In this document: positions 1-64,000 of the stretch, piece after piece
Position numbering within the stretch: the stretch's first letter is position 1
Layout: every line of letters begins with the position of its first letter
Sequence record: NC_129898.1
DNA from: a phage
Reading direction: 5' to 3' (one strand)
Length of the DNA stretch: 64,000 bases
Translations under genes and position numbers: made by a program
Notes under the pieces: model-generated
Databases searched by the model: none
What the model was told of the DNA's origin: nothing
Seen by the model: only the letters and a program-made list of their open reading frames with translations

Positions 1-1
1 C

Positions 2-505
2 TTTAGAGGCACCATAGATGCAACCGGAGGTACCTTCCGTGGTCGTGTAGAAGCTTCTGTTATCCGCGCTAACCAGTTCGAAGGTGCAATTGTTGCACAC
101 AGGACTTACGGGGATTGTGCTCCAGTATATAACTCCCAGCAAAGGGTTTGCCGTTGGAGGTGGAGATACGTAGATAACGTTTCAGGTCAGGGTAAGAACG
201 TAACATTCTTCTTTAAACTGAATGGTACTCTTGCCAGCTCCCAACTGAATGCATGGATAGCTGGTCATCAGATCCTTGCTGGCAAGAAGTATTTTAACGC
301 TGGCAAGAAGTATTTTAACGACAACAACGGCATGTGTGCGGTAGGGATAACAGGTCTGGGTGAACAAACTATAGACATTGTTATCGAGATTTACACACCG
401 TGGTCAACGTCGAGCGTGACAGGTGTCACAATCTCCTGTCCTACTGTGATAGTAAGTCGTTCAAACTCTAGCTTCCAGGGACCTTGGAACGAGTCTCACG
501 ACTAA
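2..505 (+). CDS. hypothetical protein, C-terminal fragment (5' end lies outside the window)
   Basis: Frame is open from the window edge to TAA at 503-505 and is not in the ORF track because it has no in-window start; followed directly by a terminator hairpin. Confidence 0.45.
   Translation, partial: FRGTIDATGGTFRGRVEASVIRANQFEGAIVAHRTYGDCAPVYNSQQRVCRWRWRYVDNVSGQGKNVTFFFKLNGTLASSQLNAWIAGHQILAGKKYFNAGKKYFNDNNGMCAVGITGLGEQTIDIVIEIYTPWSTSSVTGVTISCPTVIVSRSNSSFQGPWNESHD
278..319 (+). repeat. perfect 21-bp tandem duplication (gctggcaagaagtattttaac x2), in frame
   Basis: Two identical adjacent 21-nt units inside the partial CDS, encoding AGKKYFN twice. Confidence 0.9.
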
Positions 506-512
506 CCTTTAA

Positions 513-540
513 AGCCCCGCTTCGGCGGGGTTTATTTTTA
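513..540 (+). terminator. rho-independent terminator
   Basis: Hairpin gccccgc-ttcg-gcggggt followed by a T-tract; the same hairpin recurs at 26691. Confidence 0.7.
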
Positions 541-548
541 TGCTCAGA

Positions 549-577
549 TTGACTATTGTTACAAAATTTGGTAAAAT
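549..577 (+). promoter_or_regulatory. sigma70-like promoter (TTGACT-17-TAAAAT)
   Basis: Near-consensus -35 and -10 hexamers with 17-nt spacer, followed by RBS GGAGGA and GTG at 611. Confidence 0.6.
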
Positions 578-610
578 ACCTTGTAGAGATTTTCATACCG
601 GAGGAGTGAC

Positions 611-2101
611 GTGGCTAAGTATGGATTGACAGAGGCTGGTTTCGTTATACCAACCCTAAATGACCTAATCGTTGAAACTAAGCAAAGCCTGATCCGTGCT
701 TTTGGCGAAAACTTCAACGTACAAAGTAACTCCGTTGCAGATAAGCTGACCACTATCTTCAACGAGCGAGAGTATCAACTTATTCTTATGGCAGCATCTG
801 TATACGCATCGCAGACGCTGTATGGGGCAGAAGGTATTTACCTTGATGAACTTCTTGGGAGGCAAGGTATTTACCGGAGAGGCCGTTCTAAATCATCAGG
901 TACTTGCCAGTTGACAATTAACACAACTGTCCCGTACAATATGATTTATGATTCCAAAACCTACACGCTGGATAGTGGCAACTTTGTTCTTAGCAGTGAC
1001 GTGCAGGTGGCTGGAAACCTTATTGCTCACAGAATAAACGCTCCAGATCTAAGAATTGGTAAATACAACTTTCAAATTACCAACCAGACGGATGGAAGTA
1101 TCAAAACAAAAAGTCTGGTTTTAACCGATAAGTCTCTGGACTCTTCTGATTTACCAAGCTTTTACGGCGAGATTAAGCAATTCATTGTAGATAATACAAC
1201 CTTGTTGAACGACGATCTAATTCAGATAGATATGTTGACAGGAACGTTGTGGATAGGATACAATTCGAATCTTGATCAAGTTGGGCTTAATAGCAGAGTA
1301 GATTTCAGAGTATCCCCGATTGTAGGTGAAAGAACTATCACCCTGGATGTTATCGCTAACGAGGCAGGTGAGCTGTCAAGAGAGGCAGAAACTGTAACAA
1401 CAATGTCGCCTACTCCAAGCGGATTTATCAAACTTACCAACCGAGAAAGATTCAATGATGGCAGGGATGTTGAGAAGGACTCAGAGTACCGCCTAAGAGC
1501 TTCCAGCACTAAGCAGTTGACATCTAAAGCTACCCGCCCTGCAATCCTTAGCGCTGTGAGCGAAGTGAAAGGTGTTGAGAAAGTAAGAGTGTTCTCTAAC
1601 AACACCGATAAAACGGATGCGAAAGGTATACCACCTTATAAGTTTCAAGTGGTGGTGTTTGGTGGTGCAACAGAGGATATTTGTCAAGCGCTGTATCAAA
1701 CCATAGCTTGCACAAACAGAACTTATGGGAATATCTTCTACGATATTACCACATCAGACGGTCAGACTGAAAGGATTTATTATTCTAAGGCAAACACTTA
1801 CCGCCTGGATATGAGAATTACTTACTCGGGTGCTGCACTTTCCACTACCGAAAAAGATGCCATTACAGAGGCTCTTTTGCAGGTTGTTAACGGCTTGGAT
1901 GTTGCCGACACGTTGTATAATATCCAATTAGTTGGCGCTGCATCGGCTGCTGTGTCAATAGGCAGATTTAACAGACTTGTAATTCAAGTTAAACCTGTTG
2001 GAGCCTCTGACGAAGCTTACACTACAAACGATATTGTTGCAAACATGACCGAGGTGTTTGACCTCGACGAAAGTAATATAACTTTCCAACAAACTATTTA
2101 A
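611..2101 (+). CDS. hypothetical protein, putative virion structural protein (tail/baseplate module)
   Basis: 496-aa ORF with GTG start and RBS GGAGGA; first gene of the tail-fibre-containing operon; no motif recognised. Confidence 0.6.
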   Translation: MAKYGLTEAGFVIPTLNDLIVETKQSLIRAFGENFNVQSNSVADKLTTIFNEREYQLILMAASVYASQTLYGAEGIYLDELLGRQGIYRRGRSKSSGTCQLTINTTVPYNMIYDSKTYTLDSGNFVLSSDVQVAGNLIAHRINAPDLRIGKYNFQITNQTDGSIKTKSLVLTDKSLDSSDLPSFYGEIKQFIVDNTTLLNDDLIQIDMLTGTLWIGYNSNLDQVGLNSRVDFRVSPIVGERTITLDVIANEAGELSREAETVTTMSPTPSGFIKLTNRERFNDGRDVEKDSEYRLRASSTKQLTSKATRPAILSAVSEVKGVEKVRVFSNNTDKTDAKGIPPYKFQVVVFGGATEDICQALYQTIACTNRTYGNIFYDITTSDGQTERIYYSKANTYRLDMRITYSGAALSTTEKDAITEALLQVVNGLDVADTLYNIQLVGAASAAVSIGRFNRLVIQVKPVGASDEAYTTNDIVANMTEVFDLDESNITFQQTI

Positions 2102-2112
2102 GGCGGCGAGAT

Positions 2113-2799
2113 ATGGCAGAGATTAAGTCGGATGTCAACCACATCCACACTCTGCCAGATTTTGTTCAGGGAGGTCTTGACTACCTACCTGGAGATTTTC
2201 TGGCTGAGAAGGTTAATTTAGTCACATTCTTAACCGTGTACCTTAAAAGGTTGGAGAATGTTGATAAGATGCTGGTAGGTTTGGCTGAAGGAAGACTGCT
2301 TAACAATGCCAGCGGAAGATACCTTGACGAAGTTGGTAATCAACTTGGTATTCTTAGGAATGGGCTTTCAGATGCAGATTTTCGTGCTACCTTGGTTATT
2401 CAGCAAGCAGCAGCATCAAGGGGTGGGACTCGCGAAGATGTCATCTCCACCTTGCGACAATTGTTCGGAAGAGACAATTTCGATACGTGGAAAGGGGACA
2501 ACTTCAGGTTTGACATAAACATTAGAAAAACCTGCTTTGACATACTGCAGTCTATCGACCAGATCTTAGATATGCTGCCATTGCCTTGTCATTTGCGTCT
2601 TACAGAGTCGCAAGGGCAAGCTTTTGGTTTTGAAGGGGACTCTACAGCTCTCGGCTTCGGGTCGGTGTGGGAAGAAAACCAGTTCGGTGTTGGAGGGTTG
2701 GCTACTTTGCTATATGTTCCTGACGTAAGACCTGATTGGGACACCACAACTATTTATTGTGAAAGTATTACAGTAAACGCAACTAGACAGGAGGGTTAA
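2113..2799 (+). CDS. hypothetical protein, putative structural
   Basis: 228-aa ORF tightly packed in the structural operon; stop overlaps the next start (TAATG). Confidence 0.6.
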   Translation: MAEIKSDVNHIHTLPDFVQGGLDYLPGDFLAEKVNLVTFLTVYLKRLENVDKMLVGLAEGRLLNNASGRYLDEVGNQLGILRNGLSDADFRATLVIQQAAASRGGTREDVISTLRQLFGRDNFDTWKGDNFRFDINIRKTCFDILQSIDQILDMLPLPCHLRLTESQGQAFGFEGDSTALGFGSVWEENQFGVGGLATLLYVPDVRPDWDTTTIYCESITVNATRQEG

Positions 2800-4871
2800 T
2801 GGCAACAGCTGTTTTTAAACCTTACCGTGATTACTCTACAATGGCTGCACGGTTTCATTACCGCACAGTTCAGGATACTGCAGTTCCAGGTAGGGATTAT
2901 GATCATGTTGAGGGCGATGTAACTATCCCGGTTGGGGCAACCAGTATTGAGATCCCTGTAGAAATTGTTGACAAATTGCCAAACAGGTTGCCAAGAAGCT
3001 TCTTTATGGAGTTTTCATCAAACTCCCAAGGGGTTATGATTGGAACACAAAGAGCAAAATGTACAATAGTTTCAGATGAGAATCTTGACAGAATATCTTG
3101 GGATACCGTTGAGGAGAGAATGTTTCACCCAAGATATTGGGTTACAACCACACAGCAGACTGAAAGCACCTGTATTGTTGCGGATAATAACTGCTGTATT
3201 AACCGTTTAGTGTCAAGAACATATGGAGGCATGGCTGGGTGCATTTGGGAAACAGTTGACAAGTATGACCATTTCGGCATTGGATTTGATGATCACTATG
3301 AGATGAGAAACACCAAGCTTTGGTTCAGAATGTCAATAACTAATGCCAGCAACTTCTCCACCCCTGAAAAGATGATTATGACTGTAGACCTTGTTGATGG
3401 TACAATCATCTATGTTCCTTTAGCTCAATATGCTGTCAGCATCTCAGAGGATAAGAATGTTGCAGAAATTCATATTGATTTCGAGGACTGCGTCGGGATG
3501 GACCAGAACAACAACATGATGGGTGTTGATCCTCGACAGGTGAGAAGGATTCTAATACCACTTATGCCTAAAGATTGGGTAAGTAATAGCACAGACCCAA
3601 GAACGGAAAATGTAGAGTGTGAGTTGCGTCTAGATCTGCTTCAGCCAGACACAGGCTGGAAAATGATGCAACTTAACAATATCCAGGTGAAAGAGCACGA
3701 CGTTGGGATCTGCACAGCATATGACGATATGTGGAACGTATCTCCTTTAAGGGTGTTGAGCAATATCAAGCGTCTGGGCTATACCGGAACCATAAACCAT
3801 TATGTTGGTATGAGCCATTATTATGATTACACATGGTCCGGAACCCAATGGTCTATAAACAGGACAGGGGCTCTAAACGCTGCAGCTTATAAATGGCACG
3901 ATGACTTTATGTATAATGCCAAGCGACATGACTTCGACGTTATGCAGTCTGTAAGCTTTGAGCTTTATAGCGATGCCTGTCCGTTAGAGTGGACCCAGAG
4001 AGATTGGAACGATAACTATGCTAAAACAGGCTATACGCCTTGTAGTTACCTCTTGTCTCCAACCATTGAAGAGGGTATGAATTTCCTTACTGCAGTATTT
4101 AAGAATTTTGCATCAGCCGCTATGAGAAACAACCTGCCAGTAATTATGCAGATTGGTGAACCGTGGTGGTGGTTCAATACCGATACTCGTAAGCCTTGTA
4201 TTTATGACTACCCTACAAAACAGGCGTTTTATGATGAGACTGGTGAATATGCACTAGACATTGGGACTGTTGACGATCCTAAAACTGGCGGTGTTTATGA
4301 CAAGTATGTAGCATTTTGTCGTGGTAAGCTTGGAGCTCGTATTGCAGCTATTTCAAAGGCAATAAAAGCACACGCTGCATCGGCTCAGATGACAGCTTTG
4401 CTGTTTTTTCCGACCATTATGGAAACCGAGCTTACGCAAAAGCTGAACCTTGCTGACCAATATAAAAAGGAAGCAGGTGCTCTTGATTTCTTCTGCACTG
4501 AGTGCTACGATTGGGTGATGCAGGGTGGTATTGAAAAGGCAAAAGAGTCTGTAAACATACCTATCGTTAAGTTAGGTTGGCAACCGTCTGAAATACAATA
4601 CCTTGCAGGGTTCGTTCCTAGCAAAGAGCTTGCTCCGGTATATGGCTACGACCCAACCAGGAATTACCAAGAATTTTTATGGAGATGCATCTGCGGAAAC
4701 ATGGCAACCATAGAGTATAGATACCCTGAGGTAAAACAGTATGTGTGGGCATACCCGCAAGTAATGTCTGACAGCATCACTGTTACCGCTAGGGATTCTA
4801 CCGTGCTTCATATGGGGCAGGTTGCTCTGAAAGGGTATGTAGAAGATGTTGTCCCGCCAGACTTCTCATAA
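2799..4871 (+). CDS. hypothetical protein, putative tail/baseplate structural protein
   Basis: 690-aa ORF translationally coupled to the upstream gene; lies just upstream of the tail-fibre genes. Confidence 0.6.
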   Translation: MATAVFKPYRDYSTMAARFHYRTVQDTAVPGRDYDHVEGDVTIPVGATSIEIPVEIVDKLPNRLPRSFFMEFSSNSQGVMIGTQRAKCTIVSDENLDRISWDTVEERMFHPRYWVTTTQQTESTCIVADNNCCINRLVSRTYGGMAGCIWETVDKYDHFGIGFDDHYEMRNTKLWFRMSITNASNFSTPEKMIMTVDLVDGTIIYVPLAQYAVSISEDKNVAEIHIDFEDCVGMDQNNNMMGVDPRQVRRILIPLMPKDWVSNSTDPRTENVECELRLDLLQPDTGWKMMQLNNIQVKEHDVGICTAYDDMWNVSPLRVLSNIKRLGYTGTINHYVGMSHYYDYTWSGTQWSINRTGALNAAAYKWHDDFMYNAKRHDFDVMQSVSFELYSDACPLEWTQRDWNDNYAKTGYTPCSYLLSPTIEEGMNFLTAVFKNFASAAMRNNLPVIMQIGEPWWWFNTDTRKPCIYDYPTKQAFYDETGEYALDIGTVDDPKTGGVYDKYVAFCRGKLGARIAAISKAIKAHAASAQMTALLFFPTIMETELTQKLNLADQYKKEAGALDFFCTECYDWVMQGGIEKAKESVNIPIVKLGWQPSEIQYLAGFVPSKELAPVYGYDPTRNYQEFLWRCICGNMATIEYRYPEVKQYVWAYPQVMSDSITVTARDSTVLHMGQVALKGYVEDVVPPDFS

Positions 4872-4883
4872 TCAGGAGATAAA

Positions 4884-5924
4884 ATGTCAAAACCTAGTTT
4901 TCCATTAGAGATTTGGGCAGAGGAGGATCAGGTTCTGCCTAACACCCACAGACAGAACAGGCTACGCCCGATTGATGATTTGTGGAGAAAAGGTTGGGAT
5001 CTTGGTCAAAAGCCATCCTGTGAAGAACTTAACTATATTTTCAATATGCTCGGGACTTGGGCAAAATACATTGCTGACGAGCAGATCCCCGCTCAAGAAG
5101 GCCGTTATCTGGTACGTGATAATAACCTGAGTGATCTTTTGAACATCCCTGTTGCCCGTAGAAACCTTGGGATTATTACTAAGGAAGAGGCAGACGCCAG
5201 GTATGTAAAAGTTACAGGTGATACAATGACAGGCCCATTGGGTTTGCAACGTATCAACTTTAAAGCTGCCGAGACAGATAAGGCTTGGATAGAGACAACT
5301 ATCGGCCCAGATAAGACAACCCTTGACTTTGGGTTAAGTGATAATATTGGGGCGTTCGATGATGGTGGCACATCTACAGTAGATGCGTTCCGTTGGAGAT
5401 TCCAGCCAACTCAGCCGAACATTAACCCAGAGTTCACTCTGATGTACCTGAACGCGATCACGGCTAATCGTGCGTTGTTGAAAGTGGTGGGCAATGTTGA
5501 AGTTGTTGATAACATGCGATGTAATAACCTCACCATTAGCAGCGCAGCAACATTCACCAACTGCAATGTAGCTAGTCAGTTGACGGCTGGGTCAGTATAT
5601 GTCAATGGCGGTGCAAGTTGTGACAGTATGGTTGTAAGAAGCCAGCATTGTGTTGTCGGTAACAGAAATGTGGTGCGCTCTGTGAATGGAGTGACGGCTA
5701 ACGGCAACGGAGATGTAACGATCACCATCCCGCAGACAGGTGTACAGGATATCAGAATCGGCGCAAGACTTGTTGATGGTGTTTCTGAATCTCCAGTTCG
5801 CAACGGCTACGTTGTCACAGGTTGGCATTTTGGTGATAAAAAAGAGATGCGTGGCTCAACCTACTGGGCAGGGCCTTTACAGAAACTTGTAAATGGTCAA
5901 TGGATCACTGTTAATTATGCGTAG
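4884..5924 (+). CDS. tail fibre protein (paralog A)
   Basis: 346 aa; contains the tail-fibre motif ARRNLGI...YVKVTGDTMTGPLGL; followed by a tail fibre assembly gene; N and C termini shared with the ORF at 6940. Confidence 0.75.
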   Translation: MSKPSFPLEIWAEEDQVLPNTHRQNRLRPIDDLWRKGWDLGQKPSCEELNYIFNMLGTWAKYIADEQIPAQEGRYLVRDNNLSDLLNIPVARRNLGIITKEEADARYVKVTGDTMTGPLGLQRINFKAAETDKAWIETTIGPDKTTLDFGLSDNIGAFDDGGTSTVDAFRWRFQPTQPNINPEFTLMYLNAITANRALLKVVGNVEVVDNMRCNNLTISSAATFTNCNVASQLTAGSVYVNGGASCDSMVVRSQHCVVGNRNVVRSVNGVTANGNGDVTITIPQTGVQDIRIGARLVDGVSESPVRNGYVVTGWHFGDKKEMRGSTYWAGPLQKLVNGQWITVNYA

Positions 5925-5938
5925 GTCGGAGGACTAGC

Positions 5939-6523
5939 ATGAAAATACTTCAAGAGTTTAAGCTTTACCAGCCGGGATCTGGCGAATACCACACCAACAA
6001 AGGTACCAAGGAGCTGACTCCTCAGGAGGTTGAGGATTACACGGCATACACTGGATATTTTTTACGTAATGATGATGGCGATTGGTATGTGCAATCACGA
6101 ACACTGCGACAAGAAAATCCAGGCTGTATCTTCCTACTTGTTGACGAGAAGGGTATTCTTAAGACATCTACAGAAGAACCTGATGCCTTGTGGCCTGCTC
6201 CAGGTCTTCGTGTGGTTATCGCCAAAAAAGAAGAGGTACCAGAAAACATTATGCTCCACCACGACGCTTTGCGTTTAGTTGGTGATGAATTTGTCACAGA
6301 CAATGAATTCTTTGTTCAACAGGCAGAGGGTGTCATAGAGACAGAACTTGCTTGGGCTACTGCTAGAATTGGTGCCTATCAAGACATGATTGACCTTGAA
6401 TACGATCTTACTGATGACCAAAAACGCAACATCAGAGATTTGAAAATGTACAGGGTAAAACTTCTTGAAATAGATACATCTAAAGCCCCTGACATTTTCT
6501 TCCCGGAACGACCTACCCTCTAA
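5939..6523 (+). CDS. tail fibre assembly chaperone (Caudo_TAP/Tfa-like)
   Basis: C-terminal motif KMYRVKLLEIDTSKAPDIFFPERP resembles the conserved Tfa C-terminus (WKKYRV..NRVDTS.APDI.WP); sits immediately 3' of a tail-fibre gene. Confidence 0.7.
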   Translation: MKILQEFKLYQPGSGEYHTNKGTKELTPQEVEDYTAYTGYFLRNDDGDWYVQSRTLRQENPGCIFLLVDEKGILKTSTEEPDALWPAPGLRVVIAKKEEVPENIMLHHDALRLVGDEFVTDNEFFVQQAEGVIETELAWATARIGAYQDMIDLEYDLTDDQKRNIRDLKMYRVKLLEIDTSKAPDIFFPERPTL

Positions 6524-6534
6524 GAGGAGGTGTT

Positions 6535-6849
6535 GTGGAGTTGGATTTGGCGGCATTGTACGGTATCTGCATGGGTACCGTTGTCCCGATCTGTGTATGG
6601 GCTTTCAACCAGTGGCACACCAAATGGAAAGGCATTTCCAAGAGGCTGGATGAGCTGGAGAAAGACCTCATTTTAGTGAAAAATAGCATGGTTACAAAAG
6701 ATAGACTTGATTCCATTATTGAGACCCGGTTAAGTAAGCTAGAGGCCGATATTAACGACCTTAAGCAAGATGTCAGGACAGATGTCTCCGGTATCAGAGC
6801 AGATGTGCAAAAGATTTTACACATGCTTGTAGAGCATAGTAAAAGGTAA
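6535..6849 (+). CDS. small membrane-anchored coiled-coil protein
   Basis: 104 aa, GTG start after RBS GAGGAGG; N-terminal hydrophobic segment then heptad-like charged region. Confidence 0.5.
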   Translation: MELDLAALYGICMGTVVPICVWAFNQWHTKWKGISKRLDELEKDLILVKNSMVTKDRLDSIIETRLSKLEADINDLKQDVRTDVSGIRADVQKILHMLVEHSKR

Positions 6850-6859
6850 ACAAAGGTCA

Positions 6860-6892
6860 GAACGGCAAGGATGCCGTTCTTGCATTTTGTTC
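6860..6892 (+). terminator. rho-independent terminator
   Basis: Hairpin gaacggca-agga-tgccgttc followed by a T-rich tail. Confidence 0.6.
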
Positions 6893-6908
6893 TCTAAAGT
6901 GTTAAAAT
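6880..6908 (+). promoter_or_regulatory. sigma70-like promoter (TTGCAT-17-TAAAAT)
   Basis: Hexamers with 17-nt spacer overlapping the terminator tail, upstream of the second tail-fibre gene. Confidence 0.45.
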
Positions 6909-6939
6909 AGTCCTTAAGGAATTTTCTCAGGAGAACGTG

Positions 6940-7983
6940 ATGACTAAACCAGTTATCCCTCTTGATATTTGGGCCAATCAGGATGTTGTGCTTGAAAATA
7001 CAGGAGAGTTGAACAAATCTCAACCGAACAAAGAAGAGAGATTGAAAGGTTGGGATATGACACAAAGGATAGCATGTGAAGTTGTTAACTTTGAACTCCA
7101 CATGCTCTCTGCGTGGCTAAAGCATTTAACAGAAGATGTTGTCCCAGGATGGGATAATAGATTCTTAATGGTCACTAATAATCTGGCAGACGTTCCAGAC
7201 AAAGCTGCTGCACGTCAAGTTCTCAATGTATACTCGCCTGAAGAAATGGATGACCTTTATGTTGACAAGGCTGGAGACACAATGATCCAGACTCAAACTT
7301 TAGGTCTTCAAAGAATCGAGTTTGCATCCGCGTCAACAGACAATGCGGCGATATACACCACCATAACTTCAGACAAGACGATGATGGATTTCTGGATTAT
7401 GGACAACATCGGTGGTGCTGACGGCACAGACCTTGATGATCCCTCTCACCAAATAGACGGTTTCCGTTGGAGATTTCAACCTTCCGGTGGGCAGCCTGTG
7501 TTTTCGGCTATGAAGCTCAATGCTATAACTGCCAACCGTGCAAGACTAGCTATCCAAGGAAATCTTGAATGCAATGATGCAAAAAGTTCCTCTGCAAATG
7601 CTAATGCGGTAACGATACCTAGAGCCACTGTTAATGGACAACAATCCTGCGGCAGCGCTCAAATAGGTGGAAGAGTAGATTGTAACGATAAAACCGCCAG
7701 GGGTCAATATGCAACAGTTGGTGGAAGAAACGTGGTCCGCAGGGTAAATGGCAGTAGCGCAGACAGTAGTGGTAACCTTACTATTCCTATGCCTAGTAGA
7801 GGTGTTGAAGATGTAAGGATAGCAAACCGTTTCAGAACCACCTACAGAGAATCAAGAGTATACCCTGGGCATGTAATGTGCTCCGGCAATTACGCCTATA
7901 AACACCCGTATCAGGGTGACTATTGGACTGGAGCTATTCAAAAATTTGTAAACGGTCAATGGATCACCATATCTTATGCTTAA
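6940..7983 (+). CDS. tail fibre protein (paralog B)
   Basis: ATG at 6940 follows RBS AGGAGA (the track starts at GTG 6937); N-terminus IPLDIWA and C-terminus KFVNGQWITISYA match paralog A; central region divergent. Confidence 0.7.
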   Translation: MTKPVIPLDIWANQDVVLENTGELNKSQPNKEERLKGWDMTQRIACEVVNFELHMLSAWLKHLTEDVVPGWDNRFLMVTNNLADVPDKAAARQVLNVYSPEEMDDLYVDKAGDTMIQTQTLGLQRIEFASASTDNAAIYTTITSDKTMMDFWIMDNIGGADGTDLDDPSHQIDGFRWRFQPSGGQPVFSAMKLNAITANRARLAIQGNLECNDAKSSSANANAVTIPRATVNGQQSCGSAQIGGRVDCNDKTARGQYATVGGRNVVRRVNGSSADSSGNLTIPMPSRGVEDVRIANRFRTTYRESRVYPGHVMCSGNYAYKHPYQGDYWTGAIQKFVNGQWITISYA

Positions 7984-7992
7984 AGAGGGTAA

Positions 7993-8259
7993 ATGAAATT
8001 AACTCAGTTTTTATGGGGACTGGTTGCAGCATCTGATGACCCTACAAAAGTGTCCCAATCTAAGCTATGGTCAAACATAGGCATGGCAGTGATGACTGGG
8101 GTGTTTATTCATATGGGGTACAATGATACGCTTCCTGAATGGTATGCGTGGATATACGCACCTTCGGTAGCCTGCCCCCAGCTTATTAGCAAATTCATCT
8201 CGCTCCGGTGGGGTTGCCAGCACCCTGACCACGTTAAAAACGAAGAGCAAAAAGCTTAA
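7993..8259 (+). CDS. hypothetical protein
   Basis: 88-aa ORF downstream of tail-fibre paralog B; hydrophobic stretch present. Confidence 0.45.
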   Translation: MKLTQFLWGLVAASDDPTKVSQSKLWSNIGMAVMTGVFIHMGYNDTLPEWYAWIYAPSVACPQLISKFISLRWGCQHPDHVKNEEQKA

Positions 8260-8268
8260 GGAGAAATC

Positions 8269-10014
8269 ATGGCGCAAGACATGACAAGCTTTGAGCAGGC
8301 GGTAGATCAAGTAATTGTTGATTCTGAACGTTTGCACCTGATTGTCAACGGTAACGCTGTGGATGAAGTTGTCGTAGAGGATGGTACCACTATCCCTACG
8401 GTACGAAAAGCCATGCTTGACACCCTTTATTTTAAAACGCCACCAATCCCTTGGGCGTATGGTGCATCCACAACAGTTTTTAACCAGCTGTATGAGTTTA
8501 AAGGAGACACAGGTCCCCAATGGTGGTACGCTCCAGCAGCATCAAAATCTAATCCGGTGAGGATGCCAGCAGATCCTTCACAATCTCCGAACTGGAGATT
8601 ATATACCGATTCTGCAGTAATGGCAAAATACTACGCAAAACTTAACAGCCCAAGATTCGAAGGTGACCCGAGAGTACCTACACCTCCAATGGACGATAAG
8701 TCCGAGTCTATAGCAAACACAGAATTTGTTGTTGACTATGTGGACAGCATATTTAAAGCCATGGAGGGGATGAAAGTTACTGTAGGGTCTTTGGTGGTAA
8801 AAGGTCTTACAGAACTTGCTAACACCATAGTTGGTGGCACCCTTACCATACACGGGCCTGTTAATGGAGCGGATTCTACTGCACGCTTCAGGAACCTAAT
8901 CCTTACTGCAAATACTTCTACACTAACTTTTGCGTGGAGCGATCCTAAGCATGCAGACTGGAGAAGCACAGAGCTGCAACCTCATGAAGTGGTCACCCAC
9001 AGAGTTATAGCTGACACTATAACTTCTGGGAAACCAGTGGCTAATAACAACGATGTGCATTTTGATGGTCTAGGTAATAACTTTTTTGACTACGTGTACA
9101 TTCGTGGTAATGCCATGAAGGCAGCAACCGAACCGACATTGCAGGTTGATGGGACCACCAGGGTTAAGAACCTTGAGGTGACAGGTACCGTTACAGGGAT
9201 AACCTACTCTGTAGATGGCACCATGATCTACCCTAGCTATATTGAAAGCACTGGAGATGCACTGATCAATGGAGATTTAGAGGTTGGCGGATCTATAGTC
9301 ATTCGTGGCACAGCATCCGTTCAGAACATATCTTTAAATACTCTGAGGGTGAATGAGCGTGCCACTTTTGAAGGAGAAGGGCTTACAGCCAACAAAGGTG
9401 CAATTACCGAGCTGACAACCACTACTCTAACTGCAACAACTGCAAACTCTGAAAACTGCAACGTTACCCGCAACTTGCAGGTAAATGGAGATGTTAGTTT
9501 AAACGCAGCAGGTACCGGAACCACTTATCTTCACAACCTTGAAATATCCGGCACGGTGACTGGGTGGCTGCCAGACTTCTCTAATGTTAACTTTGTCTGC
9601 AACGGCATTAACTCCAGTGGTAAGATAACCACCTCTCAAGAAATTGAGGCTGGTAAAACTATTACTGCCCCTACTTTCCACGCAGGGAAGGTAGATTTTG
9701 ATTTAGAGGAGGTTGACGCATCTAGTGGGACATGGACACCTAACGGGCAGGCCAGCATGTATGTTGTCCACGCGAAAGGGGATTTTACAATAGGTCAATG
9801 GCCTGGAACATCGGCTGAAGATAAACCTTACCCGTTTACTGCAATCATCTATGTCATTCAAGATGCTGTAGGCCACAACGTGACTTTGCACGATAAATAT
9901 GCCATACTGTCGGCTACCCCTGTCATTAACAACAAAGCCAACAGTGTTACCTTGCTACAATTGACATATTGTGGTGTTGGTGATATTGTGGATGTGGTTA
10001 TTGCACAACGTTAA
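8269..10014 (+). CDS. putative tail fibre / receptor-binding protein
   Basis: 581 aa, rich in Thr/Gly/Asn with repeated VTGTVTG-like segments typical of fibrous beta-structure proteins; in the fibre locus. Confidence 0.55.
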   Translation: MAQDMTSFEQAVDQVIVDSERLHLIVNGNAVDEVVVEDGTTIPTVRKAMLDTLYFKTPPIPWAYGASTTVFNQLYEFKGDTGPQWWYAPAASKSNPVRMPADPSQSPNWRLYTDSAVMAKYYAKLNSPRFEGDPRVPTPPMDDKSESIANTEFVVDYVDSIFKAMEGMKVTVGSLVVKGLTELANTIVGGTLTIHGPVNGADSTARFRNLILTANTSTLTFAWSDPKHADWRSTELQPHEVVTHRVIADTITSGKPVANNNDVHFDGLGNNFFDYVYIRGNAMKAATEPTLQVDGTTRVKNLEVTGTVTGITYSVDGTMIYPSYIESTGDALINGDLEVGGSIVIRGTASVQNISLNTLRVNERATFEGEGLTANKGAITELTTTTLTATTANSENCNVTRNLQVNGDVSLNAAGTGTTYLHNLEISGTVTGWLPDFSNVNFVCNGINSSGKITTSQEIEAGKTITAPTFHAGKVDFDLEEVDASSGTWTPNGQASMYVVHAKGDFTIGQWPGTSAEDKPYPFTAIIYVIQDAVGHNVTLHDKYAILSATPVINNKANSVTLLQLTYCGVGDIVDVVIAQR

Positions 10015-10023
10015 TATATCTGA

Positions 10024-10049
10024 CCGCTCCTGACGGGGCGGTTTTCTTA
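10024..10049 (+). terminator. rho-independent terminator
   Basis: Hairpin ccgctcc-tgac-ggggcgg followed by ttttcttat. Confidence 0.6.
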
Positions 10050-10062
10050 TCTGGAGAACACA

Positions 10063-13000
10063 ATGCTTCCAATCCCTTTGCTAAAACTTGGTCGTCATTT
10101 CCTCGATAAGAGGGGTGGAGTTAAGGAACTTGCTGTTCTGTCATACCCAATAGACAACAGTGACGGTACAAGCACTACAGTAGCCTATGTAAATAGCTTA
10201 GCTATACTTTTTGACAATGGTCAGCTTAATATTACGGGTTATAACAAATTCGGGGAGTGTCGCACTGGGGATAGTGACCCTATAAACTACCCTAGCGAAA
10301 CAGCCTGGAATGTTGATCATGTGTGGAGAGCAGACCGTGCGTTTGTGATCCGGACTTTTGATAACCAGTTTTTCTACATCGGCTGCACTGCAGGCCTTAT
10401 CGGGTCAACTGCGGCAGGTGGTAATGATGTTTGCGTAAACGAGTGGACACCTCTTCCTGAACAGATTGTTAAAGGGTTGCACCTTGATACCCACCCAGAG
10501 CGCCTTGTTGAGGTGATGGGCGGTATTAACAACACTATCTGGGTTATTGCAGAGGCAGAAGGCACTGGAATACTGAACCTGTACGGATCGGGTAACAACA
10601 CCTACGGATCTTTGCATGTAGATAAAAACCAGCATGCAACTCCTGTAAAGATTGGTGAAACATCAGAAAATCCTGAAACAGGTCCTTGGAAAAACCCAAG
10701 CATTAACTGCGAGGTGCATGATAACTCTGTTATTTTCGGTGGCCCTAGAGGTTTCTGGATTGCTGGATATGACTTTCTGAGAAATAATAGCAGAAACACT
10801 CTCGTTTGGCCCCCTGCTCAGATTACCCGTGACGATTTGAGGGGCATTCCTACAGATGAGGAGTGGAAAGGGTTCATGTGCGGTCCGAACGGGGCAGTGG
10901 TTGTAACACAAAGAATGCACAGACCTGATGACCAGCAACTTGTTAACGTATTCTACGGGCAAGATGTTTGGGGAGATGATACGTGGCGTGCCTTGAATAT
11001 CACCTACACCCATGAGGTAATAATGGCTCGTGGGTACGGCACAAGTGGCATTTTCTTCAACAATGGTACTAAGCAGTACCGTGGATTCTCTCGCAACTTG
11101 TGTAATGATATTGGTGCACAATCTGCAAACAATAGCCCTAGGGCTAATTTTATCCACTATCAGGCTCTTGCTACAGCTAAATATGTTGAGCAACGCCTGC
11201 CAGTTAGCTGGACAGAGAGTGTTTATTTCCAAGGCATCCACAGGGAAGGTTTCTTAGGAACCTTTACTGTTGTTAATGGCAAACTTTGGTGGTCAGGCAT
11301 CCCAAGAGGAAGTTTTGCAGGTTCTAACAACCTGTTTGGCGGCAGACTTAACAGTCAGGGGTTCACAGAGGTTCCTGAGAATTGGTATAAAAATGTCCCG
11401 GTAGATAGTTGGGGTGTTGAGGATATTTTCGACGTTAACGGTGTTAGCAGCGTTAGCAATATTTACATTGGTGACACGGTCAAGATGAAATTGAAGCCTC
11501 AGCCAGAGGGGGCTACGTTCATTATTGACAAGGTTGAACTGGTAAATGCTGCAGGCACGGTTGTTACAGATGCAAATTACCAATTCTCCACCAACTGGAA
11601 CCACGGTGGGGCCAACGAAGTTATTGTTACTCAGTATAACAGGAATGTTAACAGGCGTGGCCTGTACTCTGTAAAAATAACCTATCATGACAAACATGGT
11701 ACAGGCAGGACCCACACAACAAGGACTTTGAACTGGAACACTATTGTTCCGGCGTATCCGTCTGATGGTAAATGGCATACTGTCGGTAGAAACAAACAGT
11801 TCCATGTTAATGACACTGTATACTTTGGACTGAATGGGGCTCAGCCTGCAGTAGAAGGGGATACATCGTATATGGTCAGACTCCATAGAATGGATGCTGG
11901 ATCAGTAACTTATGATGTTACCCAAGAGATTTATGATCAGCGACGAAATACCTACAATAACTTGGTGCAGACGCAGGCCTTATGGGAGTTCAACCCCAAC
12001 GGCAGAGGTGGTAAAATGCTGCAGATCAACGAACAAAATGGGACATCGTTGACTGTTCACGAACACTCAGACCCGTGGCCTGATCCCGGAAAACCTCACC
12101 CAGGTGCTCGCACACTAAAAATTGTCAGCCATGACGTAGGATATTTCGGAATACGCTGGGAAGCAACGGTAAGATATGCCGACGGGACGACAAACAATAT
12201 AGGGATCACTCTTGGTGGAACCAGTGAGGATAACTCGCTGAAAATTGCCTACACACCCAGAGGCATCTCTATTGATAGTATGGATGTTGTTCGCAACGGT
12301 TACGGGGATGTGAACATCAAAGTTACTCTTGGTGAACATCTTGGCGGGGAAAGGATCATCATGTATGCCTTTGATCATGACCCTCGCACCAATGGAACAT
12401 ATGCAGACCAGGCGTGGAGCTACCTGATAAGCGCACCTGAGCCAAATACTAAAGAATTCTACTACGGTATGAAGCGAGATGTGTGCAAGAAAACAGGGAC
12501 ACATGACTGGATTGCGATCTGTGTTAAAGATGAACGTACCGCTTGGAACGAGCCTGTTAACAGATGGTTCATAGGTATTCCCACCCGAAGTGATAAATAC
12601 GTTGAAGAATATATTGTGTGCATGGGCGGCACCAACCTTAATATGTGTTGGAACGAGGATGCAAACAACAAATACTCTGATTATGACTATATGCGGGACT
12701 ATTCTTGCAATCAGTGGTTTAACCAACCTGGATATGCTGATCGACAGGCAAGAGTGAATCCTGCAATCTTCACAGATACTCAGGTTTTCTTGACAAAACA
12801 GGCTAACGAGGTTCAGACCTTCAAGAACAAATACGATCCTAACAAGTGGTTTTATAACTGTTATGGCGCATTTTTCTGGGGTCCTGGCGAACTACCTAAT
12901 GGAGGATCTTGCTTCGAGGCTGCAACTTACGCCAGTGACAGGTTTATGGGGCAGGTTAAGAAGTACAAGATAATCCCTGGTCCTGAAACTCTGGGCAATG

Positions 13001-15699
13001 CCGTTGACCCTTATATCGTCATGACCGTGCTGAGATCAAACATGGATGGGACATCCATGTCTATGCAAGTTCCAGTAACAAACGGGTACAAACGTGTTGT
13101 GATGATCATTAAGTGCGACTTAATAGGTAAGCAAGTTCTTGCAGAAAACGGAACCTCAACACATTTATTCGAGACTGCTCTGCATTATCAGTTTGCTGAT
13201 TCACCTTTTGCAGGGGATAAGAGAATATCTGATACAGACAATGCTCGATGCAAGAAATTTATGCTTGGTGGTGGATGGTGGTGGTATGAATTTGATTTAA
13301 CAGACAAATTCACCGACACGTCTAAAGTGGTGACAGGGCTTCGTCTAGATCTTGGCGAAAACATGCACAAAAGTGTTTGTGATGGCACCTACGGTGACCC
13401 AACAATCTACTTAAAGTATGTTTCTTTTGAGCACCCAGAGGATGTCGTTTATGGTCCAAAACTGAGACTGTTTGGCAATTGGATTGCTAAAGACAGGGCA
13501 GGTATGGGTAAAAAGGTGAGAGGGTTCTTAGTTGATGCAGGAACAGAAGACATGTTGGTTAATGCAGTGTGGCCTGAATTACCGGGAACTCAGTGGGACA
13601 ATTCTGCTAAGTCTATAAACTGGTTCAATATCCACAGAGCTATGTGGGCAACTAACTGCTATCTGTGGAAAGAGTTGAATGACGGCGCTTTCGGGTTTAC
13701 TGGTGGCAGAAGAATGGCAATCATTTGCTGGACAACGCTGCAGAGATGTTATGACCATGACTACGAGATTGGAGGCAGGGCATGGAAAAATATAAGGGAT
13801 AGAATCATAACTAACTTTGCAGATCCTAACGGTGGCGGGGCGTATGGTTTCGACTGCAGCAGGCTTATCCATTTGAACGGATCTTCGGCCTATAAGAAAG
13901 AAGGCTACTCTGGGTCCATGATTGAATGGGGCTTGGTAAAAGATTCTCGTGTGTTGATGGGTCAGCAACTTGCTGCTGCAATAGGACCGAACGCAGTACA
14001 ATCTGTTAAACCAGCATGGTTCGATATCCCATTATGGTCCTCTGGAACACCAGGAACTGCTGCAATCAACCCTACCACTGGGGATCTGGAAATCTCCTGG
14101 GAGGACCTGAAGCAGGTCGGTGGCTGGGATAAGACAGGGTACCAGGTGCAATGGTGGAGATCTGACGGATCATTGGCGGCTGATGAGTTTGTTAAGGACA
14201 ATTTCTACACCATGTCCTCTGCAAAAGCACAGCAATTGTTTGGTCAGGCCACTCCGTCAACGATCACCATGTCCATGTGCTGTAAAGACACCAGGACTGG
14301 AGCTCTGGGGCCAAGGGTTGCTAAAGTTTTCTCAGGTATTAAATGGAATCTCCCTGTTCAAAGTGTTTCATGGAAGCAAATAGGTGATAACAAGCTGCTG
14401 GTTACCCCAGCTTGTCAGTTCAACGCAACTCTTAACGTTGATCCTGCTGTTGCGGCAAACTCAGCTAAAGCTTCTGACTTCTCTGTGTCTAACACTGCTA
14501 TGGCAGATGTGAGGAAGATTGACACGCTGAACGCCAGAATTACCTGTAAAAACACTTATGGCACATTCCAGATCATCAACAACTTCACAGATGCTGATTC
14601 TAAGGTAGTGAGGACAGCAAGCCAAACTCTGAGTTTAGGAACTCTGGCCTACGCGGCCCTGATCACTGAACAGTCGGCAACACTCCAAGGAGGCGGTGTA
14701 GGCAAGTCCATTGCAACACCTGTGTGGAAGCCAAATGAGTGGGTTGTGTTTGATTTAACTGTGGACTTCTCCAGCGATAATAACTGGACATGGGTAAGGA
14801 ATTGCTTGTCACAACTGATGGGTGGTCCAAACTCCGTTAGTGATAGCCAAGACTCCACTGACCCGAGTGTGTTTCAGGTGGGTAAAACTCACCCAGAAAC
14901 TGGGGCACCGTTGCCTGACAGGAAGTATGCTTTGGTTTGCATCTCTTACGGAAAAGCAGATGTAACCTTCTCAGGGACACACACATATAACGGCACTTAC
15001 AACTTCTCTAAAAAGTACAGCCTCAAGGCAGGTAACATTGTAGACGAGGTTGGTGCGTTGTATAATCCAGGAAACGGGATAGGGATTGTAGGTGGTAAAC
15101 TGCAGATGCAGGAACCTTCTATTACCCCTTCCAACGTAGCCGGGATTAGAAAGACTTGGGAAAGTAGTAATACCAACATTGCAACAGTGGATGCTACCAC
15201 AGGACTAGTAACATTTAAAGCTCCTGGCAATGTCACTATAACGTTTGTAGCTACTGATGATGCAGGGCGCAAAACGTCTTCAACATCTTTTACTGTCAAA
15301 CAGATGACACCACAGTGGAGAATGTGGATAGGTACAGCAACAAACGGGGCATATCCTAATCCGGCAGGGACTTCTGGTATGAAGACTTTCTCTACAAGCA
15401 AGCCGATGGAGTACGGCAGCGGTCCTAAGGTAGGGCAGATGGTGTACTTTGGTGCGTATATTCCTGAAATTATAGGGCTTCCGAGAAGTCAGCTTCAGTT
15501 GCTGTTTGGGGCTGGTGTTGACGATCTTGCCACTTTCGGGTATAGAGACAACATCGATGCTGCAAGGAGTTCAGGATGGGTAGGGTTCAGAATGGAGTCT
15601 GGAAAGGAAGGCAGGATTCTAGGGACAGCCTCTATAGGTGTTATGTTCCCTGGTGACCAGCAGTATCGTCTAGAAGCCTACGCAACCTTTTCTCGTTAA
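10063..15699 (+). CDS. giant virion protein with Big_2 (bacterial Ig-like) domain, putative tail fibre/adhesin
   Basis: 1878-aa uninterrupted ORF; near the C-terminus the segment ITPSNVAGIRKTWESSNTNIATVDATTGLVTFKAPGNVTITFVATDDAGRKTSSTSFTVK resembles a Big_2 domain. Confidence 0.75.
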   Translation: MLPIPLLKLGRHFLDKRGGVKELAVLSYPIDNSDGTSTTVAYVNSLAILFDNGQLNITGYNKFGECRTGDSDPINYPSETAWNVDHVWRADRAFVIRTFDNQFFYIGCTAGLIGSTAAGGNDVCVNEWTPLPEQIVKGLHLDTHPERLVEVMGGINNTIWVIAEAEGTGILNLYGSGNNTYGSLHVDKNQHATPVKIGETSENPETGPWKNPSINCEVHDNSVIFGGPRGFWIAGYDFLRNNSRNTLVWPPAQITRDDLRGIPTDEEWKGFMCGPNGAVVVTQRMHRPDDQQLVNVFYGQDVWGDDTWRALNITYTHEVIMARGYGTSGIFFNNGTKQYRGFSRNLCNDIGAQSANNSPRANFIHYQALATAKYVEQRLPVSWTESVYFQGIHREGFLGTFTVVNGKLWWSGIPRGSFAGSNNLFGGRLNSQGFTEVPENWYKNVPVDSWGVEDIFDVNGVSSVSNIYIGDTVKMKLKPQPEGATFIIDKVELVNAAGTVVTDANYQFSTNWNHGGANEVIVTQYNRNVNRRGLYSVKITYHDKHGTGRTHTTRTLNWNTIVPAYPSDGKWHTVGRNKQFHVNDTVYFGLNGAQPAVEGDTSYMVRLHRMDAGSVTYDVTQEIYDQRRNTYNNLVQTQALWEFNPNGRGGKMLQINEQNGTSLTVHEHSDPWPDPGKPHPGARTLKIVSHDVGYFGIRWEATVRYADGTTNNIGITLGGTSEDNSLKIAYTPRGISIDSMDVVRNGYGDVNIKVTLGEHLGGERIIMYAFDHDPRTNGTYADQAWSYLISAPEPNTKEFYYGMKRDVCKKTGTHDWIAICVKDERTAWNEPVNRWFIGIPTRSDKYVEEYIVCMGGTNLNMCWNEDANNKYSDYDYMRDYSCNQWFNQPGYADRQARVNPAIFTDTQVFLTKQANEVQTFKNKYDPNKWFYNCYGAFFWGPGELPNGGSCFEAATYASDRFMGQVKKYKIIPGPETLGNAVDPYIVMTVLRSNMDGTSMSMQVPVTNGYKRVVMIIKCDLIGKQVLAENGTSTHLFETALHYQFADSPFAGDKRISDTDNARCKKFMLGGGWWWYEFDLTDKFTDTSKVVTGLRLDLGENMHKSVCDGTYGDPTIYLKYVSFEHPEDVVYGPKLRLFGNWIAKDRAGMGKKVRGFLVDAGTEDMLVNAVWPELPGTQWDNSAKSINWFNIHRAMWATNCYLWKELNDGAFGFTGGRRMAIICWTTLQRCYDHDYEIGGRAWKNIRDRIITNFADPNGGGAYGFDCSRLIHLNGSSAYKKEGYSGSMIEWGLVKDSRVLMGQQLAAAIGPNAVQSVKPAWFDIPLWSSGTPGTAAINPTTGDLEISWEDLKQVGGWDKTGYQVQWWRSDGSLAADEFVKDNFYTMSSAKAQQLFGQATPSTITMSMCCKDTRTGALGPRVAKVFSGIKWNLPVQSVSWKQIGDNKLLVTPACQFNATLNVDPAVAANSAKASDFSVSNTAMADVRKIDTLNARITCKNTYGTFQIINNFTDADSKVVRTASQTLSLGTLAYAALITEQSATLQGGGVGKSIATPVWKPNEWVVFDLTVDFSSDNNWTWVRNCLSQLMGGPNSVSDSQDSTDPSVFQVGKTHPETGAPLPDRKYALVCISYGKADVTFSGTHTYNGTYNFSKKYSLKAGNIVDEVGALYNPGNGIGIVGGKLQMQEPSITPSNVAGIRKTWESSNTNIATVDATTGLVTFKAPGNVTITFVATDDAGRKTSSTSFTVKQMTPQWRMWIGTATNGAYPNPAGTSGMKTFSTSKPMEYGSGPKVGQMVYFGAYIPEIIGLPRSQLQLLFGAGVDDLATFGYRDNIDAARSSGWVGFRMESGKEGRILGTASIGVMFPGDQQYRLEAYATFSR

Positions 15700-15710
15700 C
15701 AAGGGGGTAA

Positions 15711-15745
15711 ATAAAAAAGGGGCCAAACGGCCCCTTTCTTTTTAT
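15711..15745. terminator. bidirectional rho-independent terminator between convergent operons
   Basis: Hairpin aaaaggggcc-aaac-ggcccctttt with A- and T-tracts on both sides. Confidence 0.75.
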
Positions 15746-15747
15746 AG

Positions 15748-15948
15748 TTAGTAATACTCCCAACATGCCCCATCTTCAGACGGCTTGACGCGCTTACCTT
15801 TATGGTCAACATAGGTATAGCCACAACCTTCACAAATAACAGGTGCTGCATAGCCTTCCTTCCACTGATCCTCAGTGATCAGACCTTCCAAATCTTTGCA
15901 GTCAAAGCCAAACAACTCTTCAGAGCAATCTTTACAAAAATCAGCCAT
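15748..15948 (-). CDS. small zinc-ribbon-like protein
   Basis: 66 aa with CxxC pairs (CKDC and CEGC). Confidence 0.5.
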   Translation of the reverse strand: MADFCKDCSEELFGFDCKDLEGLITEDQWKEGYAAPVICEGCGYTYVDHKGKRVKPSEDGACWEYY

Positions 15949-15951
15949 TTC

Positions 15952-16434
15952 TCAGTCCTCGCATTTAACAAATTTTTCTACAGATCCGCCAAGCACAGCT
16001 TGTTGCTTGATGGCACTTCCTTCATCATAGTGGATAGATTTATGCTCCGTTCCACCAAACTTCCCTGTGTGGAAGGTGTGCACCCAAATCTCTTTGGGAA
16101 GGGATTTATTCTCTTCTCCCACCAATTCCCACATACCCCACAAGTGATCTGTGATATCTCTGATGAAATATCCCTCACCGAGGTTTGTATTCACACTATA
16201 GGCCGATTCGTGATCTCCGTGAGTATAACGGAAGGCAGTGTACTCTTTCCCCGGTGTGAAGTGGGTATCCATCAGTATAGCTGTTAGAGAATTAGGGTCT
16301 CGAAAGCCCAAGAACTTTAGTTTAACAATTTCTACGTTTACACTTGCAAGATTATCCATGACAATCTCCTCTGTTGGGTTGGTGAGATAATCATATATAA
16401 ATCTGGTGTTAGTGTCAAGCTTAATTTTAAGCAA
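15952..16434 (-). CDS. hypothetical protein
   Basis: 160-aa ORF; several His/Asp residues but no motif assigned confidently. Confidence 0.5.
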   Translation of the reverse strand: MLKIKLDTNTRFIYDYLTNPTEEIVMDNLASVNVEIVKLKFLGFRDPNSLTAILMDTHFTPGKEYTAFRYTHGDHESAYSVNTNLGEGYFIRDITDHLWGMWELVGEENKSLPKEIWVHTFHTGKFGGTEHKSIHYDEGSAIKQQAVLGGSVEKFVKCED

Positions 16435-16522
16435 TTTGAGAGGGTATTTTATTCAGAAGGGTAATCGCACATAGGTAGGAAGTTTATGAAGGCACAGGCC
16501 TCGTTTGAGGCCTTAAAATCGA

Positions 16523-16975
16523 TTATGACACTTTGACGTAGCGCTCTGACAAAGCTGGAAAGCCAACAGCAGTACCTATGCTGCCGTATGCTATCCACCA
16601 TTGAAGTTCATCGTGACACCATTTTCCGATCAGAAAGGTGCTGGGGTAGCGAGTCAGTATTTTGGCATAAGCTTTAGGGTCTGCATCCTCTGGGATAATG
16701 ATGCTTGGAGCATCTTTGTTATGACCACAGCAGCAGTTTATAGTTTTCAATCCTGCCGCCCATAGACTCATGATAGGCTTAGCCATGCACTTATCAAGGC
16801 ACACACGTTTTTTTGCCGTCACGGAGCTTTTTAGGCACATCAACGATAACATTTGGATGCTTGGCACCTTTAACTTTCCAATTATAGGATTTACACTTGC
16901 ACATTTAATCAGTCTCCATTTAGAAATACACACTATTACGTTTTTGAGGCATACCTTACTTAAAGTCTTTGTCAC
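16523..16975 (-). CDS. hypothetical protein (start uncertain, possibly internal)
   Basis: 150-aa ORF; N-terminal part is low complexity, C-terminal part is protein-like. Confidence 0.35.
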   Translation of the reverse strand: MTKTLSKVCLKNVIVCISKWRLIKCASVNPIIGKLKVPSIQMLSLMCLKSSVTAKKRVCLDKCMAKPIMSLWAAGLKTINCCCGHNKDAPSIIIPEDADPKAYAKILTRYPSTFLIGKWCHDELQWWIAYGSIGTAVGFPALSERYVKVS

Positions 16976-17126
16976 CTATTACGATTGCACGAATCCACTC
17001 ATTGTGATGCTTAATGGCGGTAAGGTGTAACATAATGTAGTGATTGTCATTACCAAACACGGCGCGATAAGCTTTAGCAGCACCATGGTATAACTTCCAC
17101 ATCAAGTAATGGTATCTTCGTTTCAT
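16956..17126 (-). CDS. small hypothetical protein (56 aa)
   Basis: ATG overlaps the upstream stop (ATGA); below the ORF-track size cut-off; found by manual translation. Confidence 0.3.
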   Translation of the reverse strand: MKRRYHYLMWKLYHGAAKAYRAVFGNDNHYIMLHLTAIKHHNEWIRAIVIGDKDFK

Positions 17127-17602
17127 GGCTCTTTCTCCGGTTCAGGGTCTGGGTAATCTTCAATAATAAAGGGCCATCCATTACGCTTAGCGTCAGACTT
17201 ATACTCAATTTCCTTCATTGCAAATTCTAGCTGATTCTTAGCTGGAATGCAAGCTGGAGAATCATCAACCCAGATGTCCGGGTAGATATCAAACTGAGCC
17301 AGATAAGCGGCCTTCTGAACACCTACAGTATAAAACACTCCAACATCAAGCTCCTTGCGCCAGTATTCAATGTCCACATTATCTTGAGTGATGAACCGAA
17401 AAGTCACAAGGTAGACTGTCCACCCTTCCTTCTTCAGGTCCTTAATCAAGCGGGAGAAGATGAAAGGGCTCGCATTAAACGTTCCATCAAAGTCAATGGC
17501 GATGATATGCGTGCCGTGGCGAGTCTCATATGGATTGCTCGTGGTAAGATTGCTGTAGTTAAAAGGCACTTCTTCCCCGCAGTAGCTGTAGTCCATATTC
17601 AC
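17123..17602 (-). CDS. HAD-superfamily phosphatase
   Basis: HAD motif I IIAIDFDGTF (DxDGT) and a downstream WVDD acidic motif. Confidence 0.65.
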   Translation of the reverse strand: MNMDYSYCGEEVPFNYSNLTTSNPYETRHGTHIIAIDFDGTFNASPFIFSRLIKDLKKEGWTVYLVTFRFITQDNVDIEYWRKELDVGVFYTVGVQKAAYLAQFDIYPDIWVDDSPACIPAKNQLEFAMKEIEYKSDAKRNGWPFIIEDYPDPEPEKEP

Positions 17603-17874
17603 ACCTTCTCGTTGATAAATTTACGGGCGGTTTGGTGAGTTGTTTCCGCTGTCTTCAGGATAATATCGATCTTGTTGTCAAGATCCGCCATTTCAGCAGT
17701 AAGCTCAGGAATCTCTCCGGCATGCATGGTGAAATCATACATAGGCATGCCAAGAATCTCATTGATGCGGCGGTTGCATTCTGCAGCACGCTGGTTCATT
17801 TTCCACGCTAACACCAAAGCCTCCTGTGTGGCTTCTAATGCAAAGTCTAATACGTCGGCCTCTTCTTTCGTCAT
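17599..17874 (-). CDS. hypothetical protein
   Basis: 91-aa ORF coupled to neighbours. Confidence 0.5.
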   Translation of the reverse strand: MTKEEADVLDFALEATQEALVLAWKMNQRAAECNRRINEILGMPMYDFTMHAGEIPELTAEMADLDNKIDIILKTAETTHQTARKFINEKV

Positions 17875-17929
17875 CTCAGTCTCTCCTGTTTATTGTTGAT
17901 AGGTGCATGAATACCTTATAACTAACTCT

Positions 17930-18496
17930 TTATTCAAATTGCAATAGCAAGTCCACCACCGCGCTAGGTCTGTCAACAAACTCACCAGGTCCACATGCCC
18001 ACAGAGGGTATCCGTCCACATACCTCCATATCCAACCTGAAGTGTGGAGCTCAAGAAGGGCAGTGCCGTCCTTACTGTCAACCACTCTTTCCCACAGTGT
18101 TGGGCAGCGAAGCTTGAGGATCGGATCCCCGCCCTTATACCCATCCATGTAGATACCCATTGCAAAGTTCAGCATCATCTTTTTGTGCACTGACCTCTTG
18201 CTGAGGGTGCTCATCACTTCCTCTTTGTGGATGTTTGTAAGCTTCTCCTTGGCTACCCGCAGATCGTTGCAGCCATTGCTCAGAAGATCTTCCAGACACT
18301 TGACCCGAAGGTCGTGAATATCTTTGTCGTGCACCGTTGGTACAGGGTCGTAGCGATATAGCACTGTTGATACAAGGTTGCTAGGGTGTGGGTCTGACAG
18401 CAACCCATAACCCCAATACTCTTCTGTATCTGAAAGGACAAGACACCCAATATCTCTATCAAGCTTTCCTGTGTTGTAAGCCACATTGACCGCCAT
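17930..18496 (-). CDS. hypothetical protein
   Basis: 188-aa ORF. Confidence 0.5.
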   Translation of the reverse strand: MAVNVAYNTGKLDRDIGCLVLSDTEEYWGYGLLSDPHPSNLVSTVLYRYDPVPTVHDKDIHDLRVKCLEDLLSNGCNDLRVAKEKLTNIHKEEVMSTLSKRSVHKKMMLNFAMGIYMDGYKGGDPILKLRCPTLWERVVDSKDGTALLELHTSGWIWRYVDGYPLWACGPGEFVDRPSAVVDLLLQFE

Positions 18497-18498
18497 AA

Positions 18499-18744
18499 TT
18501 ATAGCTCCACTAGCAAAGTGCTTTCAAAATGCCTCTCATGCAGACCGCTATAAGGAACCACTTCCACAACACCGTCTCGGATATATGGAGTCATCATGGC
18601 AACATAATCACCGAATGGGTTGGCATTATCACTAACCACAACCACATGCTGCCCCTCCTTGGCAGAGTGCCAGATAGATCTGCATTTCATCATGTGTTCG
18701 AGAGCGCCAGGTAAAATCTTGTTACGTTCTTTACGGGTCTTCAT
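18499..18744 (-). CDS. hypothetical protein
   Basis: 81-aa ORF. Confidence 0.45.
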   Translation of the reverse strand: MKTRKERNKILPGALEHMMKCRSIWHSAKEGQHVVVVSDNANPFGDYVAMMTPYIRDGVVEVVPYSGLHERHFESTLLVEL

Positions 18745-19190
18745 AACAGGTATAGCTCCTTATGAAAGTGGGCTTTCAATTTCTCACCGAGAAACTTCTT
18801 GATACCTTCCTCTAAGGTGTTTTCGATGTAGTCCAGCTTAACTGCTTCGATGGACATATCATAGATCGCCAGCTCTAAGCTGTCAAGTCCCATCATAGCA
18901 TGAACCATAAGATTTTCATCTTCAGATACATTCAGGGGACTGCCTATAACATCCGTGGGCAGAATAGTTTCCCAATTATTCTGGGTGGTAGATCTCTCGC
19001 CATCCACCTTACGTCGCAGCTCGAAGGTGTTTTTAGTGTAAAACACTTCATAAGAAACGATACGACTGTCGCTCTCGTAATAAACGAAGTTCAGGTAGGA
19101 GCCGAGCCGTAGTCGGCAAACTTCTACTCCAAACCATTGTTTCTTATAAGAATTCAGGCTGATGCTTTCGCATTCACGTTTGCTCAACAC
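18741..19190 (-). CDS. hypothetical protein
   Basis: 149-aa ORF; start overlaps the upstream stop. Confidence 0.5.
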   Translation of the reverse strand: MLSKRECESISLNSYKKQWFGVEVCRLRLGSYLNFVYYESDSRIVSYEVFYTKNTFELRRKVDGERSTTQNNWETILPTDVIGSPLNVSEDENLMVHAMMGLDSLELAIYDMSIEAVKLDYIENTLEEGIKKFLGEKLKAHFHKELYLL

Positions 19191-19207
19191 GGCTCTCTCT
19201 CCTTTTG

Positions 19208-19477
19208 TTAATCTTCGTAAATCAGGATCTCTGCTTTAGGTTTTCGTGCTTTCAGGTCCAGCTCTATCCAGTGCACCACAGCTGTTTCAAGAAAAACAGC
19301 CTGTATACATCCGTCTTCAGCGTGTCCTACCAACATAACAAGATCTTCACCTTCGTCATCTTCATCACGAACATACAGAATCTCTCCGGGTTCAAAATCT
19401 TTCACAGTTTGATTGTTGGACAACTTACGAATTCTTGCCATATTAGAAACCCTCCACGAAGCTCTTGTAGAAAACAA
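19208..19477 (-). CDS. hypothetical protein
   Basis: 89-aa ORF. Confidence 0.45.
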   Translation of the reverse strand: MFSTRASWRVSNMARIRKLSNNQTVKDFEPGEILYVRDEDDEGEDLVMLVGHAEDGCIQAVFLETAVVHWIELDLKARKPKAEILIYED

Positions 19478-19706
19478 TCTCAGTATCTACACCAGTCACG
19501 ATCTTGTCGTTCCTGATTTCATCTGTAAGATAGGTGTCAAAACGCAGAACCTGTGTGGTGTTGTCACACATCCACTCGGCTGTGACCATGGCGAAAATCT
19601 TAGCATCCTCATTGTCCGGTGTGAATGTTACCACCTCACCGCATTTAAACTTTTCGATAGGTTGCGTGTTAGCTTTCGGTTCTGCAATGGTGATTTTTGT
19701 GGTCAT
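19443..19706 (-). CDS. hypothetical protein
   Basis: 87-aa ORF. Confidence 0.45.
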   Translation of the reverse strand: MTTKITIAEPKANTQPIEKFKCGEVVTFTPDNEDAKIFAMVTAEWMCDNTTQVLRFDTYLTDEIRNDKIVTGVDTEIVFYKSFVEGF

Positions 19707-19972
19707 TGCTCTTCCTCCATAGTTTCACCAAATACTTCGATACGAGCGTCAAGCTCTGTTGCTTTCAGTTCTCCAACAAAATCTTTCAGTTCTTTCTCGT
19801 CAAGATCATATGCCCACACACAAGATGAGCATGCAGATTTCACGATTAGCAGTGTAGATACACGTCCTGACTCTGTAATCATGCTCACAATGGTTCCTAC
19901 AGGGAACGTGTTGATAGCTTTTTTAACTGGGCGTTCAGCCTTAATTACTACTTCTGTTGCCATAAATAACAT
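19703..19972 (-). CDS. hypothetical protein
   Basis: 89-aa ORF. Confidence 0.45.
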   Translation of the reverse strand: MLFMATEVVIKAERPVKKAINTFPVGTIVSMITESGRVSTLLIVKSACSSCVWAYDLDEKELKDFVGELKATELDARIEVFGETMEEEQ

Positions 19973-19978
19973 CCTCTC

Positions 19979-21460
19979 TTATTTAGCGTACTCGATTAAT
20001 TCTACAGTTTTCCCAAAGCTTGGGATATAATTTTTATTATACCCTTCGGTGAGAACCCATAAAGTATCGTACTTTTTCCACTTGTTGTCAACAGCCTTTT
20101 GTTCAAAGTTATGCTCAAAGTATAGGTCGGTCAGGACGATGACATCTTTTGCATTTGGTATGTTAGCGTCCAGATACTCGAACACGCAAGCGGCTGTTGT
20201 TCCCCATGTTGAGTGGACCTCATAGTTGATCATCTCGTCGATGTTCCCGCGAGTGTATACTTTAACCTCTCCAACCTCAGTTGACCAACAGAACATCGTA
20301 ACCTTGAACTCTTTATACAGATTGCACAACCCAGTGATCTCATTGAACATTTTCTTTAAAGTTCTTTGGGAGATCGATCCAGAAACGTCTAGAGCCACCA
20401 CAATATCTATAGTGTTTTCCGGATTACGACCTGGAACAACAACGTGCTGATTCTTGTTTATAGCCCCAACTTTTCGCATTGTGCTGGTCAAAGACCCAGA
20501 TCGGCGACCGGGTTTTCTATAGGTTAGTTCAGCCTTTCGTTTAGACAGCATACGTTGCTTAATGATGTCTATATAATTGATTACAGGCTTACCTCTGTTC
20601 TTGACAAACTCACGCACAGCCTCAGGGCAACGACCTCCGGAAGCCTGCATTGCTGCTTCCAACATGTCACCAGAGTCCTGCATAGCTTGATCTTTATCAG
20701 ATTGACTGATCACTGGTTGTGGCTGATCATACCCCATCGCCTTTCCAAGATCATCACTAGTGCCACCGTTACCACTCATGTGATCATCGGTTTGTCGTTT
20801 ATCTCCTTGAGAGTTCTCGCCTTTACCGTTCTTACTTTTACCGCTATTCTGATCTCTTTGCTTATCAAGAACCGCATAGACGTTCTCAGCAATCCATCCA
20901 TGGAACCTCATGTCACAGTAGCAACTAGCTAAGAAGCCAAAAGGCTTACCTTTTACAAACGTAGTGCTTTTCCCCTTCGGGAAGAAAACACAAGGTGGCT
21001 TGCTAAAGTCAACCACAAGACCTGTGTTGATAACATGATCACAGGCAATATTGAACAGTTCCGGCTCAAAGCTTTTACCACGGACCAGATGATCACAGAT
21101 AATATGCCCCACCTCATGCGATAGAAGAAATGCCACCTCTTTCACAGATTTGGGGGAATAGAAAACCTCAGCCATCTCAAACTGCTTGTCAGTCAAAGAT
21201 GCCTTAAGAATGGTTTTGCGCTCATCAGCCAATCCCATAACGAACTCAGGACTGTAATAAATGCGTTTATGATCTGTTGCCATGGTGGAGCACCATGTGT
21301 GGTTTTCTACGAACTGCAACCCTGACAACAGTGTGCCATAAAACGGCAGTTTTTCAAGAAGATACATACGTGCTGCCTGCAGCATTCGCAAGGCGTCATC
21401 TTTTTGTGCGGCAATGATTTCTGAACTTCTGCTATCCATTAAAGCTCCAGAAGGGGCCAA
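19979..21460 (-). CDS. vWA-domain protein with N-terminal putative zinc metallopeptidase domain
   Basis: HExxH motif (HEVGHIICDH) in the N-terminal half; C-terminal vWA MIDAS motif DVSGS (IVVALDVSGSIS); Gln/Ser/Gly/Asp-rich linker. Confidence 0.7.
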   Translation of the reverse strand: MAPSGALMDSRSSEIIAAQKDDALRMLQAARMYLLEKLPFYGTLLSGLQFVENHTWCSTMATDHKRIYYSPEFVMGLADERKTILKASLTDKQFEMAEVFYSPKSVKEVAFLLSHEVGHIICDHLVRGKSFEPELFNIACDHVINTGLVVDFSKPPCVFFPKGKSTTFVKGKPFGFLASCYCDMRFHGWIAENVYAVLDKQRDQNSGKSKNGKGENSQGDKRQTDDHMSGNGGTSDDLGKAMGYDQPQPVISQSDKDQAMQDSGDMLEAAMQASGGRCPEAVREFVKNRGKPVINYIDIIKQRMLSKRKAELTYRKPGRRSGSLTSTMRKVGAINKNQHVVVPGRNPENTIDIVVALDVSGSISQRTLKKMFNEITGLCNLYKEFKVTMFCWSTEVGEVKVYTRGNIDEMINYEVHSTWGTTAACVFEYLDANIPNAKDVIVLTDLYFEHNFEQKAVDNKWKKYDTLWVLTEGYNKNYIPSFGKTVELIEYAK

Positions 21461-21472
21461 AGGCCCCTGTCA

Positions 21473-22528
21473 TTATTTAACGTGCTTGAAAATACCAGCC
21501 AACTCGGTCATCGTCATGCGAGTGGTCTTCATAAGGTCTGTCATAGCCTTCTCCATGATTGGAGATACTACCATAAAGTTACCTTTGGTGAAACCTTTAT
21601 TCCAGTCGGTTACTAATAGTGGTTTAAGTCCGGTACCGAGACGCTCACCAGTTAAAGCACAACATTTTCTAATGTACGTGCTCTTAAATTGACTGAATGA
21701 CAGATCAACTTTCATACCTGCATCGTAGAACGTCTGGCAATAGAAAGTGTAAGCTTTGGCAATCTCAACATCGTCAGGCAGTGCAGGAACCTCTTCTGTG
21801 AGCTCTTCTTCGGCCCCTTGAGGCTCTTTTTCCTCTTCGTGATCCTGTTGCATCATTTCTTCAATCTCTTCTGTTACAGGCTCGTTTACAATGTCAGAAA
21901 TGTGCTTGTTGGCTCCACGATTAGCCATGAAGTTTTTAAAATCCTGCATTGGTGACATATCTTCCTCCCATTCTTCGTCAAAGAGTGCTAGTTTATCCTC
22001 TTCAGTTCCATATTGCAAGATGAAATCTTCAAAAGTGTAATCACCTTTCAATTTCTCCATACGCTCTTCGCTCAGGTGGAGCATCATCTGCTGGACAATT
22101 TTTCGATCAGTTTTGTCTTTAATCAAGATTGCGGTCTTTTTATCTACCAGGCAGTCTTTCAGAGAGTTACACCTCAATCCTACCACACAACAGTTATCAA
22201 TTGCGTAAGGACCTTCATCATCTATCCGCTCCAGAGATGGGTAGAAAGGATTCCCCAGCCCGTTTTCATCTGTGTGCATGTCGAAAGGTATAAGGGTATA
22301 GTCGCATACCCCCTCTCCTAAAAGTTTTTTACCAAATAGGAGGTATTCTTCCCATGACAGGTTGAACTCTATATCTCGTTTCCGTGCATTATTTTGTTTG
22401 CGTCTGTATTTTTTGAGCAGGCGCTCTAACTCTTCTGGTGTATAATATTTTTCAAGATTCATGAGTTGTCTCTTGTGCTCTGTAGGTGGAGAAATCTTAT
22501 CAAGCACCTGGGAATATGTCAACCTCAA
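21473..22528 (-). CDS. tandem HNH-like (His-Me finger family) domain protein, putative homing-endonuclease relative
   Basis: Two copies of a motif set (RKRDIEFNLS...C.YT...PSLERIDDEGPYAIDN and KVDLSFSQF...CALTGE...VTDWNKGFTKGNFMVV) flank an acidic linker. Confidence 0.4.
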   Translation of the reverse strand: MRLTYSQVLDKISPPTEHKRQLMNLEKYYTPEELERLLKKYRRKQNNARKRDIEFNLSWEEYLLFGKKLLGEGVCDYTLIPFDMHTDENGLGNPFYPSLERIDDEGPYAIDNCCVVGLRCNSLKDCLVDKKTAILIKDKTDRKIVQQMMLHLSEERMEKLKGDYTFEDFILQYGTEEDKLALFDEEWEEDMSPMQDFKNFMANRGANKHISDIVNEPVTEEIEEMMQQDHEEEKEPQGAEEELTEEVPALPDDVEIAKAYTFYCQTFYDAGMKVDLSFSQFKSTYIRKCCALTGERLGTGLKPLLVTDWNKGFTKGNFMVVSPIMEKAMTDLMKTTRMTMTELAGIFKHVK

Positions 22529-22535
22529 AAACGTG

Positions 22536-22564
22536 TTGACTTTACTCTAAATCCACGATATAGT
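22536..22564 (+). promoter_or_regulatory. sigma70-like promoter (TTGACT-17-TATAGT) in divergent intergenic region
   Basis: Hexamers with 17-nt spacer upstream of RBS AGGAG and ATG 22605. Confidence 0.55.
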
Positions 22565-22604
22565 TCACCCATTCGAAAGAAAACGAACACAGGAGTACTT
22601 AATC

Positions 22605-23504
22605 ATGGCAAATCTTAACAGCTTTAGCACTCGATGGAAACAAGATATCACAACTAATCTCTCTGCAGGCGATATCCTTTCTGCAATTTACGAGGCTTTG
22701 GATGATAAAGCTACTTCAAAATCGGTTTGTACCAACCCGTTAATTCCTATGGTAATGAAGGTGATTGAGCGTAGGTTGGTATCCGGATCTGATAAGTGGA
22801 CATATCTGGATAATGGAGGCCACACTTACTCCAACGGATATGTCGATATAAAAGTAGAATATGCGGTATCATATCGCCGGAGCGGCTCTGTAACTTTCAA
22901 CTTCTCTGGTGGTTTCCGATCTTTGGCAACTTCACCTTTTGTTTCCTCAGAGGAGAGGTTTGAACTTCCGTTCCTTTGGATGATGGCTAACGCGACAGGC
23001 AAAACCCCTGTAAGCATTCGCGTAAAATACAACTACAACGGATCTAGTAAGATCTATGCCGAGAGTGTCTCAGCAAGTTTTTATTTTGTGATGGGGGATG
23101 GAATCCTCAAACATATAAAGATGTGCGATATGCATGATGTTATAAATGAAGTGACTGATAAGAATGTTCTGGTGAAGGATCTCAACAATTTTTATACACC
23201 GGGAGACTATTACGTCAACCGTCCACTGTGCATCTTTAATGCTGTACACCCTTTAGGTGAGTATTTGATCGCCAATAGTGATATTGCCAATAACCGCTTC
23301 GAGGTAGCAAGAGTACAGAATGAGGTATTGACATCTTGCAAGAGTGGTGATAAGTTTACCGAAGAAGAGCTGGGTGTTTTAGAAATGATGGGATATAAGT
23401 GCAGTCTTTGGGTAGATGAGGTGTTTAATGACGGCATCTACGGACAGGATATTTACCCGTTAAAGAAGTATACTGATTCCAGTTTAATTTACGCGGAGAT
23501 TTGA
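22605..23504 (+). CDS. hypothetical protein
   Basis: 299-aa ORF, first gene of the plus-strand early block. Confidence 0.55.
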   Translation: MANLNSFSTRWKQDITTNLSAGDILSAIYEALDDKATSKSVCTNPLIPMVMKVIERRLVSGSDKWTYLDNGGHTYSNGYVDIKVEYAVSYRRSGSVTFNFSGGFRSLATSPFVSSEERFELPFLWMMANATGKTPVSIRVKYNYNGSSKIYAESVSASFYFVMGDGILKHIKMCDMHDVINEVTDKNVLVKDLNNFYTPGDYYVNRPLCIFNAVHPLGEYLIANSDIANNRFEVARVQNEVLTSCKSGDKFTEEELGVLEMMGYKCSLWVDEVFNDGIYGQDIYPLKKYTDSSLIYAEI

Positions 23505-23779
23505 CTATGATGAAGGCATGTGGTAGTGTATACTATGTGGGTGAAAATGTTCAGGCAGACAGTGTGTGGAAATCCATTAAGTCCACCACCGATGATGCCT
23601 TCTTGAGCGGGTTATGTTTCCCCAATCCTGGAGACATTCTCCCTCACCCTGGGGATTTTGTTGTTAACAAGACAGATGGTTATACTGTGTGCCTGATGGT
23701 TGAAAAAATCTTTTTAGACACTAGACACAATCACCGTCTTGTGTTAAGATTTCAAGAATGTAAAATGACAGTTGCCTAA
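23501..23779 (+). CDS. hypothetical protein
   Basis: 92-aa ORF coupled to the upstream gene. Confidence 0.45.
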   Translation: MTMMKACGSVYYVGENVQADSVWKSIKSTTDDAFLSGLCFPNPGDILPHPGDFVVNKTDGYTVCLMVEKIFLDTRHNHRLVLRFQECKMTVA

Positions 23780-23791
23780 GGAGGCCTACCA

Positions 23792-24148
23792 ATGTCTAAA
23801 GTTACTTATCGTGCAGCTATTTACTGCAATGAGCAACCAATCAATAGTGATGGTCACTGCTTTTTTAAAGAAAATCAGTTGGGCTGTATTGCCCTCCTTG
23901 ATGAAGGGGAAGGTTATATGATTGCATTGACAGGGTTTGAGCCTGAAGCCTTGGAAGCCAATCTGGACTACCTGGTAGAGAAGGGTGCTGCAGACTTGGT
24001 TGCCAATGGCCTCTCCATAAGCCTTGAAGAAGTGGAGCGCTTCATGGGCAACTACCGTGTAGTGCGTGAGTTTACTATCGAGGTGGAAACTCCAGAGTGG
24101 GGTAGCACCGAAACTAATGCTGAAGAAAAAGAAGAGGAGACAGAATAA
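23792..24148 (+). CDS. hypothetical protein with acidic C-terminus
   Basis: 118-aa ORF after RBS AAGGAGG. Confidence 0.5.
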   Translation: MSKVTYRAAIYCNEQPINSDGHCFFKENQLGCIALLDEGEGYMIALTGFEPEALEANLDYLVEKGAADLVANGLSISLEEVERFMGNYRVVREFTIEVETPEWGSTETNAEEKEEETE

Positions 24149-24405
24149 TGAAAGTACAGATCTTGACTAATGCCGAGAAGATGTTTATTGAAGATACGCC
24201 TTTTGAAACTGGTGAGCTACAGTTTGTATATTTTGTTGACTTAGATAAGGTTTTTCCTGCGCTTAATCTGGGTTTGGAGAAAGTACCTTATAAAACTCTA
24301 TGCCAGGTTGTCCGTGCCTTAGCAGCAGATGGAGAGTTCCACACCCTTGAAGATATCCAGACCTATGGGTATCTTGAACTGCAACGAGAAGAAGAGGTAG
24401 ACTGA
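24148..24405 (+). CDS. hypothetical protein
   Basis: 85-aa ORF with ATGA overlap. Confidence 0.45.
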   Translation: MKVQILTNAEKMFIEDTPFETGELQFVYFVDLDKVFPALNLGLEKVPYKTLCQVVRALAADGEFHTLEDIQTYGYLELQREEEVD

Positions 24406-24407
24406 TA

Positions 24408-24788
24408 ATGGCCCAGTGGAAGACAACAGTTGACCTTCATGATCAGTGGTTAGGACGCATAACTGAGGACGGGAAACTGGTAGAGTGGGACAACAAGCAT
24501 GTTAGCGAGTTGGCAAGTATTGTGGCTGGCAAGTTACGCTCCAAGTTCCCTGAACAGCTGGATCCTGATAGTTCAAAGTTCGATCCTGAGTTGGAGGATG
24601 TTGTATACTACTTCGATACCGTTGATGACTACGACGCGTGGTTTGCAGCACGAGAGCTTTACCCACAAGGCTCTGCTATGCGCCAGATGGAAGAAGATTA
24701 TCCTCCGTGTGAGCAATTCAATAGTGCAATGACTTGCCTCTATGATTGGGCAGATAAGAACCTTGTCTGGATTCGGACTGCATTTTAG
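24408..24788 (+). CDS. hypothetical protein
   Basis: 126-aa ORF. Confidence 0.5.
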   Translation: MAQWKTTVDLHDQWLGRITEDGKLVEWDNKHVSELASIVAGKLRSKFPEQLDPDSSKFDPELEDVVYYFDTVDDYDAWFAARELYPQGSAMRQMEEDYPPCEQFNSAMTCLYDWADKNLVWIRTAF

Positions 24789-24832
24789 TGGGTAGGGATG
24801 GCGGCAAGGATGCTGCTTAAGGAGTAGTAGAG

Positions 24833-25102
24833 ATGTTATACCAGCAGTACGAACTTCGTGCAGAAAAAGAATTAAATTTTGACAAAGATATTCACAGATA
24901 TTATTATGGGAAAGTTAGAGGGCAAGCAAGAAAGTGTACTCCAACACTTTTTTATGCCAGCAGACGACTAGCGCCAGAAGAGGCAACAGCAGAAAGGGTT
25001 GCATATGGCTGGAGAGTTGCGTATGATATTGACAGATCCGATGTGATGTCTGTTTTGGAAAACTTTGAAAACACTTACACACAAGTAGAGGACTTTTACT
25101 AA
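24833..25102 (+). CDS. hypothetical protein
   Basis: 89-aa ORF; stop overlaps the MoxR start. Confidence 0.45.
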   Translation: MLYQQYELRAEKELNFDKDIHRYYYGKVRGQARKCTPTLFYASRRLAPEEATAERVAYGWRVAYDIDRSDVMSVLENFENTYTQVEDFY

Positions 25103-26286
25103 TGTCAAGAAACGTATTCGAAAGTGGTCAAATCACTGTCCGCGAGTTGCCAGCTATTATTCAATTTGCCCAGCGTCATAACCGATCCGTCCTGATTTTA
25201 GGACCGATGGGTGTGGGGAAGAGTCAGGTGATGAAGCAGATTGCTGATAATATGTTCGGTGAGCGAGATGACAACCTGGTTGACGTGCGGTTGTCAGATA
25301 AAGATCCTGCTGACTTATCTGGACTGCCTATCCCTGTGGAGGCAGATGGAACTACACGTACCGTGTTTGCAATTCCAGAATTTTGGCCTGCGGACTCGGA
25401 CTGGAGCGGAATTATCTTTCTGGATGAGCTTACTCATGCAGATAACTACCTGCAGAAGGTTGCAATGCAAATTATGCTCGACCACAAGTGCGGCACCTAT
25501 GCATTTCCTAAGGGCTCTGTTTTTGTAGCTGCAGGTAACCGTGCTACAGACGGTGCTGTTCTTTCGGCACTCGAAGCTCCTCTAGCTAACCGCTTTATCA
25601 TTGTAGAAGTTACAAGCAATGCAGAGGTGTTTATTGAGGACTATGCATTCCTTAATGGGGTGCACTCCTCGGTAATTGGATATCTGAAAAGAGTCCCATC
25701 AGCCATCGATAATTATGAGGCCATGGCTGAGATTAATTGTCCATCTTTTGCTACACCGCGATCTTGGGTTGCTGCATCTGACATCCTGCACGATTTTGAC
25801 AGCGGTATTATTTCTGACGCTATGGCTCGTGTTCTTCTGCAAGGCGCTATCGGTCACACTGCAGCGGTAGAAATCTGGACCTACCACACCAAGAAACGAA
25901 ACTTGCCAGAAATCGGTCGGATTATGGCAGGGGGTTGCAAAGAGTATGTAGGTCCTAAGCAGCCAGACATCTTGTGGATTCTGGGGTCTGAAGGTTGTAT
26001 CGCTATTCGTAACATGATGGAAAATGCAAGTATCTCCGACGAAGATCTTGTCAGCTGTGTGGCAAACTTCCTTGATTTCCTTTGGGAAAATTTCAAGGAT
26101 GAGAACCGAGACTTTGTATTCTCAGTCTTTATGGCAATGATGAAACCCAACGCCCTAGGAAATGCCTTACTTATTGGTAAAGGTCGGGACAAGATCGTTG
26201 CTCAGCTGATCAAAGCATACCCAAACCTGATGAAGATTGTAAAAGAGTTTGGTGAAGAGTTTAGCGCCATTTTAGCTAAAGCTTGA
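25102..26286 (+). CDS. MoxR-family AAA+ ATPase (CbbQ/NorQ/CobS-like)
   Basis: Walker A LILGPMGVGKSQ and Walker B IIFLDELTHA at spacing typical of AAA_5/MoxR proteins. Confidence 0.75.
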   Translation: MSRNVFESGQITVRELPAIIQFAQRHNRSVLILGPMGVGKSQVMKQIADNMFGERDDNLVDVRLSDKDPADLSGLPIPVEADGTTRTVFAIPEFWPADSDWSGIIFLDELTHADNYLQKVAMQIMLDHKCGTYAFPKGSVFVAAGNRATDGAVLSALEAPLANRFIIVEVTSNAEVFIEDYAFLNGVHSSVIGYLKRVPSAIDNYEAMAEINCPSFATPRSWVAASDILHDFDSGIISDAMARVLLQGAIGHTAAVEIWTYHTKKRNLPEIGRIMAGGCKEYVGPKQPDILWILGSEGCIAIRNMMENASISDEDLVSCVANFLDFLWENFKDENRDFVFSVFMAMMKPNALGNALLIGKGRDKIVAQLIKAYPNLMKIVKEFGEEFSAILAKA

Positions 26287-26295
26287 GGAGGTTGT

Positions 26296-26676
26296 ATGGC
26301 TAAAGTAGGTAAGCGGGGAAACTACCTGGTGGTATTGACCGAGGAGCCGGAAAAGGAGTACGAATGCAGCTCCACTTGCGTGATCGATATCCGAGAAAAA
26401 GATGTAGATGAAATCTGGTTTAAAATATTGGACGCTTGCGACAGCAGTGACTATTTCTTCATCTATGTCAACGATAAAGCGGGGTTCTTCCATGACGATG
26501 GAGAGTTACCGTATGAAATCTATGAACTTGTAGAGGCTTGCCATCGTGGAGATGCGGAGTTGTTTGGTCTACGGCTGAAAAGTGGTAAGTTCTTCTACCA
26601 AGACGAATGCATGAATCTTCACAACTTCGTAGAGGGAACTTGCAACGATGGAGAGATTCTGGCACACTACGACTAA
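26296..26676 (+). CDS. hypothetical protein
   Basis: 126-aa ORF after RBS GAGGAGG. Confidence 0.5.
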   Translation: MAKVGKRGNYLVVLTEEPEKEYECSSTCVIDIREKDVDEIWFKILDACDSSDYFFIYVNDKAGFFHDDGELPYEIYELVEACHRGDAELFGLRLKSGKFFYQDECMNLHNFVEGTCNDGEILAHYD

Positions 26677-26688
26677 TTTCTAAGACCA

Positions 26689-26718
26689 CCCCCGCTTCGG
26701 CGGGGATTTTCTATTTGG
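26689..26718 (+). terminator. rho-independent terminator
   Basis: Hairpin ccccgc-ttcg-gcgggg plus T-tract; same hairpin as at 515-533. Confidence 0.7.
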
Positions 26719-26725
26719 AGTTATT

Positions 26726-27226
26726 GTGAAAATTAAAATCTTTGCTATTATTTTGAGCGCATTTTTATCGCTGCCTGTTGTTGCAGCACCAAAACAAAAA
26801 GTATATCACACCTGCAAGCCATCGGATACTAAGGAGAACATTCTGGCATGCAATATCTACAGGGAAGCCAGAGGAGATGGCACGATGGGTATGTTGGCAT
26901 CTGGGTTTGCCACACTGAACAGGAAATCTCACCCTAAATACCCAGACACTATAAGAAAGATTGTCTACCAACCTAACCAGTTTTCGTGGACAAACCACGG
27001 CAAAACTTTTAAGGTGACAGAAAAAGATTCATGGGATCACGCTAAAAGTCTTGCAAAGATGCTTCTAAAGGTCTATAATAACAACCATGTTGCATACATG
27101 GCTATGGATATAACAGGTGGAGCAACACACTATCATACAACAAAAGTACGACCGGAATGGGCAAAAAAGATGCAGAGGACAGCTCAATTCGGGAGTCATA
27201 TCTACTACAAGGAGCGCAATAAATGA
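26726..27226 (+). CDS. SleB-type cell wall hydrolase (Hydrolase_2 family) with N-terminal signal peptide; candidate secreted endolysin
   Basis: N-terminal MKIKIFAIILSAFLSLPVVAAP signal-like segment; motifs NIYREARGDG and YQPNQFSW match the SleB family signature. Confidence 0.65.
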   Translation: MKIKIFAIILSAFLSLPVVAAPKQKVYHTCKPSDTKENILACNIYREARGDGTMGMLASGFATLNRKSHPKYPDTIRKIVYQPNQFSWTNHGKTFKVTEKDSWDHAKSLAKMLLKVYNNNHVAYMAMDITGGATHYHTTKVRPEWAKKMQRTAQFGSHIYYKERNK

Positions 27227-29205
27227 TTGTAAACAGTAATGAAACTAAAGCAGTGCTAACTGGGAATATGGAGGTCACAAGGGGATCAATTTCTCTGAAT
27301 AAAGAGACTTTTGGGTTAATCATTAAAGGGATTTATGAAGATAAGGTGCTGGCAAGCTGCCGTGAACCAATCTTCAATGCTGTAGACTCCCATGTTGAGT
27401 CTGGACGGAGTGATGTACCGATCATTATTCACTCTCCTACAGATCTTGAACCATACTTCTTTGTGCAGGACGTTGGCCTAGGCATGTCAGAAGAGATGGT
27501 CCGCAACACCTTCATGAACCTCGGTGAGTCAACCAAGCGCAATAGCAACGCTCTGGTTGGTAATAAGGGTGTTGGTTCAAAGGCCCCGTTCAGCATGGTA
27601 GACACTTTCGATGTAATCAGTGTGCACAATGGTGTGGAAAGCACATATCTATTGTTCTTGGATCAGGGCATCCCAAATGTCACCAAGATCCGTGAGCGGA
27701 AGACTGAAGAGCACAACGGGGTAAAAGTTCAGTTTCATGTTAAGAAAGAGCATGTTCTGAAATATCGCACTGCTATTGCATCATGTTTGCGCTATGCAAA
27801 ATTTCCGTTCACTGTCACCGATCCGATGACGAGCAAGATGCTGGAGGGAGACAAAGTAGAGGCGCAGTATTATTATGAAAAAGATGGTTGGAAGATGACC
27901 ATCCTGAAGGGCTATACCAGTTCTGACGAGAGTCGTGTGGTAATGGGTCACCAACCTTACCGTTCTAAGTTCCTGGAAACACTAACAGATTATCCTGCAA
28001 TTTGTGTAGAGATCCCTATCGGAGATTGCAATATTAACCCAGGGCGTGAATGGACCATAGAAGGTCACGATGATGGTGGATTCCAAGAGCGTTTGGAAGC
28101 TTTTGTCAAAGAAGGCATTCGCCTTCGTGGAGCAGAAGTTGTTGCAGAACTAGAGACAGCAAAAACATCCTCAGAAGCACGCGAGATGATGAAGAACAGT
28201 GGAGTGTTCGGGCACATCTTCGGTAAGAATTTTATGTATGACCGCTGGGAAGAAACAGGGCTAGGGAATTTGGGGGACTGCGAGATCTTCGCTGGCGGCT
28301 TAAATAAAGGCCGCATAGGTTACGCCTGCTACGGAAAGGTAGAATTCTTACGGGGAGTTTATTTAGTATTTAACGACGGAGACGGCAAATATAACCGGAA
28401 TAAGTGTAACTACTTAAGCGAGATCACCGGACGCAACGTTTTCTATTGCCGTAACACGGATCTGGTGAAAGAGTTTAAAGAGGCGGCACACCATCCGTTT
28501 TTTGCAGATACGGTCAAATTGTTATCAGAGCTCCCTCGCCGACCTGTGAAGAAAGGTGAAACAAAAACTCGTTATGAGCCCGGTTATTGGGTTAAAAAAC
28601 TTGAGAAGGATGGTTACTTCCGTCGTGAGCGTATTACCAAGGCAGAGTTCAGGAAGATTAAGCACTGCATACCGTATGAGGGGGATATCCAACGCGGAAG
28701 TTGTTGGCTAGGGCAGATGAGTAACATCTACCAGCAAAATTATGACCGTGTGCGTGCGGCACTCCAGATCCCTGAAGGTGAAGATCTGTACCTGGTATCA
28801 GAATCTCGTCTGCTTTGGACTGATCCTAATTGCCAATATGTTACAGAGAAGAATGTGGAACATTTGCTGAAAGAGGATGCTTGGAAATTCTTACTGACTC
28901 GCGCAGCAAATGAAACTTCATATGACAGCCTGTACAGACAGTTAGGTAAAATTATACCCATGCAGGATTTTGGAAATTATCAGCCACATTTCCACAAGTG
29001 GGAAGGTAGCACCACGTGGAAGTATGGTGAGCTGAATCATCGTGCCAAAGTCTTAATCGCCAACCGAGTTAAGTGCGGGAAGGCCTATATTGCAAGATTG
29101 GAAAAGAAATATCCACTTTTAAAGCATGTAGGCTTGAAATATTGGGACACCCCTGCTATGATTGAATACCGTGAACTGATCGATACAAAGAATAACATCA
29201 AATAA
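27223..29205 (+). CDS. GHKL-type ATPase domain protein, possibly rIIA-like
   Basis: N-terminal Bergerat-fold motifs: N-box EPIFNAVDS, G1 box QDVGLGMS, G2 box VGNKGVGSKAPFS; 660 aa; followed by a candidate rIIB-like gene. Confidence 0.55.
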   Translation: MIVNSNETKAVLTGNMEVTRGSISLNKETFGLIIKGIYEDKVLASCREPIFNAVDSHVESGRSDVPIIIHSPTDLEPYFFVQDVGLGMSEEMVRNTFMNLGESTKRNSNALVGNKGVGSKAPFSMVDTFDVISVHNGVESTYLLFLDQGIPNVTKIRERKTEEHNGVKVQFHVKKEHVLKYRTAIASCLRYAKFPFTVTDPMTSKMLEGDKVEAQYYYEKDGWKMTILKGYTSSDESRVVMGHQPYRSKFLETLTDYPAICVEIPIGDCNINPGREWTIEGHDDGGFQERLEAFVKEGIRLRGAEVVAELETAKTSSEAREMMKNSGVFGHIFGKNFMYDRWEETGLGNLGDCEIFAGGLNKGRIGYACYGKVEFLRGVYLVFNDGDGKYNRNKCNYLSEITGRNVFYCRNTDLVKEFKEAAHHPFFADTVKLLSELPRRPVKKGETKTRYEPGYWVKKLEKDGYFRRERITKAEFRKIKHCIPYEGDIQRGSCWLGQMSNIYQQNYDRVRAALQIPEGEDLYLVSESRLLWTDPNCQYVTEKNVEHLLKEDAWKFLLTRAANETSYDSLYRQLGKIIPMQDFGNYQPHFHKWEGSTTWKYGELNHRAKVLIANRVKCGKAYIARLEKKYPLLKHVGLKYWDTPAMIEYRELIDTKNNIK

Positions 29206-29215
29206 GGAGACCAAG

Positions 29216-30421
29216 ATGATTTTCATCTACGAACATTTCAAAACCCGTAAAGAAGCACGAGACCGCCGTGCAGAACTTGAGAAGAAAGGTTTCACATGCG
29301 CTATTGAGAAAGGTGACACAACCTGGACACTGGCAGTGGGTGCCCCAGAGGTGTTCGATCCTGACCGTGACAGCGTCTGCTACACCCGTGAGGATTTTGA
29401 AACCCGTGAAGAGGCCCGTTTATTTCGATATGGGTTGGAAGATAACGGTAAGTACGCCATGATCCTAGACTTAGGCGAAGGTTCCGTTAAACGTTGGGGC
29501 GTGGTATACCCACTGTGTGTTGTTCACGGTGTGGGGTTCACTGGGGTAGCAGTTAAGTCAGAAGAACCTTCGGTAGAAGTCAAAGACCCGGTGCTGGAGG
29601 TGGTGAGCAGTGTGTCTCAGCAACAGACTCGAAGCATCGAGCCTTTGGTAGTTATTTGCGGAGAACTCCTCCAGATCACCTGCAACGAAGGTATTTTTGA
29701 AATTCGCCGTAGCGAAAGTGAGGAAGTTTACCAGAAAGTCTTCGACCATATCTCTGTTCAGGAATATGATGAGGCAATTGGTGAAATCCTTATCTGGCTG
29801 GAACGCAAGAATGAGTTCACTACACTGACAGACAACCTGATTATGAAAGATGGTAAGCTCTACTACTACGGTGTAGAGATGCGATCTACCATTGCAAAGA
29901 AAATTGAGAAAGATTATGCAGATGGAACACTGGATGACCGCTATGTGAAATTCCTAGTTCGCCTGTTACGCAATCCGTCTGCAAAATCTGTAAACATGCT
30001 CTACGATTTTATGCAGGCAAACGACATTCAGATTGCAGAAGATGGTCGAATCATTTGCTACAAAGGGGTTCAGTTTAACGGCGACAAGTGGGTGGATTGG
30101 CACAGTGGTAAAGTCCCACAATACCAGGGTGCTTTTGTATCCATGCCTCGTAACTTTGTAGAGGATGATCCGGAAGCTGCATGCTCTTATGGTCTGCACT
30201 GTGCCAGCAAAGAGTGTGCAAAGAGCTACGGCACTGTGATGACGGTTATGGTTGACCCTGCTGATGTAGTCAGTGTACCTTACCAACACAACAGCGCTAA
30301 GTGCCGTGCATGCCGCTACGAAATCGTAGTAGCTCCAGAATCGCGCAAAGATGGAGACCCAATCGAGTACGTGGTTGACCGCGACGGCAACACTATCGAC
30401 ATTATCTACGAGGAGGCGTAA
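29216..30421 (+). CDS. hypothetical protein, possibly rIIB-like partner
   Basis: 401 aa; C-terminal region SYGLHCASKE...VMVDPADVVSVP...CRACRYEIV resembles what I recall of the rIIB C-terminus; recall-based. Confidence 0.4.
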   Translation: MIFIYEHFKTRKEARDRRAELEKKGFTCAIEKGDTTWTLAVGAPEVFDPDRDSVCYTREDFETREEARLFRYGLEDNGKYAMILDLGEGSVKRWGVVYPLCVVHGVGFTGVAVKSEEPSVEVKDPVLEVVSSVSQQQTRSIEPLVVICGELLQITCNEGIFEIRRSESEEVYQKVFDHISVQEYDEAIGEILIWLERKNEFTTLTDNLIMKDGKLYYYGVEMRSTIAKKIEKDYADGTLDDRYVKFLVRLLRNPSAKSVNMLYDFMQANDIQIAEDGRIICYKGVQFNGDKWVDWHSGKVPQYQGAFVSMPRNFVEDDPEAACSYGLHCASKECAKSYGTVMTVMVDPADVVSVPYQHNSAKCRACRYEIVVAPESRKDGDPIEYVVDRDGNTIDIIYEEA

Positions 30422-31791
30422 TGGAAAAAGGGCAGTACGATGTAGGCACAGATGCTGCCCTTGTTGCAATCATGAGTGGTGAGAATGTCTTCGTAAGTGG
30501 ACCGGGTGGAACCGGGAAGACATATCTTATCAACATGATCCAGTCTATGTATGGAGACTCTTGTATAACGGTTGCCCCGACAGGGGTAGCCGCTTTAAAC
30601 GTTAATGGAGCAACAGCACACCGAACTTTCGATCTTGCCGCAGGTGTGAGCATGGAGTCAGACTGGACAGCAATAAGGGCAAAAACAGCAAAGCCTCTGA
30701 AAAGCAAGGCATTTACCATCCTAATTATCGATGAAATCTCTATGATCCGTGCTGACAAGTTCATAGAGATGGACAGAAAACTCCGCTTTCTTCGGAAAAA
30801 TGACAAACCTTTCGGAGGCATTCAGGTGTTATTGTTTGGAGATTTCTACCAAGCGCCTCCAGTTGTCTCTTCCATGGAGAAAGAAGCCTACTTCAACTTC
30901 TACCACACAGATCTGTGTTGCTATACAGAATCTTGGGAGGATCTTAATCTTCACAATATAGCCTTAGTAGACCAGTTCCGTCAGGAATCTGTTCGCTTCG
31001 CCACAATGTTGAACTGTGTTCGTGAAGGTCGTCGCATAAAAGAGGTTGTAGCAGAGCTTAACACTCGTTGCTATCATGGCGGTGTCCCAACAGATGCCTT
31101 GACCATCTGTGCCACCAATAAGCAAGCAGAGGAGGTGAACAGACGTTTCTATGATGCCATCAAGGCCCCAGAGAAGACCTACATTGGTAAAATGAAGGGT
31201 AAGTTCCCTTCCACACTGCCTGTGGAGCAGGAAATGAGGCTGAAGATAGGGATGAAGGTTATGATAACCTCAAACGATGTTGACCCTACTCACAAAGTTC
31301 CGTATTATGTCAACGGGACACGTGCCACAGTGGTAAAATTCAAGACCAAATCCGTGGTAGTTGAGCTAGAAGATGGGGCACAGGTTGAAATTGAGCCGAG
31401 ATTGTGGGAGAATAACGAGTACAAACCTTCCCAGAGGTACAATATTGCCGAAAGGAAGATGGAGAAGTTCATAGAGAGGGTTGTGATCGGGTCTTATGAG
31501 CAACTCCCTTTGAAATCGTGGTACGCAGTAACATCGCATAAAAGTCAAGGACTTACACTAGATTGTTACAACCTGGACCTCGGAAAGAACGGAGCTTTCT
31601 CTCCCGGAATGACGTATGTTGCCTTGAGTCGGGTTAAGACGATACAAGGAATAAACTTGTTGCGTCCATTAAGAGAGGTGGATATTATTGTTGACCCGCG
31701 AGTCGTAGAGTTTTATAATACAACTTTCCCTGGCTTAGACGAGAAAGTCAGGAAAGATTTTGAAACTAGAGTAGAAAAGGGGGACGTATGA
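30421..31791 (+). CDS. Dda/PIF1/RecD-like superfamily 1 DNA helicase
   Basis: Walker A GPGGTGKT, Walker B LIIDEISM, motif LLFGDFYQAPPV and C-terminal SHKSQGLTLD. Confidence 0.8.
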   Translation: MEKGQYDVGTDAALVAIMSGENVFVSGPGGTGKTYLINMIQSMYGDSCITVAPTGVAALNVNGATAHRTFDLAAGVSMESDWTAIRAKTAKPLKSKAFTILIIDEISMIRADKFIEMDRKLRFLRKNDKPFGGIQVLLFGDFYQAPPVVSSMEKEAYFNFYHTDLCCYTESWEDLNLHNIALVDQFRQESVRFATMLNCVREGRRIKEVVAELNTRCYHGGVPTDALTICATNKQAEEVNRRFYDAIKAPEKTYIGKMKGKFPSTLPVEQEMRLKIGMKVMITSNDVDPTHKVPYYVNGTRATVVKFKTKSVVVELEDGAQVEIEPRLWENNEYKPSQRYNIAERKMEKFIERVVIGSYEQLPLKSWYAVTSHKSQGLTLDCYNLDLGKNGAFSPGMTYVALSRVKTIQGINLLRPLREVDIIVDPRVVEFYNTTFPGLDEKVRKDFETRVEKGDV

Positions 31792-32126
31792 GTTTGTGGA
31801 GAAATATAGTTAACTACGTGTGTGGCAATCCAAATCCTGAAGAGAAGGCTGTTGTGATTCACGATTTTACTAAAAGATCTCGTGAAAAAGACCTCCTGCT
31901 AACAAAGGTGATCGATAAAGACCCTGTAGGGGACTGGGCAGGGTTTGCGTTTACATCTGACAAATACACCTTTAACAAAGGTGACTACCTTGTTGTGGAT
32001 TTTAACGAAGACATCGAGGGTGCTGAACCTTACTATCAGACCCTTATCGTTGCGGAGTGTGTTGAGCTATCTGCAAACATGCACAGTTTGATTCTTTTTG
32101 AGCTTGACTCTGAAGACCTTCAGTAG
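31788..32126 (+). CDS. hypothetical protein
   Basis: 112-aa ORF coupled to the helicase gene. Confidence 0.5.
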   Translation: MSLWRNIVNYVCGNPNPEEKAVVIHDFTKRSREKDLLLTKVIDKDPVGDWAGFAFTSDKYTFNKGDYLVVDFNEDIEGAEPYYQTLIVAECVELSANMHSLILFELDSEDLQ

Positions 32127-32149
32127 TTAGTAAGACGTGAGTATAAAGG

Positions 32150-32167
32150 GGAGGAACTCCTCCCCAC
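32150..32167 (+). promoter_or_regulatory. intergenic hairpin (ggggagg-aact-cctcccc) upstream of the methyltransferase gene
   Basis: Perfect 7-bp stem with no T-tract; function unknown. Confidence 0.35.
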
Positions 32168-32190
32168 AAAACTGGGGAGAGCACCAAACG

Positions 32191-33531
32191 ATGAGCAAAA
32201 CCAAATTAGAGCTTACCTGGACAGGCAAAAACGAGCGAAAAAAGTTAGATCCGTGCATTTTGTTAGAAGATACGAGCAAGTCTTATCACGCCAGTCAAAA
32301 GGTTACCGAAAACGATATTTTTGATAATAAACTGATTTTTGGCGATAACTTACTGGCATTGAAGGCACTAGAGCAAGAGTATGCAGGCAAAGTGAAGTGT
32401 GTTTACATAGACCCACCATTCAATACCGGAAGGGATTTTGAGCACTACGATGATAGCCTGGAGCACTCCATTTGGCTGGGCTTAATGCGGGACAGGTTAG
32501 AAATAATTCGTAATCTGCTAAGCGATGATGGAGTAATATTCGTTCACCTAGATGACTGCGAAATGGCTTATTTAAAAGTTTTGATGGACGAGATTTTTGG
32601 TCGTGCAAATCAGTTAAATACCATATCGATGACCACGAACTGTCCTTCGGGCTTTAAGGCAACAGGAACTACAGTTTTCTCCACAGCAAACTTTTTGCTT
32701 GTATATGCAAAAGATCGTACCAAGAAGCCGCTTAACAAAATCTATATACCTAAAGGATATGATACGGGATATAACAAATATCTATTAAACCCGGATGACC
32801 ATTATAAAAGTTGGACGTGGTGCGGTATTGCCGATGCGTTTGCAAAGGCCAATGGCTATAAAGATACAAAAGAGGCCAAGAAAAAACTGCCTGATACATT
32901 TGATGATGAATTAGCACAATTTGCAATTGATAATGCAGAACGTGTATTTCAATCCGTTGCAATTGGCGGCGGTGCTAAGATAAAGAGAAAAGAAACTATC
33001 GAGAAGTCAAAGAAAGACAGGGATAAGGTTTATGTACATCCAAATGAGGATGTCGAAGGCTTTTATATCGTAAATGGTAGGCAAATGGTATTTTACTCTA
33101 ATAGGCTTTTGGAAATTGACGGTGAGATGCAGCCTGCTGAACTAATAACTGATGTTTGGACTGACATTAGTTGGAATGGAATAGCAAATGAAGGAGGCGT
33201 TAGTTTCAAAAATGGGAAAAAACCTGAAGCGCTTTTAAAGCGGATTTTCGAAATGTGTACGCGAGAAGGGGATTTAGTCTTGGATTCGTTCGGCGGTTCA
33301 GGAACTACTGCTGCTGTAGCTCACAAGATGAAAAGACGTTGGATCTCGGTCGAGCTAGGTGATCATTGTCATACCCATATCATCCCGCGCTTGCAAAAAG
33401 TGATCGATGGCGAAGATCAAAGTGGTATTTCTAAATCTGTAAACTGGCAAGGTGGCGGCGGCTTTCGCTATTACAAACTTACCCCGAACTTAGTTGTGAA
33501 AGATAGGTTTGACTCAGAAGAAGATTTATAG
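32191..33531 (+). CDS. beta-class N6-adenine or N4-cytosine DNA methyltransferase (N6_N4_Mtase family)
   Basis: Motif IV DPPF (VYIDPPFNTG) N-terminal and AdoMet motif I LDSFGGSGTT C-terminal; ATG 32191 chosen after RBS GGGGAGAG (track begins upstream at 32137). Confidence 0.75.
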   Translation: MSKTKLELTWTGKNERKKLDPCILLEDTSKSYHASQKVTENDIFDNKLIFGDNLLALKALEQEYAGKVKCVYIDPPFNTGRDFEHYDDSLEHSIWLGLMRDRLEIIRNLLSDDGVIFVHLDDCEMAYLKVLMDEIFGRANQLNTISMTTNCPSGFKATGTTVFSTANFLLVYAKDRTKKPLNKIYIPKGYDTGYNKYLLNPDDHYKSWTWCGIADAFAKANGYKDTKEAKKKLPDTFDDELAQFAIDNAERVFQSVAIGGGAKIKRKETIEKSKKDRDKVYVHPNEDVEGFYIVNGRQMVFYSNRLLEIDGEMQPAELITDVWTDISWNGIANEGGVSFKNGKKPEALLKRIFEMCTREGDLVLDSFGGSGTTAAVAHKMKRRWISVELGDHCHTHIIPRLQKVIDGEDQSGISKSVNWQGGGGFRYYKLTPNLVVKDRFDSEEDL

Positions 33532-33590
33532 TAATATTTAAAACATCGAAGGGGAGGTCTACTCTCAGCCCGAGATAAGGAGAACACCGA

Positions 33591-33896
33591 ATGATGAAGC
33601 GTTATAAACCCTACACTTTTGAAATCGATTTCGAACTTGACGATATGCTCACTGTAGAGGCTCAGGCAGTTGTCCAGCTGCCAGATCAGGAGTGCTGTGA
33701 TTCTGATGTTGATTATTATGGATTTAGACAAATTACTGATGTGCATGTTTACCACAACGGAGAAGAGGTGGATTTTCACCAGCTGCCAAACGATCTGCGC
33801 CACTCGATTTACAAACGTGCAGCACGTGAACTAGAGTCCTATTTGGATGCAGCAACAACAGCAGCAGCATTTGCTGAAGAAGTAGGAGGCTTCTAA
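33591..33896 (+). CDS. hypothetical protein
   Basis: 101-aa ORF after RBS AAGGAGA. Confidence 0.5.
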   Translation: MMKRYKPYTFEIDFELDDMLTVEAQAVVQLPDQECCDSDVDYYGFRQITDVHVYHNGEEVDFHQLPNDLRHSIYKRAARELESYLDAATTAAAFAEEVGGF

Positions 33897-34294
33897 TGAT
33901 TACAGATGTGAAGATTATTCAATACCACTTAACCAAATTGGAAGATGCTGAAAAAGAGCTTGCAGAAGTTCTGAATAGTGGGTATACTTTACTTACATGC
34001 TCCTGTTCAGACACATACATTGTGTGGACACTTGCTAAGAAGGAAGAACCAGCAGGAATCTTGGTGCCAAACCCTAAGATTATTAGTGAGGTGGACGACT
34101 ACTCTCAGGATGGCCTGCCAGAAGGCTGGGAAGCATGGGAAGGTGGTGAAAACCCTGCACCAGGTAAGTGGGTAAAATACAAGCTGCGGAGTGGTACACA
34201 ACATGCTTACTACTCTGATGATCTGGACTGGGGTCACTCTTCACCAGATTCGTTTGAAAGTCAATATGATATCGTTGCTTATCAGGAAGAATAA
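33896..34294 (+). CDS. hypothetical protein
   Basis: 132-aa ORF with ATGA overlap. Confidence 0.5.
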   Translation: MITDVKIIQYHLTKLEDAEKELAEVLNSGYTLLTCSCSDTYIVWTLAKKEEPAGILVPNPKIISEVDDYSQDGLPEGWEAWEGGENPAPGKWVKYKLRSGTQHAYYSDDLDWGHSSPDSFESQYDIVAYQEE

Positions 34295-34306
34295 GGAGAT
34301 AGTGTT

Positions 34307-34789
34307 ATGTCAGATTTCATGTGGAAGGTAGGCTATGCTTCTCCTGAAATGTGCGAGGCCTGCTTTGTGAAAATAGGTCGAGAGGATATCGATAAAGTGA
34401 TCCTTAAGTTTCGTGATGTGGCTGTAATCGGCAACCGAGTGCTTAAGCACTTAAAGAATCTGAAGCTCACCAAAAAGAAGTTCTTTGGGCTTTTCGAAGA
34501 GAAAGTTGATGCTTGGACCCATTGCATTCAGGAAGCTAAATCTCACTACAGTGCTATCGTTACCCCAGAACGGGTAGCTAAGATGGAAGGATTCATCAAC
34601 AGCACAGAGTTTGAGTGCCTAAAGGCTGCCCTTGATAGCTATCCAAAGTGCCTCAAACACCTTGACAAGTATGTGGAAAAAGATGGGGAAATGTATCTCA
34701 CCCTGGATGCATACTATGAGATGCAAGAAATTTTAAATTTAGATTTGACATTGGTATCCACCGAGTATACAATAGGTATCCGGGTTTAA
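34307..34789 (+). CDS. hypothetical protein
   Basis: 160-aa ORF after RBS AAGGAGA. Confidence 0.5.
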   Translation: MSDFMWKVGYASPEMCEACFVKIGREDIDKVILKFRDVAVIGNRVLKHLKNLKLTKKKFFGLFEEKVDAWTHCIQEAKSHYSAIVTPERVAKMEGFINSTEFECLKAALDSYPKCLKHLDKYVEKDGEMYLTLDAYYEMQEILNLDLTLVSTEYTIGIRV

Positions 34790-34793
34790 CACT

Positions 34794-34823
34794 AGGCCCT
34801 GCCCGAAAGGGTGGGGCTTTTTG
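34794..34823 (+). terminator. rho-independent terminator
   Basis: Hairpin gccctgccc-gaaa-gggtggggc plus T-tract; near-identical copy at 45915. Confidence 0.65.
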
Positions 34824-34840
34824 CATTAGGAGACAGCAAA

Positions 34841-35605
34841 TTGAAATTTATCTACAAAGAACACTACCACAAAGGTGTTGTGTGGAGTCTATTTGACGGG
34901 TCTGGTGGTGCAGTTATTGACTGGGCAAAAGCTGGATATCTGTGCCTGTGCTTTAACGCAGAAGGCGCTGACCATGGCAGTTATGCAGAGGTGATAACCG
35001 ATCATCCAAACATTCACTACGTGGATTATTGGATTGACCCGTGGTTTCCTCAAGAAACTTTTTGCATGTACCCAGCTCCAGACTTTATTCTTGCATTTCC
35101 TCCGTGCACGCATTTAGCAGTATCAGGTGCTGCACATTTTAAGAAAAAGCTGGCTAAGGATCCTCTGATTCAAATTAATGCTGTAAAAGATGCTCGGGTT
35201 GCAGAAGAGTTAGGAGAGATTTACGATTGCCCGTGGCATGTGGAGAATCCTGTGGGAGTTATGTCCACACTGTGGCGAAAACCTGATTACCGTTTTCATC
35301 CTTCAGATTATGGCGGGTATTTACCGGAGGATGATGTAAACCCGTGGTTTCCTGAATTTATAGCTCCACGTGATGCCTACCCAAAAATAACTTGCGGTTG
35401 GATAGGCAATGGATTTATAATCCCAGCCACAAAACCTGTTCCGCAAATAGTAGATGCGGTTAGTGGTTATTCTATGCAACACGCTAAGCTAGGTGGAAAG
35501 AGTGCAAGGACGAAGATGATTCGAAGCCTTACACCACGTGGCTGGGCTAAAGCTGTATTCTTAGCAAACGAGCCTGCAGTAAGGAGCAGAATTAATGGGC
35601 AGTAA
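34841..35605 (+). CDS. compact cytosine-5 DNA methyltransferase-like protein
   Basis: Motif I SLFDGSGG, motif IV-like FPPCTHLAVSGA, motif VI HVENPVG; TTG 34841 chosen after RBS AGGAGA (track starts at GTG 34811 inside the terminator); no obvious target-recognition domain. Confidence 0.55.
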   Translation: MKFIYKEHYHKGVVWSLFDGSGGAVIDWAKAGYLCLCFNAEGADHGSYAEVITDHPNIHYVDYWIDPWFPQETFCMYPAPDFILAFPPCTHLAVSGAAHFKKKLAKDPLIQINAVKDARVAEELGEIYDCPWHVENPVGVMSTLWRKPDYRFHPSDYGGYLPEDDVNPWFPEFIAPRDAYPKITCGWIGNGFIIPATKPVPQIVDAVSGYSMQHAKLGGKSARTKMIRSLTPRGWAKAVFLANEPAVRSRINGQ

Positions 35606-37673
35606 ATTCATGGCATCTGCATACAACCGTTTCGGTGAGCCAAACCCGAAAGCAACCAAATATAAAAGTGGGGGGAGTGTGAAACGAGACTATCGTGATG
35701 AAAAAGAGGTCGAAACTGTAGAGACTGTTTTAGAAAATACTAAAATTGTCCCTGTCCCACAACAAAATATCGGACTAATGGCTGCACAATACTTTGGTGT
35801 GCGATCAGCATTGTCTCAAGAAGATGGGGTAACGGTCACTGCAACATATTTCCCATATTACGACCGCTACGGTAATCTATCTGGCTTTAAAAAGCGCGAC
35901 TGGACAATCCCTAAAGAGCAAAGAGGCCATTTCTCAGTTGTTGGCATAGTAAAGGCCAACTCTCAGATGTTTGGTCAAAAGCTGTGTGCATCCTCCAACA
36001 ACCGCAAGCAGATTAACGTTTGTGAGGGGGAAGGGGATGTTATTGCAGCATGGCAAGCTGCATATCAGATACAAGTGAAAGGTATTCTCACCAATGCTAA
36101 AGCCCCCGCGAAGGTGAAGCAGTGGGCTAAAGAAGTTCAGGATGGGATCGATGCAGTTATCAACGGCGGCGATCTGGCAGGAAAACCCTGCCTGCCTTTT
36201 GTTGGAATTAACTGCGGGTGTGCAAACGCCGTAGATACTTTTGCTAACAATGAGAAATTTATCCGTAGCTACGGAACAGTGGTCCTTGCAATGGACAACG
36301 ATGCAGCTAACGAGGTAGAGAAGCAAAAACACGTTATCAAAGGTGTTGAGGCCACACATAATATCGCAGCATTTTTGATGGCTGATAACGTTTACCACGT
36401 GGAATACCCAGGTGAGGTAAACGACCCTGATGGTGTAAAAGATATTCGTGACATGCTGAAGGCTAAAAAGCTGGAAGATATTGTCAACATGTTCCGTCAC
36501 CCAGTTAAATATGTGCCCGATGCTGTATCTGATTTAGAAGACTTCTCCATTGAGTCTCTTCGTAAGAAGACTTCCAATGGCGTGGATATCAGTGCGGAGT
36601 TCCCTAAATTGCAGAAGATGCTGAAAGGGCTCCACAAAGGCACCTTGATGATGCTGACAGGTCCATCTGGCGGTGGTAAAACAACTGTAGCCAAGAAGCT
36701 GGAACACTGCATCGCAAGATACTTGATGGATCCAACATGCCCTAAAGCTGATGATTATGAAGAGGATGATCGCCTGTGTCTGATTCACCTTGAAGAGGAT
36801 CCTGAGGAAGCAATCAACTCTCTGTACGCTAACCAGTTGGGGTTTGATGTTAAAGAGTTTGTTGAAGACCCTAGTCAGTTCCTGACCGACCAGGAGCACG
36901 CTGAGATTCATCAATCTTGGGCCAAGGCCGGAAAAATCAAAGTGTTCAAGCATTTCGGCTCCATCCCTGTGGATGAGCTGATCACTAAGCTTAAACAAAT
37001 GGTGTGCCTGTATCACTGCCGTTACATTGTGCTGGATCACTTGTCTATGGTGATTTCAGGGCTTAATGTTAAGGATGAGCGCAAAGAACTTGACATGGCT
37101 ATGACCCAACTAGCTGCGTTCTGTAAGCAGTTTAATGTGTTTATCCTGGTGATTGCTCACCTGAAACGTACAGAGATTGTACCTCCTAAGGATAAGGATG
37201 GGAATCCGTTGCCTTTCTGGTACCCTGTACGAAAAGAGAACCTTCGTGGTAGTGCCGGATTGGAGCAACTCAGCTGGGTAGTTGTTGGGGTAGAAGCAGA
37301 AGAGATGGTGGATCGTTCTCGTGGGCGTGTCCGTCTAGTAGGTCTTAAAAACCGTCCAGCAAAAACGTTAGGTATTGCGGACACTTTAGTTATGGATCCG
37401 CACACAGGCAAGTTCCACGATGCCAGCAATTGGTACTGGGATAAAGAAATGCAAATGTTTACAGACGGAGAAGGTGGGGAGGTTGTTTGGAGACCTCAGG
37501 CTATGTTTGAGGATCAGGATCATGCAGTTGTGGAAACACCTATGGGCAAGGTTGTGGCTGATAAGGTTGTAACTCCTACTGTTACCCCAGTTGACACACA
37601 GGAAGACCTTCAGTATGATGATCCGTCCTCTAACCACGTTCCTGGTTTTGAAGACGACGAAACACCTTTTTAA
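35595..37673 (+). CDS. bifunctional primase-helicase (Toprim primase plus DnaB-like helicase, T7 gp4-like)
   Basis: Toprim acidic motif VVLAMDNDAANE, Walker A MLTGPSGGGKTT, Walker B-like YIVLDHLSMV. Confidence 0.75.
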   Translation: MGSKFMASAYNRFGEPNPKATKYKSGGSVKRDYRDEKEVETVETVLENTKIVPVPQQNIGLMAAQYFGVRSALSQEDGVTVTATYFPYYDRYGNLSGFKKRDWTIPKEQRGHFSVVGIVKANSQMFGQKLCASSNNRKQINVCEGEGDVIAAWQAAYQIQVKGILTNAKAPAKVKQWAKEVQDGIDAVINGGDLAGKPCLPFVGINCGCANAVDTFANNEKFIRSYGTVVLAMDNDAANEVEKQKHVIKGVEATHNIAAFLMADNVYHVEYPGEVNDPDGVKDIRDMLKAKKLEDIVNMFRHPVKYVPDAVSDLEDFSIESLRKKTSNGVDISAEFPKLQKMLKGLHKGTLMMLTGPSGGGKTTVAKKLEHCIARYLMDPTCPKADDYEEDDRLCLIHLEEDPEEAINSLYANQLGFDVKEFVEDPSQFLTDQEHAEIHQSWAKAGKIKVFKHFGSIPVDELITKLKQMVCLYHCRYIVLDHLSMVISGLNVKDERKELDMAMTQLAAFCKQFNVFILVIAHLKRTEIVPPKDKDGNPLPFWYPVRKENLRGSAGLEQLSWVVVGVEAEEMVDRSRGRVRLVGLKNRPAKTLGIADTLVMDPHTGKFHDASNWYWDKEMQMFTDGEGGEVVWRPQAMFEDQDHAVVETPMGKVVADKVVTPTVTPVDTQEDLQYDDPSSNHVPGFEDDETPF

Positions 37674-37731
37674 TGTTTAACCAAGAGTGGGAGGGGTAGT
37701 ACAACCGCCTCCCCTTTAAGGAGAACTGTAT

Positions 37732-40155
37732 ATGAGTATGTGGTCTTTCGATCTGGAGGCCTCTGGCTTGCTGGAAGATCCAGATCTTTATTATCACTGC
37801 GGTTTGTTTAAAGAGCTGAATAAGAACCGTTTTATGCTGTTCCTTCCTCTAAATGACCGCACACACTACTCGGAAGAGGATGTAGAGAAGGCTAAGAACT
37901 TTATTCTGGCAAAGAGAACTCTTTATAAAGATTTTGAGGTTCGCATAGCAGATTTTTCAGAGTTGGAAGGTTGGCTTACAGGCAACTCAGACTGGTCACC
38001 TACGGCTTTGAACTGTCATAACTGCTACAGCTATGACTTTATGCTGATGGAAAGATTATCCGGTGTTCATTTTGATATGTTCCGTGATCCTAAATGTATG
38101 GGGACTATTAACGACCACCAGGTTAATCTGTTTGATACGTTGGCGATGAGTCGAATCTTGTGGCCTGACCGCCCTTTGCCAAAAGGTTGTCCGGACGCAG
38201 TATTCAATCCAGTTACCAAGAAAATGCAGCCTGTTGGGCCTCATGGCCTTATGGCATGGGGCTATGCCCTTGGTAACCAGAAAGTTCAAATCGATGACTG
38301 GCGTGAGCTTCCGCTGTGGAAGTATGTGGATCGTGTGTTCGAGGACGTTATCATCCAGGAGTTGCTCTGGAAAGAGTTGGTAGCGGAATCAAAAGGTGTA
38401 TTCTACGGCAAATCTGACATGCAGAACTTTATGTATGACCCTGCCAAAGAGAAGCCTAAAGGATTCAAGAAGATTACCTGGAAGAATGCATTACGCCGAG
38501 GCATGCTGCAGCATTTCCTGATGGAGCTGCAGGCTCGACAGGGTGTGTATTTCGACATAGATGGGGCTATTGCTTTACGTGACCGCTGCGATGCGTGGAT
38601 GAAAGAGATCGCTGATCGTGTTGAACCACAACTTCCTTTAAAAGAGTTATCAATGTCTCAGCGGCCTAAGTTCCCTGAAAAGCCGTTTAACCAGGATGGG
38701 ACAATCTCCAATAATGGTTGGAAATGGTTAAAAGACAAGCTTGGCTATCCTGTGGATATGAGCGCTTTAGAGTTCAAAGCTCCTCCTAAGCGAGCATTTA
38801 CCTCCACAGGGGATGTCAGTAAAATGGGGATAAAATGGTGTGAAGAGATGGGCTGTAAAGACCCAGATAAGATGGCTGATTTCTTGAGAGGGTATATCAA
38901 AGGAACTTCTACACCACACCCTTTACCTAAAGAGCTAATGGATCAGGCAATAAGTGACCTACAGCAGAAGCGAATGCCTGACTGCAAGATACCTATGAAA
39001 ATCAGCAATCAGGACGACATCAAGCGATACCTGATCAGTGCTGGTTGGCTCCCAACAATGTGGAGAACTAAGGATGTAACTAAAGACAGCAAGAAGAAAG
39101 CTCTGCCTGATGCTGATGTTGATGCACGAGTATATGCATATATGGACGAGCTTTTAGAGTCAGAGTATTGTGACCTAATTATCAACTTCTGGAACAAAAC
39201 TGATGCTAAGTTTCAGACAACCGTGCACAAGTTCCGAAGCTTCCCTAACTCAGAAAGGATTAAAAAGGAAGTGTTTGGGAAGATACGTAGAAAAGCCAGA
39301 GCGCTTATTACTTCTCCGCAACTGAAAGATACGTTTGGACACCTATGTCCGAATCTTGAAAAGTTGAACGGAGAGATGGCTAAAGATATCGTCTTGTGGT
39401 TATCCTTGCGAAACCGTAGATCGGTCCTTGATCCAATCAAGGAGGATAAGGTTGATACTGGTCTTCTTAATCATCCACGTTTGAAGATTGACCATAAGCT
39501 TCCTGCTAAAAGTTCTGGATTAACAAACACTTCCAGACAGAAACACAGCATTTGTGCAAACATGCCTAAACCATCTCCTAAAGTGGTTATGGGTAAAGAG
39601 ATGCGTAGTCTGTGGGGTGTTCCTCCAGGATACTTTGAGATCGGTATTGACGGGTCCAACTTAGAGCAGCTTATCGGGGCTTGGGGTGCCTTTGAGTTCG
39701 ACAACGGCCTGTACTATGATGTTGTAAGTAACGGGGACGCGCACCAAAACAATGCTGAGGCATATACAAAGGTAGCAGGTAGGGAGGTGTCTCGTAACGA
39801 TGGTAAACCTATCACGTATGGGGTTATGTATGGGGCACAAAAAGATAAAGTTGCAGATATGCTGGATATCTCTCCAGAGCTGGGGCAGAGAGTAATCGAT
39901 GCTCTCTGGGATGCCAACCCAGGCCTTAAGGGGCGTAAAGAGGATCTGGAGAAATTCTGGGAAGCAACAGGTAAGAAATTTATCTACTCTTTTGACGGTC
40001 ATGCCATTTGGACCCGCTCTAAACACTCTTTGCTTAATGCATATCAGCAAAATGGCGGTGCATCGTTGTGCGACTTGGTCGGAATCCTCATGCACCACCA
40101 AATGGTGAAGCGTGGATGGTATGATGAGGGTGTTCGTCGTATTATTTATTACCAT
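37732..40155 (+). CDS. family A DNA polymerase, exon 1 (3'-5' exonuclease and most of polymerase domain)
   Basis: Exo I motif FDLEASGL; motif A-like IGIDGSNLEQL; motif B RNDGKPITYGVMYG; frame as annotated stops 1 codon after the proposed splice site, before motif C. Confidence 0.8.
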
Positions 40156-40483
40156 AAATAACATTGTGGCTTCGTGCAGTGATGCACGTCGAAAACCTCT
40201 TTAATTGACGGGAAGGCTAAGTTGACTTTTACACCTAAACATGGTAAAAGCTCAATATGCTAATCCGCAGCGAAGCATCCGAGAGGATGAACGTTCAGAG
40301 ACTATCGAAAGCATAGCTCCAACACAGTTTGGGGTGAAGAAGCGAGTAGAGTAGGCCAGCAAGTGCGGTCGAAATGAGAGGTGCCTTGGTAACAAGGCAG
40401 TGAGATAGTCCGATCCATACGGGAAACTGTATGGCTATGCACGTAATGGTGCGGGGTAGCTTAACGACCTACCTGAACTATTG
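40156..40483 (+). ncRNA. group I self-splicing intron in the DNA polymerase gene, no internal ORF
   Basis: Conserved core elements P (aattgacgggaagg 40203), Q (aatccgcagc 40262), R (gttcagagactatc 40303), S (gagatagtccg 40402); 5' exon ends in U, intron ends in G; guide-like gtgg at 40167 pairs with exon end ccau. Confidence 0.7.
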
Positions 40484-40837
40484 GATGAGTACCAACTTCA
40501 AGTCCCTGACACACCTAAGTATAAAACTGTATACACCTTCGACACAATTGAAGAGCTGGAAACATTTAAGTCCCAGCAGGAGGCTAAACTTCATGTGTTC
40601 GACGGTCATAAGTACAAAAAGGCACGCAAGGATGAAGAAGGAAACGAAGTAGTTGACAGTGATGGAAATACGGTATACGATCCTATCTTGAACGATGACG
40701 GAAAGCTTGAACTTATCTGGAGCCCTGTGGGCGAAATGGTGGTACATTGCTTCTGGCAAGCTTCTAAAATGATGGGCGTTCCGTTCCAGATCACAGGTGA
40801 ATACTTGTGTGGACGTAACTGGGGCGATTGTCACTAA
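40484..40837 (+). CDS. family A DNA polymerase, exon 2 (motif C and C-terminus)
   Basis: Joining to exon 1 gives IIYYHDEYQLQV (motif C HDE); C-terminus GRNWGDCH matches the NWxxxH end of Pol I-type enzymes; frame open from 40460. Confidence 0.7.
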   Translation, partial: DEYQLQVPDTPKYKTVYTFDTIEELETFKSQQEAKLHVFDGHKYKKARKDEEGNEVVDSDGNTVYDPILNDDGKLELIWSPVGEMVVHCFWQASKMMGVPFQITGEYLCGRNWGDCH

Positions 40838-40886
40838 TGTAAACTATCAACACACGGAAGTGTTGTTAGACAGAGAGGAGACTTTT

Positions 40887-41171
40887 ATGGTAGTAGAACC
40901 GACAAAAACATTCACCTCCATGACTATTCCTGTTATTATGCAGGTAGAGTGCGTTCAGGTGTCCCAAGTGTGGCCAGGTACTAAAATTCCAACAGGGCCT
41001 GATTTCTTCCAGGTTGGAAAGGTGTACAATGTATGGAAGGCACCGGATTGTTACCCTTTCATTAAAGATGACCGTGGAATGTTATGGTATCTAGGAAATG
41101 ATTTGACACTGCATCTTGGAAATGCTATTATTGCAGTGTTCCGGCTCAACAAGAAGGAGACAGATCAATGA
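40887..41171 (+). CDS. small protein, paralog family member 1
   Basis: ATG 40887 after RBS GAGGAG; shares pattern FxxGxxY...KDDxGxxW with the next two ORFs. Confidence 0.5.
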   Translation: MVVEPTKTFTSMTIPVIMQVECVQVSQVWPGTKIPTGPDFFQVGKVYNVWKAPDCYPFIKDDRGMLWYLGNDLTLHLGNAIIAVFRLNKKETDQ

Positions 41172-41395
41172 CAACTTTGGTTAAAGCTACGTTTGTAGAA
41201 GAAAAGATGACAGGCTTGTCATTCTTTAAAGAAGGAAAGACCTACAAGGTTTATTACGATAAGGATCGCGGAAACAATATGATCGAAGACGAGGAAGGTA
41301 TTTCCTGGTATATCTCTCACCTGGCAAATGGTGAGTATCATATCTATGGAACCACCCTACTTGCCAAGTTTGTAGCTGTTGAAGAGGATCTATGA
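41168..41395 (+). CDS. small protein, paralog family member 2
   Basis: 75 aa; FKEGKTYKVY...IEDEEGISWYI. Confidence 0.5.
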   Translation: MTTLVKATFVEEKMTGLSFFKEGKTYKVYYDKDRGNNMIEDEEGISWYISHLANGEYHIYGTTLLAKFVAVEEDL

Positions 41396-41586
41396 AAGTA
41401 AAGTATCTGGCTGAAGGTATGAGTAGGTATTTTACCCTTGGAGAAGAGTATTGGCCCTTTACGGAAAATGGAGATGTATACGTGAAGGATGACCAAGGTG
41501 TGCCGTGGTTTCTGCACCATAATGGGTTGGGGTATTCCATCTACTGCGGTGCAGTGAACAACACAACCCTTGCAGAGTTTGTCTAG
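41392..41586 (+). CDS. small protein, paralog family member 3
   Basis: 64 aa; FTLGEEYWPF...VKDDQGVPWFL. Confidence 0.5.
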   Translation: MKVKYLAEGMSRYFTLGEEYWPFTENGDVYVKDDQGVPWFLHHNGLGYSIYCGAVNNTTLAEFV

Positions 41587-41596
41587 AGGAGGCAGA

Positions 41597-41968
41597 ATGT
41601 TAGTAAAAGGTACCCACACAGTCAAGCAACGTATTGAAGTTGAGATCGATGATTGTGAGCTGAAGCATATTTTACGGTCATGCTCCAACGTTTTGCTCCT
41701 TAGTATTCTCCAGGAGCGAGCGGAGAGCGAGTTCCTAAATGCACTAGCAGGCCGTCCTGGGGACTTCTGTGTGCGTAAGCGTGAAGATCATAAGTCATGG
41801 TTGTGGGAAATCGATGCCGACTGGGATTACCACAAAAATGAGGGCATAGATGAGCCTATTCGTGAATTGACAGATAAAGAGATTCAGATGTACAATGAAG
41901 TTTGTCATTGGGCAAAACGCCAACAAATTTACCTCGACCCTGTGTGGATGATTGAAAATAGCCATTGA
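41597..41968 (+). CDS. hypothetical protein
   Basis: ATG 41597 after RBS GAGGAGG (track begins at 41570). Confidence 0.5.
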   Translation: MLVKGTHTVKQRIEVEIDDCELKHILRSCSNVLLLSILQERAESEFLNALAGRPGDFCVRKREDHKSWLWEIDADWDYHKNEGIDEPIRELTDKEIQMYNEVCHWAKRQQIYLDPVWMIENSH

Positions 41969-42044
41969 CAAGAAGTAAGATTGGATATAAGATGCTTCAC
42001 ACAAACAGAGAGTTGATTTTTAAATAATTGAGGAGACTGCTAAG

Positions 42045-42299
42045 ATGCAAATCACTTTGAAGCCAGAATGCGTTGCAAATGACCGAGCTTTTAAAGATTG
42101 CACAATCGGTGCAATTTATGAAGCAGAGTTTTGTGAGAACCCTCTGGTAAAAGCTCTTCTGGAAGAAGGGACCTATTTATCACAAGAAGAACTTGATGAG
42201 TTGGAAAACTCAGCCCAGTGCCTTACCTTTAAAGATGATGAAGGAGATTCTGTCTGGTGCACCGTTAACGAAGTAGTTTTTGTAAAACCTGAGCATTAA
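42045..42299 (+). CDS. small protein, paralog family member 4
   Basis: 84 aa; DRAFKDCT...KDDEGDSVWCT shared with the ORF at 42363. Confidence 0.5.
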   Translation: MQITLKPECVANDRAFKDCTIGAIYEAEFCENPLVKALLEEGTYLSQEELDELENSAQCLTFKDDEGDSVWCTVNEVVFVKPEH

Positions 42300-42362
42300 T
42301 ACTTGACAACAGCGATAGGGCCTAATATAATGGTCCTATCAAAACGAAAGGAGACCACAACA

Positions 42363-42635
42363 ATGACCAAACAGTATCAACGAATTAAAGCCAAGGTTAA
42401 GCCAGACTACTTGGAGAAGGACTCTGCTTTTCGAGACTGCACCGCAGACAAAGTTTACACAGGTGCCGTTCTGTTAAACGACGAATTTGAAGTGGATGTG
42501 CTGGGTAAAGAGGCTACTATCAAGGACGACCAGGGAGATTATGTTTGTTGCACCACCAGAGAGCTGGAGGTATTAGAATACTTCGGTGAAATCTTCACCT
42601 CTCTTGATGATTACTTAGATGACGAGGAAGAGTGA
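42363..42635 (+). CDS. small protein, paralog family member 5
   Basis: ATG 42363 after RBS AAGGAGA; DSAFRDCT...KDDQGDYVCCT; acidic C-terminus. Confidence 0.5.
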   Translation: MTKQYQRIKAKVKPDYLEKDSAFRDCTADKVYTGAVLLNDEFEVDVLGKEATIKDDQGDYVCCTTRELEVLEYFGEIFTSLDDYLDDEEE

Positions 42636-43036
42636 TGAAAAACATTTGGGATATTAATATCTTTGAAGCCTCTGAGCTTGACGGTGCCGATGGTGTTATT
42701 ATAGTTTCTGATGGAAAGGTAACATTGACCTCTGGACTGACCTACTATGACACTACCTACGTATTGGGCGATCTTGCCTTGTTGAAATCAACAGGCGACT
42801 CTCTGGAAGAACGTCTGCAAGGATTTGCCTTTAAAGAAGGCACAAACACCACACTGATGTGCACTACACGCACTGTTCAGTTGGGCAACGGGGTATATAT
42901 GGTCATTGCAGTGTGCCCCAAATTCAGCAACATTAATAAAGATGATGCTGACGCTGTCAACGACGTGGTTGTCCTCTTCGTGGGTGACGCTATGGCAGAT
43001 CTGATGAATGCAGGAGAAGCAGCAAATGAAGACTGA
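42632..43036 (+). CDS. hypothetical protein
   Basis: 134-aa ORF with ATGA overlap. Confidence 0.5.
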   Translation: MMKNIWDINIFEASELDGADGVIIVSDGKVTLTSGLTYYDTTYVLGDLALLKSTGDSLEERLQGFAFKEGTNTTLMCTTRTVQLGNGVYMVIAVCPKFSNINKDDADAVNDVVVLFVGDAMADLMNAGEAANED

Positions 43037-43328
43037 AAACATTACACCAGAAGGATTCCTGAAAGTATACCGTGAACTATTGTATACCACAGAGGATAGT
43101 GTTCTAGAGTACCCAGAATATCTTTTGCTGTATAAGTATCTGCAGGAAGCTGGTGAAAATCTTCCAATTAGCGCAGAAGGTGGTCCAAACTGGGTCTACA
43201 GTGCATGGAGAAAGGTTGACATTCTCCCAGATCCCGGTAAAGATATGGTAGTTTGGCAGCTTATCAACAACATCGGGATTCCAATCTTTGATGAAGCTGT
43301 TAAAATCTATTTTGAACTTGACGATTAA
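43026..43328 (+). CDS. hypothetical protein
   Basis: ATG 43026 after RBS AGGAGA (track begins at 43008). Confidence 0.5.
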   Translation: MKTENITPEGFLKVYRELLYTTEDSVLEYPEYLLLYKYLQEAGENLPISAEGGPNWVYSAWRKVDILPDPGKDMVVWQLINNIGIPIFDEAVKIYFELDD

Positions 43329-43344
43329 TATCAGGAGACTTAAG

Positions 43345-43590
43345 ATGGCTGAAGTAGTTGCTCGTGCAGGACAGAAAGTGCGTTGTGTTGAAGTGGGTTT
43401 TGGTGGCAAAGGGTGTCAAAACTTGACTCAAGGTAAGGAATACACTGTTATTTCTGGCGGTGGTGACGAAAGTATTGTGTTCGATGATCATATTCTGGAT
43501 GCTGAAAACTTTGAAATAATTGACGATGATGGTGATCCGATCACCTGCCTGCTGAACGGGAGTTGGGGAACTTTCGAAGTAATTGGCTAA
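43345..43590 (+). CDS. small protein, possible distant member of the paralog family
   Basis: ATG 43345 after RBS AGGAGA; GKEYTVISGGGDESIVFDD pattern. Confidence 0.45.
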   Translation: MAEVVARAGQKVRCVEVGFGGKGCQNLTQGKEYTVISGGGDESIVFDDHILDAENFEIIDDDGDPITCLLNGSWGTFEVIG

Positions 43591-43627
43591 CAAATACCTG
43601 TTGTAATTTACAGAAGGAGATGCTAAA

Positions 43628-44038
43628 ATGGTGTCTCCTTTATGTTGTTCAAATAAAATCGGAGATTCCACAATGGAACAAATGAACGATCAAGCGTCGG
43701 TTGCGATGAACGAGCAAGAACAACCTCAAGACTTTTTCTTAGGGTTAAGCAAAGATCAAGTGTCTCTTCTGTTGGTACTTTCTTCTTTCATGGGGAGACT
43801 TCAGGAGCTTACACAACAACCGGAGGCTGAACAGTTATTTCAGGCCCTGCGTGAAGAAGAAAAATATCGTCGTTTGGATTATGCCTTAGGTTGGGTAGCT
43901 CAACAACGAGATATGCTAATGGCCCTTTCTGGGACAACAAGTTTTGCAATGGGACTGTTGGCTCAAGTCCAGGACAAATTAATTCAGGCAGGGTTTGCAA
44001 ACACAGCGACCACTAACGAAGAACAAGGAGACAAATAA
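43628..44038 (+). CDS. hypothetical protein
   Basis: 136-aa ORF after RBS AGGAGA. Confidence 0.5.
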   Translation: MVSPLCCSNKIGDSTMEQMNDQASVAMNEQEQPQDFFLGLSKDQVSLLLVLSSFMGRLQELTQQPEAEQLFQALREEEKYRRLDYALGWVAQQRDMLMALSGTTSFAMGLLAQVQDKLIQAGFANTATTNEEQGDK

Positions 44039-45309
44039 TGAGCGTTATTCAACAATTCACCAACCCGATGAATCCGCGTGAAACTGTTTTACTGGCTCAC
44101 GGTATGATTAAACGTGTCAGCATCAAGCCTATCAAAGGTGCTGATCCTACAACAGGTATTAAAACCACTGTGTGGCAAGGTAAGAAAATCGAGTCCAGTC
44201 ACACCATCTCTTTACTGATTTCTGAACTGGATTCTTCTGATAACCTACTTCAAGGTGGTGAAGAAGTTTGGATCAGCATGGGTGATAAATTGCTCAAACC
44301 CGGTCATCAAGATTCCGTCTCTGTTAAAATTGATGACAAGTGGGAAACAGTAACGCCAGGATGGATCGTAAATATCCCTTTAAAGGCAAATGAGCATAAC
44401 GGTAAGACCTACTACAAAGGCTCATTGGCTAAAATGGTTAAGCTGGGGGCAGGAGATGCTCCAGCAGCCCCACAGCAACAAAAACAGCAACAAGGCACAC
44501 AATCACAAGGCCAGAAGCAGAAACCTCAGCAGAATGCCAATCAGGACGTTTTACGCATCTATGGTGATGTGACTCAGATTGTTGGTAACGTGGTTACTGT
44601 CAATGACCACAAGATTGGCGAAGGTGCTATGGTTGTCTCCGATGAGCAGCTTAAAGACCTGGTGGTTGGCGGTCGTGTTGCAGCTATTGTTGACAAAGAC
44701 ACCGGGAATATTATCAGCGGCTTCAAGGCCTACCCGCCTAAAGCAGAGAACGGTACACAAGGTTCTGGTGGTAAGCGTAAATCCTCTTACGACCCCATCG
44801 GTGTAGAGACAGGGCACAGTATCAATGCGTTGCAGATCATTCTGGATCGCGGGTTTAAGATTGACAGTCCTTTAGATGTGGCTAAAACACTGCACGTGGT
44901 CACCATCGAGCTTAAGAAAGAGTACGCTCAAGCCACCAACCGAACTGAAGATGAAGTAGGTGCCAGTGTTGGTAATGCGGTATTGAACGCTTGTCGCCGT
45001 ATTGACAAGAAGACGAAAGTTGATGATTTTGCAGTAGCAATTACTGCAGAGGCAAAAGATGTCTTGACTAATCTTGCTGAACCGTTGTATGATTGGATCA
45101 AGAACGGTGCTGGAGCCACTGACCATCAAGAGCCTCAAGCTGCCAAACAGGAAGCCTCCCCACAGCAAAACACTGTAGACGCCCCTCCTGTAGATGATGC
45201 GGAAGATGACCCAATGGATCAGAATCCAGCACAGTATGACTTCTGTGATGACATACCTTTCGCTCCGGTGGGTTTGCAATATGGCAAAAGTAGAATCCAC
45301 GCATTGTAA
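44038..45309 (+). CDS. putative DNA-binding protein with Gln-rich linker and SSB-type acidic tip motif (DDIPF)
   Basis: 423 aa; low-complexity [25 protein letters not shown] linker; DFCDDIPF at 45247-45261 resembles the SSB C-terminal tip but is followed by 15 more codons. Confidence 0.35.
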
Positions 45310-45904
45310 GAGGTGCATCAAGTGCGGAGAGGTGAAAAACCTCTCCGAGTTCTACAAACACCCAAAGATGTCTGACGGTCATCTTAATAAGTGCAAAGAG
45401 TGTTGTAAGAAGGCCAGTAGGGAGGCTGACCAGTTTTCCCACGACTCTTCAGAAAAAGGTGTAATACGCGTGTTGTACAAGGCTCAAAAGTGCAACAGCA
45501 AGCAAAGAGGTCACCCTCCTCCGACTTACACCAAAAAAGAGTTTAAGGAGTGGCTATACCTGAACGGTTACAAAGAGTTGTATGACCAGTGGGTAGCCAG
45601 CGGATACGACAAAAGGAAAAAGCCCTCTTGTGACAGGATAGATGATTTCAAAGGGTACTCTTTTGATAATATCCGTTTAACGACCTGGGGAGAAAATAAA
45701 GACAAGCAGACGGAGGATATTCTGTTGCATAGAAGCACCAGCGGTAGACGGTGTAAAAATGTAAGGAGGTTGGACATGAATGGCAACGTTCTTAAAGAAT
45801 GGGTATCCCACAATTCTTGTAGAAGAGAAACCGGAATATGTGTTGATTACTACATTCATGAAAAAATTCCAGCTCCCGATGGATACCTCTATGAATACTT
45901 TTAG
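45281..45904 (+). CDS. HNH-family homing endonuclease-like protein
   Basis: ATG 45281 (track begins at 45194); N-terminal CxxC...CxxC cluster; motif [25 protein letters not shown]; overlaps the 3' end of the upstream gene. Confidence 0.55.
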
Positions 45905-45914
45905 CACCTAACTG

Positions 45915-45945
45915 ACATAGCCCTGCCCGAAAGGGTGGGGCATTT
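45915..45945 (+). terminator. rho-independent terminator
   Basis: Hairpin gccctgccc-gaaa-gggtggggc plus T-tract; duplicate of the element at 34794. Confidence 0.65.
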
Positions 45946-45966
45946 TTGTATAAGGAGATCTGAAAA

Positions 45967-46383
45967 ATGACATTAGAAGATATCATTGTTAAACCTGAGA
46001 ACTATGACCAATACAATCTATCAACTCAATCTGTGGACCTTGGATGCGCTACGGTCAGTGCGTGGCTGGTTAACGGAAAAGAGCTGGATAAATGCTTAGA
46101 AGCTCACATGACTGTGAACAAGTTCCTTGATGAAAATACTCACTGGCTTGAGGGTGCAGGCGTATATGCTTCATGGTTGGAGAGTATGGGATTCGACTAC
46201 CAATCTGAAGAGGGGTGGTGGAGCTATTTAGCTATCTGTCCAGAGACGCTACAATGCTTCATGAAATATTCTGAAGATTTGGAGTACCGGGCGAGGGTTG
46301 ATAGTGCTATTGCCCGTTATAGCCGTAAACCTTTTTCCCACGACATTAAAACTGTGGAAGAATTTGTTGAAGTTTTCTGTTGA
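45967..46383 (+). CDS. hypothetical protein
   Basis: 138-aa ORF. Confidence 0.5.
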   Translation: MTLEDIIVKPENYDQYNLSTQSVDLGCATVSAWLVNGKELDKCLEAHMTVNKFLDENTHWLEGAGVYASWLESMGFDYQSEEGWWSYLAICPETLQCFMKYSEDLEYRARVDSAIARYSRKPFSHDIKTVEEFVEVFC

Positions 46384-46479
46384 CACAGATTGAAAGGTGT
46401 GCAATTATAACTTCATAGAACGGGAGGACGTGATGAACGAAGAAAACTGGGATGTATAACTAACAGGAGGCCACTGCCC

Positions 46480-46677
46480 ATGATTTATCGAATCCGTGTA
46501 AGAGAAGATGCACCAGGCTGTTACTTTGACTGGCGTGGGTGGTGGTTTCTCCACCCGATGGATGGACTCACAGATAGAATGCTGGATGCTGCCCTTTATA
46601 CAGATACCGACATAGAATATAATCTCTATCTGAAGGACGGTATAGATAACGGTCTATTTGAAGCAATTCCTGTGTAA
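46480..46677 (+). CDS. hypothetical protein
   Basis: 65-aa ORF. Confidence 0.4.
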   Translation: MIYRIRVREDAPGCYFDWRGWWFLHPMDGLTDRMLDAALYTDTDIEYNLYLKDGIDNGLFEAIPV

Positions 46678-46745
46678 GAGGATGTGATAGCCATGTTTTA
46701 TGATCTTCCTATAGCGCCACCACCTGTTGAACACGGAGAACTAAG

Positions 46746-47171
46746 ATGACCTATGAAATGCCAAAACTGATTCGTGATGATGCCCAAAACGCTCACACCA
46801 TTATTATGGGCAAACGCATGGATATTATTTGTCATAAAGATTTCTGGGAAGGAAGTTACTTCACAGAGTATTTTGGTAAACTGGACAATGGTCTGCTGAT
46901 CCAGTTCTACACCGATGCGGAAAACAACATTCACTGGGAGTTCGAAACTGAAGATATCCATAAACTTTTCACCTTCCTCGGTATCAAGGTTGAGGCCAAG
47001 TTTGAAGAAGGTGAGTGCGACGATTGTGGATTCTACGAGGTAACAGATTTCTATCTTCCGAGTGGTGAGAACCTTTACTATGAAAGCCACTTCGGTAACT
47101 CTAATATGCCACAGAGCTGGACTGAGTTTTTTGAAATTGTGGAAGAGGAGCTGGCATATCGTGATTATTGA
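46746..47171 (+). CDS. hypothetical protein
   Basis: 141-aa ORF; stop overlaps the macro-domain gene start. Confidence 0.5.
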   Translation: MTYEMPKLIRDDAQNAHTIIMGKRMDIICHKDFWEGSYFTEYFGKLDNGLLIQFYTDAENNIHWEFETEDIHKLFTFLGIKVEAKFEEGECDDCGFYEVTDFYLPSGENLYYESHFGNSNMPQSWTEFFEIVEEELAYRDY

Positions 47172-47619
47172 TACTGTAGAGGGAGATTTAATCTCCCTTT
47201 TTAAGAGCGGCACTGGTCACCTGATCCACGGTTGTAACTGCTTCCACACAATGGGTAAGGGTGTAGCAAAACAGATTGCCCGTGAGTTCCCTCAAGCATT
47301 GGAAGCTGATAAAACGACTACCTACGGTTGCCTAAGTAAGCTAGGTGCGTTCTCTCGGTGGGAGCACTTATCTCCGAAAGGTATTGTATACGGAATCAAT
47401 CTGTACACTCAGTTCTACCCAGGGCCTAATGCTGAATATTTCTCAATTCTGAAAGGCTTTGAGCGAGTCAATGAGATATTTAAGGGATCGACTTTACCAT
47501 TCTACATCCCTAAGATTGGGTGCGGCATAGGCGGCTTGAAGTGGGGACACGTGGAGGACGTTATTAACCTTGCCACTTTTGATATAGATATTATCGTGGT
47601 GGAGTACAAAGAGTGTTGA
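47161..47619 (+). CDS. macro-domain protein (ADP-ribose binding / ADP-ribosyl hydrolase fold)
   Basis: GTG 47161; EGDLISL...LIHGCNCFHTMGKGVAKQI aligns with macro-domain N-terminal motifs (GD..., AAN...GGGV); IPKIGCGIGGL matches the phosphate-binding loop. Confidence 0.6.
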   Translation: MIIDTVEGDLISLFKSGTGHLIHGCNCFHTMGKGVAKQIAREFPQALEADKTTTYGCLSKLGAFSRWEHLSPKGIVYGINLYTQFYPGPNAEYFSILKGFERVNEIFKGSTLPFYIPKIGCGIGGLKWGHVEDVINLATFDIDIIVVEYKEC

Positions 47620-47673
47620 CAGCAGGATTTTGAGGTGGTATAGTCACCACAACGACTAAGACAGGGGAACACT

Positions 47674-47868
47674 ATGGAGACTAAAATCTTAATTCTAGCT
47701 GTGATAGATACAACAGAAGGAGCCATGTTTGAATCTGCAGGAGGGTATTTCTACCTGCCCTCTGGAAAAAGAACTTCCGAGCCGAGTAAAGATTCAATCC
47801 TTAAAGTGTTCCCGTGTGCTTTCTGGCTGGAGATTCTGATAGAGGATTGCAGAGGATTGGGGAGATAA
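47674..47868 (+). CDS. hypothetical protein
   Basis: 64-aa ORF. Confidence 0.4.
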   Translation: METKILILAVIDTTEGAMFESAGGYFYLPSGKRTSEPSKDSILKVFPCAFWLEILIEDCRGLGR

Positions 47869-47870
47869 TT

Positions 47871-48065
47871 ATGAGAAACAAGAAAGAGCTTTACTCTGGA
47901 GAGTGGATCAACGATCAACAGGTCGGAGAGGTAACCTGCTTCCGGTGCTTTACTCGGTACAATCTTAAAACTGCACCAAAAAGTGTTCCAAAGACTGATG
48001 GTTATTACATAAAAGAACCTCATTGCCCAAAATGCAAATGCCGATTATACTGGAGTAACCTGTAA
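47871..48065 (+). CDS. small zinc-ribbon protein
   Basis: ATG 47871 after RBS GGGGAGA; CxxC...CPKC motifs. Confidence 0.5.
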   Translation: MRNKKELYSGEWINDQQVGEVTCFRCFTRYNLKTAPKSVPKTDGYYIKEPHCPKCKCRLYWSNL

Positions 48066-48128
48066 AAGGTTGACATCTGAAAACTGCAGTATATAATACA
48101 AACATAGACTAGCAGAGAGGAACAAATT

Positions 48129-48320
48129 ATGGTAATTTTTAATCGAGACGGTATCATAGTTAGACAGCACCCATTCCTTGAATACTATCAAATTGAGCAA
48201 TGGTGTTACGGAGATTGCAGTCACTCCTATGGGCAAAGTTGGGGATATCGCACAGTTTTTGAATCAACAGATCTTGATAAAGTAAAACAGAAAGTTTTAG
48301 AACTTCTTAACAACAAGTGA
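48129..48320 (+). CDS. hypothetical protein
   Basis: 63-aa ORF. Confidence 0.4.
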   Translation: MVIFNRDGIIVRQHPFLEYYQIEQWCYGDCSHSYGQSWGYRTVFESTDLDKVKQKVLELLNNK

Positions 48321-48330
48321 GTATTATACT

Positions 48331-48663
48331 ATGGTAACATTAGAAAGACGTAAAGCTATCGCCGCCACACTGGCAGACATCTTTTGGGATTGTAATTTAA
48401 AAGATACCCGATATTGCGGCGCATCTATAGATGTATTATTCCCACGGCCCACCATTGTTGCAATGGGTAGCCTACTGGGCGTAGTTGCAGGTGCATGGGA
48501 TAAGGAAGGCGGTTTCTATATCTGGCAGCCTGACTACGGGACCTGGAAAGAAGTAAGAGGTGCTGAGGACTTTGGACCTGCAGCTGCTAAGATGGATGGC
48601 TGGGAAATTTATGTTGGAAACGACATGAAGCTGAAAGGCGAGATTGTTTACTGGTTACCTTAA
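48331..48663 (+). CDS. hypothetical protein
   Basis: 110-aa ORF. Confidence 0.5.
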   Translation: MVTLERRKAIAATLADIFWDCNLKDTRYCGASIDVLFPRPTIVAMGSLLGVVAGAWDKEGGFYIWQPDYGTWKEVRGAEDFGPAAAKMDGWEIYVGNDMKLKGEIVYWLP

Positions 48664-48683
48664 GAAAGTGCAGGAGATAAAGT

Positions 48684-48929
48684 ATGAACAAAGGGTGGAC
48701 ATTCGTAGACGGCGTTGAAAACATGCCTCTTGGAAAGTATATCGTAGCCATGGCTGACGAGAATGGCAATGTAGATTTCGGAGCTTGCGAGGTTGTTCTT
48801 GCAGGATCTGGTGACTATGTGCACAAAACTGGGGTAATTAATGGTCAGTTCTACTTTGATCACAACCCTGTTGTAGCGTATACGGCTATGCCAGAGTTCA
48901 AGTTCCCAAAGGAGGGTGCCGATGTTTAA
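48684..48929 (+). CDS. hypothetical protein
   Basis: 81-aa ORF after RBS AGGAGA. Confidence 0.45.
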   Translation: MNKGWTFVDGVENMPLGKYIVAMADENGNVDFGACEVVLAGSGDYVHKTGVINGQFYFDHNPVVAYTAMPEFKFPKEGADV

Positions 48930-49116
48930 GCTTAAATCTGCATGGAACATTGCTGTAGGTGATGAGATCCGCATTCCGGGTGGGAAGACCGTTATGAAGA
49001 TATCTCGTATTGAATACGAAGGTGACCGTGTATTCCACATTTTTGCAAAAGATGGTCGAGAAATTTATATACAGGCAGGCTCACACATCTATATTCGTAA
49101 AGGGGATGACAAATGA
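48916..49116 (+). CDS. hypothetical protein
   Basis: 66-aa ORF. Confidence 0.45.
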   Translation: MPMFKLKSAWNIAVGDEIRIPGGKTVMKISRIEYEGDRVFHIFAKDGREIYIQAGSHIYIRKGDDK

Positions 49117-49454
49117 CAGAGATCATCATTTCAACTGCAGGGTATGTATTCCTGACAATCATTGCGCTGATCATCTTGGTGGTGGTGTATGGATTTGTTA
49201 TCCTGCCTATTCTTGAGACATTTAGTTTGTGTCGGTGTTGGAGAAAGGCTTACGGACCACAGCCGTGGAAAGACTGGCCTCATCTGTTACGCATAGCGTT
49301 CTCCTATGCCTATGATCACTCCAGCAGTGCATGCATAACTGGGTACCACGCCCACAATTGGAACTGGGAAGGGTTGGGGAGATGGAATGTTACAAAGACT
49401 ATACCTCTACGCATGTACAAAGGAAAAGGTGGGATTGATGGGAATACCTGTTAA
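49113..49454 (+). CDS. membrane protein
   Basis: 113 aa with N-terminal transmembrane-like segment YVFLTIIALIILVVVYGFVILPIL. Confidence 0.45.
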   Translation: MTEIIISTAGYVFLTIIALIILVVVYGFVILPILETFSLCRCWRKAYGPQPWKDWPHLLRIAFSYAYDHSSSACITGYHAHNWNWEGLGRWNVTKTIPLRMYKGKGGIDGNTC

Positions 49455-50082
49455 AGACAGAAAAGTATGTGGTCGTGGAGTAAACGATTTAAAAGACAAA
49501 GTCCCAATGTACCAATCTGTTAATGGTAAGAGAGTACCAGAACCCCACTATGCTACATGGAAAGCATTATTCCAGAGGTGCTACGGCGATAACTCAAAGT
49601 ACCATACAGGTTGTGAAGTTGTAGAAGATTGGTGGTTGTTCTCAGAATTCTGGAAATGGATGGATACACAAGAGTGGAAAAGAGACGCTAAGAAGTTCAC
49701 TCTTGACAAAGATCTGAAAATCCCTGGAAACAGAATATACTCCCCAGAAACATGCATGTTTGTTCCACCACAAATAAACACCCTATTTGGCATAAGACAG
49801 GCAGCACGAGGGGATTTACCTTTGGGTGTGACACTTAGAAAAGATGTAAACAAGTATCTCGTGCATTGTCATCGAGATGGAAAAATTGTTCATGGCGGTC
49901 ATTTCGATGATCCACAGACAGCACACAAGGTGTGGCAAGAAATGAAACTTGAGGAGATGAAACTTCAGGCTATTAAAAACAAAGATGAGATTTGGCTGTT
50001 CGCCATTAAACGTGCAATAACTATCCTTGAGAATGATTTGAAAAATAATAAGGAGACTATAACATTGGTGAAATTTATTTAA
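49438..50082 (+). CDS. AP2-domain protein, putative HNH-AP2 homing endonuclease
   Basis: ATG 49438; C-terminal GVTLRKDVNKYLVHCHRDGKIVHGGHFDDPQTAHKVW resembles the AP2 DNA-binding domain; N-terminal W..F..RCY...GC.V...W.FSEFWKWM motif. Confidence 0.5.
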   Translation: MGIPVKDRKVCGRGVNDLKDKVPMYQSVNGKRVPEPHYATWKALFQRCYGDNSKYHTGCEVVEDWWLFSEFWKWMDTQEWKRDAKKFTLDKDLKIPGNRIYSPETCMFVPPQINTLFGIRQAARGDLPLGVTLRKDVNKYLVHCHRDGKIVHGGHFDDPQTAHKVWQEMKLEEMKLQAIKNKDEIWLFAIKRAITILENDLKNNKETITLVKFI

Positions 50083-50411
50083 GATATTTATGGTAGTATT
50101 TATTTTAAAATTATAAAAATTTTAGGCGATGAGGGAAAATATGTAATGGATTTTCCCTTATTTATCAGATATTTGCAGATATTTGGAAATCCTTAGAAAA
50201 TCAGAAAATGGATCGAAAACTAAAATGGATTTTTTCAAGACAGGCACGATAAGCTGCGCTGCTCATTCTATCGTTCGCACCGTACTTCAAATCACCATTC
50301 CAGATTTTCCGCACATACTCTCACCCCTCTGCCAGAACTTTCCCAACTTACCTTCAGCCTTTTATGACAATAAGTTAATTATTATCAGTAAGTTTTGATA
50401 CATCTCTCTCA

Positions 50412-50495
50412 GTACTCGATCTGTTTTTCATTTCAAAGATTGGATTTTCTGAAAATTTTTCTCGATAAATTTTTCGGTACTCGATCTGTTTTTCG
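50412..50495. repeat. 18-bp perfect direct repeat pair (gtactcgatctgtttttc) in an AT-rich non-coding block
   Basis: Copies at 50412-50429 and 50478-50495; further short repeats (aaatggatttt, ttttcgttttc) nearby. Confidence 0.85.
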
Positions 50496-50730
50496 TTTTC
50501 TGAATCGGATTTTCTTGAAATTGGTCCAGCACCAGATCTAAAATTTTTGGGAACGAAAGCGATTTTTCGTTTTCAGAAATGGATTTTTAAAATTTCTATA
50601 TGGGAATATTTTATGAGGTATTATTTTATATAGAATTGTCACGGTAGGTAATTAGCATGCTAACTAAATTTATGAAATGCGAAAAGTTCTCATTTAGAAT
50701 TTTGAATGATAATCATTCTCGTTTGCAGAA

Positions 50731-50906
50731 TAACGGGCACCCCCGGTGATTGTCTCCCGGCCCCTACTGCCCCGGCTTGTTATTATAGTATCACACAGGA
50801 CAAAGAAAGCAAGAAGTTTTTGCATAAATTTTTAGACGATAATGATAATCGTTCTCATTTCATGCAGCGCCCATCCCCGGTGGTTGTCTCCCCCGTCACC
50901 GGTGCC
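50731..50906. repeat. two direct copies of a roughly 45-70 bp dyad-containing repeat unit
   Basis: acgggcacccccggtgattgtctcccggcc at 50731 and cccatccccggtggttgtctcccccgtcaccggtgcc at 50870; inverted copy at 59118-59160. Confidence 0.85.
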
Positions 50907-51064
50907 TGCCGTCCTTTCGATATGTATATTGTGCCACCTGGCGGGGCCGCTGTCAACACTTTTCAAAAAAATTCTAACCTGATGCGCTAACCGTTGCAAC
51001 CTGGCGGGGCCAGCCTGGTGGGCCTATGCTATAGGATAGTAACAATTGAAGAGGAGGTACAAAA

Positions 51065-51181
51065 ATGGAAGGTAATATGATCCCCCTGGAAAATGTAGCT
51101 ATTAATGACGCTGAGGCTATCGCCCTGGTTGAAAAGGCTATGGCGGGAGCGTTGGAACATAAAGAAGAGTACGAAAAATGA
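51065..51181 (+). CDS. small hypothetical protein (38 aa)
   Basis: ATG after RBS GAGGAGG; below the track size cut-off. Confidence 0.35.
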   Translation: MEGNMIPLENVAINDAEAIALVEKAMAGALEHKEEYEK

Positions 51182-51243
51182 CGGTTAACCTGGCAGGGGC
51201 GGCGGCTGGGGAATTTTGCCCAAAAAATAATTTTAACTAGTGG

Positions 51244-51272
51244 TTGACAGCTCGGACAGTTTTTGTTATTCT
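51244..51272 (+). promoter_or_regulatory. sigma70-like promoter (TTGACA-17-TATTCT)
   Basis: Consensus -35 with 17-nt spacer. Confidence 0.5.
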
Positions 51273-51325
51273 TATCCTCGCAAGGTGAACAACACCACAC
51301 TAATTAACAGAGAGGATAAAAAATC

Positions 51326-51523
51326 ATGAACGCCTACGGAATCAAAGTACGTCGCAGCACTCGCCAGGTGGTCACCGATCAAATGATTTGCCAGGTGGAT
51401 GTGACCATCAACAACGGGCAAGGCCTTTATAAATTCCGTCGCGGTCAGAGCTATACCCGGCAACAGCTTAATCGTTGCGCCCTGACAAAAGGCCAGATCA
51501 ACCACTGGTTTAATAAAAAATAA
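51326..51523 (+). CDS. hypothetical small basic protein
   Basis: 65 aa after RBS GAGAGGA. Confidence 0.5.
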   Translation: MNAYGIKVRRSTRQVVTDQMICQVDVTINNGQGLYKFRRGQSYTRQQLNRCALTKGQINHWFNKK

Positions 51524-51526
51524 GTA

Positions 51527-51555
51527 TTGACATATAGGCCGACACCAAATACACT
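51527..51555 (+). promoter_or_regulatory. sigma70-like promoter (TTGACA-17-TACACT)
   Basis: Hexamers with 17-nt spacer upstream of the ORF at 51588. Confidence 0.5.
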
Positions 51556-51587
51556 AAAAGCACAAAAGACACTGAGAGGATAAAATC

Positions 51588-51986
51588 ATGAAAACCACCA
51601 CCTTTAATTTTGATAATGCGGACTTTTCTTTTTCTGATGTCAAAAACTGCCGCCGTGATCGTGGATTTTACAAGGCCTATAATCTGGTGGGCCTGGACGA
51701 TGACAATAATTTGCACGAAGTAGCTGAGATCCGGTATTATGCCGCCGCCAGCGGGAACACTTACTACTGCGTTTTTTGGATACACGACAACAAGAACAAT
51801 AAGTACGGCTATACTGGCGGCAAGGCGAGCGGTCACGGTTACGATAAAGCTAACGCAGCACTTGAGAGCGCATTAAATGCTATGGGGATCACTGCCGACG
51901 GCTGGATCTACGAAGAAGAGTTTTTGTCGGCACTTGCTGCCCATCTAGGGTATAAAAAGCACATTGTGACATGTGCCCACGAATAA
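51588..51986 (+). CDS. hypothetical protein
   Basis: 132 aa after RBS GAGAGGA. Confidence 0.55.
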   Translation: MKTTTFNFDNADFSFSDVKNCRRDRGFYKAYNLVGLDDDNNLHEVAEIRYYAAASGNTYYCVFWIHDNKNNKYGYTGGKASGHGYDKANAALESALNAMGITADGWIYEEEFLSALAAHLGYKKHIVTCAHE

Positions 51987-51991
51987 AAATC

Positions 51992-52048
51992 ATTGACACG
52001 CTGCAAAATTCAAGTAAACTAGACACAAAAGGCGGGAATGTTTCCCGC
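51992..52048 (+). promoter_or_regulatory. promoter plus 5'UTR stem-loop cassette (TTGACA ... ggcggg-aatgtt-tcccgcc)
   Basis: -35 TTGACA at 51992, -10-like aaacta, perfect stem-loop at 52030-52048, then aacacaaa and RBS. Confidence 0.5.
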
Positions 52049-52068
52049 CAACACAAAGGAAAAAGATC

Positions 52069-52473
52069 ATGAATAAGAACGTACGCCGCATCATGAACGA
52101 GTTGGCAAACGATGAAAAAATTATTGACATGCATTTGATCAACATTTGCCGCCGTTGTGTAACATATAACAACCGCGCCGCAAAAGCGCGTGAGATGAAC
52201 GCAAAAGGCACCTTAAAGCCATTCCAGGTGGTGGTAAAGGCCATTAAAAATGTAACTAATACGGCAAACCAGGTACAGGGGAACACCAACGAGAGTACCA
52301 ATATTGATCCGGCTTACATCATGAAACGGATCCGGACCTATAAGAACAAAGAGCAAGTGTATAATGTTATAGACTGGTTGGATTCTATGGGCGACGTGGT
52401 GTACAATAGATTCTCGGCAGCTATTGAGATCCAGCTTGACAGGTTGGACGGTAAAGTACTGAAAACTTATTAA
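52069..52473 (+). CDS. hypothetical protein
   Basis: 134-aa ORF. Confidence 0.55.
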   Translation: MNKNVRRIMNELANDEKIIDMHLINICRRCVTYNNRAAKAREMNAKGTLKPFQVVVKAIKNVTNTANQVQGNTNESTNIDPAYIMKRIRTYKNKEQVYNVIDWLDSMGDVVYNRFSAAIEIQLDRLDGKVLKTY

Positions 52474-52484
52474 GTTTATTTTTA

Positions 52485-52508
52485 GATGGCCTTGACTCTA
52501 GGGCCATC
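52485..52508 (+). repeat. conserved hairpin element gatggccttgactctagggccatc (copy 1 of 4)
   Basis: 7-bp stem with TTGACT in the loop; preceded by tttatttttag and followed by aataaagtaaac; copies at 53107, 53437 (variant), 56829. Confidence 0.8.
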
Positions 52509-52553
52509 AATAAAGTAAACTAGTCTCAACTAAGCGAAAAAGGGGGCTTTAAG

Positions 52554-52673
52554 ATGAGCACTACACGCCAATACACAAAGGTAACTATTATCGTTTGCGT
52601 TGTCGGTTACATCCTGGCGCAAATGTTAATGAGTAGCGCCAACAGTTTTGCAAAATTTTTCTTAAATTTTTAA
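52554..52673 (+). CDS. small hydrophobic peptide (39 aa)
   Basis: ATG after RBS AAGGGGG; central hydrophobic segment. Confidence 0.4.
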   Translation: MSTTRQYTKVTIIVCVVGYILAQMLMSSANSFAKFFLNF

Positions 52674-52730
52674 TTGACAAGTAAATCTCAATAAGTATAC
52701 TTAAACACGTAAACGGGAAAACTTCCCAGA
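52674..52730 (+). promoter_or_regulatory. promoter plus stem-loop cassette, copy A (TTGACA-16-TATACT, degenerate stem-loop)
   Basis: Nearly identical over about 55 nt to the cassette at 54512-54568. Confidence 0.55.
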
Positions 52731-52752
52731 ACACACAAAAGGAGAAAACACC

Positions 52753-53094
52753 ATGACTACTATGACCGCCGCAGAAAAAGCTATGCAGATCGCCGCGCTG
52801 AAAAAACAGATCGCAGACCTTGAGAACAAGATCGATAACTTTGAAATCGACGAGGACAAGTACGACGAAAACTATAATGAATGGCTAGACGAGATCCACG
52901 GCGAAATTATGATCGGTAACATTTCTTTTCTTCCGTCGCGTATCCTCAAAGAGTTAGATCCTATTGCTTACCGCTGCGGATTTAGCGATTACATCGATAG
53001 CCTGGATATTGAGGACGATGAAGAGTACCAAGAATTGCAGATAGAGCTGGGAGAAGTGAAAGAGGAGCTTTCAAAGCTGGAAGAGAACGAGTAA
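52753..53094 (+). CDS. hypothetical acidic protein
   Basis: 113 aa after RBS AAGGAGA. Confidence 0.55.
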   Translation: MTTMTAAEKAMQIAALKKQIADLENKIDNFEIDEDKYDENYNEWLDEIHGEIMIGNISFLPSRILKELDPIAYRCGFSDYIDSLDIEDDEEYQELQIELGEVKEELSKLEENE

Positions 53095-53106
53095 AATTTA
53101 TTTTTA

Positions 53107-53130
53107 GATGGCCTTGACTCCAGGGCCATC
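53107..53130 (+). repeat. conserved hairpin element (copy 2)
   Basis: gatggccttgactccagggccatc with the same flanks. Confidence 0.8.
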
Positions 53131-53181
53131 AATAAAGTAAACTTTACACTGTTAACACTGAACTAATGAGGAGTTAAAACT

Positions 53182-53427
53182 ATGGCAGCACTAATCACCA
53201 AATATTATGCGCCTACCAACACAAAAAGCGCCCGTATCATGGTAAAAGGCTTCGGACGTAAAAAGGTTTACGCCTGGGACTATTCCCTAGATATGGAAGA
53301 CAATTATACCAACGTAATGACCGATTTTATTAATGATCTGAATAAACAGATCTTAACCGACTACAAAGTGACCGATATTGCTTACATAGGTGAAGGCGGG
53401 ATCTGTTTTGTAGGCATTGTGAAATAG
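53182..53427 (+). CDS. hypothetical protein
   Basis: 81 aa after RBS GAGGAG. Confidence 0.5.
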   Translation: MAALITKYYAPTNTKSARIMVKGFGRKKVYAWDYSLDMEDNYTNVMTDFINDLNKQILTDYKVTDIAYIGEGGICFVGIVK

Positions 53428-53436
53428 TTATTTTTC

Positions 53437-53460
53437 GGTGGTCCTGGTTGCAGGGCCATC
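53437..53460 (+). repeat. conserved hairpin element (copy 3, variant)
   Basis: ggtggtcctggttgcagggccatc with a similar 5' flank. Confidence 0.6.
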
Positions 53461-53502
53461 TATAAAGATAATTTATTAACACCATGAAAGGAGAAAGTAC
53501 AC

Positions 53503-53856
53503 ATGATCAGCGGGGCTAGTTTTATTATTGGCGCTATTGCTACGGCTTTAATTGTAAACAAGATCCAGGATAAAAAGGAAAGAGGAAGTACCGCCCTTGC
53601 AGAATATCCATTTTGGACATTTAACGATAACGAAGATTATATTATAAAGTATAAAAATAAAGAAGGCGACCAAGTAACACCGCGACCGATCCCGGCTTAC
53701 AAAATGCAGGAAACACTATACCGCTTGGAGGCGGGGGGCGCAAAAATTGTTGACTTTTGGGGATACGACCACACAGATCAGGAAGTTATAAAGCGCCGTA
53801 TCCGGGCTATTCAGGCCAATATTGAGGTTAACAAGGGGGGAATATATGAAAATTAA
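53503..53856 (+). CDS. hypothetical protein with N-terminal hydrophobic segment
   Basis: 117 aa after RBS AAGGAGA. Confidence 0.5.
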   Translation: MISGASFIIGAIATALIVNKIQDKKERGSTALAEYPFWTFNDNEDYIIKYKNKEGDQVTPRPIPAYKMQETLYRLEAGGAKIVDFWGYDHTDQEVIKRRIRAIQANIEVNKGGIYEN

Positions 53857-54043
53857 TTTCGAGAAAATTGTAAAGCGCCCTCATGATTCCGAAGAGTTGC
53901 CAGAACGCCGACAGCGCAACAATAAACTGAATAAGCCAAAAAGGTTTGGGAAGATCTGGCGGAATCATTATGATCGTAAATTGCCCGGCCTACTTTTGGA
54001 ACGTGAACGACAGGCAGAACGATACCGCCATAAAGACAAATAA
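53846..54043 (+). CDS. small basic protein
   Basis: ATG 53846 after RBS AAGGGGGG (track begins at 53822). Confidence 0.45.
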   Translation: MKINFEKIVKRPHDSEELPERRQRNNKLNKPKRFGKIWRNHYDRKLPGLLLERERQAERYRHKDK

Positions 54044-54049
54044 CAACCA

Positions 54050-54080
54050 ACGCCCCGCCATTGTGCGGGGCTTTTTATTT
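54050..54080 (+). terminator. rho-independent terminator
   Basis: Hairpin ccccgc-cattgt-gcgggg followed by ctttttattt. Confidence 0.65.
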
Positions 54081-54201
54081 CTATCCTACGAATAGCGCCC
54101 CTGGTTGGCCCTGTAAGCGCCAAAAAGGCCCCCACCTATGCAATCGCCCCCTTTAACCTGAAAACATCGCTCAGGGCCGTTTTATAGCGTTAAAAATATC
54201 A

Positions 54202-54229
54202 TTGACATCGTCAACAGGTTAGCTATACT
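54202..54229 (+). promoter_or_regulatory. sigma70-like promoter (TTGACA-16-TATACT)
   Basis: Upstream of RBS AAAGGAG and the ORF at 54262. Confidence 0.5.
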
Positions 54230-54261
54230 AACCACATCAAAGAGAGAAAGGAGTAAACGCC

Positions 54262-54522
54262 ATGCGTAAATTAAAAAATTTTGATAAAGTTGATGTTATC
54301 CTGAATAATTTTTACTACTGCAACAACAAGGCTATTTGGTGGCGGGATAGTTCCACCGATAAAGTCAAGGCGCGCTTTCTTCAGGGGCACTGGCAAGGCC
54401 GCCCAGTGATTAAAATCATGGGGCAATTGGTAGCGTTTAAAAATTGCCGCCGTGTTGATGACGTTGAGGAGATTTTAAACATTTTGCGCCACAATAATTT
54501 AAAAAATAGTGTTGACAAGTAA
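54262..54522 (+). CDS. hypothetical protein
   Basis: 86-aa ORF. Confidence 0.5.
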   Translation: MRKLKNFDKVDVILNNFYYCNNKAIWWRDSSTDKVKARFLQGHWQGRPVIKIMGQLVAFKNCRRVDDVEEILNILRHNNLKNSVDK

Positions 54523-54568
54523 ATCTCAATAAGTATAATTAAACACACAGGCGGGAAAACTTCCCGCC
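54512..54568 (+). promoter_or_regulatory. promoter plus stem-loop cassette, copy B (TTGACA-16-TATAAT, ggcggg-aaaact-tcccgcc)
   Basis: Consensus promoter then perfect stem-loop at 54550-54568; duplicate of the cassette at 52674. Confidence 0.6.
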
Positions 54569-54596
54569 ACTAACAAAGAAAACAGGAGAAAATATC

Positions 54597-55220
54597 ATGA
54601 CCACCGTTAACATTACCACAGGTTACAATTTATCTTTCGACGTGCTGACCGACGAACAAAAAGAAAAAGCCATTGAAATGGTCCGCGAAAGAGAAGAACG
54701 CAGCGGGGATGATTTTTTCGCAGAAAATGTAATTGATTACTACAAAGAATATATCTTTCCAGAGTACGGCCTTGAGGATACCGAAGTACATTGGTCCGGC
54801 TTTTGGTGTCAAGGCGATGGCGCATCGATTAGTGCTGAAAATGTAGACTTAGAAAAATTCTTGCGTAAAGTCAAGGCCCTGACCAAGTTCAGATCAATTC
54901 GTCACTTGTTCGGCACAATGCACGATGGCGAACTATCCGCCAGTGTTGAACGCGACAAGTACAGCCATTACAGCCATGAAAACACTGTAAGCGGGTACAT
55001 TGATACCACTTGGATAGATCTGACCGCCAAACAAGAAAACAAAGTGGAAGATCTGGAAGAATTGATCACCGAGACGGTACGGGAGCTATCCCGCAAGGTT
55101 TACGTAGACCTTGAGGAGGCCTATCTAGAACAGTTCACCGCAGAAAACCTGATCGGCCTTATTCAGGCCAATGATTGGCGGTTTGATGTCGATGAATATG
55201 GTGAGATGACTTTTTCATAA
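54597..55220 (+). CDS. hypothetical protein
   Basis: 207 aa after RBS AGGAGA. Confidence 0.55.
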   Translation: MTTVNITTGYNLSFDVLTDEQKEKAIEMVREREERSGDDFFAENVIDYYKEYIFPEYGLEDTEVHWSGFWCQGDGASISAENVDLEKFLRKVKALTKFRSIRHLFGTMHDGELSASVERDKYSHYSHENTVSGYIDTTWIDLTAKQENKVEDLEELITETVRELSRKVYVDLEEAYLEQFTAENLIGLIQANDWRFDVDEYGEMTFS

Positions 55221-55228
55221 ATAAAGTG

Positions 55229-55289
55229 TTGCAATAACCTAAAAACCTGCTATATTAAAACTCAAGGCGGGCGAGACGTTTGCCCGCCA
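55229..55289 (+). promoter_or_regulatory. promoter plus stem-loop cassette (TTGCAA-16-TATATT, ggcgggcgagacgtttgcccgcc)
   Basis: Stem-loop at 55267-55289 followed by aacacaaa and RBS AGAGGA. Confidence 0.5.
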
Positions 55290-55313
55290 ACACAAAACAA
55301 AGAGGATAACATC

Positions 55314-55694
55314 ATGAAAAATACTACCAAGGCTATTGACACCGTTATGTTTAACCTGGTTACATTCCGTGAAGATATGAAAGATCTTCCGCGTGAAACA
55401 GTGTGCGACCATATCGAAAACTATCGCAAACTAATCAAAGAGTTGCCTTTAAAACGTGATCAATATGCGGCTAACGCCATGCTTAATGCCATGATCAAAA
55501 AGATGATCCAGTGTGATTTAACCCTGGCCTATGATTATGCAGGCGGTCGTTTTGCAGTATACAATCAGCCCGTGCCCGGTATGAGTACCACCGAAGAATT
55601 GCACGCGCTCAATCTAAAACAGGACGTGTGGGATAGTATGCCTCGCGTGGTGGTATGGGTAGAAAGCGGAAAGATTTACGGCGATAATTTTTAA
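55314..55694 (+). CDS. hypothetical protein
   Basis: 126-aa ORF. Confidence 0.55.
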   Translation: MKNTTKAIDTVMFNLVTFREDMKDLPRETVCDHIENYRKLIKELPLKRDQYAANAMLNAMIKKMIQCDLTLAYDYAGGRFAVYNQPVPGMSTTEELHALNLKQDVWDSMPRVVVWVESGKIYGDNF

Positions 55695-55758
55695 TCAGGT
55701 AGCAGGCGGCATATTTGCCGCCTTATTGTTGATCAGAACTGCAAAAGAGGTACATAGA

Positions 55759-56130
55759 ATGGAATTTATTATTTTGGCTGTATTGGTTGCCTTATTTAAC
55801 GCCTGGATCGCTGGCAAGATGGGAAGATCCGCCTTTTTATGGTTTATTATATCTATTTTCCTGGGGGTGGTTGCAACTATTGTATTGGTTATCCTTGCAA
55901 TTGTTGACAAGGGGAATAATAGAAAGGGTAAAGTATTTTCAGACCTGTACGACGCTCAAACTTTTGTTAACGCCTATTATAGTGATCTCCCAGTCTCCCT
56001 ACGTTGCAGCCTTGCACAACAGGTTTTCGATGAAGCTAAAACCAGAGACCACGCCCATGAGATTTGTTTAACTGAGGCGGATCGCTTATTTGAGAGGAAT
56101 AGAAAATATGTGGGCCAGCCGTTTAAATAA
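55759..56130 (+). CDS. membrane protein (two predicted TM segments)
   Basis: ATG 55759 after RBS AAGAGG (track begins at 55726); hydrophobic helices. Confidence 0.5.
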   Translation: MEFIILAVLVALFNAWIAGKMGRSAFLWFIISIFLGVVATIVLVILAIVDKGNNRKGKVFSDLYDAQTFVNAYYSDLPVSLRCSLAQQVFDEAKTRDHAHEICLTEADRLFERNRKYVGQPFK

Positions 56131-56329
56131 TACCACGTTAATTAATCCATTTAGTGAAGATTTGAGGCCAGCCGCCTGGCGGGATGGATTCAATAACGAA
56201 AAATTTACTTTTAGGCCTGATCTTGAGGAATTTTATAACAATGGATCGAACAACGACAGAGATAATTTTTCTTGCGGTGTGTGTCGTGATCGGACTACTG
56301 GGAGCCATTGCAAACCACGTAACCGCTAA
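56108..56329 (+). CDS. hypothetical protein (alternative frame 56241-56366 also possible)
   Basis: ATG 56108 after RBS GAGAGGA; overlaps a second plausible small TM ORF in another frame. Confidence 0.3.
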   Translation: MWASRLNNTTLINPFSEDLRPAAWRDGFNNEKFTFRPDLEEFYNNGSNNDRDNFSCGVCRDRTTGSHCKPRNR

Positions 56330-56349
56330 CAGAAGGAAAGGGGGAGACG

Positions 56350-56469
56350 ATGACACCCAAGGATAAGCCCCGCACCGATAAGGCGCGCCGTGTTATGGTA
56401 TGGCTGGAGATCATCGCCCTTGAAATATTGTTAGGCGTAGGGATGTATTTTATCGCCGTACGTACCTGA
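56350..56469 (+). CDS. small membrane peptide (39 aa)
   Basis: ATG after RBS AAGGGGGAG; hydrophobic C-terminal half; terminator follows. Confidence 0.45.
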   Translation: MTPKDKPRTDKARRVMVWLEIIALEILLGVGMYFIAVRT

Positions 56470-56473
56470 TAAC

Positions 56474-56506
56474 GGCCCCCGATCCCTGGGGGCCTGACTT
56501 TTTTCA
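56474..56506 (+). terminator. rho-independent terminator
   Basis: Hairpin ggccccc-gatccct-gggggcc followed by tgacttttttc. Confidence 0.65.
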
Positions 56507-56528
56507 AAAAAATTTTTCTTCCGGGGTG

Positions 56529-56582
56529 TTGCAATCCGGTCCGGGATATGGATAATAACAATCAACGGGGAGACACTCCCCA
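56529..56582 (+). promoter_or_regulatory. promoter plus stem-loop cassette (TTGCAA-16-GATAAT, ggggag-acac-tcccc)
   Basis: Shares the spacer core atatggataataa with the cassette at 57347. Confidence 0.5.
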
Positions 56583-56615
56583 CCACACAGACAAAGTTCC
56601 AAAAGGAGAAACAAA

Positions 56616-56816
56616 ATGAGCAACAATATCCGCGTTATTAATTTCAAAAAAGAAGAAAAAATCGCTGTGCTGGTTGATGGTCAAGAAATATTCAAGGGGT
56701 ATTATGAAGATCATCAGGCGGCGATCAGTATTACCCGCGTAATTGGTTACCATAATTTTTACCCTCAAGGCGCTGAGGCAGCAGTAAAACGAATTAAAGA
56801 GATCGTAGGCCTGTAA
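56616..56816 (+). CDS. hypothetical protein
   Basis: 66 aa after RBS AAGGAGA. Confidence 0.5.
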   Translation: MSNNIRVINFKKEEKIAVLVDGQEIFKGYYEDHQAAISITRVIGYHNFYPQGAEAAVKRIKEIVGL

Positions 56817-56828
56817 AATTTATTTTTA

Positions 56829-56852
56829 GATGGCCTTGACCCCAGGGCCATC
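56829..56852 (+). repeat. conserved hairpin element (copy 4)
   Basis: gatggccttgaccccagggccatc with the same flanks. Confidence 0.8.
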
Positions 56853-56902
56853 AAATAAAGTAAATTTAAACCCTGCTAAAATAATCAGTGCAAAAAGGAG
56901 CA

Positions 56903-57208
56903 ATGATCATGTTTATACCCGCCAATAATCTTTATTTCTTTGATGGTCAGATCGTAGACGGCGTGGAAGTTGAGATCACTGGATGTCAAGGCGGCCAGGT
57001 AATGATCTTCCGCAATAGTGCCTTTAACGATCATTTTATTACAATGACTGTGGAAGTTAAAAAGCTGGATGATAAGAAAACACTCATTGACTATTCCGTG
57101 AAAGATCATCCAGACTACCACATGATCTATGGTGATTTGTGCATTGTTGACCGTGACAAGGTGGGCGGCATTGTGATCGCTATTGTGAACGATGTTTTCT
57201 CTGAATAA
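56903..57208 (+). CDS. hypothetical protein
   Basis: ATG 56903 (or 56909) after RBS AAAGGAG (track begins at 56888). Confidence 0.5.
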   Translation: MIMFIPANNLYFFDGQIVDGVEVEITGCQGGQVMIFRNSAFNDHFITMTVEVKKLDDKKTLIDYSVKDHPDYHMIYGDLCIVDRDKVGGIVIAIVNDVFSE

Positions 57209-57346
57209 TTCCGGCAAATGATGCAAAATAAGGCCCATGGCAGGGCCTGCAGCGATATAATCACACAAAGGCTATGCGGTTGCATGGCCTTTTTTATTTT
57301 AGCGCTACAGCGGCCCCCAAGGCGTTTAAAAAATTTTTAAAAGTAC

Positions 57347-57398
57347 TTGCATCAAGTCCGACAATATGGATAATAAGACTTATCAGGGGGCGGCCCCC
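57347..57398 (+). promoter_or_regulatory. promoter plus stem-loop cassette (TTGCAT-16-GATAAT, gggggcggccccc)
   Basis: Hexamers with 16-nt spacer, stem-loop at 57384-57398, then RBS and ATG 57431. Confidence 0.5.
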
Positions 57399-57430
57399 AA
57401 TCATTAACCGGATAGATAGGAGTTAAAATC

Positions 57431-57715
57431 ATGGCTATTGTTACTGTTGGCGATGTAGTAGAAATGGAAGCAAAATACTTAAAAGCGGGTATGCATATCC
57501 TACGCAACGATCTTGAACTAGTCCTGACAATGGTCGACTATAATCCCGGTCAGGATTATCCAAGCATCGACTACTTTTTCCAGTATGTTGATGAAGAATT
57601 AAAAGAGGATGAGGCTTATCAGGGTGAATTTTGTAATTTCTTTTGCCCTGACGAGATTGTAAAAGTTATCTATCAACCTGGCGTACCTTTCCCGTTGCAC
57701 GCCATCAATAAATAA
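57431..57715 (+). CDS. hypothetical protein
   Basis: 94 aa after RBS TAGGAG. Confidence 0.55.
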   Translation: MAIVTVGDVVEMEAKYLKAGMHILRNDLELVLTMVDYNPGQDYPSIDYFFQYVDEELKEDEAYQGEFCNFFCPDEIVKVIYQPGVPFPLHAINK

Positions 57716-57778
57716 GCCTGGCGGGGCCGAAAAAGGCCCCTCCTGAAAATATGAAAAAATAAAGATAGGTGAATCATC

Positions 57779-58012
57779 ATGATGGAACAAATTAAACGCG
57801 CTGAGGCTATTAATGGTAATGTGATCTATTTTGTCAGCAAAAACGAAAAAGGCGTACCCTATGCGGCGGTAATAGTACAGCCTGACGGCGATTATTGGTG
57901 CACTGTGTACGGCGCTTATTCTTTTGGGCGTCCAGTGCATGATAAAATTTTGAAAGTAGCGAACCCTACCGGGAAAAATATCACAGCAGAAAAATTTTTT
58001 GAAAATAGTTGA
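57779..58012 (+). CDS. hypothetical protein
   Basis: 77-aa ORF. Confidence 0.5.
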   Translation: MMEQIKRAEAINGNVIYFVSKNEKGVPYAAVIVQPDGDYWCTVYGAYSFGRPVHDKILKVANPTGKNITAEKFFENS

Positions 58013-58076
58013 CAACAAACAACAATCTAACAAAGCATAATACATAAGGCGGCAATGATGCCGCCAACATGACAGA

Positions 58077-58340
58077 ATGAGAAACATCATTTACAGACTG
58101 ACAAAACGCAACATTATGATCGCCACCGTGATCGCTTGCCTTTTCGCTTTCGTGAGTAACGCAACGTTTAACGCCGTGGGCGGGGCGATGTTTAATGCTG
58201 GCAGCGTTTCAACAGCTAACACAATGATCGATTGTTTGCAACTTTTCTTTTATGTTGCCTTTCGTTTAAAAATAGCTTGCAAGGTAGACCGTTTTGATTT
58301 ACCTTTCATTTGTGGCGGCGTGATCGCTATCGTATGTTAA
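58077..58340 (+). CDS. hypothetical hydrophobic protein (start uncertain)
   Basis: 87 aa; preceded by a TTGACA promoter-like site and stem-loop ggcggcaatgatgccgcc; weak RBS. Confidence 0.35.
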   Translation: MRNIIYRLTKRNIMIATVIACLFAFVSNATFNAVGGAMFNAGSVSTANTMIDCLQLFFYVAFRLKIACKVDRFDLPFICGGVIAIVC

Positions 58341-58507
58341 GGATCAGAAGATGGGAAAACTCTCAATTCTGTTGTTTTATCAAAAACCTTGACAATATCA
58401 GAATGTACAGACGGTTAAAAATAATTGTTGACACCAGGCGCGGATCTGGTAAAGTGTACGACATAGGGCGGGGCAATAAGGCAACGCCCATTAATGATGG
58501 TGGAATC

Positions 58508-58612
58508 ATGTTAGAAAAAATTTTCACGGTTGTAGTAGTTGGCATGGCATTATCGGTTGGAGTGGTTGCAACTATGGCTAACATGATCCTATCTTCCCAC
58601 GGTATCGGGTAA
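58508..58612 (+). CDS. small membrane peptide (34 aa)
   Basis: Internal ATG of track ORF 58310-58612; the region upstream of it carries promoter-like sequence, so the longer ORF is unlikely. Confidence 0.3.
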   Translation: MLEKIFTVVVVGMALSVGVVATMANMILSSHGIG

Positions 58613-58613
58613 G

Positions 58614-58838
58614 GTGAAACAAATGATCACGAACAAAACAGGGAAAACGGAATTTTTACGCGGCTTGCAAATAGGCAAGCCTGAGATCTGGCATTGCACT
58701 AAAACACCACGTGACGAAATGAAAGACTTTACCGCCACGCTGAAGCGGGTAAAAATATCCATTACGCAGAAAAAAGCCTTGATAGTGGTGGAAGGTGAGA
58801 TCCCTCAAACCGTTGTTATTGTTGAGCGTACAGCATAG
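58614..58838 (+). CDS. hypothetical protein
   Basis: 74-aa ORF. Confidence 0.45.
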   Translation: MKQMITNKTGKTEFLRGLQIGKPEIWHCTKTPRDEMKDFTATLKRVKISITQKKALIVVEGEIPQTVVIVERTA

Positions 58839-58927
58839 TTTAATCTATACCGTACGCCCCATTGACTAACAAAGCATAAGCAGGCGGCGGTGACCGCCTT
58901 GAACGCAACAGAAAGAGAATAGAAAAC

Positions 58928-59062
58928 ATGAGAAAGATAATTATTACCATGGGGATCGTGGCGGCAATGTTGGCGATCTTTCCCTTTATGGTTAGGTATG
59001 TGCTGATCAGTGTTGTCCTGATAGGCAGTGATCTATTGGAAACGGTTGGCAACTGGTTTTAA
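58928..59062 (+). CDS. small membrane peptide (44 aa)
   Basis: Manual ORF, strongly hydrophobic; preceded by a promoter-like site and stem-loop ggcggcggtgaccgcc. Confidence 0.35.
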   Translation: MRKIIITMGIVAAMLAIFPFMVRYVLISVVLIGSDLLETVGNWF

Positions 59063-59117
59063 GATAATAAACAGGGCTTGAAATGGTCCTGTTTTTTGTT
59101 ATACTTATCTCACGGGT

Positions 59118-59160
59118 GGCACCTGGCGACGGGGGGAGACAATCACCGGGGGTGCCCGTT
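59118..59160. repeat. inverted copy of the 50731/50870 dyad repeat unit
   Basis: gggagacaatcaccgggggtgcccgtt is the exact reverse complement of 27 nt at 50731-50757; the extended match resembles the 50870 copy. Confidence 0.85.
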
Positions 59161-59182
59161 ATATAAAAAACTATAAAAACAG

Positions 59183-59211
59183 TTGACATCTGCCAGGTGG
59201 TTAGGTAACAT
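59183..59211 (+). promoter_or_regulatory. sigma70-like promoter (TTGACA-17-TAACAT)
   Basis: Followed by short stem-loop ggggcaaaagtgccc and RBS GAGAGGA before ATG 59266. Confidence 0.5.
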
Positions 59212-59265
59212 TTATCTTGAAGGGGCAAAAGTGCCCACACAACAACCGGAAGAGAGGAAAACATT

Positions 59266-59538
59266 ATGTCAAGCTGGATTAATCAAGAAATCGAATCACG
59301 TTTTAATGCTATTTGGGATCTCATCGAAAAAGAGGACGGAACATCAAGCCCTTATCTCAATAACCTGGAATTTCATTTTGTGGAAGCGATGAACGCAGAA
59401 CATGATCACGAAGGTGGCGCGGATGAGTTCGCTCAAGGGTATGGCTTCAACAATGCCAACGAAATGATTGAGGCGGTTGTACTTCAGGCTGAGGAAGATT
59501 ATCAATTAAAAACACTTGAATTTTGCCGCCGTAAGTAA
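59266..59538 (+). CDS. hypothetical acidic protein
   Basis: 90-aa ORF. Confidence 0.55.
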   Translation: MSSWINQEIESRFNAIWDLIEKEDGTSSPYLNNLEFHFVEAMNAEHDHEGGADEFAQGYGFNNANEMIEAVVLQAEEDYQLKTLEFCRRK

Positions 59539-59599
59539 TAAGATAATGACACTGGCCAAAAGGCCCACCAAACCAGAACCCCATAAAGAGGAAAACATC

Positions 59600-59863
59600 A
59601 TGAAACGCCTTGATCAGCTCAAACTAGTTCAGTACATGGCCTACAAAGTTATTGAAGTCCAAAAAGGTAGTAAAAAGGAGGTTTGCGAGAAAGCGTACAA
59701 GATCTTTACTCGTAAAAAAGATGATTGGATGTTGCGCCAGACCAAAAAGGCTGATATCCTGGGGTACCTGGAAGAAGAGATCCGGCTTGAAGAGCAAGAA
59801 GAGATCCGCCGAAGTGAGGCAGATTATCAGGCAGCTTGGGAAAGCTGGATGAGCAACAAATAG
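59600..59863 (+). CDS. hypothetical protein
   Basis: ATG 59600 after RBS AAAGAGGA (track begins at 59516). Confidence 0.5.
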   Translation: MKRLDQLKLVQYMAYKVIEVQKGSKKEVCEKAYKIFTRKKDDWMLRQTKKADILGYLEEEIRLEEQEEIRRSEADYQAAWESWMSNK

Positions 59864-59875
59864 TACAACATTATC

Positions 59876-59910
59876 AAGGGGCCTTAAGGCCCCTTTCTTT
59901 TTTGTTTTCT
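59876..59910. terminator. rho-independent terminator ending the plus-strand early block
   Basis: Hairpin aaggggcc-ttaa-ggcccctt followed by tcttttttgtttt. Confidence 0.7.
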
Positions 59911-60510
59911 CTTTTCCTACCATAAACGGCCCCGCCTGGCAAGTGGAATAATTAACGAGCCATCAATCCCGCACACTGTACAAATATACATGTAAAATAG
60001 TTATTGCATAACCTTTCATTGTGTGGTAGCGGTGCTATTTTTACCTGTTTTCTCTCCCAAAATTGCACGTAATGCAGCTATTGCACAAAATTTAACCTGA
60101 TGCACATCTTCAGTATACTGTCAACAATTAAAAACCCTTATAAGTCATACACTTACACAAACCAAAAAGCGCGTCCTACGTGAAAAATCGGGTGTAACTA
60201 TAGCCGACAGATCTCAGAATCCACGTACGATCACCATTCTATAGCCTGCAAAGTATTTATTCCAACCACAGAATAACGGAATAGTCAATACCTGTACAAA
60301 ATAATTATTCGTACAAACTGCATAACATAAACCTGCCCAGGTGTCAACATTTTTCGTAAACAGTTAGAAATTGTCACGATAGGTTACTATAATCAGAGAA
60401 ATATTTAGTCGTCTAATGTTTACTGTACATAACTATACTGACTGGAATCATTAGATGACTAAGAGAAAGATAAGAAATAGTTAACAATGTAATTGTTTTA
60501 CCTGTAACAA

Positions 60511-60707
60511 TAAGGCAACTATGCAAACGAATGGCATGGCGCGACGGAGTCGCGACATAATATAAAAGCAGTAACAATCACCCCCGTGATAGTTTGTCTG
60601 CAATCTATTAATCAGATCATAGTTGCCTTGTATTTAGTTAATCATGACATAACAAGCAAGGCAACTATAGATCTTCTAATAGTTGCCCTGCTTTTATATT
60701 ATGTCAT
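60511..60707. repeat. nested inverted repeats (18-bp gacataatataaaagcag pair; 12-bp atagttgccttg pair) in the non-coding region
   Basis: Perfect 18-bp inverted repeat at 60555-60572 and 60690-60707 encloses a 12-bp inverted repeat pair (60620 and 60656); related copies at 60513 and 60678. Confidence 0.8.
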
Positions 60708-60761
60708 AGAAACGCCCGAAGGGGTGACCTAGTCACCTGGCATAGCCAGCGAAATATTATT

Positions 60762-60824
60762 AACTTGTTAATTGTCAGCTTGTTGGCTGTTAGCTTGTCA
60801 ATTGTTAACTTGCTAATTGTTAAA
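60762..60824. repeat. four tandem copies of a 15-bp unit (agcttgtYaattgtt)
   Basis: acttgttaattgtc agcttgttggctgtt agcttgtcaattgtt aacttgctaattgtt read directly. Confidence 0.8.
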
Positions 60825-62459
60825 CTCGGGAGCATAGCCCTCGTCTCAAGGGTGTTATCATGCAAACGAATGTCATGGCTTATCATCTATGCGTAAACTG
60901 TCAGGGTGTAGACTATTCAGGCGTAAACAGTCTATGCGGGAACAATCTATACGTGAACAGTGAAATATGAAATAATAACAGTCGTTATTGTATCGAAAGT
61001 GTATAAGGTGTCAGATTATGGCATATTGTGTGACATTGTGTCAGACAAGTTTTTCTCCTCTTTGTCAAGTGCTGCATGGAAAATTTACAATCTGGTATGG
61101 TAGCATTTTTGCGGCCCTGTTTACATTCAGGAGTGTATGTATAACCCTTGTTGTGTGGGCGTTTAGACGTCTGGACGGTCAGAAGTCTGCAGGTTAATAT
61201 CTAATCTATTGGTCGCTAACTATATCCCCCACAAATAATAAGAAATGCAATTGTTATATGCGTAAACAGTAACTCATGTTATCAATCCCTGTATGTATCG
61301 CCAGTGGTGCGCATAATGGGTATTATGTTAAATTGCCCGTAATGATAACAGTTCTCACAATGATAGGTATTCTCATTCACCCCCACAAAATAGATTGCAA
61401 ATGTTGTGCCACTGTGTGAACGGCCTCGCCTATTAATTTGCCTCACTGCTCCGATATTTGAGAATTGTTATAAGAATGAGAAGTATTCCCATTTCGTCCG
61501 CCTGGCAGCGCTCCTGTAGGTCAGGTCAAAATCGTGGTAGAACTGGACCCCTTCAGATATTTCTAGCTGACTCTTCAGGCCTGTGTGGGAAAAGCCAACC
61601 TCTCCGGCGGGGCAGGGGGGTCAATTAAAAAATTTACGTAGGGTACGAAGCGCTCTTCAGGTAAGGCATGTATTAGAGGATGAAACCCTCTTCAGGTGAT
61701 GATATTTGTGGGTGTGATATTTGCTGGAAAGCCAGATATGACGGGACTACCGGCGGGGATGGGGTAGTATAGGCAGGGAAAATGTGGAGAATGTGGTTGG
61801 TAAATTTATCAGGCAGGTAGAGTATGGGATATGTTACAGGTATGTTAAATATGGAGGTAGGATATTTGTAAGATTTGTGTGTAAAATCAAAGACTTAAGT
61901 GGTGTTGTGGTATTTTCTATAAATAATTCAAGTTTAATAGGTAATATTTGTCTCTATCCACTTTGTGGGGTAAACAGATTCTAATTGAATTGGTTTACAA
62001 GTGTATATAAAGTATACAAATTAAAGATATAAGAAACCCCCCTCCCCCTTCGGCTACCATTCACCTTTTCCTCTGACTGGTACTTAAACACTTATTCAGA
62101 CTCTTCAGGTTATCACCCATATACTATATGGCAGTGACTGGTGTCCTCTGGCCCCTCTTTCGTCACCCGTCCGCTTCGCCATGCTAATGCCATAGCTAAA
62201 GGTTCGGTTGTTCACCCTGTTCACTCAGGTGTATCTCCATACCCCTTCAAACCGAAGAGAACAGAAAACCCGAATTACTCGGTAAAAGAAAAGAGAAGAA
62301 CTTAATTTTATCAGGATAGGCAAGAATGTCAAGGCATGACTGCTCACTAAACAAGCAAACAGTCATGTGTGGGAGGTAAGTGATTGTGGTGGTAGGAAAT
62401 TTAGTTGAAAGATGTGTTATAGGTGCTTCCAGCACTTTAGCCGGGCAGCTAATTGTGTG

Positions 62460-62675
62460 TCAGTCCAGCGGTTCATCCTCTACTTCACTGAAATCGATGT
62501 TCAGGGTCTCTTCCCAACCATCGATCTCAGCACAAGAGTGGAGTTCTTTAGGGTTTACTCCCAAAGCCTCAGCAACAGCGTCTATATTTAACACCTCTGG
62601 CAGGTATGATTCATCAAATTCAAGGTAAATCAGGCCACGAGTGTTGTCAGCTCCACCAAATATTTCTATCTTCAT
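62460..62675 (-). CDS. hypothetical acidic protein
   Basis: 71-aa ORF, first gene of a minus-strand block. Confidence 0.5.
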   Translation of the reverse strand: MKIEIFGGADNTRGLIYLEFDESYLPEVLNIDAVAEALGVNPKELHSCAEIDGWEETLNIDFSEVEDEPLD

Positions 62676-62795
62676 AAAATCTCCTCTGGAAATGAGAGTG
62701 TGAACAGGGTTATACGTTCCAATGCGCAGGAATTTATATACGTTTGCCTCTTCAGGCCATGCTTTAGCATGATAAACTTATGTGGGCTCGGTGCT

Positions 62796-63185
62796 TCATA
62801 GTCTGCCACCTCTGAACTCTTCGTGCTCAGGCAGGATAGATAACCAGATGTCTAAGATGTCTTCCCACGTCAGGTCATCAGCCTCAGGATCCACCTGAGA
62901 CGGAGATAAAGAATCCTCAGAATTGAAGTTTTCCTCTGTAGTCACTTCTTCAGATGACTCTTTAGGTGCATGTGTGTTGGTCATGTTCCACCCGTTAGTA
63001 TTCCGGCAACAGCTGCTATGGACGTAATGATCATCAGGATCACCACCAAAACCTCGGACAATGTTTTCATTGCGTATTCCATATTCTCCAAACGATGTGT
63101 GGATACTATCACAGGAGCTGTAATGTGTCAACAGAAACACCGCGAGGGTTTGGTTAAAATCCGAGCGTATGGTGATTTGGGTCAA
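62796..63185 (-). CDS. hypothetical protein
   Basis: 129-aa ORF. Confidence 0.5.
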   Translation of the reverse strand: MTQITIRSDFNQTLAVFLLTHYSSCDSIHTSFGEYGIRNENIVRGFGGDPDDHYVHSSCCRNTNGWNMTNTHAPKESSEEVTTEENFNSEDSLSPSQVDPEADDLTWEDILDIWLSILPEHEEFRGGRL

Positions 63186-63344
63186 AACGGACGTGCGTTC
63201 TCGCCACGCTCGAAATAGAGAGTTGTTTGCAGACCGCTCTTAAACGCTCTGTAGCGAGATTATTCATCTAAGGTATGCAATCGTGCACCAGATAAAGAAA
63301 AGGACGCCACAGAGCGTCCTAGGTGTCTTAAATTTGATATTTTG

Positions 63345-63656
63345 CTATACCCATGAGGGCTTATCAAGGTTGGAGTAGCTAAAAGGTGTCAAAAGGTGAC
63401 TGTCAAAATCTTTCAAACTATCCAAATCTTTTTCCTCGTCCTGACACCATCTGTGCCTACATTTATTGTTGTAGTGCATGGAATGCATAGCGTTCTGCAA
63501 TTTAACAGGCACAAGTGATTCAGGAGTAGATAGTATTGTAGGGTATGCCAGAACCACCTCAAACAGTGGAAACACATCGAAACTAAAGTCTACCTCTGCA
63601 GAGGTTGATGGCATATAGGAGTATTTAGCCGCCTTTGTAGACATAATCCACCTCAC
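63345..63656 (-). CDS. hypothetical protein
   Basis: 103-aa ORF. Confidence 0.5.
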   Translation of the reverse strand: MRWIMSTKAAKYSYMPSTSAEVDFSFDVFPLFEVVLAYPTILSTPESLVPVKLQNAMHSMHYNNKCRHRWCQDEEKDLDSLKDFDSHLLTPFSYSNLDKPSWV

Positions 63657-63979
63657 ACAGGTTTGATAATACCTTTACCGAATAACTCTTCGTATCTAAT
63701 CTTATCCGGATCCCACTCCTGGATAATTTCGAAGACAATATCTAACCCAGGGATAATCACTTCTCCAGTGTCAAGTTTGGCAAGAACAAAACCAGAAGGC
63801 TGAATGGTTTCCCAGTTGCGACGATTGGAATAGAAGACCTCAAAAATATCACCGACCTCGATCTGTTGATCAAGATGTTCAAGATTCTCTTTCATACGGA
63901 CGCAGCGGATTTTTCGTGCAGGCCATAGACCACCTGCATCACGTTCATTCAACTCTTTTACAGTGATCGGTATACCCAT
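63653..63979 (-). CDS. hypothetical protein
   Basis: 108 aa; RBS AAGGAGA upstream on the minus strand; ATGA overlap with the downstream ORF. Confidence 0.55.
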   Translation of the reverse strand: MGIPITVKELNERDAGGLWPARKIRCVRMKENLEHLDQQIEVGDIFEVFYSNRRNWETIQPSGFVLAKLDTGEVIIPGLDIVFEIIQEWDPDKIRYEELFGKGIIKPV

Positions 63980-64000
63980 CTCAAATCTCCTTCATAGATA

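What the first reader, a model, noticed from the sequence alone, without database searches (positions are those of the whole stretch)
52554..59062. Cluster of very small hydrophobic peptides, each with its own promoter
Manual translation finds five ORFs of 34-123 aa with one or two predicted transmembrane helices (52554, 55759, 56350, 58508, 58928), most below the ORF-track cut-off and several preceded by a promoter cassette and a good RBS. Small membrane peptides in early regions often act in host takeover or superinfection exclusion.
Basis: inference. Interest (0 to 1): 0.4.

Follow-up and report, generated by a model that had tools for sequence, protein, structure and literature searches.

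The report
Known small membrane-protein genes in rV5-like phage
The five tiny hydrophobic reading frames are real, conserved membrane-protein genes of an rV5-like coliphage, but they were already annotated and published as predicted membrane proteins, most lack their own promoter, and their function is still unknown.

Summary
The window is an rV5-like coliphage (Vequintavirus, 96% identical to FV3). All five ORFs exist at the stated coordinates. Each has a segment predicted to insert in the membrane. Each is under purifying selection in the called frame (pN/pS 0.07-0.40) and stays open in 112-162 phage genomes, while the other frames are closed. They are therefore real genes.

They are not new. 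Each is an annotated CDS in FV3 and rV5, and the 2013 rV5 paper lists all five orthologs as "membrane protein, 1 TMD" (1-2 TMD for ORF183).

"Each with its own promoter" does not hold. Only D (58508) has a positionally conserved sigma-70 promoter. B and C sit in one operon that follows a terminator-like hairpin. In relatives, E is translationally coupled to an upstream gene that is deleted in this window.

One extra result: a sixth peptide of 41 aa with one TM helix (56241-56366) lies out of frame in the unconstrained tail of annotated gene 56108-56329. It is almost never annotated.

No homology, fold or RNA-family search gave a function. The most likely role is as accessory early inner-membrane proteins acting on the host envelope. 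A superinfection-exclusion or host-takeover role is plausible but untested.

The parts
52554..52673 (+). Peptide A, 39 aa, one TM helix (residues ~10-26), probably N-in. Orthologs: FV3_00177, rV5 ORF193, phrog_16391.
   Evidence: pN/pS 0.19, other frames closed. Permutation P = 0.005. Present in 112 Vequintavirus records. Anti-SD duplex -10.7 kcal/mol.
52480..52521 (+). Repeated hairpin cassette upstream of A: an AT-rich tract, then GATGGCC-loop(TTGACTCTA)-GGCCATC, then TAAACT. One of four copies in the window. It may be a weak promoter (9 of 12 matches) or an RNA processing or stability hairpin.
52674..52701 (+). Near-consensus sigma-70 promoter (TTGACA-16-TATACT) that starts directly after A's stop codon. 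It serves the next gene (52753), not A. Equivalent to rV5 P192.
55229..55256 (+). Promoter (TTGCAA-16-TATATT with TG) followed by a GC hairpin in the 5'UTR. It drives gene 55314-55694 and, by read-through, probably the B operon.
55704..55723 (+). Conserved terminator-like hairpin (AGGCGGCATATTTGCCGCCT followed by TTATTGTT) immediately upstream of B. No promoter lies between it and B.
   Evidence: (annotated as a terminator in HdK5)
55759..56130 (+). Protein B, 123 aa: an N-terminal hairpin of two TM helices plus a three-helix soluble C-terminal domain of about 65 aa. Orthologs: FV3_00169 'putative membrane protein', rV5 ORF183. Labelled 'putative holin' in BASEL phages.
   Evidence: (pN/pS 0.07). 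Homologs P0006 and P0007 share the C-terminal domain but carry a different, single TM anchor.
56108..56329 (+). Annotated soluble gene F0 (FV3_00168, rV5 ORF182). Only its first 44 codons are constrained. Its tail is neutral and its stop position varies between relatives.
   Evidence: head 0.30 (CI 0.14-0.61), tail 1.00 (CI 0.52-2.09)
56241..56366 (+). Sixth peptide 'ALT', 41 aa, one TM helix (8-24), basic C-flank. It lies in the +1 frame inside F0's tail and overlaps the start of C by 17 nt. GAGGA sits 11 nt upstream of its ATG. It is rarely annotated.
   Evidence: 0.40, CI 0.22-0.68; the same frame upstream of the Met gives 2.06; 80% coverage or more in 118 of 118 records; positional analogue in a divergent lineage; called only in phage Gotham and one Logan contig
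56350..56469 (+). Peptide C, 39 aa: a strongly basic N-terminus (N-in) and a C-terminal TM helix with two invariant Glu residues (WLEIIALEILLGVGMYF). Orthologs: FV3_00167, rV5 ORF181, phrog_13629.
   Evidence: (0.24 overall, 0.11 in the TM part, in-frame indel in L013 and L014)
56474..56494 (+). Strong intrinsic terminator (GGCCCCCG..CGGGGGCC followed by a T-run) that closes the B-F0-ALT-C operon.
58428..58455 (+). Sigma-70 promoter with an extended -10 (TTGACA-16-TG-TAAAGT) for D. Its hexamer positions are conserved across Vequintavirus and Phapecoctavirus although the spacers differ. A hairpin and RBS follow.
58508..58612 (+). Peptide D, 34 aa, one TM helix, conserved C-terminal motif ATMaNmILSShGIG. 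Orthologs: FV3_00160, rV5 ORF173, phrog_14631. Shared between Vequintavirinae and Stephanstirmvirinae, including phi92, where it is not annotated.
   Evidence: (P = 0.003)
58928..59062 (+). Peptide E, 44 aa: N-terminal MRK followed by hydrophobic residues 4-37 (one TM helix or a helical hairpin). Orthologs: FV3_00157, rV5 ORF170, phrog_16005. In this window it sits directly behind the 5'UTR of a deleted upstream gene.
   Evidence: (P = 0.006)
59069..59094 (+). Intrinsic terminator after E. It closes the predicted D - gene 58623 - E transcription unit.

Best explanation
The finding covers five already annotated, genuine small inner-membrane protein genes of an rV5-like Vequintavirus. A sixth, almost never annotated, overlaps one of their neighbours.

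They are not separately promoted units. They are embedded in short operons in the + strand ORFan arm, which is transcribed from host-type sigma-70 promoters:
(i) A lies between a repeated hairpin cassette and the next gene's promoter.
(ii) P55229 -> gene 55314 -> leaky hairpin -> B -> F0 -> ALT -> C -> terminator.
(iii) P58428 -> D -> gene 58623 -> E -> terminator.

Shown here: the reading frames are conserved under purifying selection, they have insertion-competent TM segments, and most have Shine-Dalgarno sites.

Inferred: they are made early, at low to moderate level (the B operon only by terminator read-through). They insert into the host inner membrane as single-pass or hairpin peptides. 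There they act as accessory, non-structural factors by binding other membrane proteins, either host proteins or proteins of incoming phage. Superinfection exclusion, envelope or transport modulation, and lysis timing are the most likely classes. The precise targets are unknown.
For: Identity and annotation.
Coding status. pN/pS is 0.07-0.40 in frame, the other frames are closed, and indels are in-frame.
Distribution: 112-162 genomes across two subfamilies.
Length and motif kept at only 53-55% identity for D and E.
TM competence: and TMHMM/Phobius on the rV5 orthologs.
RBS.
Operon structure and promoters.
Not detected by virion mass spectrometry in rV5, consistent with non-structural proteins.
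Membrane anchoring matters for B: the same soluble domain is found with two unrelated TM anchors.
Precedent: small early membrane proteins acting by protein-protein contact include T4 Imm (83 aa), which binds the tape-measure protein, and T4 Spackle (PMC7677548, listed).
Against: There is no expression data of any kind for an rV5-like phage, so 'early' rests on promoter consensus and gene neighbourhood only. No homology or fold similarity links any peptide to a characterised protein. In this window E has a weak RBS and no convincing promoter. pN/pS of 0.40 for E and ALT indicates fairly relaxed constraint. A and C are absent from one divergent rV5-like lineage, so they are dispensable.
Confidence: 0.6

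Rival explanations
1. The B-F0-ALT-C operon is a lysis-control module (holin, antiholin or lysis-inhibition proteins). This would match the 'putative holin' label that the BASEL collection gives to B.
For: B is small, has 1-2 TM helices and a charged C-terminal part. BASEL annotates its ortholog as a putative holin. No experimentally verified holin exists for rV5-like phages. rIIB, a gene named for protection from prophage-induced early lysis, lies in the same proposed transcription unit.
Against: The BASEL label came from a heuristic applied when no holin was known: any small protein with TM helices. The rV5 authors chose a different protein, gp129, as putative holin, and the lysin gp89 is about 40 kb away. 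B follows sigma-70 promoters in the ORFan arm, not a late region. No match to any holin family in Pfam, NCBIfam or PHROGs. The only BFVD 'Holin' hit has E = 1.8.
Confidence: 0.12
2. The peptides are membrane-depolarising toxins, in the manner of type I toxins (Hok, TisB, DinQ), used for host shut-off.
For: They match type I toxins and DinQ-like peptides in size (34-44 aa), single TM helix and high hydrophobicity (DinQ paper listed). The B operon appears to be expressed only through a leaky hairpin, as might be expected for toxic products.
Against: No Rfam antisense or toxin-antitoxin RNA family in the region. No convincing antisense promoters. No similarity to any toxin family. A lytic phage gains little from early depolarisation, which would cut its own energy supply (general knowledge).
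Confidence: 0.1
3. ALT is not a separate gene. It is the C-terminal part of a fusion protein made by programmed +1 ribosomal frameshifting from F0.
For: Selective constraint switches from the F0 frame to the +1 frame at about 56240. This is what a frameshift fusion would also produce.
Against: An ATG sits exactly at the switch point in all 13 sequences examined, and also in a divergent lineage where the surrounding sequence differs. SD-like GAGGA or GGAGAG lies upstream in both. There is no shared slippery or stop-codon pause motif. F0 continues open for 28 or more codons.
Confidence: 0.05
4. The ORFs are chance hydrophobic reading frames in AT-rich intergenic DNA and are not translated.
For: TM-like windows are common in random and antisense ORFs here: 42% on the minus strand. 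PHROG membership only shows that gene callers call them.
Against: There is frame-specific purifying selection, the ORFs stay open in more than 100 genomes while the other frames are closed, length is retained at 53-55% identity, indels are in-frame, and most have SD sites.
Confidence: 0.03

Closest known systems
rV5 ORFs 193, 183, 181, 173, 170 and FV3_00177, 00169, 00167, 00160, 00157 (Kropinski et al. 2013, Virol J 10:76, Table S3; GenBank DQ832317, JQ031132)
   Same: They are direct orthologs at 53-100% amino-acid identity, with the same order and the same lengths. The paper already lists each as 'membrane protein, 1 TMD' (1-2 TMD for ORF183).
   Different: None in kind. This window lacks the gene between the upstream cassette and E (the FV3_00158 homolog), and it carries the FV3-type rather than the rV5-type allele of D.
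T4 Imm (83 aa) and Spackle: early small envelope proteins that give superinfection exclusion
   Same: They are small, made early by a large lytic myovirus, located in the membrane or periplasm, non-structural, and act by binding another protein. Imm binds the incoming tape-measure protein (PMC7677548 listed).
   Different: No sequence or family relationship: no Imm_superinfect hit or any other family hit at E <= 1. Imm is modelled with several helices (helices 1-4), whereas four of these peptides have a single TM helix. No exclusion phenotype has been tested.
Bacterial small inner-membrane regulators (review 'Functional diversity and molecular interactions of small membrane proteins in bacteria', PMC12648545, listed). 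AcrZ, MgrB, MgtS and SgrT are examples from my own knowledge.
   Same: They are 30-50 aa single-pass peptides whose only plausible mode of action is helix-helix binding to a larger membrane protein. C's two invariant intramembrane Glu residues suggest a specific partner.
   Different: Those are host-encoded and stress-regulated, and none is homologous. For the phage peptides the partner is unknown.
PeSL cassettes (promoter-early stem-loops) of RB49/phi1-type T4-like phages (Arbiol et al. 2010, PMC2839356; Comeau et al. 2014, PMC4122927)
   Same: The region is built from repeated intergenic cassettes that combine a near-consensus sigma-70 promoter, an AT-rich tract and a GC-rich stem-loop. These flank small ORFans whose presence differs between close relatives. 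Several neighbouring rV5 genes have RB49 or phi1 homologs.
   Different: The phage group is different. The element order also differs: here the stem-loop lies downstream of the promoter in the 5'UTR, or encloses the -35-like box, rather than upstream as a terminator. No mini-circle or recombination data exist for rV5-like phages.

Membership tests
Orthologs of the rV5/FV3 predicted membrane proteins (PHROGs 16391, 13090, 13629, 14631, 16005) | Full-length significant match to the family profile | tested here: met
   E = 4e-31, 2e-84, 1e-30, 3e-22 and 8e-29, each covering the whole profile.
Orthologs of the rV5/FV3 predicted membrane proteins (PHROGs 16391, 13090, 13629, 14631, 16005) | Same genomic position and order as in FV3 and rV5 | tested here: met
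   Collinear with FV3_00177...00157 and rV5 ORF193...170.
Protein-coding gene (as opposed to a chance ORF) | Frame-specific purifying selection and an ORF kept open in relatives | tested here: met
   pN/pS 0.07-0.40 in frame, other frames closed. Permutation P <= 0.006 for A, B, D and E. Bootstrap CIs for C and ALT exclude 1.
Protein-coding gene (as opposed to a chance ORF) | Direct evidence of translation (ribosome footprints or peptides) | not testable with these tools
   No Ribo-seq or infected-cell proteomics for rV5-like phages was found. The rV5 mass spectrometry covered virions only.
Integral membrane peptide | A hydrophobic segment of at least 17 residues predicted to insert | tested here: met
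   KD19 of 2.0-3.1 and summed dGapp of -5.1 to 0.0, against +12 to +15 for controls. TMHMM/Phobius gave positive calls for the rV5 orthologs.
Holin | Homology to a described holin family | tested here: not met
   No holin family in Pfam, NCBIfam or PHROGs for B or any peptide. The best BFVD 'Holin' fold hit has E = 1.8.
Holin | Linkage to endolysin or spanin genes, or late expression | tested here: not met
   The rV5 lysin gp89 lies about 40 kb away. B sits in the sigma-70 ORFan arm. The BASEL label was heuristic. Expression timing itself was not measured.
Holin | Forms lethal membrane lesions that release endolysin | not testable with these tools
   Requires an expression or complementation assay.
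T4 Imm-type superinfection immunity protein (Pfam Imm_superinfect) | Match to the family profile | tested here: not met
   No such hit at E <= 1 for any of the nine proteins scanned.
T4 Imm-type superinfection immunity protein (Pfam Imm_superinfect) | Blocks DNA entry of a superinfecting phage | not testable with these tools
   Requires efficiency-of-plating assays on cells expressing the peptides.
Type I toxin-antitoxin toxin | An overlapping or adjacent antisense regulatory RNA | tested here: not met
   No Rfam family at E <= 1 apart from one unrelated weak sRNA hit outside the ORFs. No strong antisense promoter.
PeSL regulatory cassette (for the 'promoter cassettes' cited in the finding) | Repeated motif with a near-consensus sigma-70 promoter and an upstream AT-rich tract | tested here: met
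   Six exact TTGACA-N16-TAWWMT sites against 0.11 expected, clustered at 48-55 kb. Repeat families D1, D3 and D4.
PeSL regulatory cassette (for the 'promoter cassettes' cited in the finding) | Stem-loop placed upstream of the promoter, acting as terminator for incoming transcription | tested here: not met
   Here the GC hairpin lies downstream of the -10 in the 5'UTR, or encloses the -35-like box.
PeSL regulatory cassette (for the 'promoter cassettes' cited in the finding) | Association with ORFan insertions and deletions between close relatives | tested here: met
   The slot between 58013 and 58507 holds 1-3 different small ORFs in FV3, rV5, A51.2, nimi, HdK5 and Mangalyan. An extra 351-nt gene is present in some relatives. 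The FV3_00158 homolog is lost here.

The most novel reading that the evidence does not exclude
The operon B - F0 - ALT - C (55759-56469) may encode a dedicated multi-subunit inner-membrane device. Its parts would be a two-helix anchored three-helix domain protein, a ~45-aa soluble protein, and two oppositely oriented single-pass peptides. One of these peptides is hidden out of frame inside the preceding gene. The other has two invariant intramembrane glutamates. The operon is expressed at low level by terminator read-through. Such a device could be a new kind of superinfection-exclusion or anti-defence system specific to Vequintavirus. D and E, shared across two myovirus subfamilies, would be further independent envelope effectors.
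Probability: 0.15. Interest if true: 0.55.

Novelty: already known. Interest (0 to 1): 0.2.

Why it matters
Taken as stated, the finding re-discovers hypothetical genes that are already in GenBank and in the rV5 paper, so it changes little. Three things are useful.

(1) Codon-level evidence now shows that these very short ORFs are real. Many deposited Vequintavirus, Phapecoctavirus and phi92-like genomes leave D, E or A unannotated, so this can help annotation.

(2) One annotated gene (F0, equivalent to rV5 ORF182) is probably mis-delimited and hides a conserved 41-aa membrane peptide.

(3) rV5-like phages are used in phage therapy and biocontrol. They carry at least six conserved small membrane proteins of unknown function, and these are cheap to test by deletion, expression and exclusion assays.

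Tried and rejected
Searches and tests that gave nothing:
- Pfam, NCBIfam and PHROG scans of all peptides and neighbours gave no functional family.
- The word-indexed search and the full HMMER search of 1.84 billion representatives for B found only rV5-like relatives. The larger 'hits' (P0008, P0010, P0011) are repetitive translation artefacts.
- The AlphaFold2 model of B (pLDDT 72) searched against BFVD and PDB returned nothing below E = 1e-3 except B itself.
- Rfam on the region found nothing relevant.
- IMG/VR yielded only two related loci, so relatives were taken from INPHARED records and Logan contigs instead.
- Literature searches found no transcriptome, Ribo-seq or toxicity screen for Vequintavirinae.

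Readings considered and rejected:
- The 'holin' label for B is heuristic.
- The 'TTGACT' upstream of E is not a -35 box. The spacer is 7 nt and the hexamer is not conserved.
- A first mutation-permutation test for C and ALT was invalid, because of a spurious hit and indel-shifted sequences. It was replaced by a gapped-alignment bootstrap.
- The 87-aa hydrophobic ORF at 58077 could not be resolved. It has only one homolog, 9 nt differences and no RBS.

Full report
IDENTITY OF THE WINDOW. Megablast of 52000-59500 against 50,697 phage genomes gives 244 matching records. The best is Escherichia phage FV3 (96.2% identity over 98% of the query), followed by many other Vequintavirus genomes, including rV5 at 90%. 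The exact sequences of peptides C and E are those of phage vB_EcoM_SYGMH1. The window is therefore an rV5-like myovirus of E. coli. The finding lies in a + strand arm of very small genes. In rV5 this arm belongs to the proposed transcription unit 'genes 10-1-238-164'.

THE OBSERVATION. The five ORFs are present at exactly the stated coordinates. Each has a strongly hydrophobic segment. The best 19-residue Kyte-Doolittle means are 2.0-3.1. The summed Hessa dGapp for the best 17-21 residue window is -5.1 to 0.0, against +12 to +15 for two soluble neighbours.

Hydrophobicity is not sufficient evidence here. Of the ORFs of 30-130 aa in 51000-60500, 7 of 36 on the + strand and 22 of 53 on the antisense strand (42%) have a TM-like window.

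FRAME CONSERVATION. I fetched the homologous region from 20 relatives, comprising INPHARED records, two IMG/VR contigs and three Logan contigs.
- Summed Nei-Gojobori pN/pS in the called frame is 0.19 (A), 0.07 (B), 0.24-0.25 (C), 0.24 (D) and 0.40 (E). Five neighbouring control genes give 0.07-0.16.
- In both alternative frames every sequence contains stops, and the ratios are about 0.6-7.
- The one 'stop' in B is a stop two codons early at the C-terminus of one contig.
- A permutation test placed the observed mutation types at random positions. It shows synonymous enrichment with P = 0.0046 (A), <0.0002 (B), 0.0032 (D) and 0.0060 (E).
- For C, a gapped alignment with codon bootstrap gives 0.24 (95% CI 0.12-0.50) overall and 0.11 in the TM part. 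The two most divergent relatives carry an in-frame 3-nt insertion.
- D in rV5 and RudolfGeigy is only 53% identical yet keeps 34 codons and the C-terminal motif ATMxNxILSSxGIG. E in Phapecoctavirus is 55% identical and keeps 44 codons.
- tblastn against all phage genomes, which does not depend on annotation, finds A in 112 records, C in 118, D in 150 and E in 162. D and E also occur in Phapecoctavirus and Justusliebigvirus, including phi92. Many records have nothing annotated under the match.

These are real genes.

ALREADY KNOWN. All five are annotated CDSs in FV3 (FV3_00177, 00169, 00167, 00160, 00157) and in rV5 (ORFs 193, 183, 181, 173, 170). They are full-length members of PHROG families of unknown function. 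Table S3 of Kropinski et al. 2013 lists exactly these five rV5 ORFs as 'membrane protein', with 1 TMD (1-2 TMD for ORF183) from TMHMM and Phobius. In that table, 5 of the 30 ORFs numbered 164-193 carry a TMD, against 10 of 203 elsewhere (odds ratio 3.9, p = 0.03). That is a modest enrichment. The five are interspersed among about 24 genes.

PROMOTERS, RBS AND OPERONS. The region is rich in consensus-like sigma-70 sites: 40 found against 21 expected, and six exact TTGACA-N16-TAWWMT sites against 0.11 expected. However, the peptide genes are not individually promoted.
- D has a good promoter at 58428-58455 (TTGACA-16-TAAAGT preceded by TG). Its hexamer positions are conserved in Vequintavirus and Phapecoctavirus relatives although the spacer sequences differ. 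That argues for function.
- B has no promoter. It is preceded by a conserved terminator-like hairpin (55704-55723), which is annotated as a terminator in HdK5.
- B, F0, ALT and C overlap one another (by 23, 89 and 17 nt) and end at a strong terminator (56474-56494). They form one operon, presumably fed by read-through from P55229.
- In relatives, E begins 2-3 nt after the stop of a 94-aa signal-peptide protein gene (FV3_00158) and has no SD, which implies translational coupling. In this window that gene has been deleted by recombination between two similar start regions (ATGAAAAAGATGAT and ATGAGAAAGATAAT). E now sits behind the lost gene's 5'UTR. The 'TTGACT' there reads TTAACT in FV3 and is 7 nt from the nearest -10-like hexamer, so it is not a promoter.
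- The unit D - gene 58623 - E ends at a terminator (59069-59094).
- A follows a 4-copy hairpin cassette whose loop reads TTGAC. In the third copy the stem is kept by wobble pairs while the TTGAC is lost. The element may therefore be a structural RNA feature rather than a promoter. I could not decide between these.
- Anti-SD duplex energies are -10.7 kcal/mol (A, C), -7.2 (B), -6.3 (D) and -2.9 (E). Other genes here average -7.6 and non-start ATGs average -2.7.

A SIXTH PEPTIDE. In the annotated gene 56108-56329 (F0), constraint holds only for the first 44 codons: pN/pS 0.30, CI 0.14-0.61. From 56240 onward the F0 frame is neutral (1.00, CI 0.52-2.09), and its stop position differs between relatives (222 against 246 nt). 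The +1 frame behaves in the opposite way: 2.06 before an internal ATG at 56241, and 0.40 (CI 0.22-0.68) after it. The third frame gives 0.99.

That ATG is present in all 13 aligned sequences. It is preceded by GAGGA at 11 nt and opens a 41-aa ORF, MDRTTTEIIFLAVCVVIGLLGAIANHVTANRRKGGDDDTQG, with one TM helix (dGapp -3.6). tblastn finds this ORF at 80% coverage or more in the same 118 genomes that carry C.

In a divergent rV5-like lineage (L018-L020) the F0 head is conserved. A 29-aa ORF with the same architecture but almost no sequence similarity (MEDKAQIAILMISVVIEMIAVVAAYYKKK) starts at an ATG at the same place in the +1 frame.

None of the 12 annotated Vequintavirus records that I fetched for this region calls the peptide. 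An exact-sequence look-up shows it has been called once in GenBank (phage Gotham, QLF82679.1) and once in a Logan contig. It is therefore rarely annotated rather than unknown. A programmed +1 frameshift is the alternative reading. The conserved ATG plus SD and the lack of any shared slippery motif make it unlikely.

FUNCTION. Nothing in sequence or structure assigns a function.
- Pfam, NCBIfam and PHROGs give no functional family.
- B has no relatives outside rV5-like phages, even in a full HMMER scan of 1.84 billion representatives.
- B's model has two TM helices plus a three-helix C-terminal domain (pLDDT 72, about 80-84 in the domain). It has no fold neighbour below E = 1e-3 in BFVD or PDB apart from itself.
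- One informative detail: homologs P0006 and P0007 carry the same ~65-aa soluble domain on a different, single TM anchor. Membrane tethering of that domain therefore seems to be what matters.
- The 'putative holin' label on B in BASEL genomes came from a stated heuristic. It conflicts with the rV5 authors' choice of gp129, and with B's location far from the lysin and behind early-type promoters.
- By the positive-inside rule, C is N-in (5 basic residues against 1) and ALT is C-in. C's helix carries two Glu residues that are invariant in all relatives examined, which suggests a specific helix-helix partner.

My best reading is that these are accessory, early, non-structural inner-membrane peptides that work by binding other membrane proteins. 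T4 Imm and Spackle are the closest functional precedents (PMC7677548 listed). This step is inference, not demonstration.

CONTEXT. The intergenic cassettes combine a sigma-70 promoter, an AT-rich tract and a GC hairpin. Gene content around them differs between close relatives. This resembles the PeSL-mediated ORFan shuffling described for RB49 and phi1, and several neighbouring rV5 genes have RB49 or phi1 homologs. The element order is different, however, so this is a functional analogy, not membership.

VERDICT. The finding is nevertheless a re-discovery of published hypothetical membrane proteins. The promoter claim is largely wrong and the function remains open. Novelty: already known. Interest: low (0.2). 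The rarely annotated overlapping peptide and the possible four-gene membrane operon are the only parts worth a follow-up experiment.

Noticed in passing
window 56108-56366: Annotated gene F0 (rV5 ORF182, FV3_00168) is constrained only in its first 44 codons. A conserved 41-aa TM peptide starts at ATG 56241 in the +1 frame and overlaps the start of peptide C. It is called in only one GenBank genome (Gotham) and one Logan contig.
   Followed up: yes
window 52480-52508, 53102-53130, 53432-53460, 56824-56852: There are four + strand copies of a ~47-nt imperfect palindrome (T-rich arm, GATGGCC-loop-GGCCATC, A-rich arm), each directly after a stop codon. The stem is kept by wobble pairs in copy 3 while the TTGAC loop is not. 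It is not a canonical terminator on either strand. It may be an RNase III or mRNA-stability site, or a hairpin-embedded promoter.
   Followed up: partly
window 51993-52065, 52674-52739, 54512-54584, 55229-55304, 56529-56585, 58009-58066: A second cassette family consists of a near-consensus sigma-70 promoter, then a GC hairpin (GGCGGG-loop-CCCGCC type), then an AACACAAA-like leader and an RBS. It resembles PeSL elements of RB49 and phi1, but the stem-loop lies downstream of the promoter.
   Followed up: partly
window 58839-58945 compared with L001 7523-7920: The window lacks the 94-aa signal-peptide protein gene (FV3_00158, rV5 ORF171) that precedes E in relatives. The deletion junction lies in two near-identical start regions (ATGARAAAGATRAT), so the loss was precise and recombinational.
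   Followed up: yes
window 58013-58507: This is a hypervariable slot. Relatives carry 1-3 different small ORFs here (180, 225, 138, 240 or 195 nt). The window has only an 87-aa hydrophobic ORF (58077-58340), shared only with FV3. It has no Shine-Dalgarno site, and its coding status could not be resolved (9 nt differences, pN/pS 0.56, not distinguishable from the other frames).
   Followed up: partly
window 53503-53856 and 53846-54043: The 117-aa protein at 53503 has an N-terminal hydrophobic anchor (KD19 1.88) that the rV5 table does not flag. The overlapping next gene is the T7 gp1.1-like protein (PF08200 in the rV5 table; noted in the A51.2 annotation).
   Followed up: no
L018-L020 (Logan contigs), locus coordinates 4001-4279 and ~4390-4485: This is a divergent rV5-like lineage. 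B has a different, single N-terminal TM anchor on the same soluble domain. A and C are absent. A 29-aa TM ORF occupies the ALT position.
   Followed up: partly
window 50402-50587: Three direct repeats of ~47 nt, spaced 65-74 nt apart (consensus ...GTACTCGATCTGTTTTTCRTTT...GGATTTT), lie just upstream of the small-gene arm. Their function is unknown.
   Followed up: no
window 54044-54261: A 218-nt non-coding gap contains a terminator-like hairpin detected on both strands (54052-54071), a GC-rich structured stretch, and then a strong promoter at 54202-54229. It looks like a major transcription-unit boundary inside the arm.
   Followed up: no
public records MG0656xx (for example A13b, C12, C5): About 20 GenBank records named 'Campylobacter phage' with host C. 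jejuni are 90-93% identical to this coliphage region. They look like rV5-like coliphages, so the names are probably mislabelled or the result of contamination.
   Followed up: no

Follow-up and report, generated by a model that had tools for sequence, protein, structure and literature searches.

A gene-free, repeat-rich interval of a Vequintavirus genome is very probably its joined genome-end region, carrying one collapsed copy of a 459-bp terminal repeat

In the T7 genome record, the 160-bp terminal repeat gives way directly to an array of CCTAAAG motifs with a 13-bp period (174-340), and an outward-facing E. coli promoter, A0, lies at 224, phiOL at 405 and phiOR near the right repeat. The "O" in phiOL and phiOR stands for origin, and the role of the T7 array is itself unsettled. 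Arrays of short repeats serve as recognition sites for the small subunit of terminase, as with the R sites of lambda cosB, SPP1 pacL/pacR and the P1 pac hexamers, and in T5 a non-coding region of repeats and palindromes adjoining the terminal repeat, which is about 10 kb long and carries the pre-early genes, is the injection-stop region. Pausing of T7 RNA polymerase at the concatemer junction has been linked to packaging (PMC3276506).

For phages related to rV5 the literature provides the length of a terminal repeat: EdH4 and HdK5 were described with a 458-bp terminal redundancy (Korf 2019, PMC6563267), and Gotham with terminal repeats of 459 bp and a start sequence that is identical in all virions (Dias 2020, PMC7471380). 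That the genus has a direct terminal repeat (DTR) was therefore known beforehand from close relatives, and in this respect our core finding is already known. The rV5 paper draws the region considered here as a box labelled "non-coding". In the literature that we searched, we found the repeat length but no link to that box and no description of flanking arrays, and likewise no mention of phased variable arrays, an indel hotspot, a 327-bp promoter-bearing block, an extreme C-rich block or a dyad deletion in the phage FV3.

The window that we analysed comprises 64,000 nucleotides of phage DNA (NC_129898.1). Within it, the interval 59864-62459 contains no genes, is denser in repeats than expected by chance and is flanked by convergent operons, with the plus-strand ORF ending at 59863 and the minus-strand ORF at 62460; both flanking ORFs show third-codon-position bias and match PHROG families. 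An earlier note, made from the letters alone, had singled out this stretch as gene-free, lying between convergent operons and dense in repeats of several families. All of this is borne out: the ORFs inside the interval have neither codon-position bias nor a PHROG match, the repeats lie within 1-5 bases of the positions first given for them, and 15 different 8-mers occur at least three times in the interval as compared to 1.97 +/- 1.54 in shuffled sequence (for 10-mers, 2 as compared to 0).

The same region is present in 121 GenBank phage records, at 86-95% identity across the entire interval. Every matching record whose taxonomy we checked belongs to the genus Vequintavirus, and outside this genus no record matched either the interval as a whole or its most conserved block (62034-62360). 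Judged by its sequence, the source phage is a Vequintavirus, that is, an rV5-like E. coli myovirus. The rV5 locus is orthologous and has the same convergent neighbours (ORF163 on one side, ORF164/165 on the other), except that the window phage, unlike rV5, lacks ORF164; this 420-bp ORF is present as an insert at the left edge of the 59906-60520 arm in 12 of 18 relatives. Looking for host-derived DNA in 5,426 E. coli genomes, we found only chance-level matches of 40-50 bp to the region; there are no paralogues of it elsewhere in the 64-kb window, and a scan for tRNA and tmRNA genes returned none. In Mydovirus and Seunavirus, where a nearby conserved regulator served as the anchor for synteny, the regulator lies within a long co-directional gene block and the junction is absent nearby. 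The pattern of conservation described below is that in 18 relatives.

We suggest that the interval is very probably the genome-end region of a Vequintavirus in its joined form, with one collapsed copy of a 459-bp DTR and packaging of the T7 type. This is the form that the DNA takes in concatemers during replication, and that assemblies show when they collapse both end copies. Three lines of evidence, taken together, lead to this reading. First, the HdK5 record (MK373780) has an exact 459-bp repeat at both of its ends, which corresponds to window positions 61502-61044 and is 93% identical to them. Second, independent records share the same cuts: those of ECP2303 and EcoIv14a_Aya are linearised at 61043/61044, and those of bov10K2 and bov22_2, which had been processed with PhageTerm, at 61502/61503. 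Third, there are the repeats of 458 and 459 bp reported in the two papers cited above. As the window holds a single collapsed copy, the presence of the repeat at both ends rests on homology for the present phage. A scan of IMG/VR with a pattern built on the DTR boundaries returned one contig only. Of the interpretations offered by the earlier note, that of a genome terminus with a terminal repeat, or a packaging region, thus stands, whereas its lead reading, a replication origin, is unlikely (see below).

It could be objected that the region is instead the headful (pac) site of a circularly permuted genome without any fixed terminus. The rV5 paper does call the genome circularly permuted, one PhageTerm run on a Vequintavirus (in a 2026 paper) gave "headful" as its result, and GenBank records begin at many different positions. 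We nevertheless regard this as very improbable. Beside the exact repeat on both HdK5 ends, three further record sets are cut at the same two boundaries and Gotham is reported with a single start in all virions, while the statement about rV5 was based on 3.6-fold Sanger coverage without end mapping. Arbitrary record starts, for their part, are normal for collapsed assemblies.

Along the plus strand, the joined genome-end region would be composed of the following features:

59876-59905, plus strand: intrinsic terminator, an 8-bp G+C stem followed by a T-run, ending the plus-strand operon
59906-60520: conserved non-coding arm with one fixed iteron copy at 60355-60364
60505-60705: dyad module of nested inverted repeats, DNA fold z-score -8.7
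60521-60540 and 60860-60879, plus strand: 20-nt direct repeats ATGCAAACGAATGKCATGGC, 19/20 identical, bounding the segment 60521-60879
60756-60823, plus strand: 15-bp tandem array with a 7/8-bp sub-period, 4.5 copies, TRF score 73
60886-60961, plus strand: GTRAACWGT iterons, an array of three with 30-bp spacing
60995-61043, minus strand: GACAY array with 9-11-bp phasing, abutting the DTR boundary
61044-61502: DTR, one collapsed copy of 459 bp, assigned from homology, boundaries and conservation
61503-61560: conserved 15-bp outer flank TGGCAGCGCTCCTGT, then a variable patch to about 61552
61571-61696, plus strand: CTCTTCAGG, three copies at 61571, 61653 and 61688, 69-186 bp outside the DTR
61704-61943, minus strand: strand-asymmetric block, C-rich and G-poor as minus-strand RNA, C/G 3.4-9.3 per 80 nt
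62034-62360: near-invariant block of 327 bp, 4.9% of columns variable
62305-62332, minus strand: predicted near-consensus sigma-70 promoter, TTGACA-N16-TGATAAAAT, pointing toward the DTR
62335-62367: inverted repeat with perfect 8-bp arms, CATGACTG-N17-CAGTCATG, immediately upstream of the -35 hexamer

The DTR is 459 bp long in 16 of the 18 relatives, with gaps in 3 of 460 alignment columns. Among these relatives, the boundary sequences are invariant and the DNA directly beyond both boundaries is rich in indels. On the left, conservation starts about 5 bp outside the boundary, at 61039; on the right, it runs about 15 bp past the boundary until an indel hotspot between 61517 and 61518, 15 bp beyond the DTR, where relatives carry inserts of 0-80 bp. 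One GTRAACWGT iteron lies inside the repeat (61262-61270). We also considered a promoter-like site on the plus strand within the DTR (61062-61091) but dropped it, since about half of the relatives show variation in the -10 hexamer.

How might ends be formed at such a junction? Concatemers would contain one DTR between successive genomes; terminase would cut at TGTCA/GACAAG (61043/61044) and at CGTCCGCC/TGGCAG (61502/61503), and the second copy of the DTR would be regenerated through DNA synthesis. Virion DNA would then start at 61044, run rightward round the genome and finish at 61502. Given this path, each genome end would be followed inward by a non-coding arm, 61503-62459 at one end and 59864-61043 at the other. 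The likeliest loading sites for packaging or end-processing proteins would be the GACAY array, with its 10-bp phasing, and the GTRAACWGT iterons, which are phased at 15/30 bp.

Both arrays are confined to one side of the DTR and keep to one orientation. The iteron motif is found at 60356, 60893, 60923, 60953 and 61262, always on the plus strand, and these are five of its eight matches in the 64-kb window. Among relatives the iteron array has between 1 and 8 copies, at 15/30-bp spacing and in constant orientation, and the number of GACAY units ranges from 3 to 7, with 47 of about 100 spacings measuring 9-11 bp. The last GACAY unit falls within the conserved boundary sequence, TGTCA/GACAAG. In both arrays, then, copy number is variable and core sequence, orientation and phasing are kept. 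The 15-bp tandem array is absent or much shortened in about 80% of the aligned relatives; compared with them, the window phage has a longer tandem array and an iteron arrangement of its own.

Further to the left, the terminator at 59876-59905 corresponds to t164 of rV5 (Table S4 of the rV5 paper). Beyond it, C exceeds G on the plus strand from 59906 to about 60340 (C/G 1.3-2.6 per 80 nt), and A+T content reaches 71-72% at 60344-60503. The dyad module that follows contains perfect inverted repeats, namely an 18-nt pair (60554-60571 and 60688-60705) and a 12-nt pair. ATAGTTGCCYTG occurs in it four times in alternating orientation (60511 minus, 60619 plus, 60657 minus, 60679 plus), within the perfect 18-nt inverted repeat; looking for this motif as an operator used elsewhere, we found no occurrence beyond the dyad module. 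The module is present in 17 relatives, with a mean identity to the window of 97.7%. FV3 lacks it: this phage carries a 339-bp deletion, with a single copy of ATGCAAACGAATGKCATGGC remaining at the junction, and since FV3 is viable the DNA between the ATGCAAACGAATGKCATGGC repeats must be dispensable. The dyad module is therefore highly conserved and yet deleted in a viable phage.

Might the region be, or contain, an origin of replication, as the earlier note had primarily proposed? Binding of an initiator to iterons or dyads could open the neighbouring A+T-rich DNA, or else a transcript could prime replication as in T7. The iterons in the same orientation, the conserved dyads, the A+T-rich stretch at 60344-60503 and a strong predicted promoter beside a strongly skewed tract would all be in keeping with such a function, as would the position of T7 phiOL and phiOR near the genome ends and the change in skew that the rV5 paper notes at the homologous coordinates 104425-105475. 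However, the authors of that paper attribute skew changes to changes in the direction of transcription. DnaA boxes are not clustered, with one match at one mismatch in the region, and no initiator-like gene is found in the flanks, where the genes encode small proteins of unknown function. Moreover, viable FV3 has lost both the dyad module and the tandem array, and the number of iterons varies from 1 to 8 across relatives. Beyond the repeats themselves, the proposal did not gain positive support, and we consider an origin unlikely. Chi sites are absent from the 64-kb window.

On the other side of the DTR, a fourth copy of CTCTTCAGG follows the first three at 62101-62109 and a fifth lies at 62748, all on the plus strand, where about 0.5 matches would be expected in the whole window. 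Seventeen of the 18 relatives keep all of the first four copies (61571, 61653, 61688, 62101), and the strand is the plus strand throughout. CCCCACAAA, by comparison, is found at 61227 and 61381, with a minus-strand copy at 61962, and has 0-1 copies in relatives; we rejected the pair as a meaningful repeat, as this lack of conservation suggests that it is probably not one.

The purine-rich, strand-asymmetric block that had likewise been pointed out is confirmed: GC skew reaches its maximum for the window, 0.47, in 61601-62000, and 3 C stand against 28 G in 61784-61863. Read from the minus strand, RNA across 61744-61943 is predicted to be almost unstructured, with a minimum free energy of about -1 to -6 kcal/mol per 120 nt. 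RNA that is C-rich, G-poor and nearly unstructured past the end of an operon is what characterises a rut-like tract, so that the block may be a Rho-loading-like tract for transcription arriving from the right, with a putative role for Rho. For minus-strand RNA of 62344-62423 C/G is 4.2, and for plus-strand RNA of 59864-60343 it is 1.3-2.6. In the proposed scheme, the convergent operons would be halted ahead of the junction, on the left by the intrinsic terminator at 59876-59905 and on both sides by tracts that resemble Rho loading sites, being rich in C when read in the direction of the arriving transcription.

Still further right, conservation is at its highest for the entire 5.5-kb alignment between the predicted promoter and about 62034: 4.9% of columns vary in the near-invariant block, as compared to 19% in ORF163 and 18.5% in the DTR. 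The packaging model does not explain this block, whose distance to the nearest cut site is 530-860 bp. The promoter at 62305-62332 is an 11/12 match with an extended -10 and a predicted start site at about 62298. Of the 19 aligned sequences, 15 share it without any change (in other words, 14 of the 18 relatives do), and 18 agree in the hexamers and the extended -10, the exception being EduardKellenberger, in which the 5' T of the TG is altered. It shares its -10 with the rV5 early promoter P074. The literature that we searched yielded no transcriptome data for the genus. The inverted repeat at 62335-62367 is possibly an operator or an end-of-operon hairpin. It is contained in the minus-strand RNA window 62304-62423, the sole window of the near-invariant block with excess structure (z -4.2).

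Two readings would place a gene in the conserved DNA. According to the first, annotators have missed small protein-coding genes. Short ORFs are indeed annotated within the interval in some records (HMD-6, NHEP1, Murica gp129 and a "structural protein" of APCEc02), and all 18 relatives have an intact plus-strand ORF at 62141-62305. Yet the annotated ORFs disagree between records, third-position bias is absent from every internal ORF and present in both flanking genes, none of seven internal ORFs has a PHROG match, and inspection revealed no convincing ribosome-binding sites. The intactness of an ORF in the near-invariant block follows from the fact that nothing varies there. Conserved protein-coding genes, one of the findings that according to the earlier note would refute its view, were looked for in the interval and none is supported; that any are hidden here strikes us as highly improbable.

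According to the second reading, the conserved parts are one or more genes for non-coding RNA, for example a minus-strand RNA of about 270 nt that runs from about 62298 over the near-invariant block. A conserved near-consensus promoter with no ORF behind it would make sense on this account, as would the exceptional conservation from the promoter to about 62034 in a block devoid of any coding signature. On the other hand, we found no relevant Rfam 15 family, either at the gathering score or at E-values up to 10 (the best E-value, 0.034, falls on the terminator hairpin, and the region has no match at the gathering score). The predicted fold of 62020-62300 is no stabler than shuffled sequence (z -1.1), with no significant 120-nt window, we found neither a clear intrinsic terminator nor homologues beyond the genus, and the invariance of the block leaves covariation nothing to work on. 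A non-coding RNA gene therefore seems doubtful to us.

Returning to the joined genome ends, the early-type host promoter (62332 to 62305) would fire across the arm toward the DTR, and a transcript crossing the junction could possibly be driven from it, as in T7. Homology, boundaries, the pattern of conservation and the motif statistics are observations, and the roles given to arrays, C-rich tracts and promoter are our interpretation. Taking these roles one step further, one might speculate that the junction is a transcription-coupled end-processing unit, in which host RNA polymerase would be sent from the near-invariant block through the C-rich arm into the DTR, and its passage would be coupled to the loading of terminase on both phased arrays, GACAY and GTRAACWGT, as well as to DTR duplication, as at the T7 junction. 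Alternatively, the 327-bp block might be an undescribed non-coding RNA or the origin used by this phage group. We offer these ideas as long shots. A unit of this kind would sit in a myovirus that apparently relies on host RNA polymerase.

Fixing the true genome ends aids the annotation of the approximately 121 Vequintavirus records and the choice of consistent start points for them, and should be of use in engineering these phages, which are widely used in therapy and biocontrol, and in reading coverage steps. It also links the "non-coding" box of rV5, a phage described as circularly permuted, with the later reports of 459-bp terminal repeats. While the region is largely explained and ordinary, representing no new kind of system, its fine anatomy supplies testable candidates for fixed-end formation in a large myovirus: the DTR has phased arrays of variable copy number to one side and an invariant block with a predicted promoter to the other, and the dyad module is dispensable in spite of its conservation.

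Compared with known systems, the region resembles that of T5 in being long, gene-free DNA, rich in repeats and palindromes, that is tied to a terminal repeat in a large lytic coliphage. We found no sequence similarity between T5 and the window, however, and know of no description of two-step DNA transfer for rV5-like phages. With cosB, pacL/pacR and P1 pac it shares multiple short repeats, in the same orientation or helically phased, beside a cut site. It differs from them in that binding to the arrays is a supposition for the window phage, and in that array copy number varies widely among close relatives, which would be unusual for an essential recognition site.

The closest analogue, by its layout, is the T7 concatemer junction. 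There is no sequence similarity between T7 or T3 and the window, and the window phage is a 137-kb myovirus for whose relative rV5 host RNA polymerase was assumed, in a paper that makes no mention of a phage RNA polymerase. In the window, the junction is approached by genes from either side, whereas those of T7 all point in one direction, and the arms are much longer here (about 1.2 and 1.0 kb). What the window has in common with T7 and T3 is a short exact DTR (160 bp in T7, 459 bp here), an array of short period that abuts the terminal repeat, gene-free DNA at one end (about 0.9 kb in T7), a host-type promoter that faces outward to the end (A0 in T7), and a promoter aimed at the other repeat (phiOR in T7). 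In T7, transcription of the junction is coupled to packaging (PMC3276506), and the promoter pointing toward the DTR suggests that the window phage may have a counterpart.

In published accounts of vequintaviruses, statements about the genome ends disagree. The rV5 genome paper calls the genome circularly permuted and marks the space between genes 163 and 164, which converge, with a grey box labelled "non-coding"; Korf et al. 2019 give a terminal redundancy of 458 bp for EdH4 and HdK5; Dias et al. 2020 describe 459-bp terminal repeats in Gotham, with an identical start sequence in all virions; and a 2026 paper reports a PhageTerm "headful" result for a Vequintavirus. In the HdK5 record, the first 459 bases are exactly the last 459 and align to window 61502-61044. 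The same two places recur as record ends: ECP2303 and EcoIv14a_Aya, from other laboratories, are cut between 61043 and 61044, and the PhageTerm-processed bov10K2 and bov22_2 between 61502 and 61503. Together with the published terminal repeats, these observations indicate that the gene-free, repeat-dense interval between the convergent operons (59864-62459) is the meeting point of two genome ends, the termini of this phage being assigned by homology. Of the three readings in an earlier note (origin, packaging site, genome terminus with terminal repeat), the exact repeat and shared cut points thus single out the last as right. Headful packaging, as the 2026 result and the rV5 statement would have it, is contradicted by that repeat and by boundaries common to independent records, and we regard it as very improbable. 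For this genus the core finding has been published before, as the rV5 box and the repeats of HdK5, EdH4 and Gotham; our literature search found no paper that joins the two, and none that covers the arrays flanking the repeat, the promoter-bearing invariant block or the deletion in FV3, all discussed below.

Principal features of the junction (window positions)
59876-59905, plus strand: good intrinsic terminator (rV5 t164), ending the plus-strand operon
Abutting 61044, read on the minus strand: GACAY units, 9-11 bp apart
61044-61502: direct terminal repeat (DTR), single collapsed copy, flanked by non-coding arms of 1.18 kb (left) and 0.96 kb (right)
62332 to 62305, minus strand: promoter-like site, TTGACA-N16-TGATAAAAT, the best of the region, inside the invariant block
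62460-62675, minus strand: rV5 ORF163, the minus-strand gene flanking the interval

The interval aligns across nearly its full length with 121 phage records at 86-95% identity, and those fetched are classified as Vequintavirus (rV5-like myoviruses, ~137 kb). No match outside the genus was found, loose thresholds included, and 5,426 E. coli genomes yielded chance-level matches of 40-50 bp only. Nineteen matching GenBank records (MG0656xx, e.g. loci L016 and L020) bear the name "Campylobacter phage"; the two fetched are both flagged UNVERIFIED and classified as Vequintavirus, and their full-length alignments with this region of an E. coli phage give ~86-88% identity; these genomes are probably mislabelled or contaminant. 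The window runs in reverse of the rV5 record, plus-strand genes left of 59863 being counterparts of rV5 genes up to 164/165. The non-coding arm has a presence/absence polymorphism at its edge: rV5 ORF164, which is 420 bp long and has a promoter of its own (P164), is present at the 59864-59913 site in 12 of 18 aligned relatives and missing in the window phage, HMD-6, Alma, A141, APCEc02 and FV3. Elsewhere in the window, a group I intron at 40146-40433 (75.6 bits to RF00028) overlaps a plus-strand ORF (37732-40161), starting ~15 bases before its end; the ORF matches family-A DNA polymerase only weakly (27.9 bits, where Pfam's cutoff is 34.3 bits) and, given the overlap, the polymerase gene appears to be split by the intron. 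The rV5 paper mentions introns for the terminase gene only.

That the interval lacks genes, as previously noted, is real. Both flanking genes show an excess of third-codon-position changes in the 18-relative alignment (9/4/28 for ORF163) and match PHROG families, whereas codon-position bias was seen in none of 23 internal ORFs (at least 30 aa) and a PHROG match in none of the seven tested. Small genes hidden inside the interval, where ORF annotations are inconsistent among relatives' records, are on these two counts highly unlikely. All the repeat families of the earlier note were recovered within a few bases of where it had placed them, and repeat density does exceed chance: 15 8-mers occur in at least three copies (1.97 +/- 1.54 in shuffled controls), as do two 10-mers (none in controls). 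The nested dyads (60505-60705) form a much more stable fold than shuffled sequences do (z -8.7), and the strand-asymmetric block is the window-wide maximum of GC skew. The CCCCACAAA duplication, present in the window, is not retained in relatives, and we set this one family aside.

Conservation was assessed by alignment with the 18 relatives, in which the non-coding DNA is overall about as conserved as the genes beside it. Sixteen of them have a DTR of 459 bp, and it is almost indel-free (3 gap columns in 460); the region's greatest variability lies immediately outside both its boundaries: 86% of alignment columns contain gaps in the 330 bp left of 61044, and an indel hotspot with inserts of 0-80 bp sits 15 bp right of 61502 (61517/61518). 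At the left boundary (TGTCA/GACAAG, the slash marking the cut) conservation starts ~5 bp outside the cut point; at the right (CGTCCGCC/TGGCAGCGCTCCTGT) it extends 15 bp past it, to the hotspot. Many relatives carry 20-80-bp cassettes there, between CCTGTAGGTC-like direct repeats; the cassettes may have arisen by duplication or represent a tiny mobile element.

The GACAY array comprises 3-7 units depending on the phage, 47 of ~100 spacings being 9-11 bp, and is followed by an array of the iteron GTRAACWGT (1-8 copies, 15- or 30-bp spacing). Copy number and unit order differ between close relatives, while core sequence, orientation and phasing are constant; single iteron copies are fixed at 60356 and, within the DTR, at 61262. 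On the DTR's other side, 17 of 18 relatives retain four plus-strand copies of CTCTTCAGG. Four copies of the 8-mer GATATTTG lie in or near the DTR (61453-61868), and it recurs in a 10-bp tandem (CAGATATTTG x2, 50166-50185) 84 bases past an ORF end at 50082; with 9 copies window-wide where 2.8 would be expected, it is a possible shared binding site for a protein.

The dyad module, one of two strongly conserved modules in the region (the other being the invariant block described below), has a mean identity to the window of 97.7%. FV3, a published viable phage, has a 339-bp deletion whose endpoints are the two copies of the 20-nt direct repeat ATGCAAACGAATGKCATGGC listed in the earlier note (window 60521-60879). 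Precisely one of these copies remains at the junction (locus L022, 2156-2175), so the deletion arose by recombination between them. Lost with it are the dyad module, the 15-bp tandem array, which is absent or shorter in ~80% of relatives, and a G+C hairpin. Judging from this deletion and the array's loss elsewhere, none of these elements can be essential for replication or packaging, the dyad module thus being conserved yet dispensable. An origin of replication in the interval is unlikely, given that FV3 shows some of the candidate DNA to be dispensable and that neither DnaA boxes nor a nearby initiator gene are found.

For the minus-strand operon the rV5 authors found no terminator, and we found a single weak candidate. 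RNA made from the right is predicted to be poor in G, very rich in C and almost without structure (C/G of 4.2 at 62344-62423, up to 9.3 across 61704-61943), and RNA read the opposite way through the left arm would be moderately C-rich; such tracts may be Rho-type insulators that exclude convergent transcription from the junction. In the invariant block (62034-62360, 327 bp) 4.9% of columns vary, about four times less than in ORF163 (19%). Its predicted promoter, directed toward the DTR, is identical in 15 of 19 aligned sequences, with hexamers and extended -10 unchanged in 18; the extended -10 is that of rV5 early promoter P074. The site is not in the rV5 promoter list, which covers gene-upstream DNA only. 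The DNA downstream of it holds no ORF, matches no Rfam family and shows no fold of unusual stability. A non-coding RNA made from the block is possible but unlikely, with no structural support from Rfam or folding; coding signal is likewise lacking, and the packaging model proposed below does not account for the near-invariance.

Because this anatomy parallels that of T7 ends, we propose T7-type packaging. Concatemers would carry one DTR per junction, terminase would cleave at both conserved boundaries with the repeat regenerated, the one-sided phased arrays would act as loading sites, and a junction-directed transcript from the conserved predicted promoter would possibly participate. The data support only where the repeat lies and how it is bounded; the remaining steps we infer from sequence. 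The T7 record, checked for this comparison, has a 160-bp repeat with a CCTAAAG array of 13-bp period directly behind it, an outward-facing E. coli promoter A0, and phiOL and phiOR near the ends; in T7, a pause of RNA polymerase at the concatemer junction reportedly engages the terminase proteins (PMC3276506).
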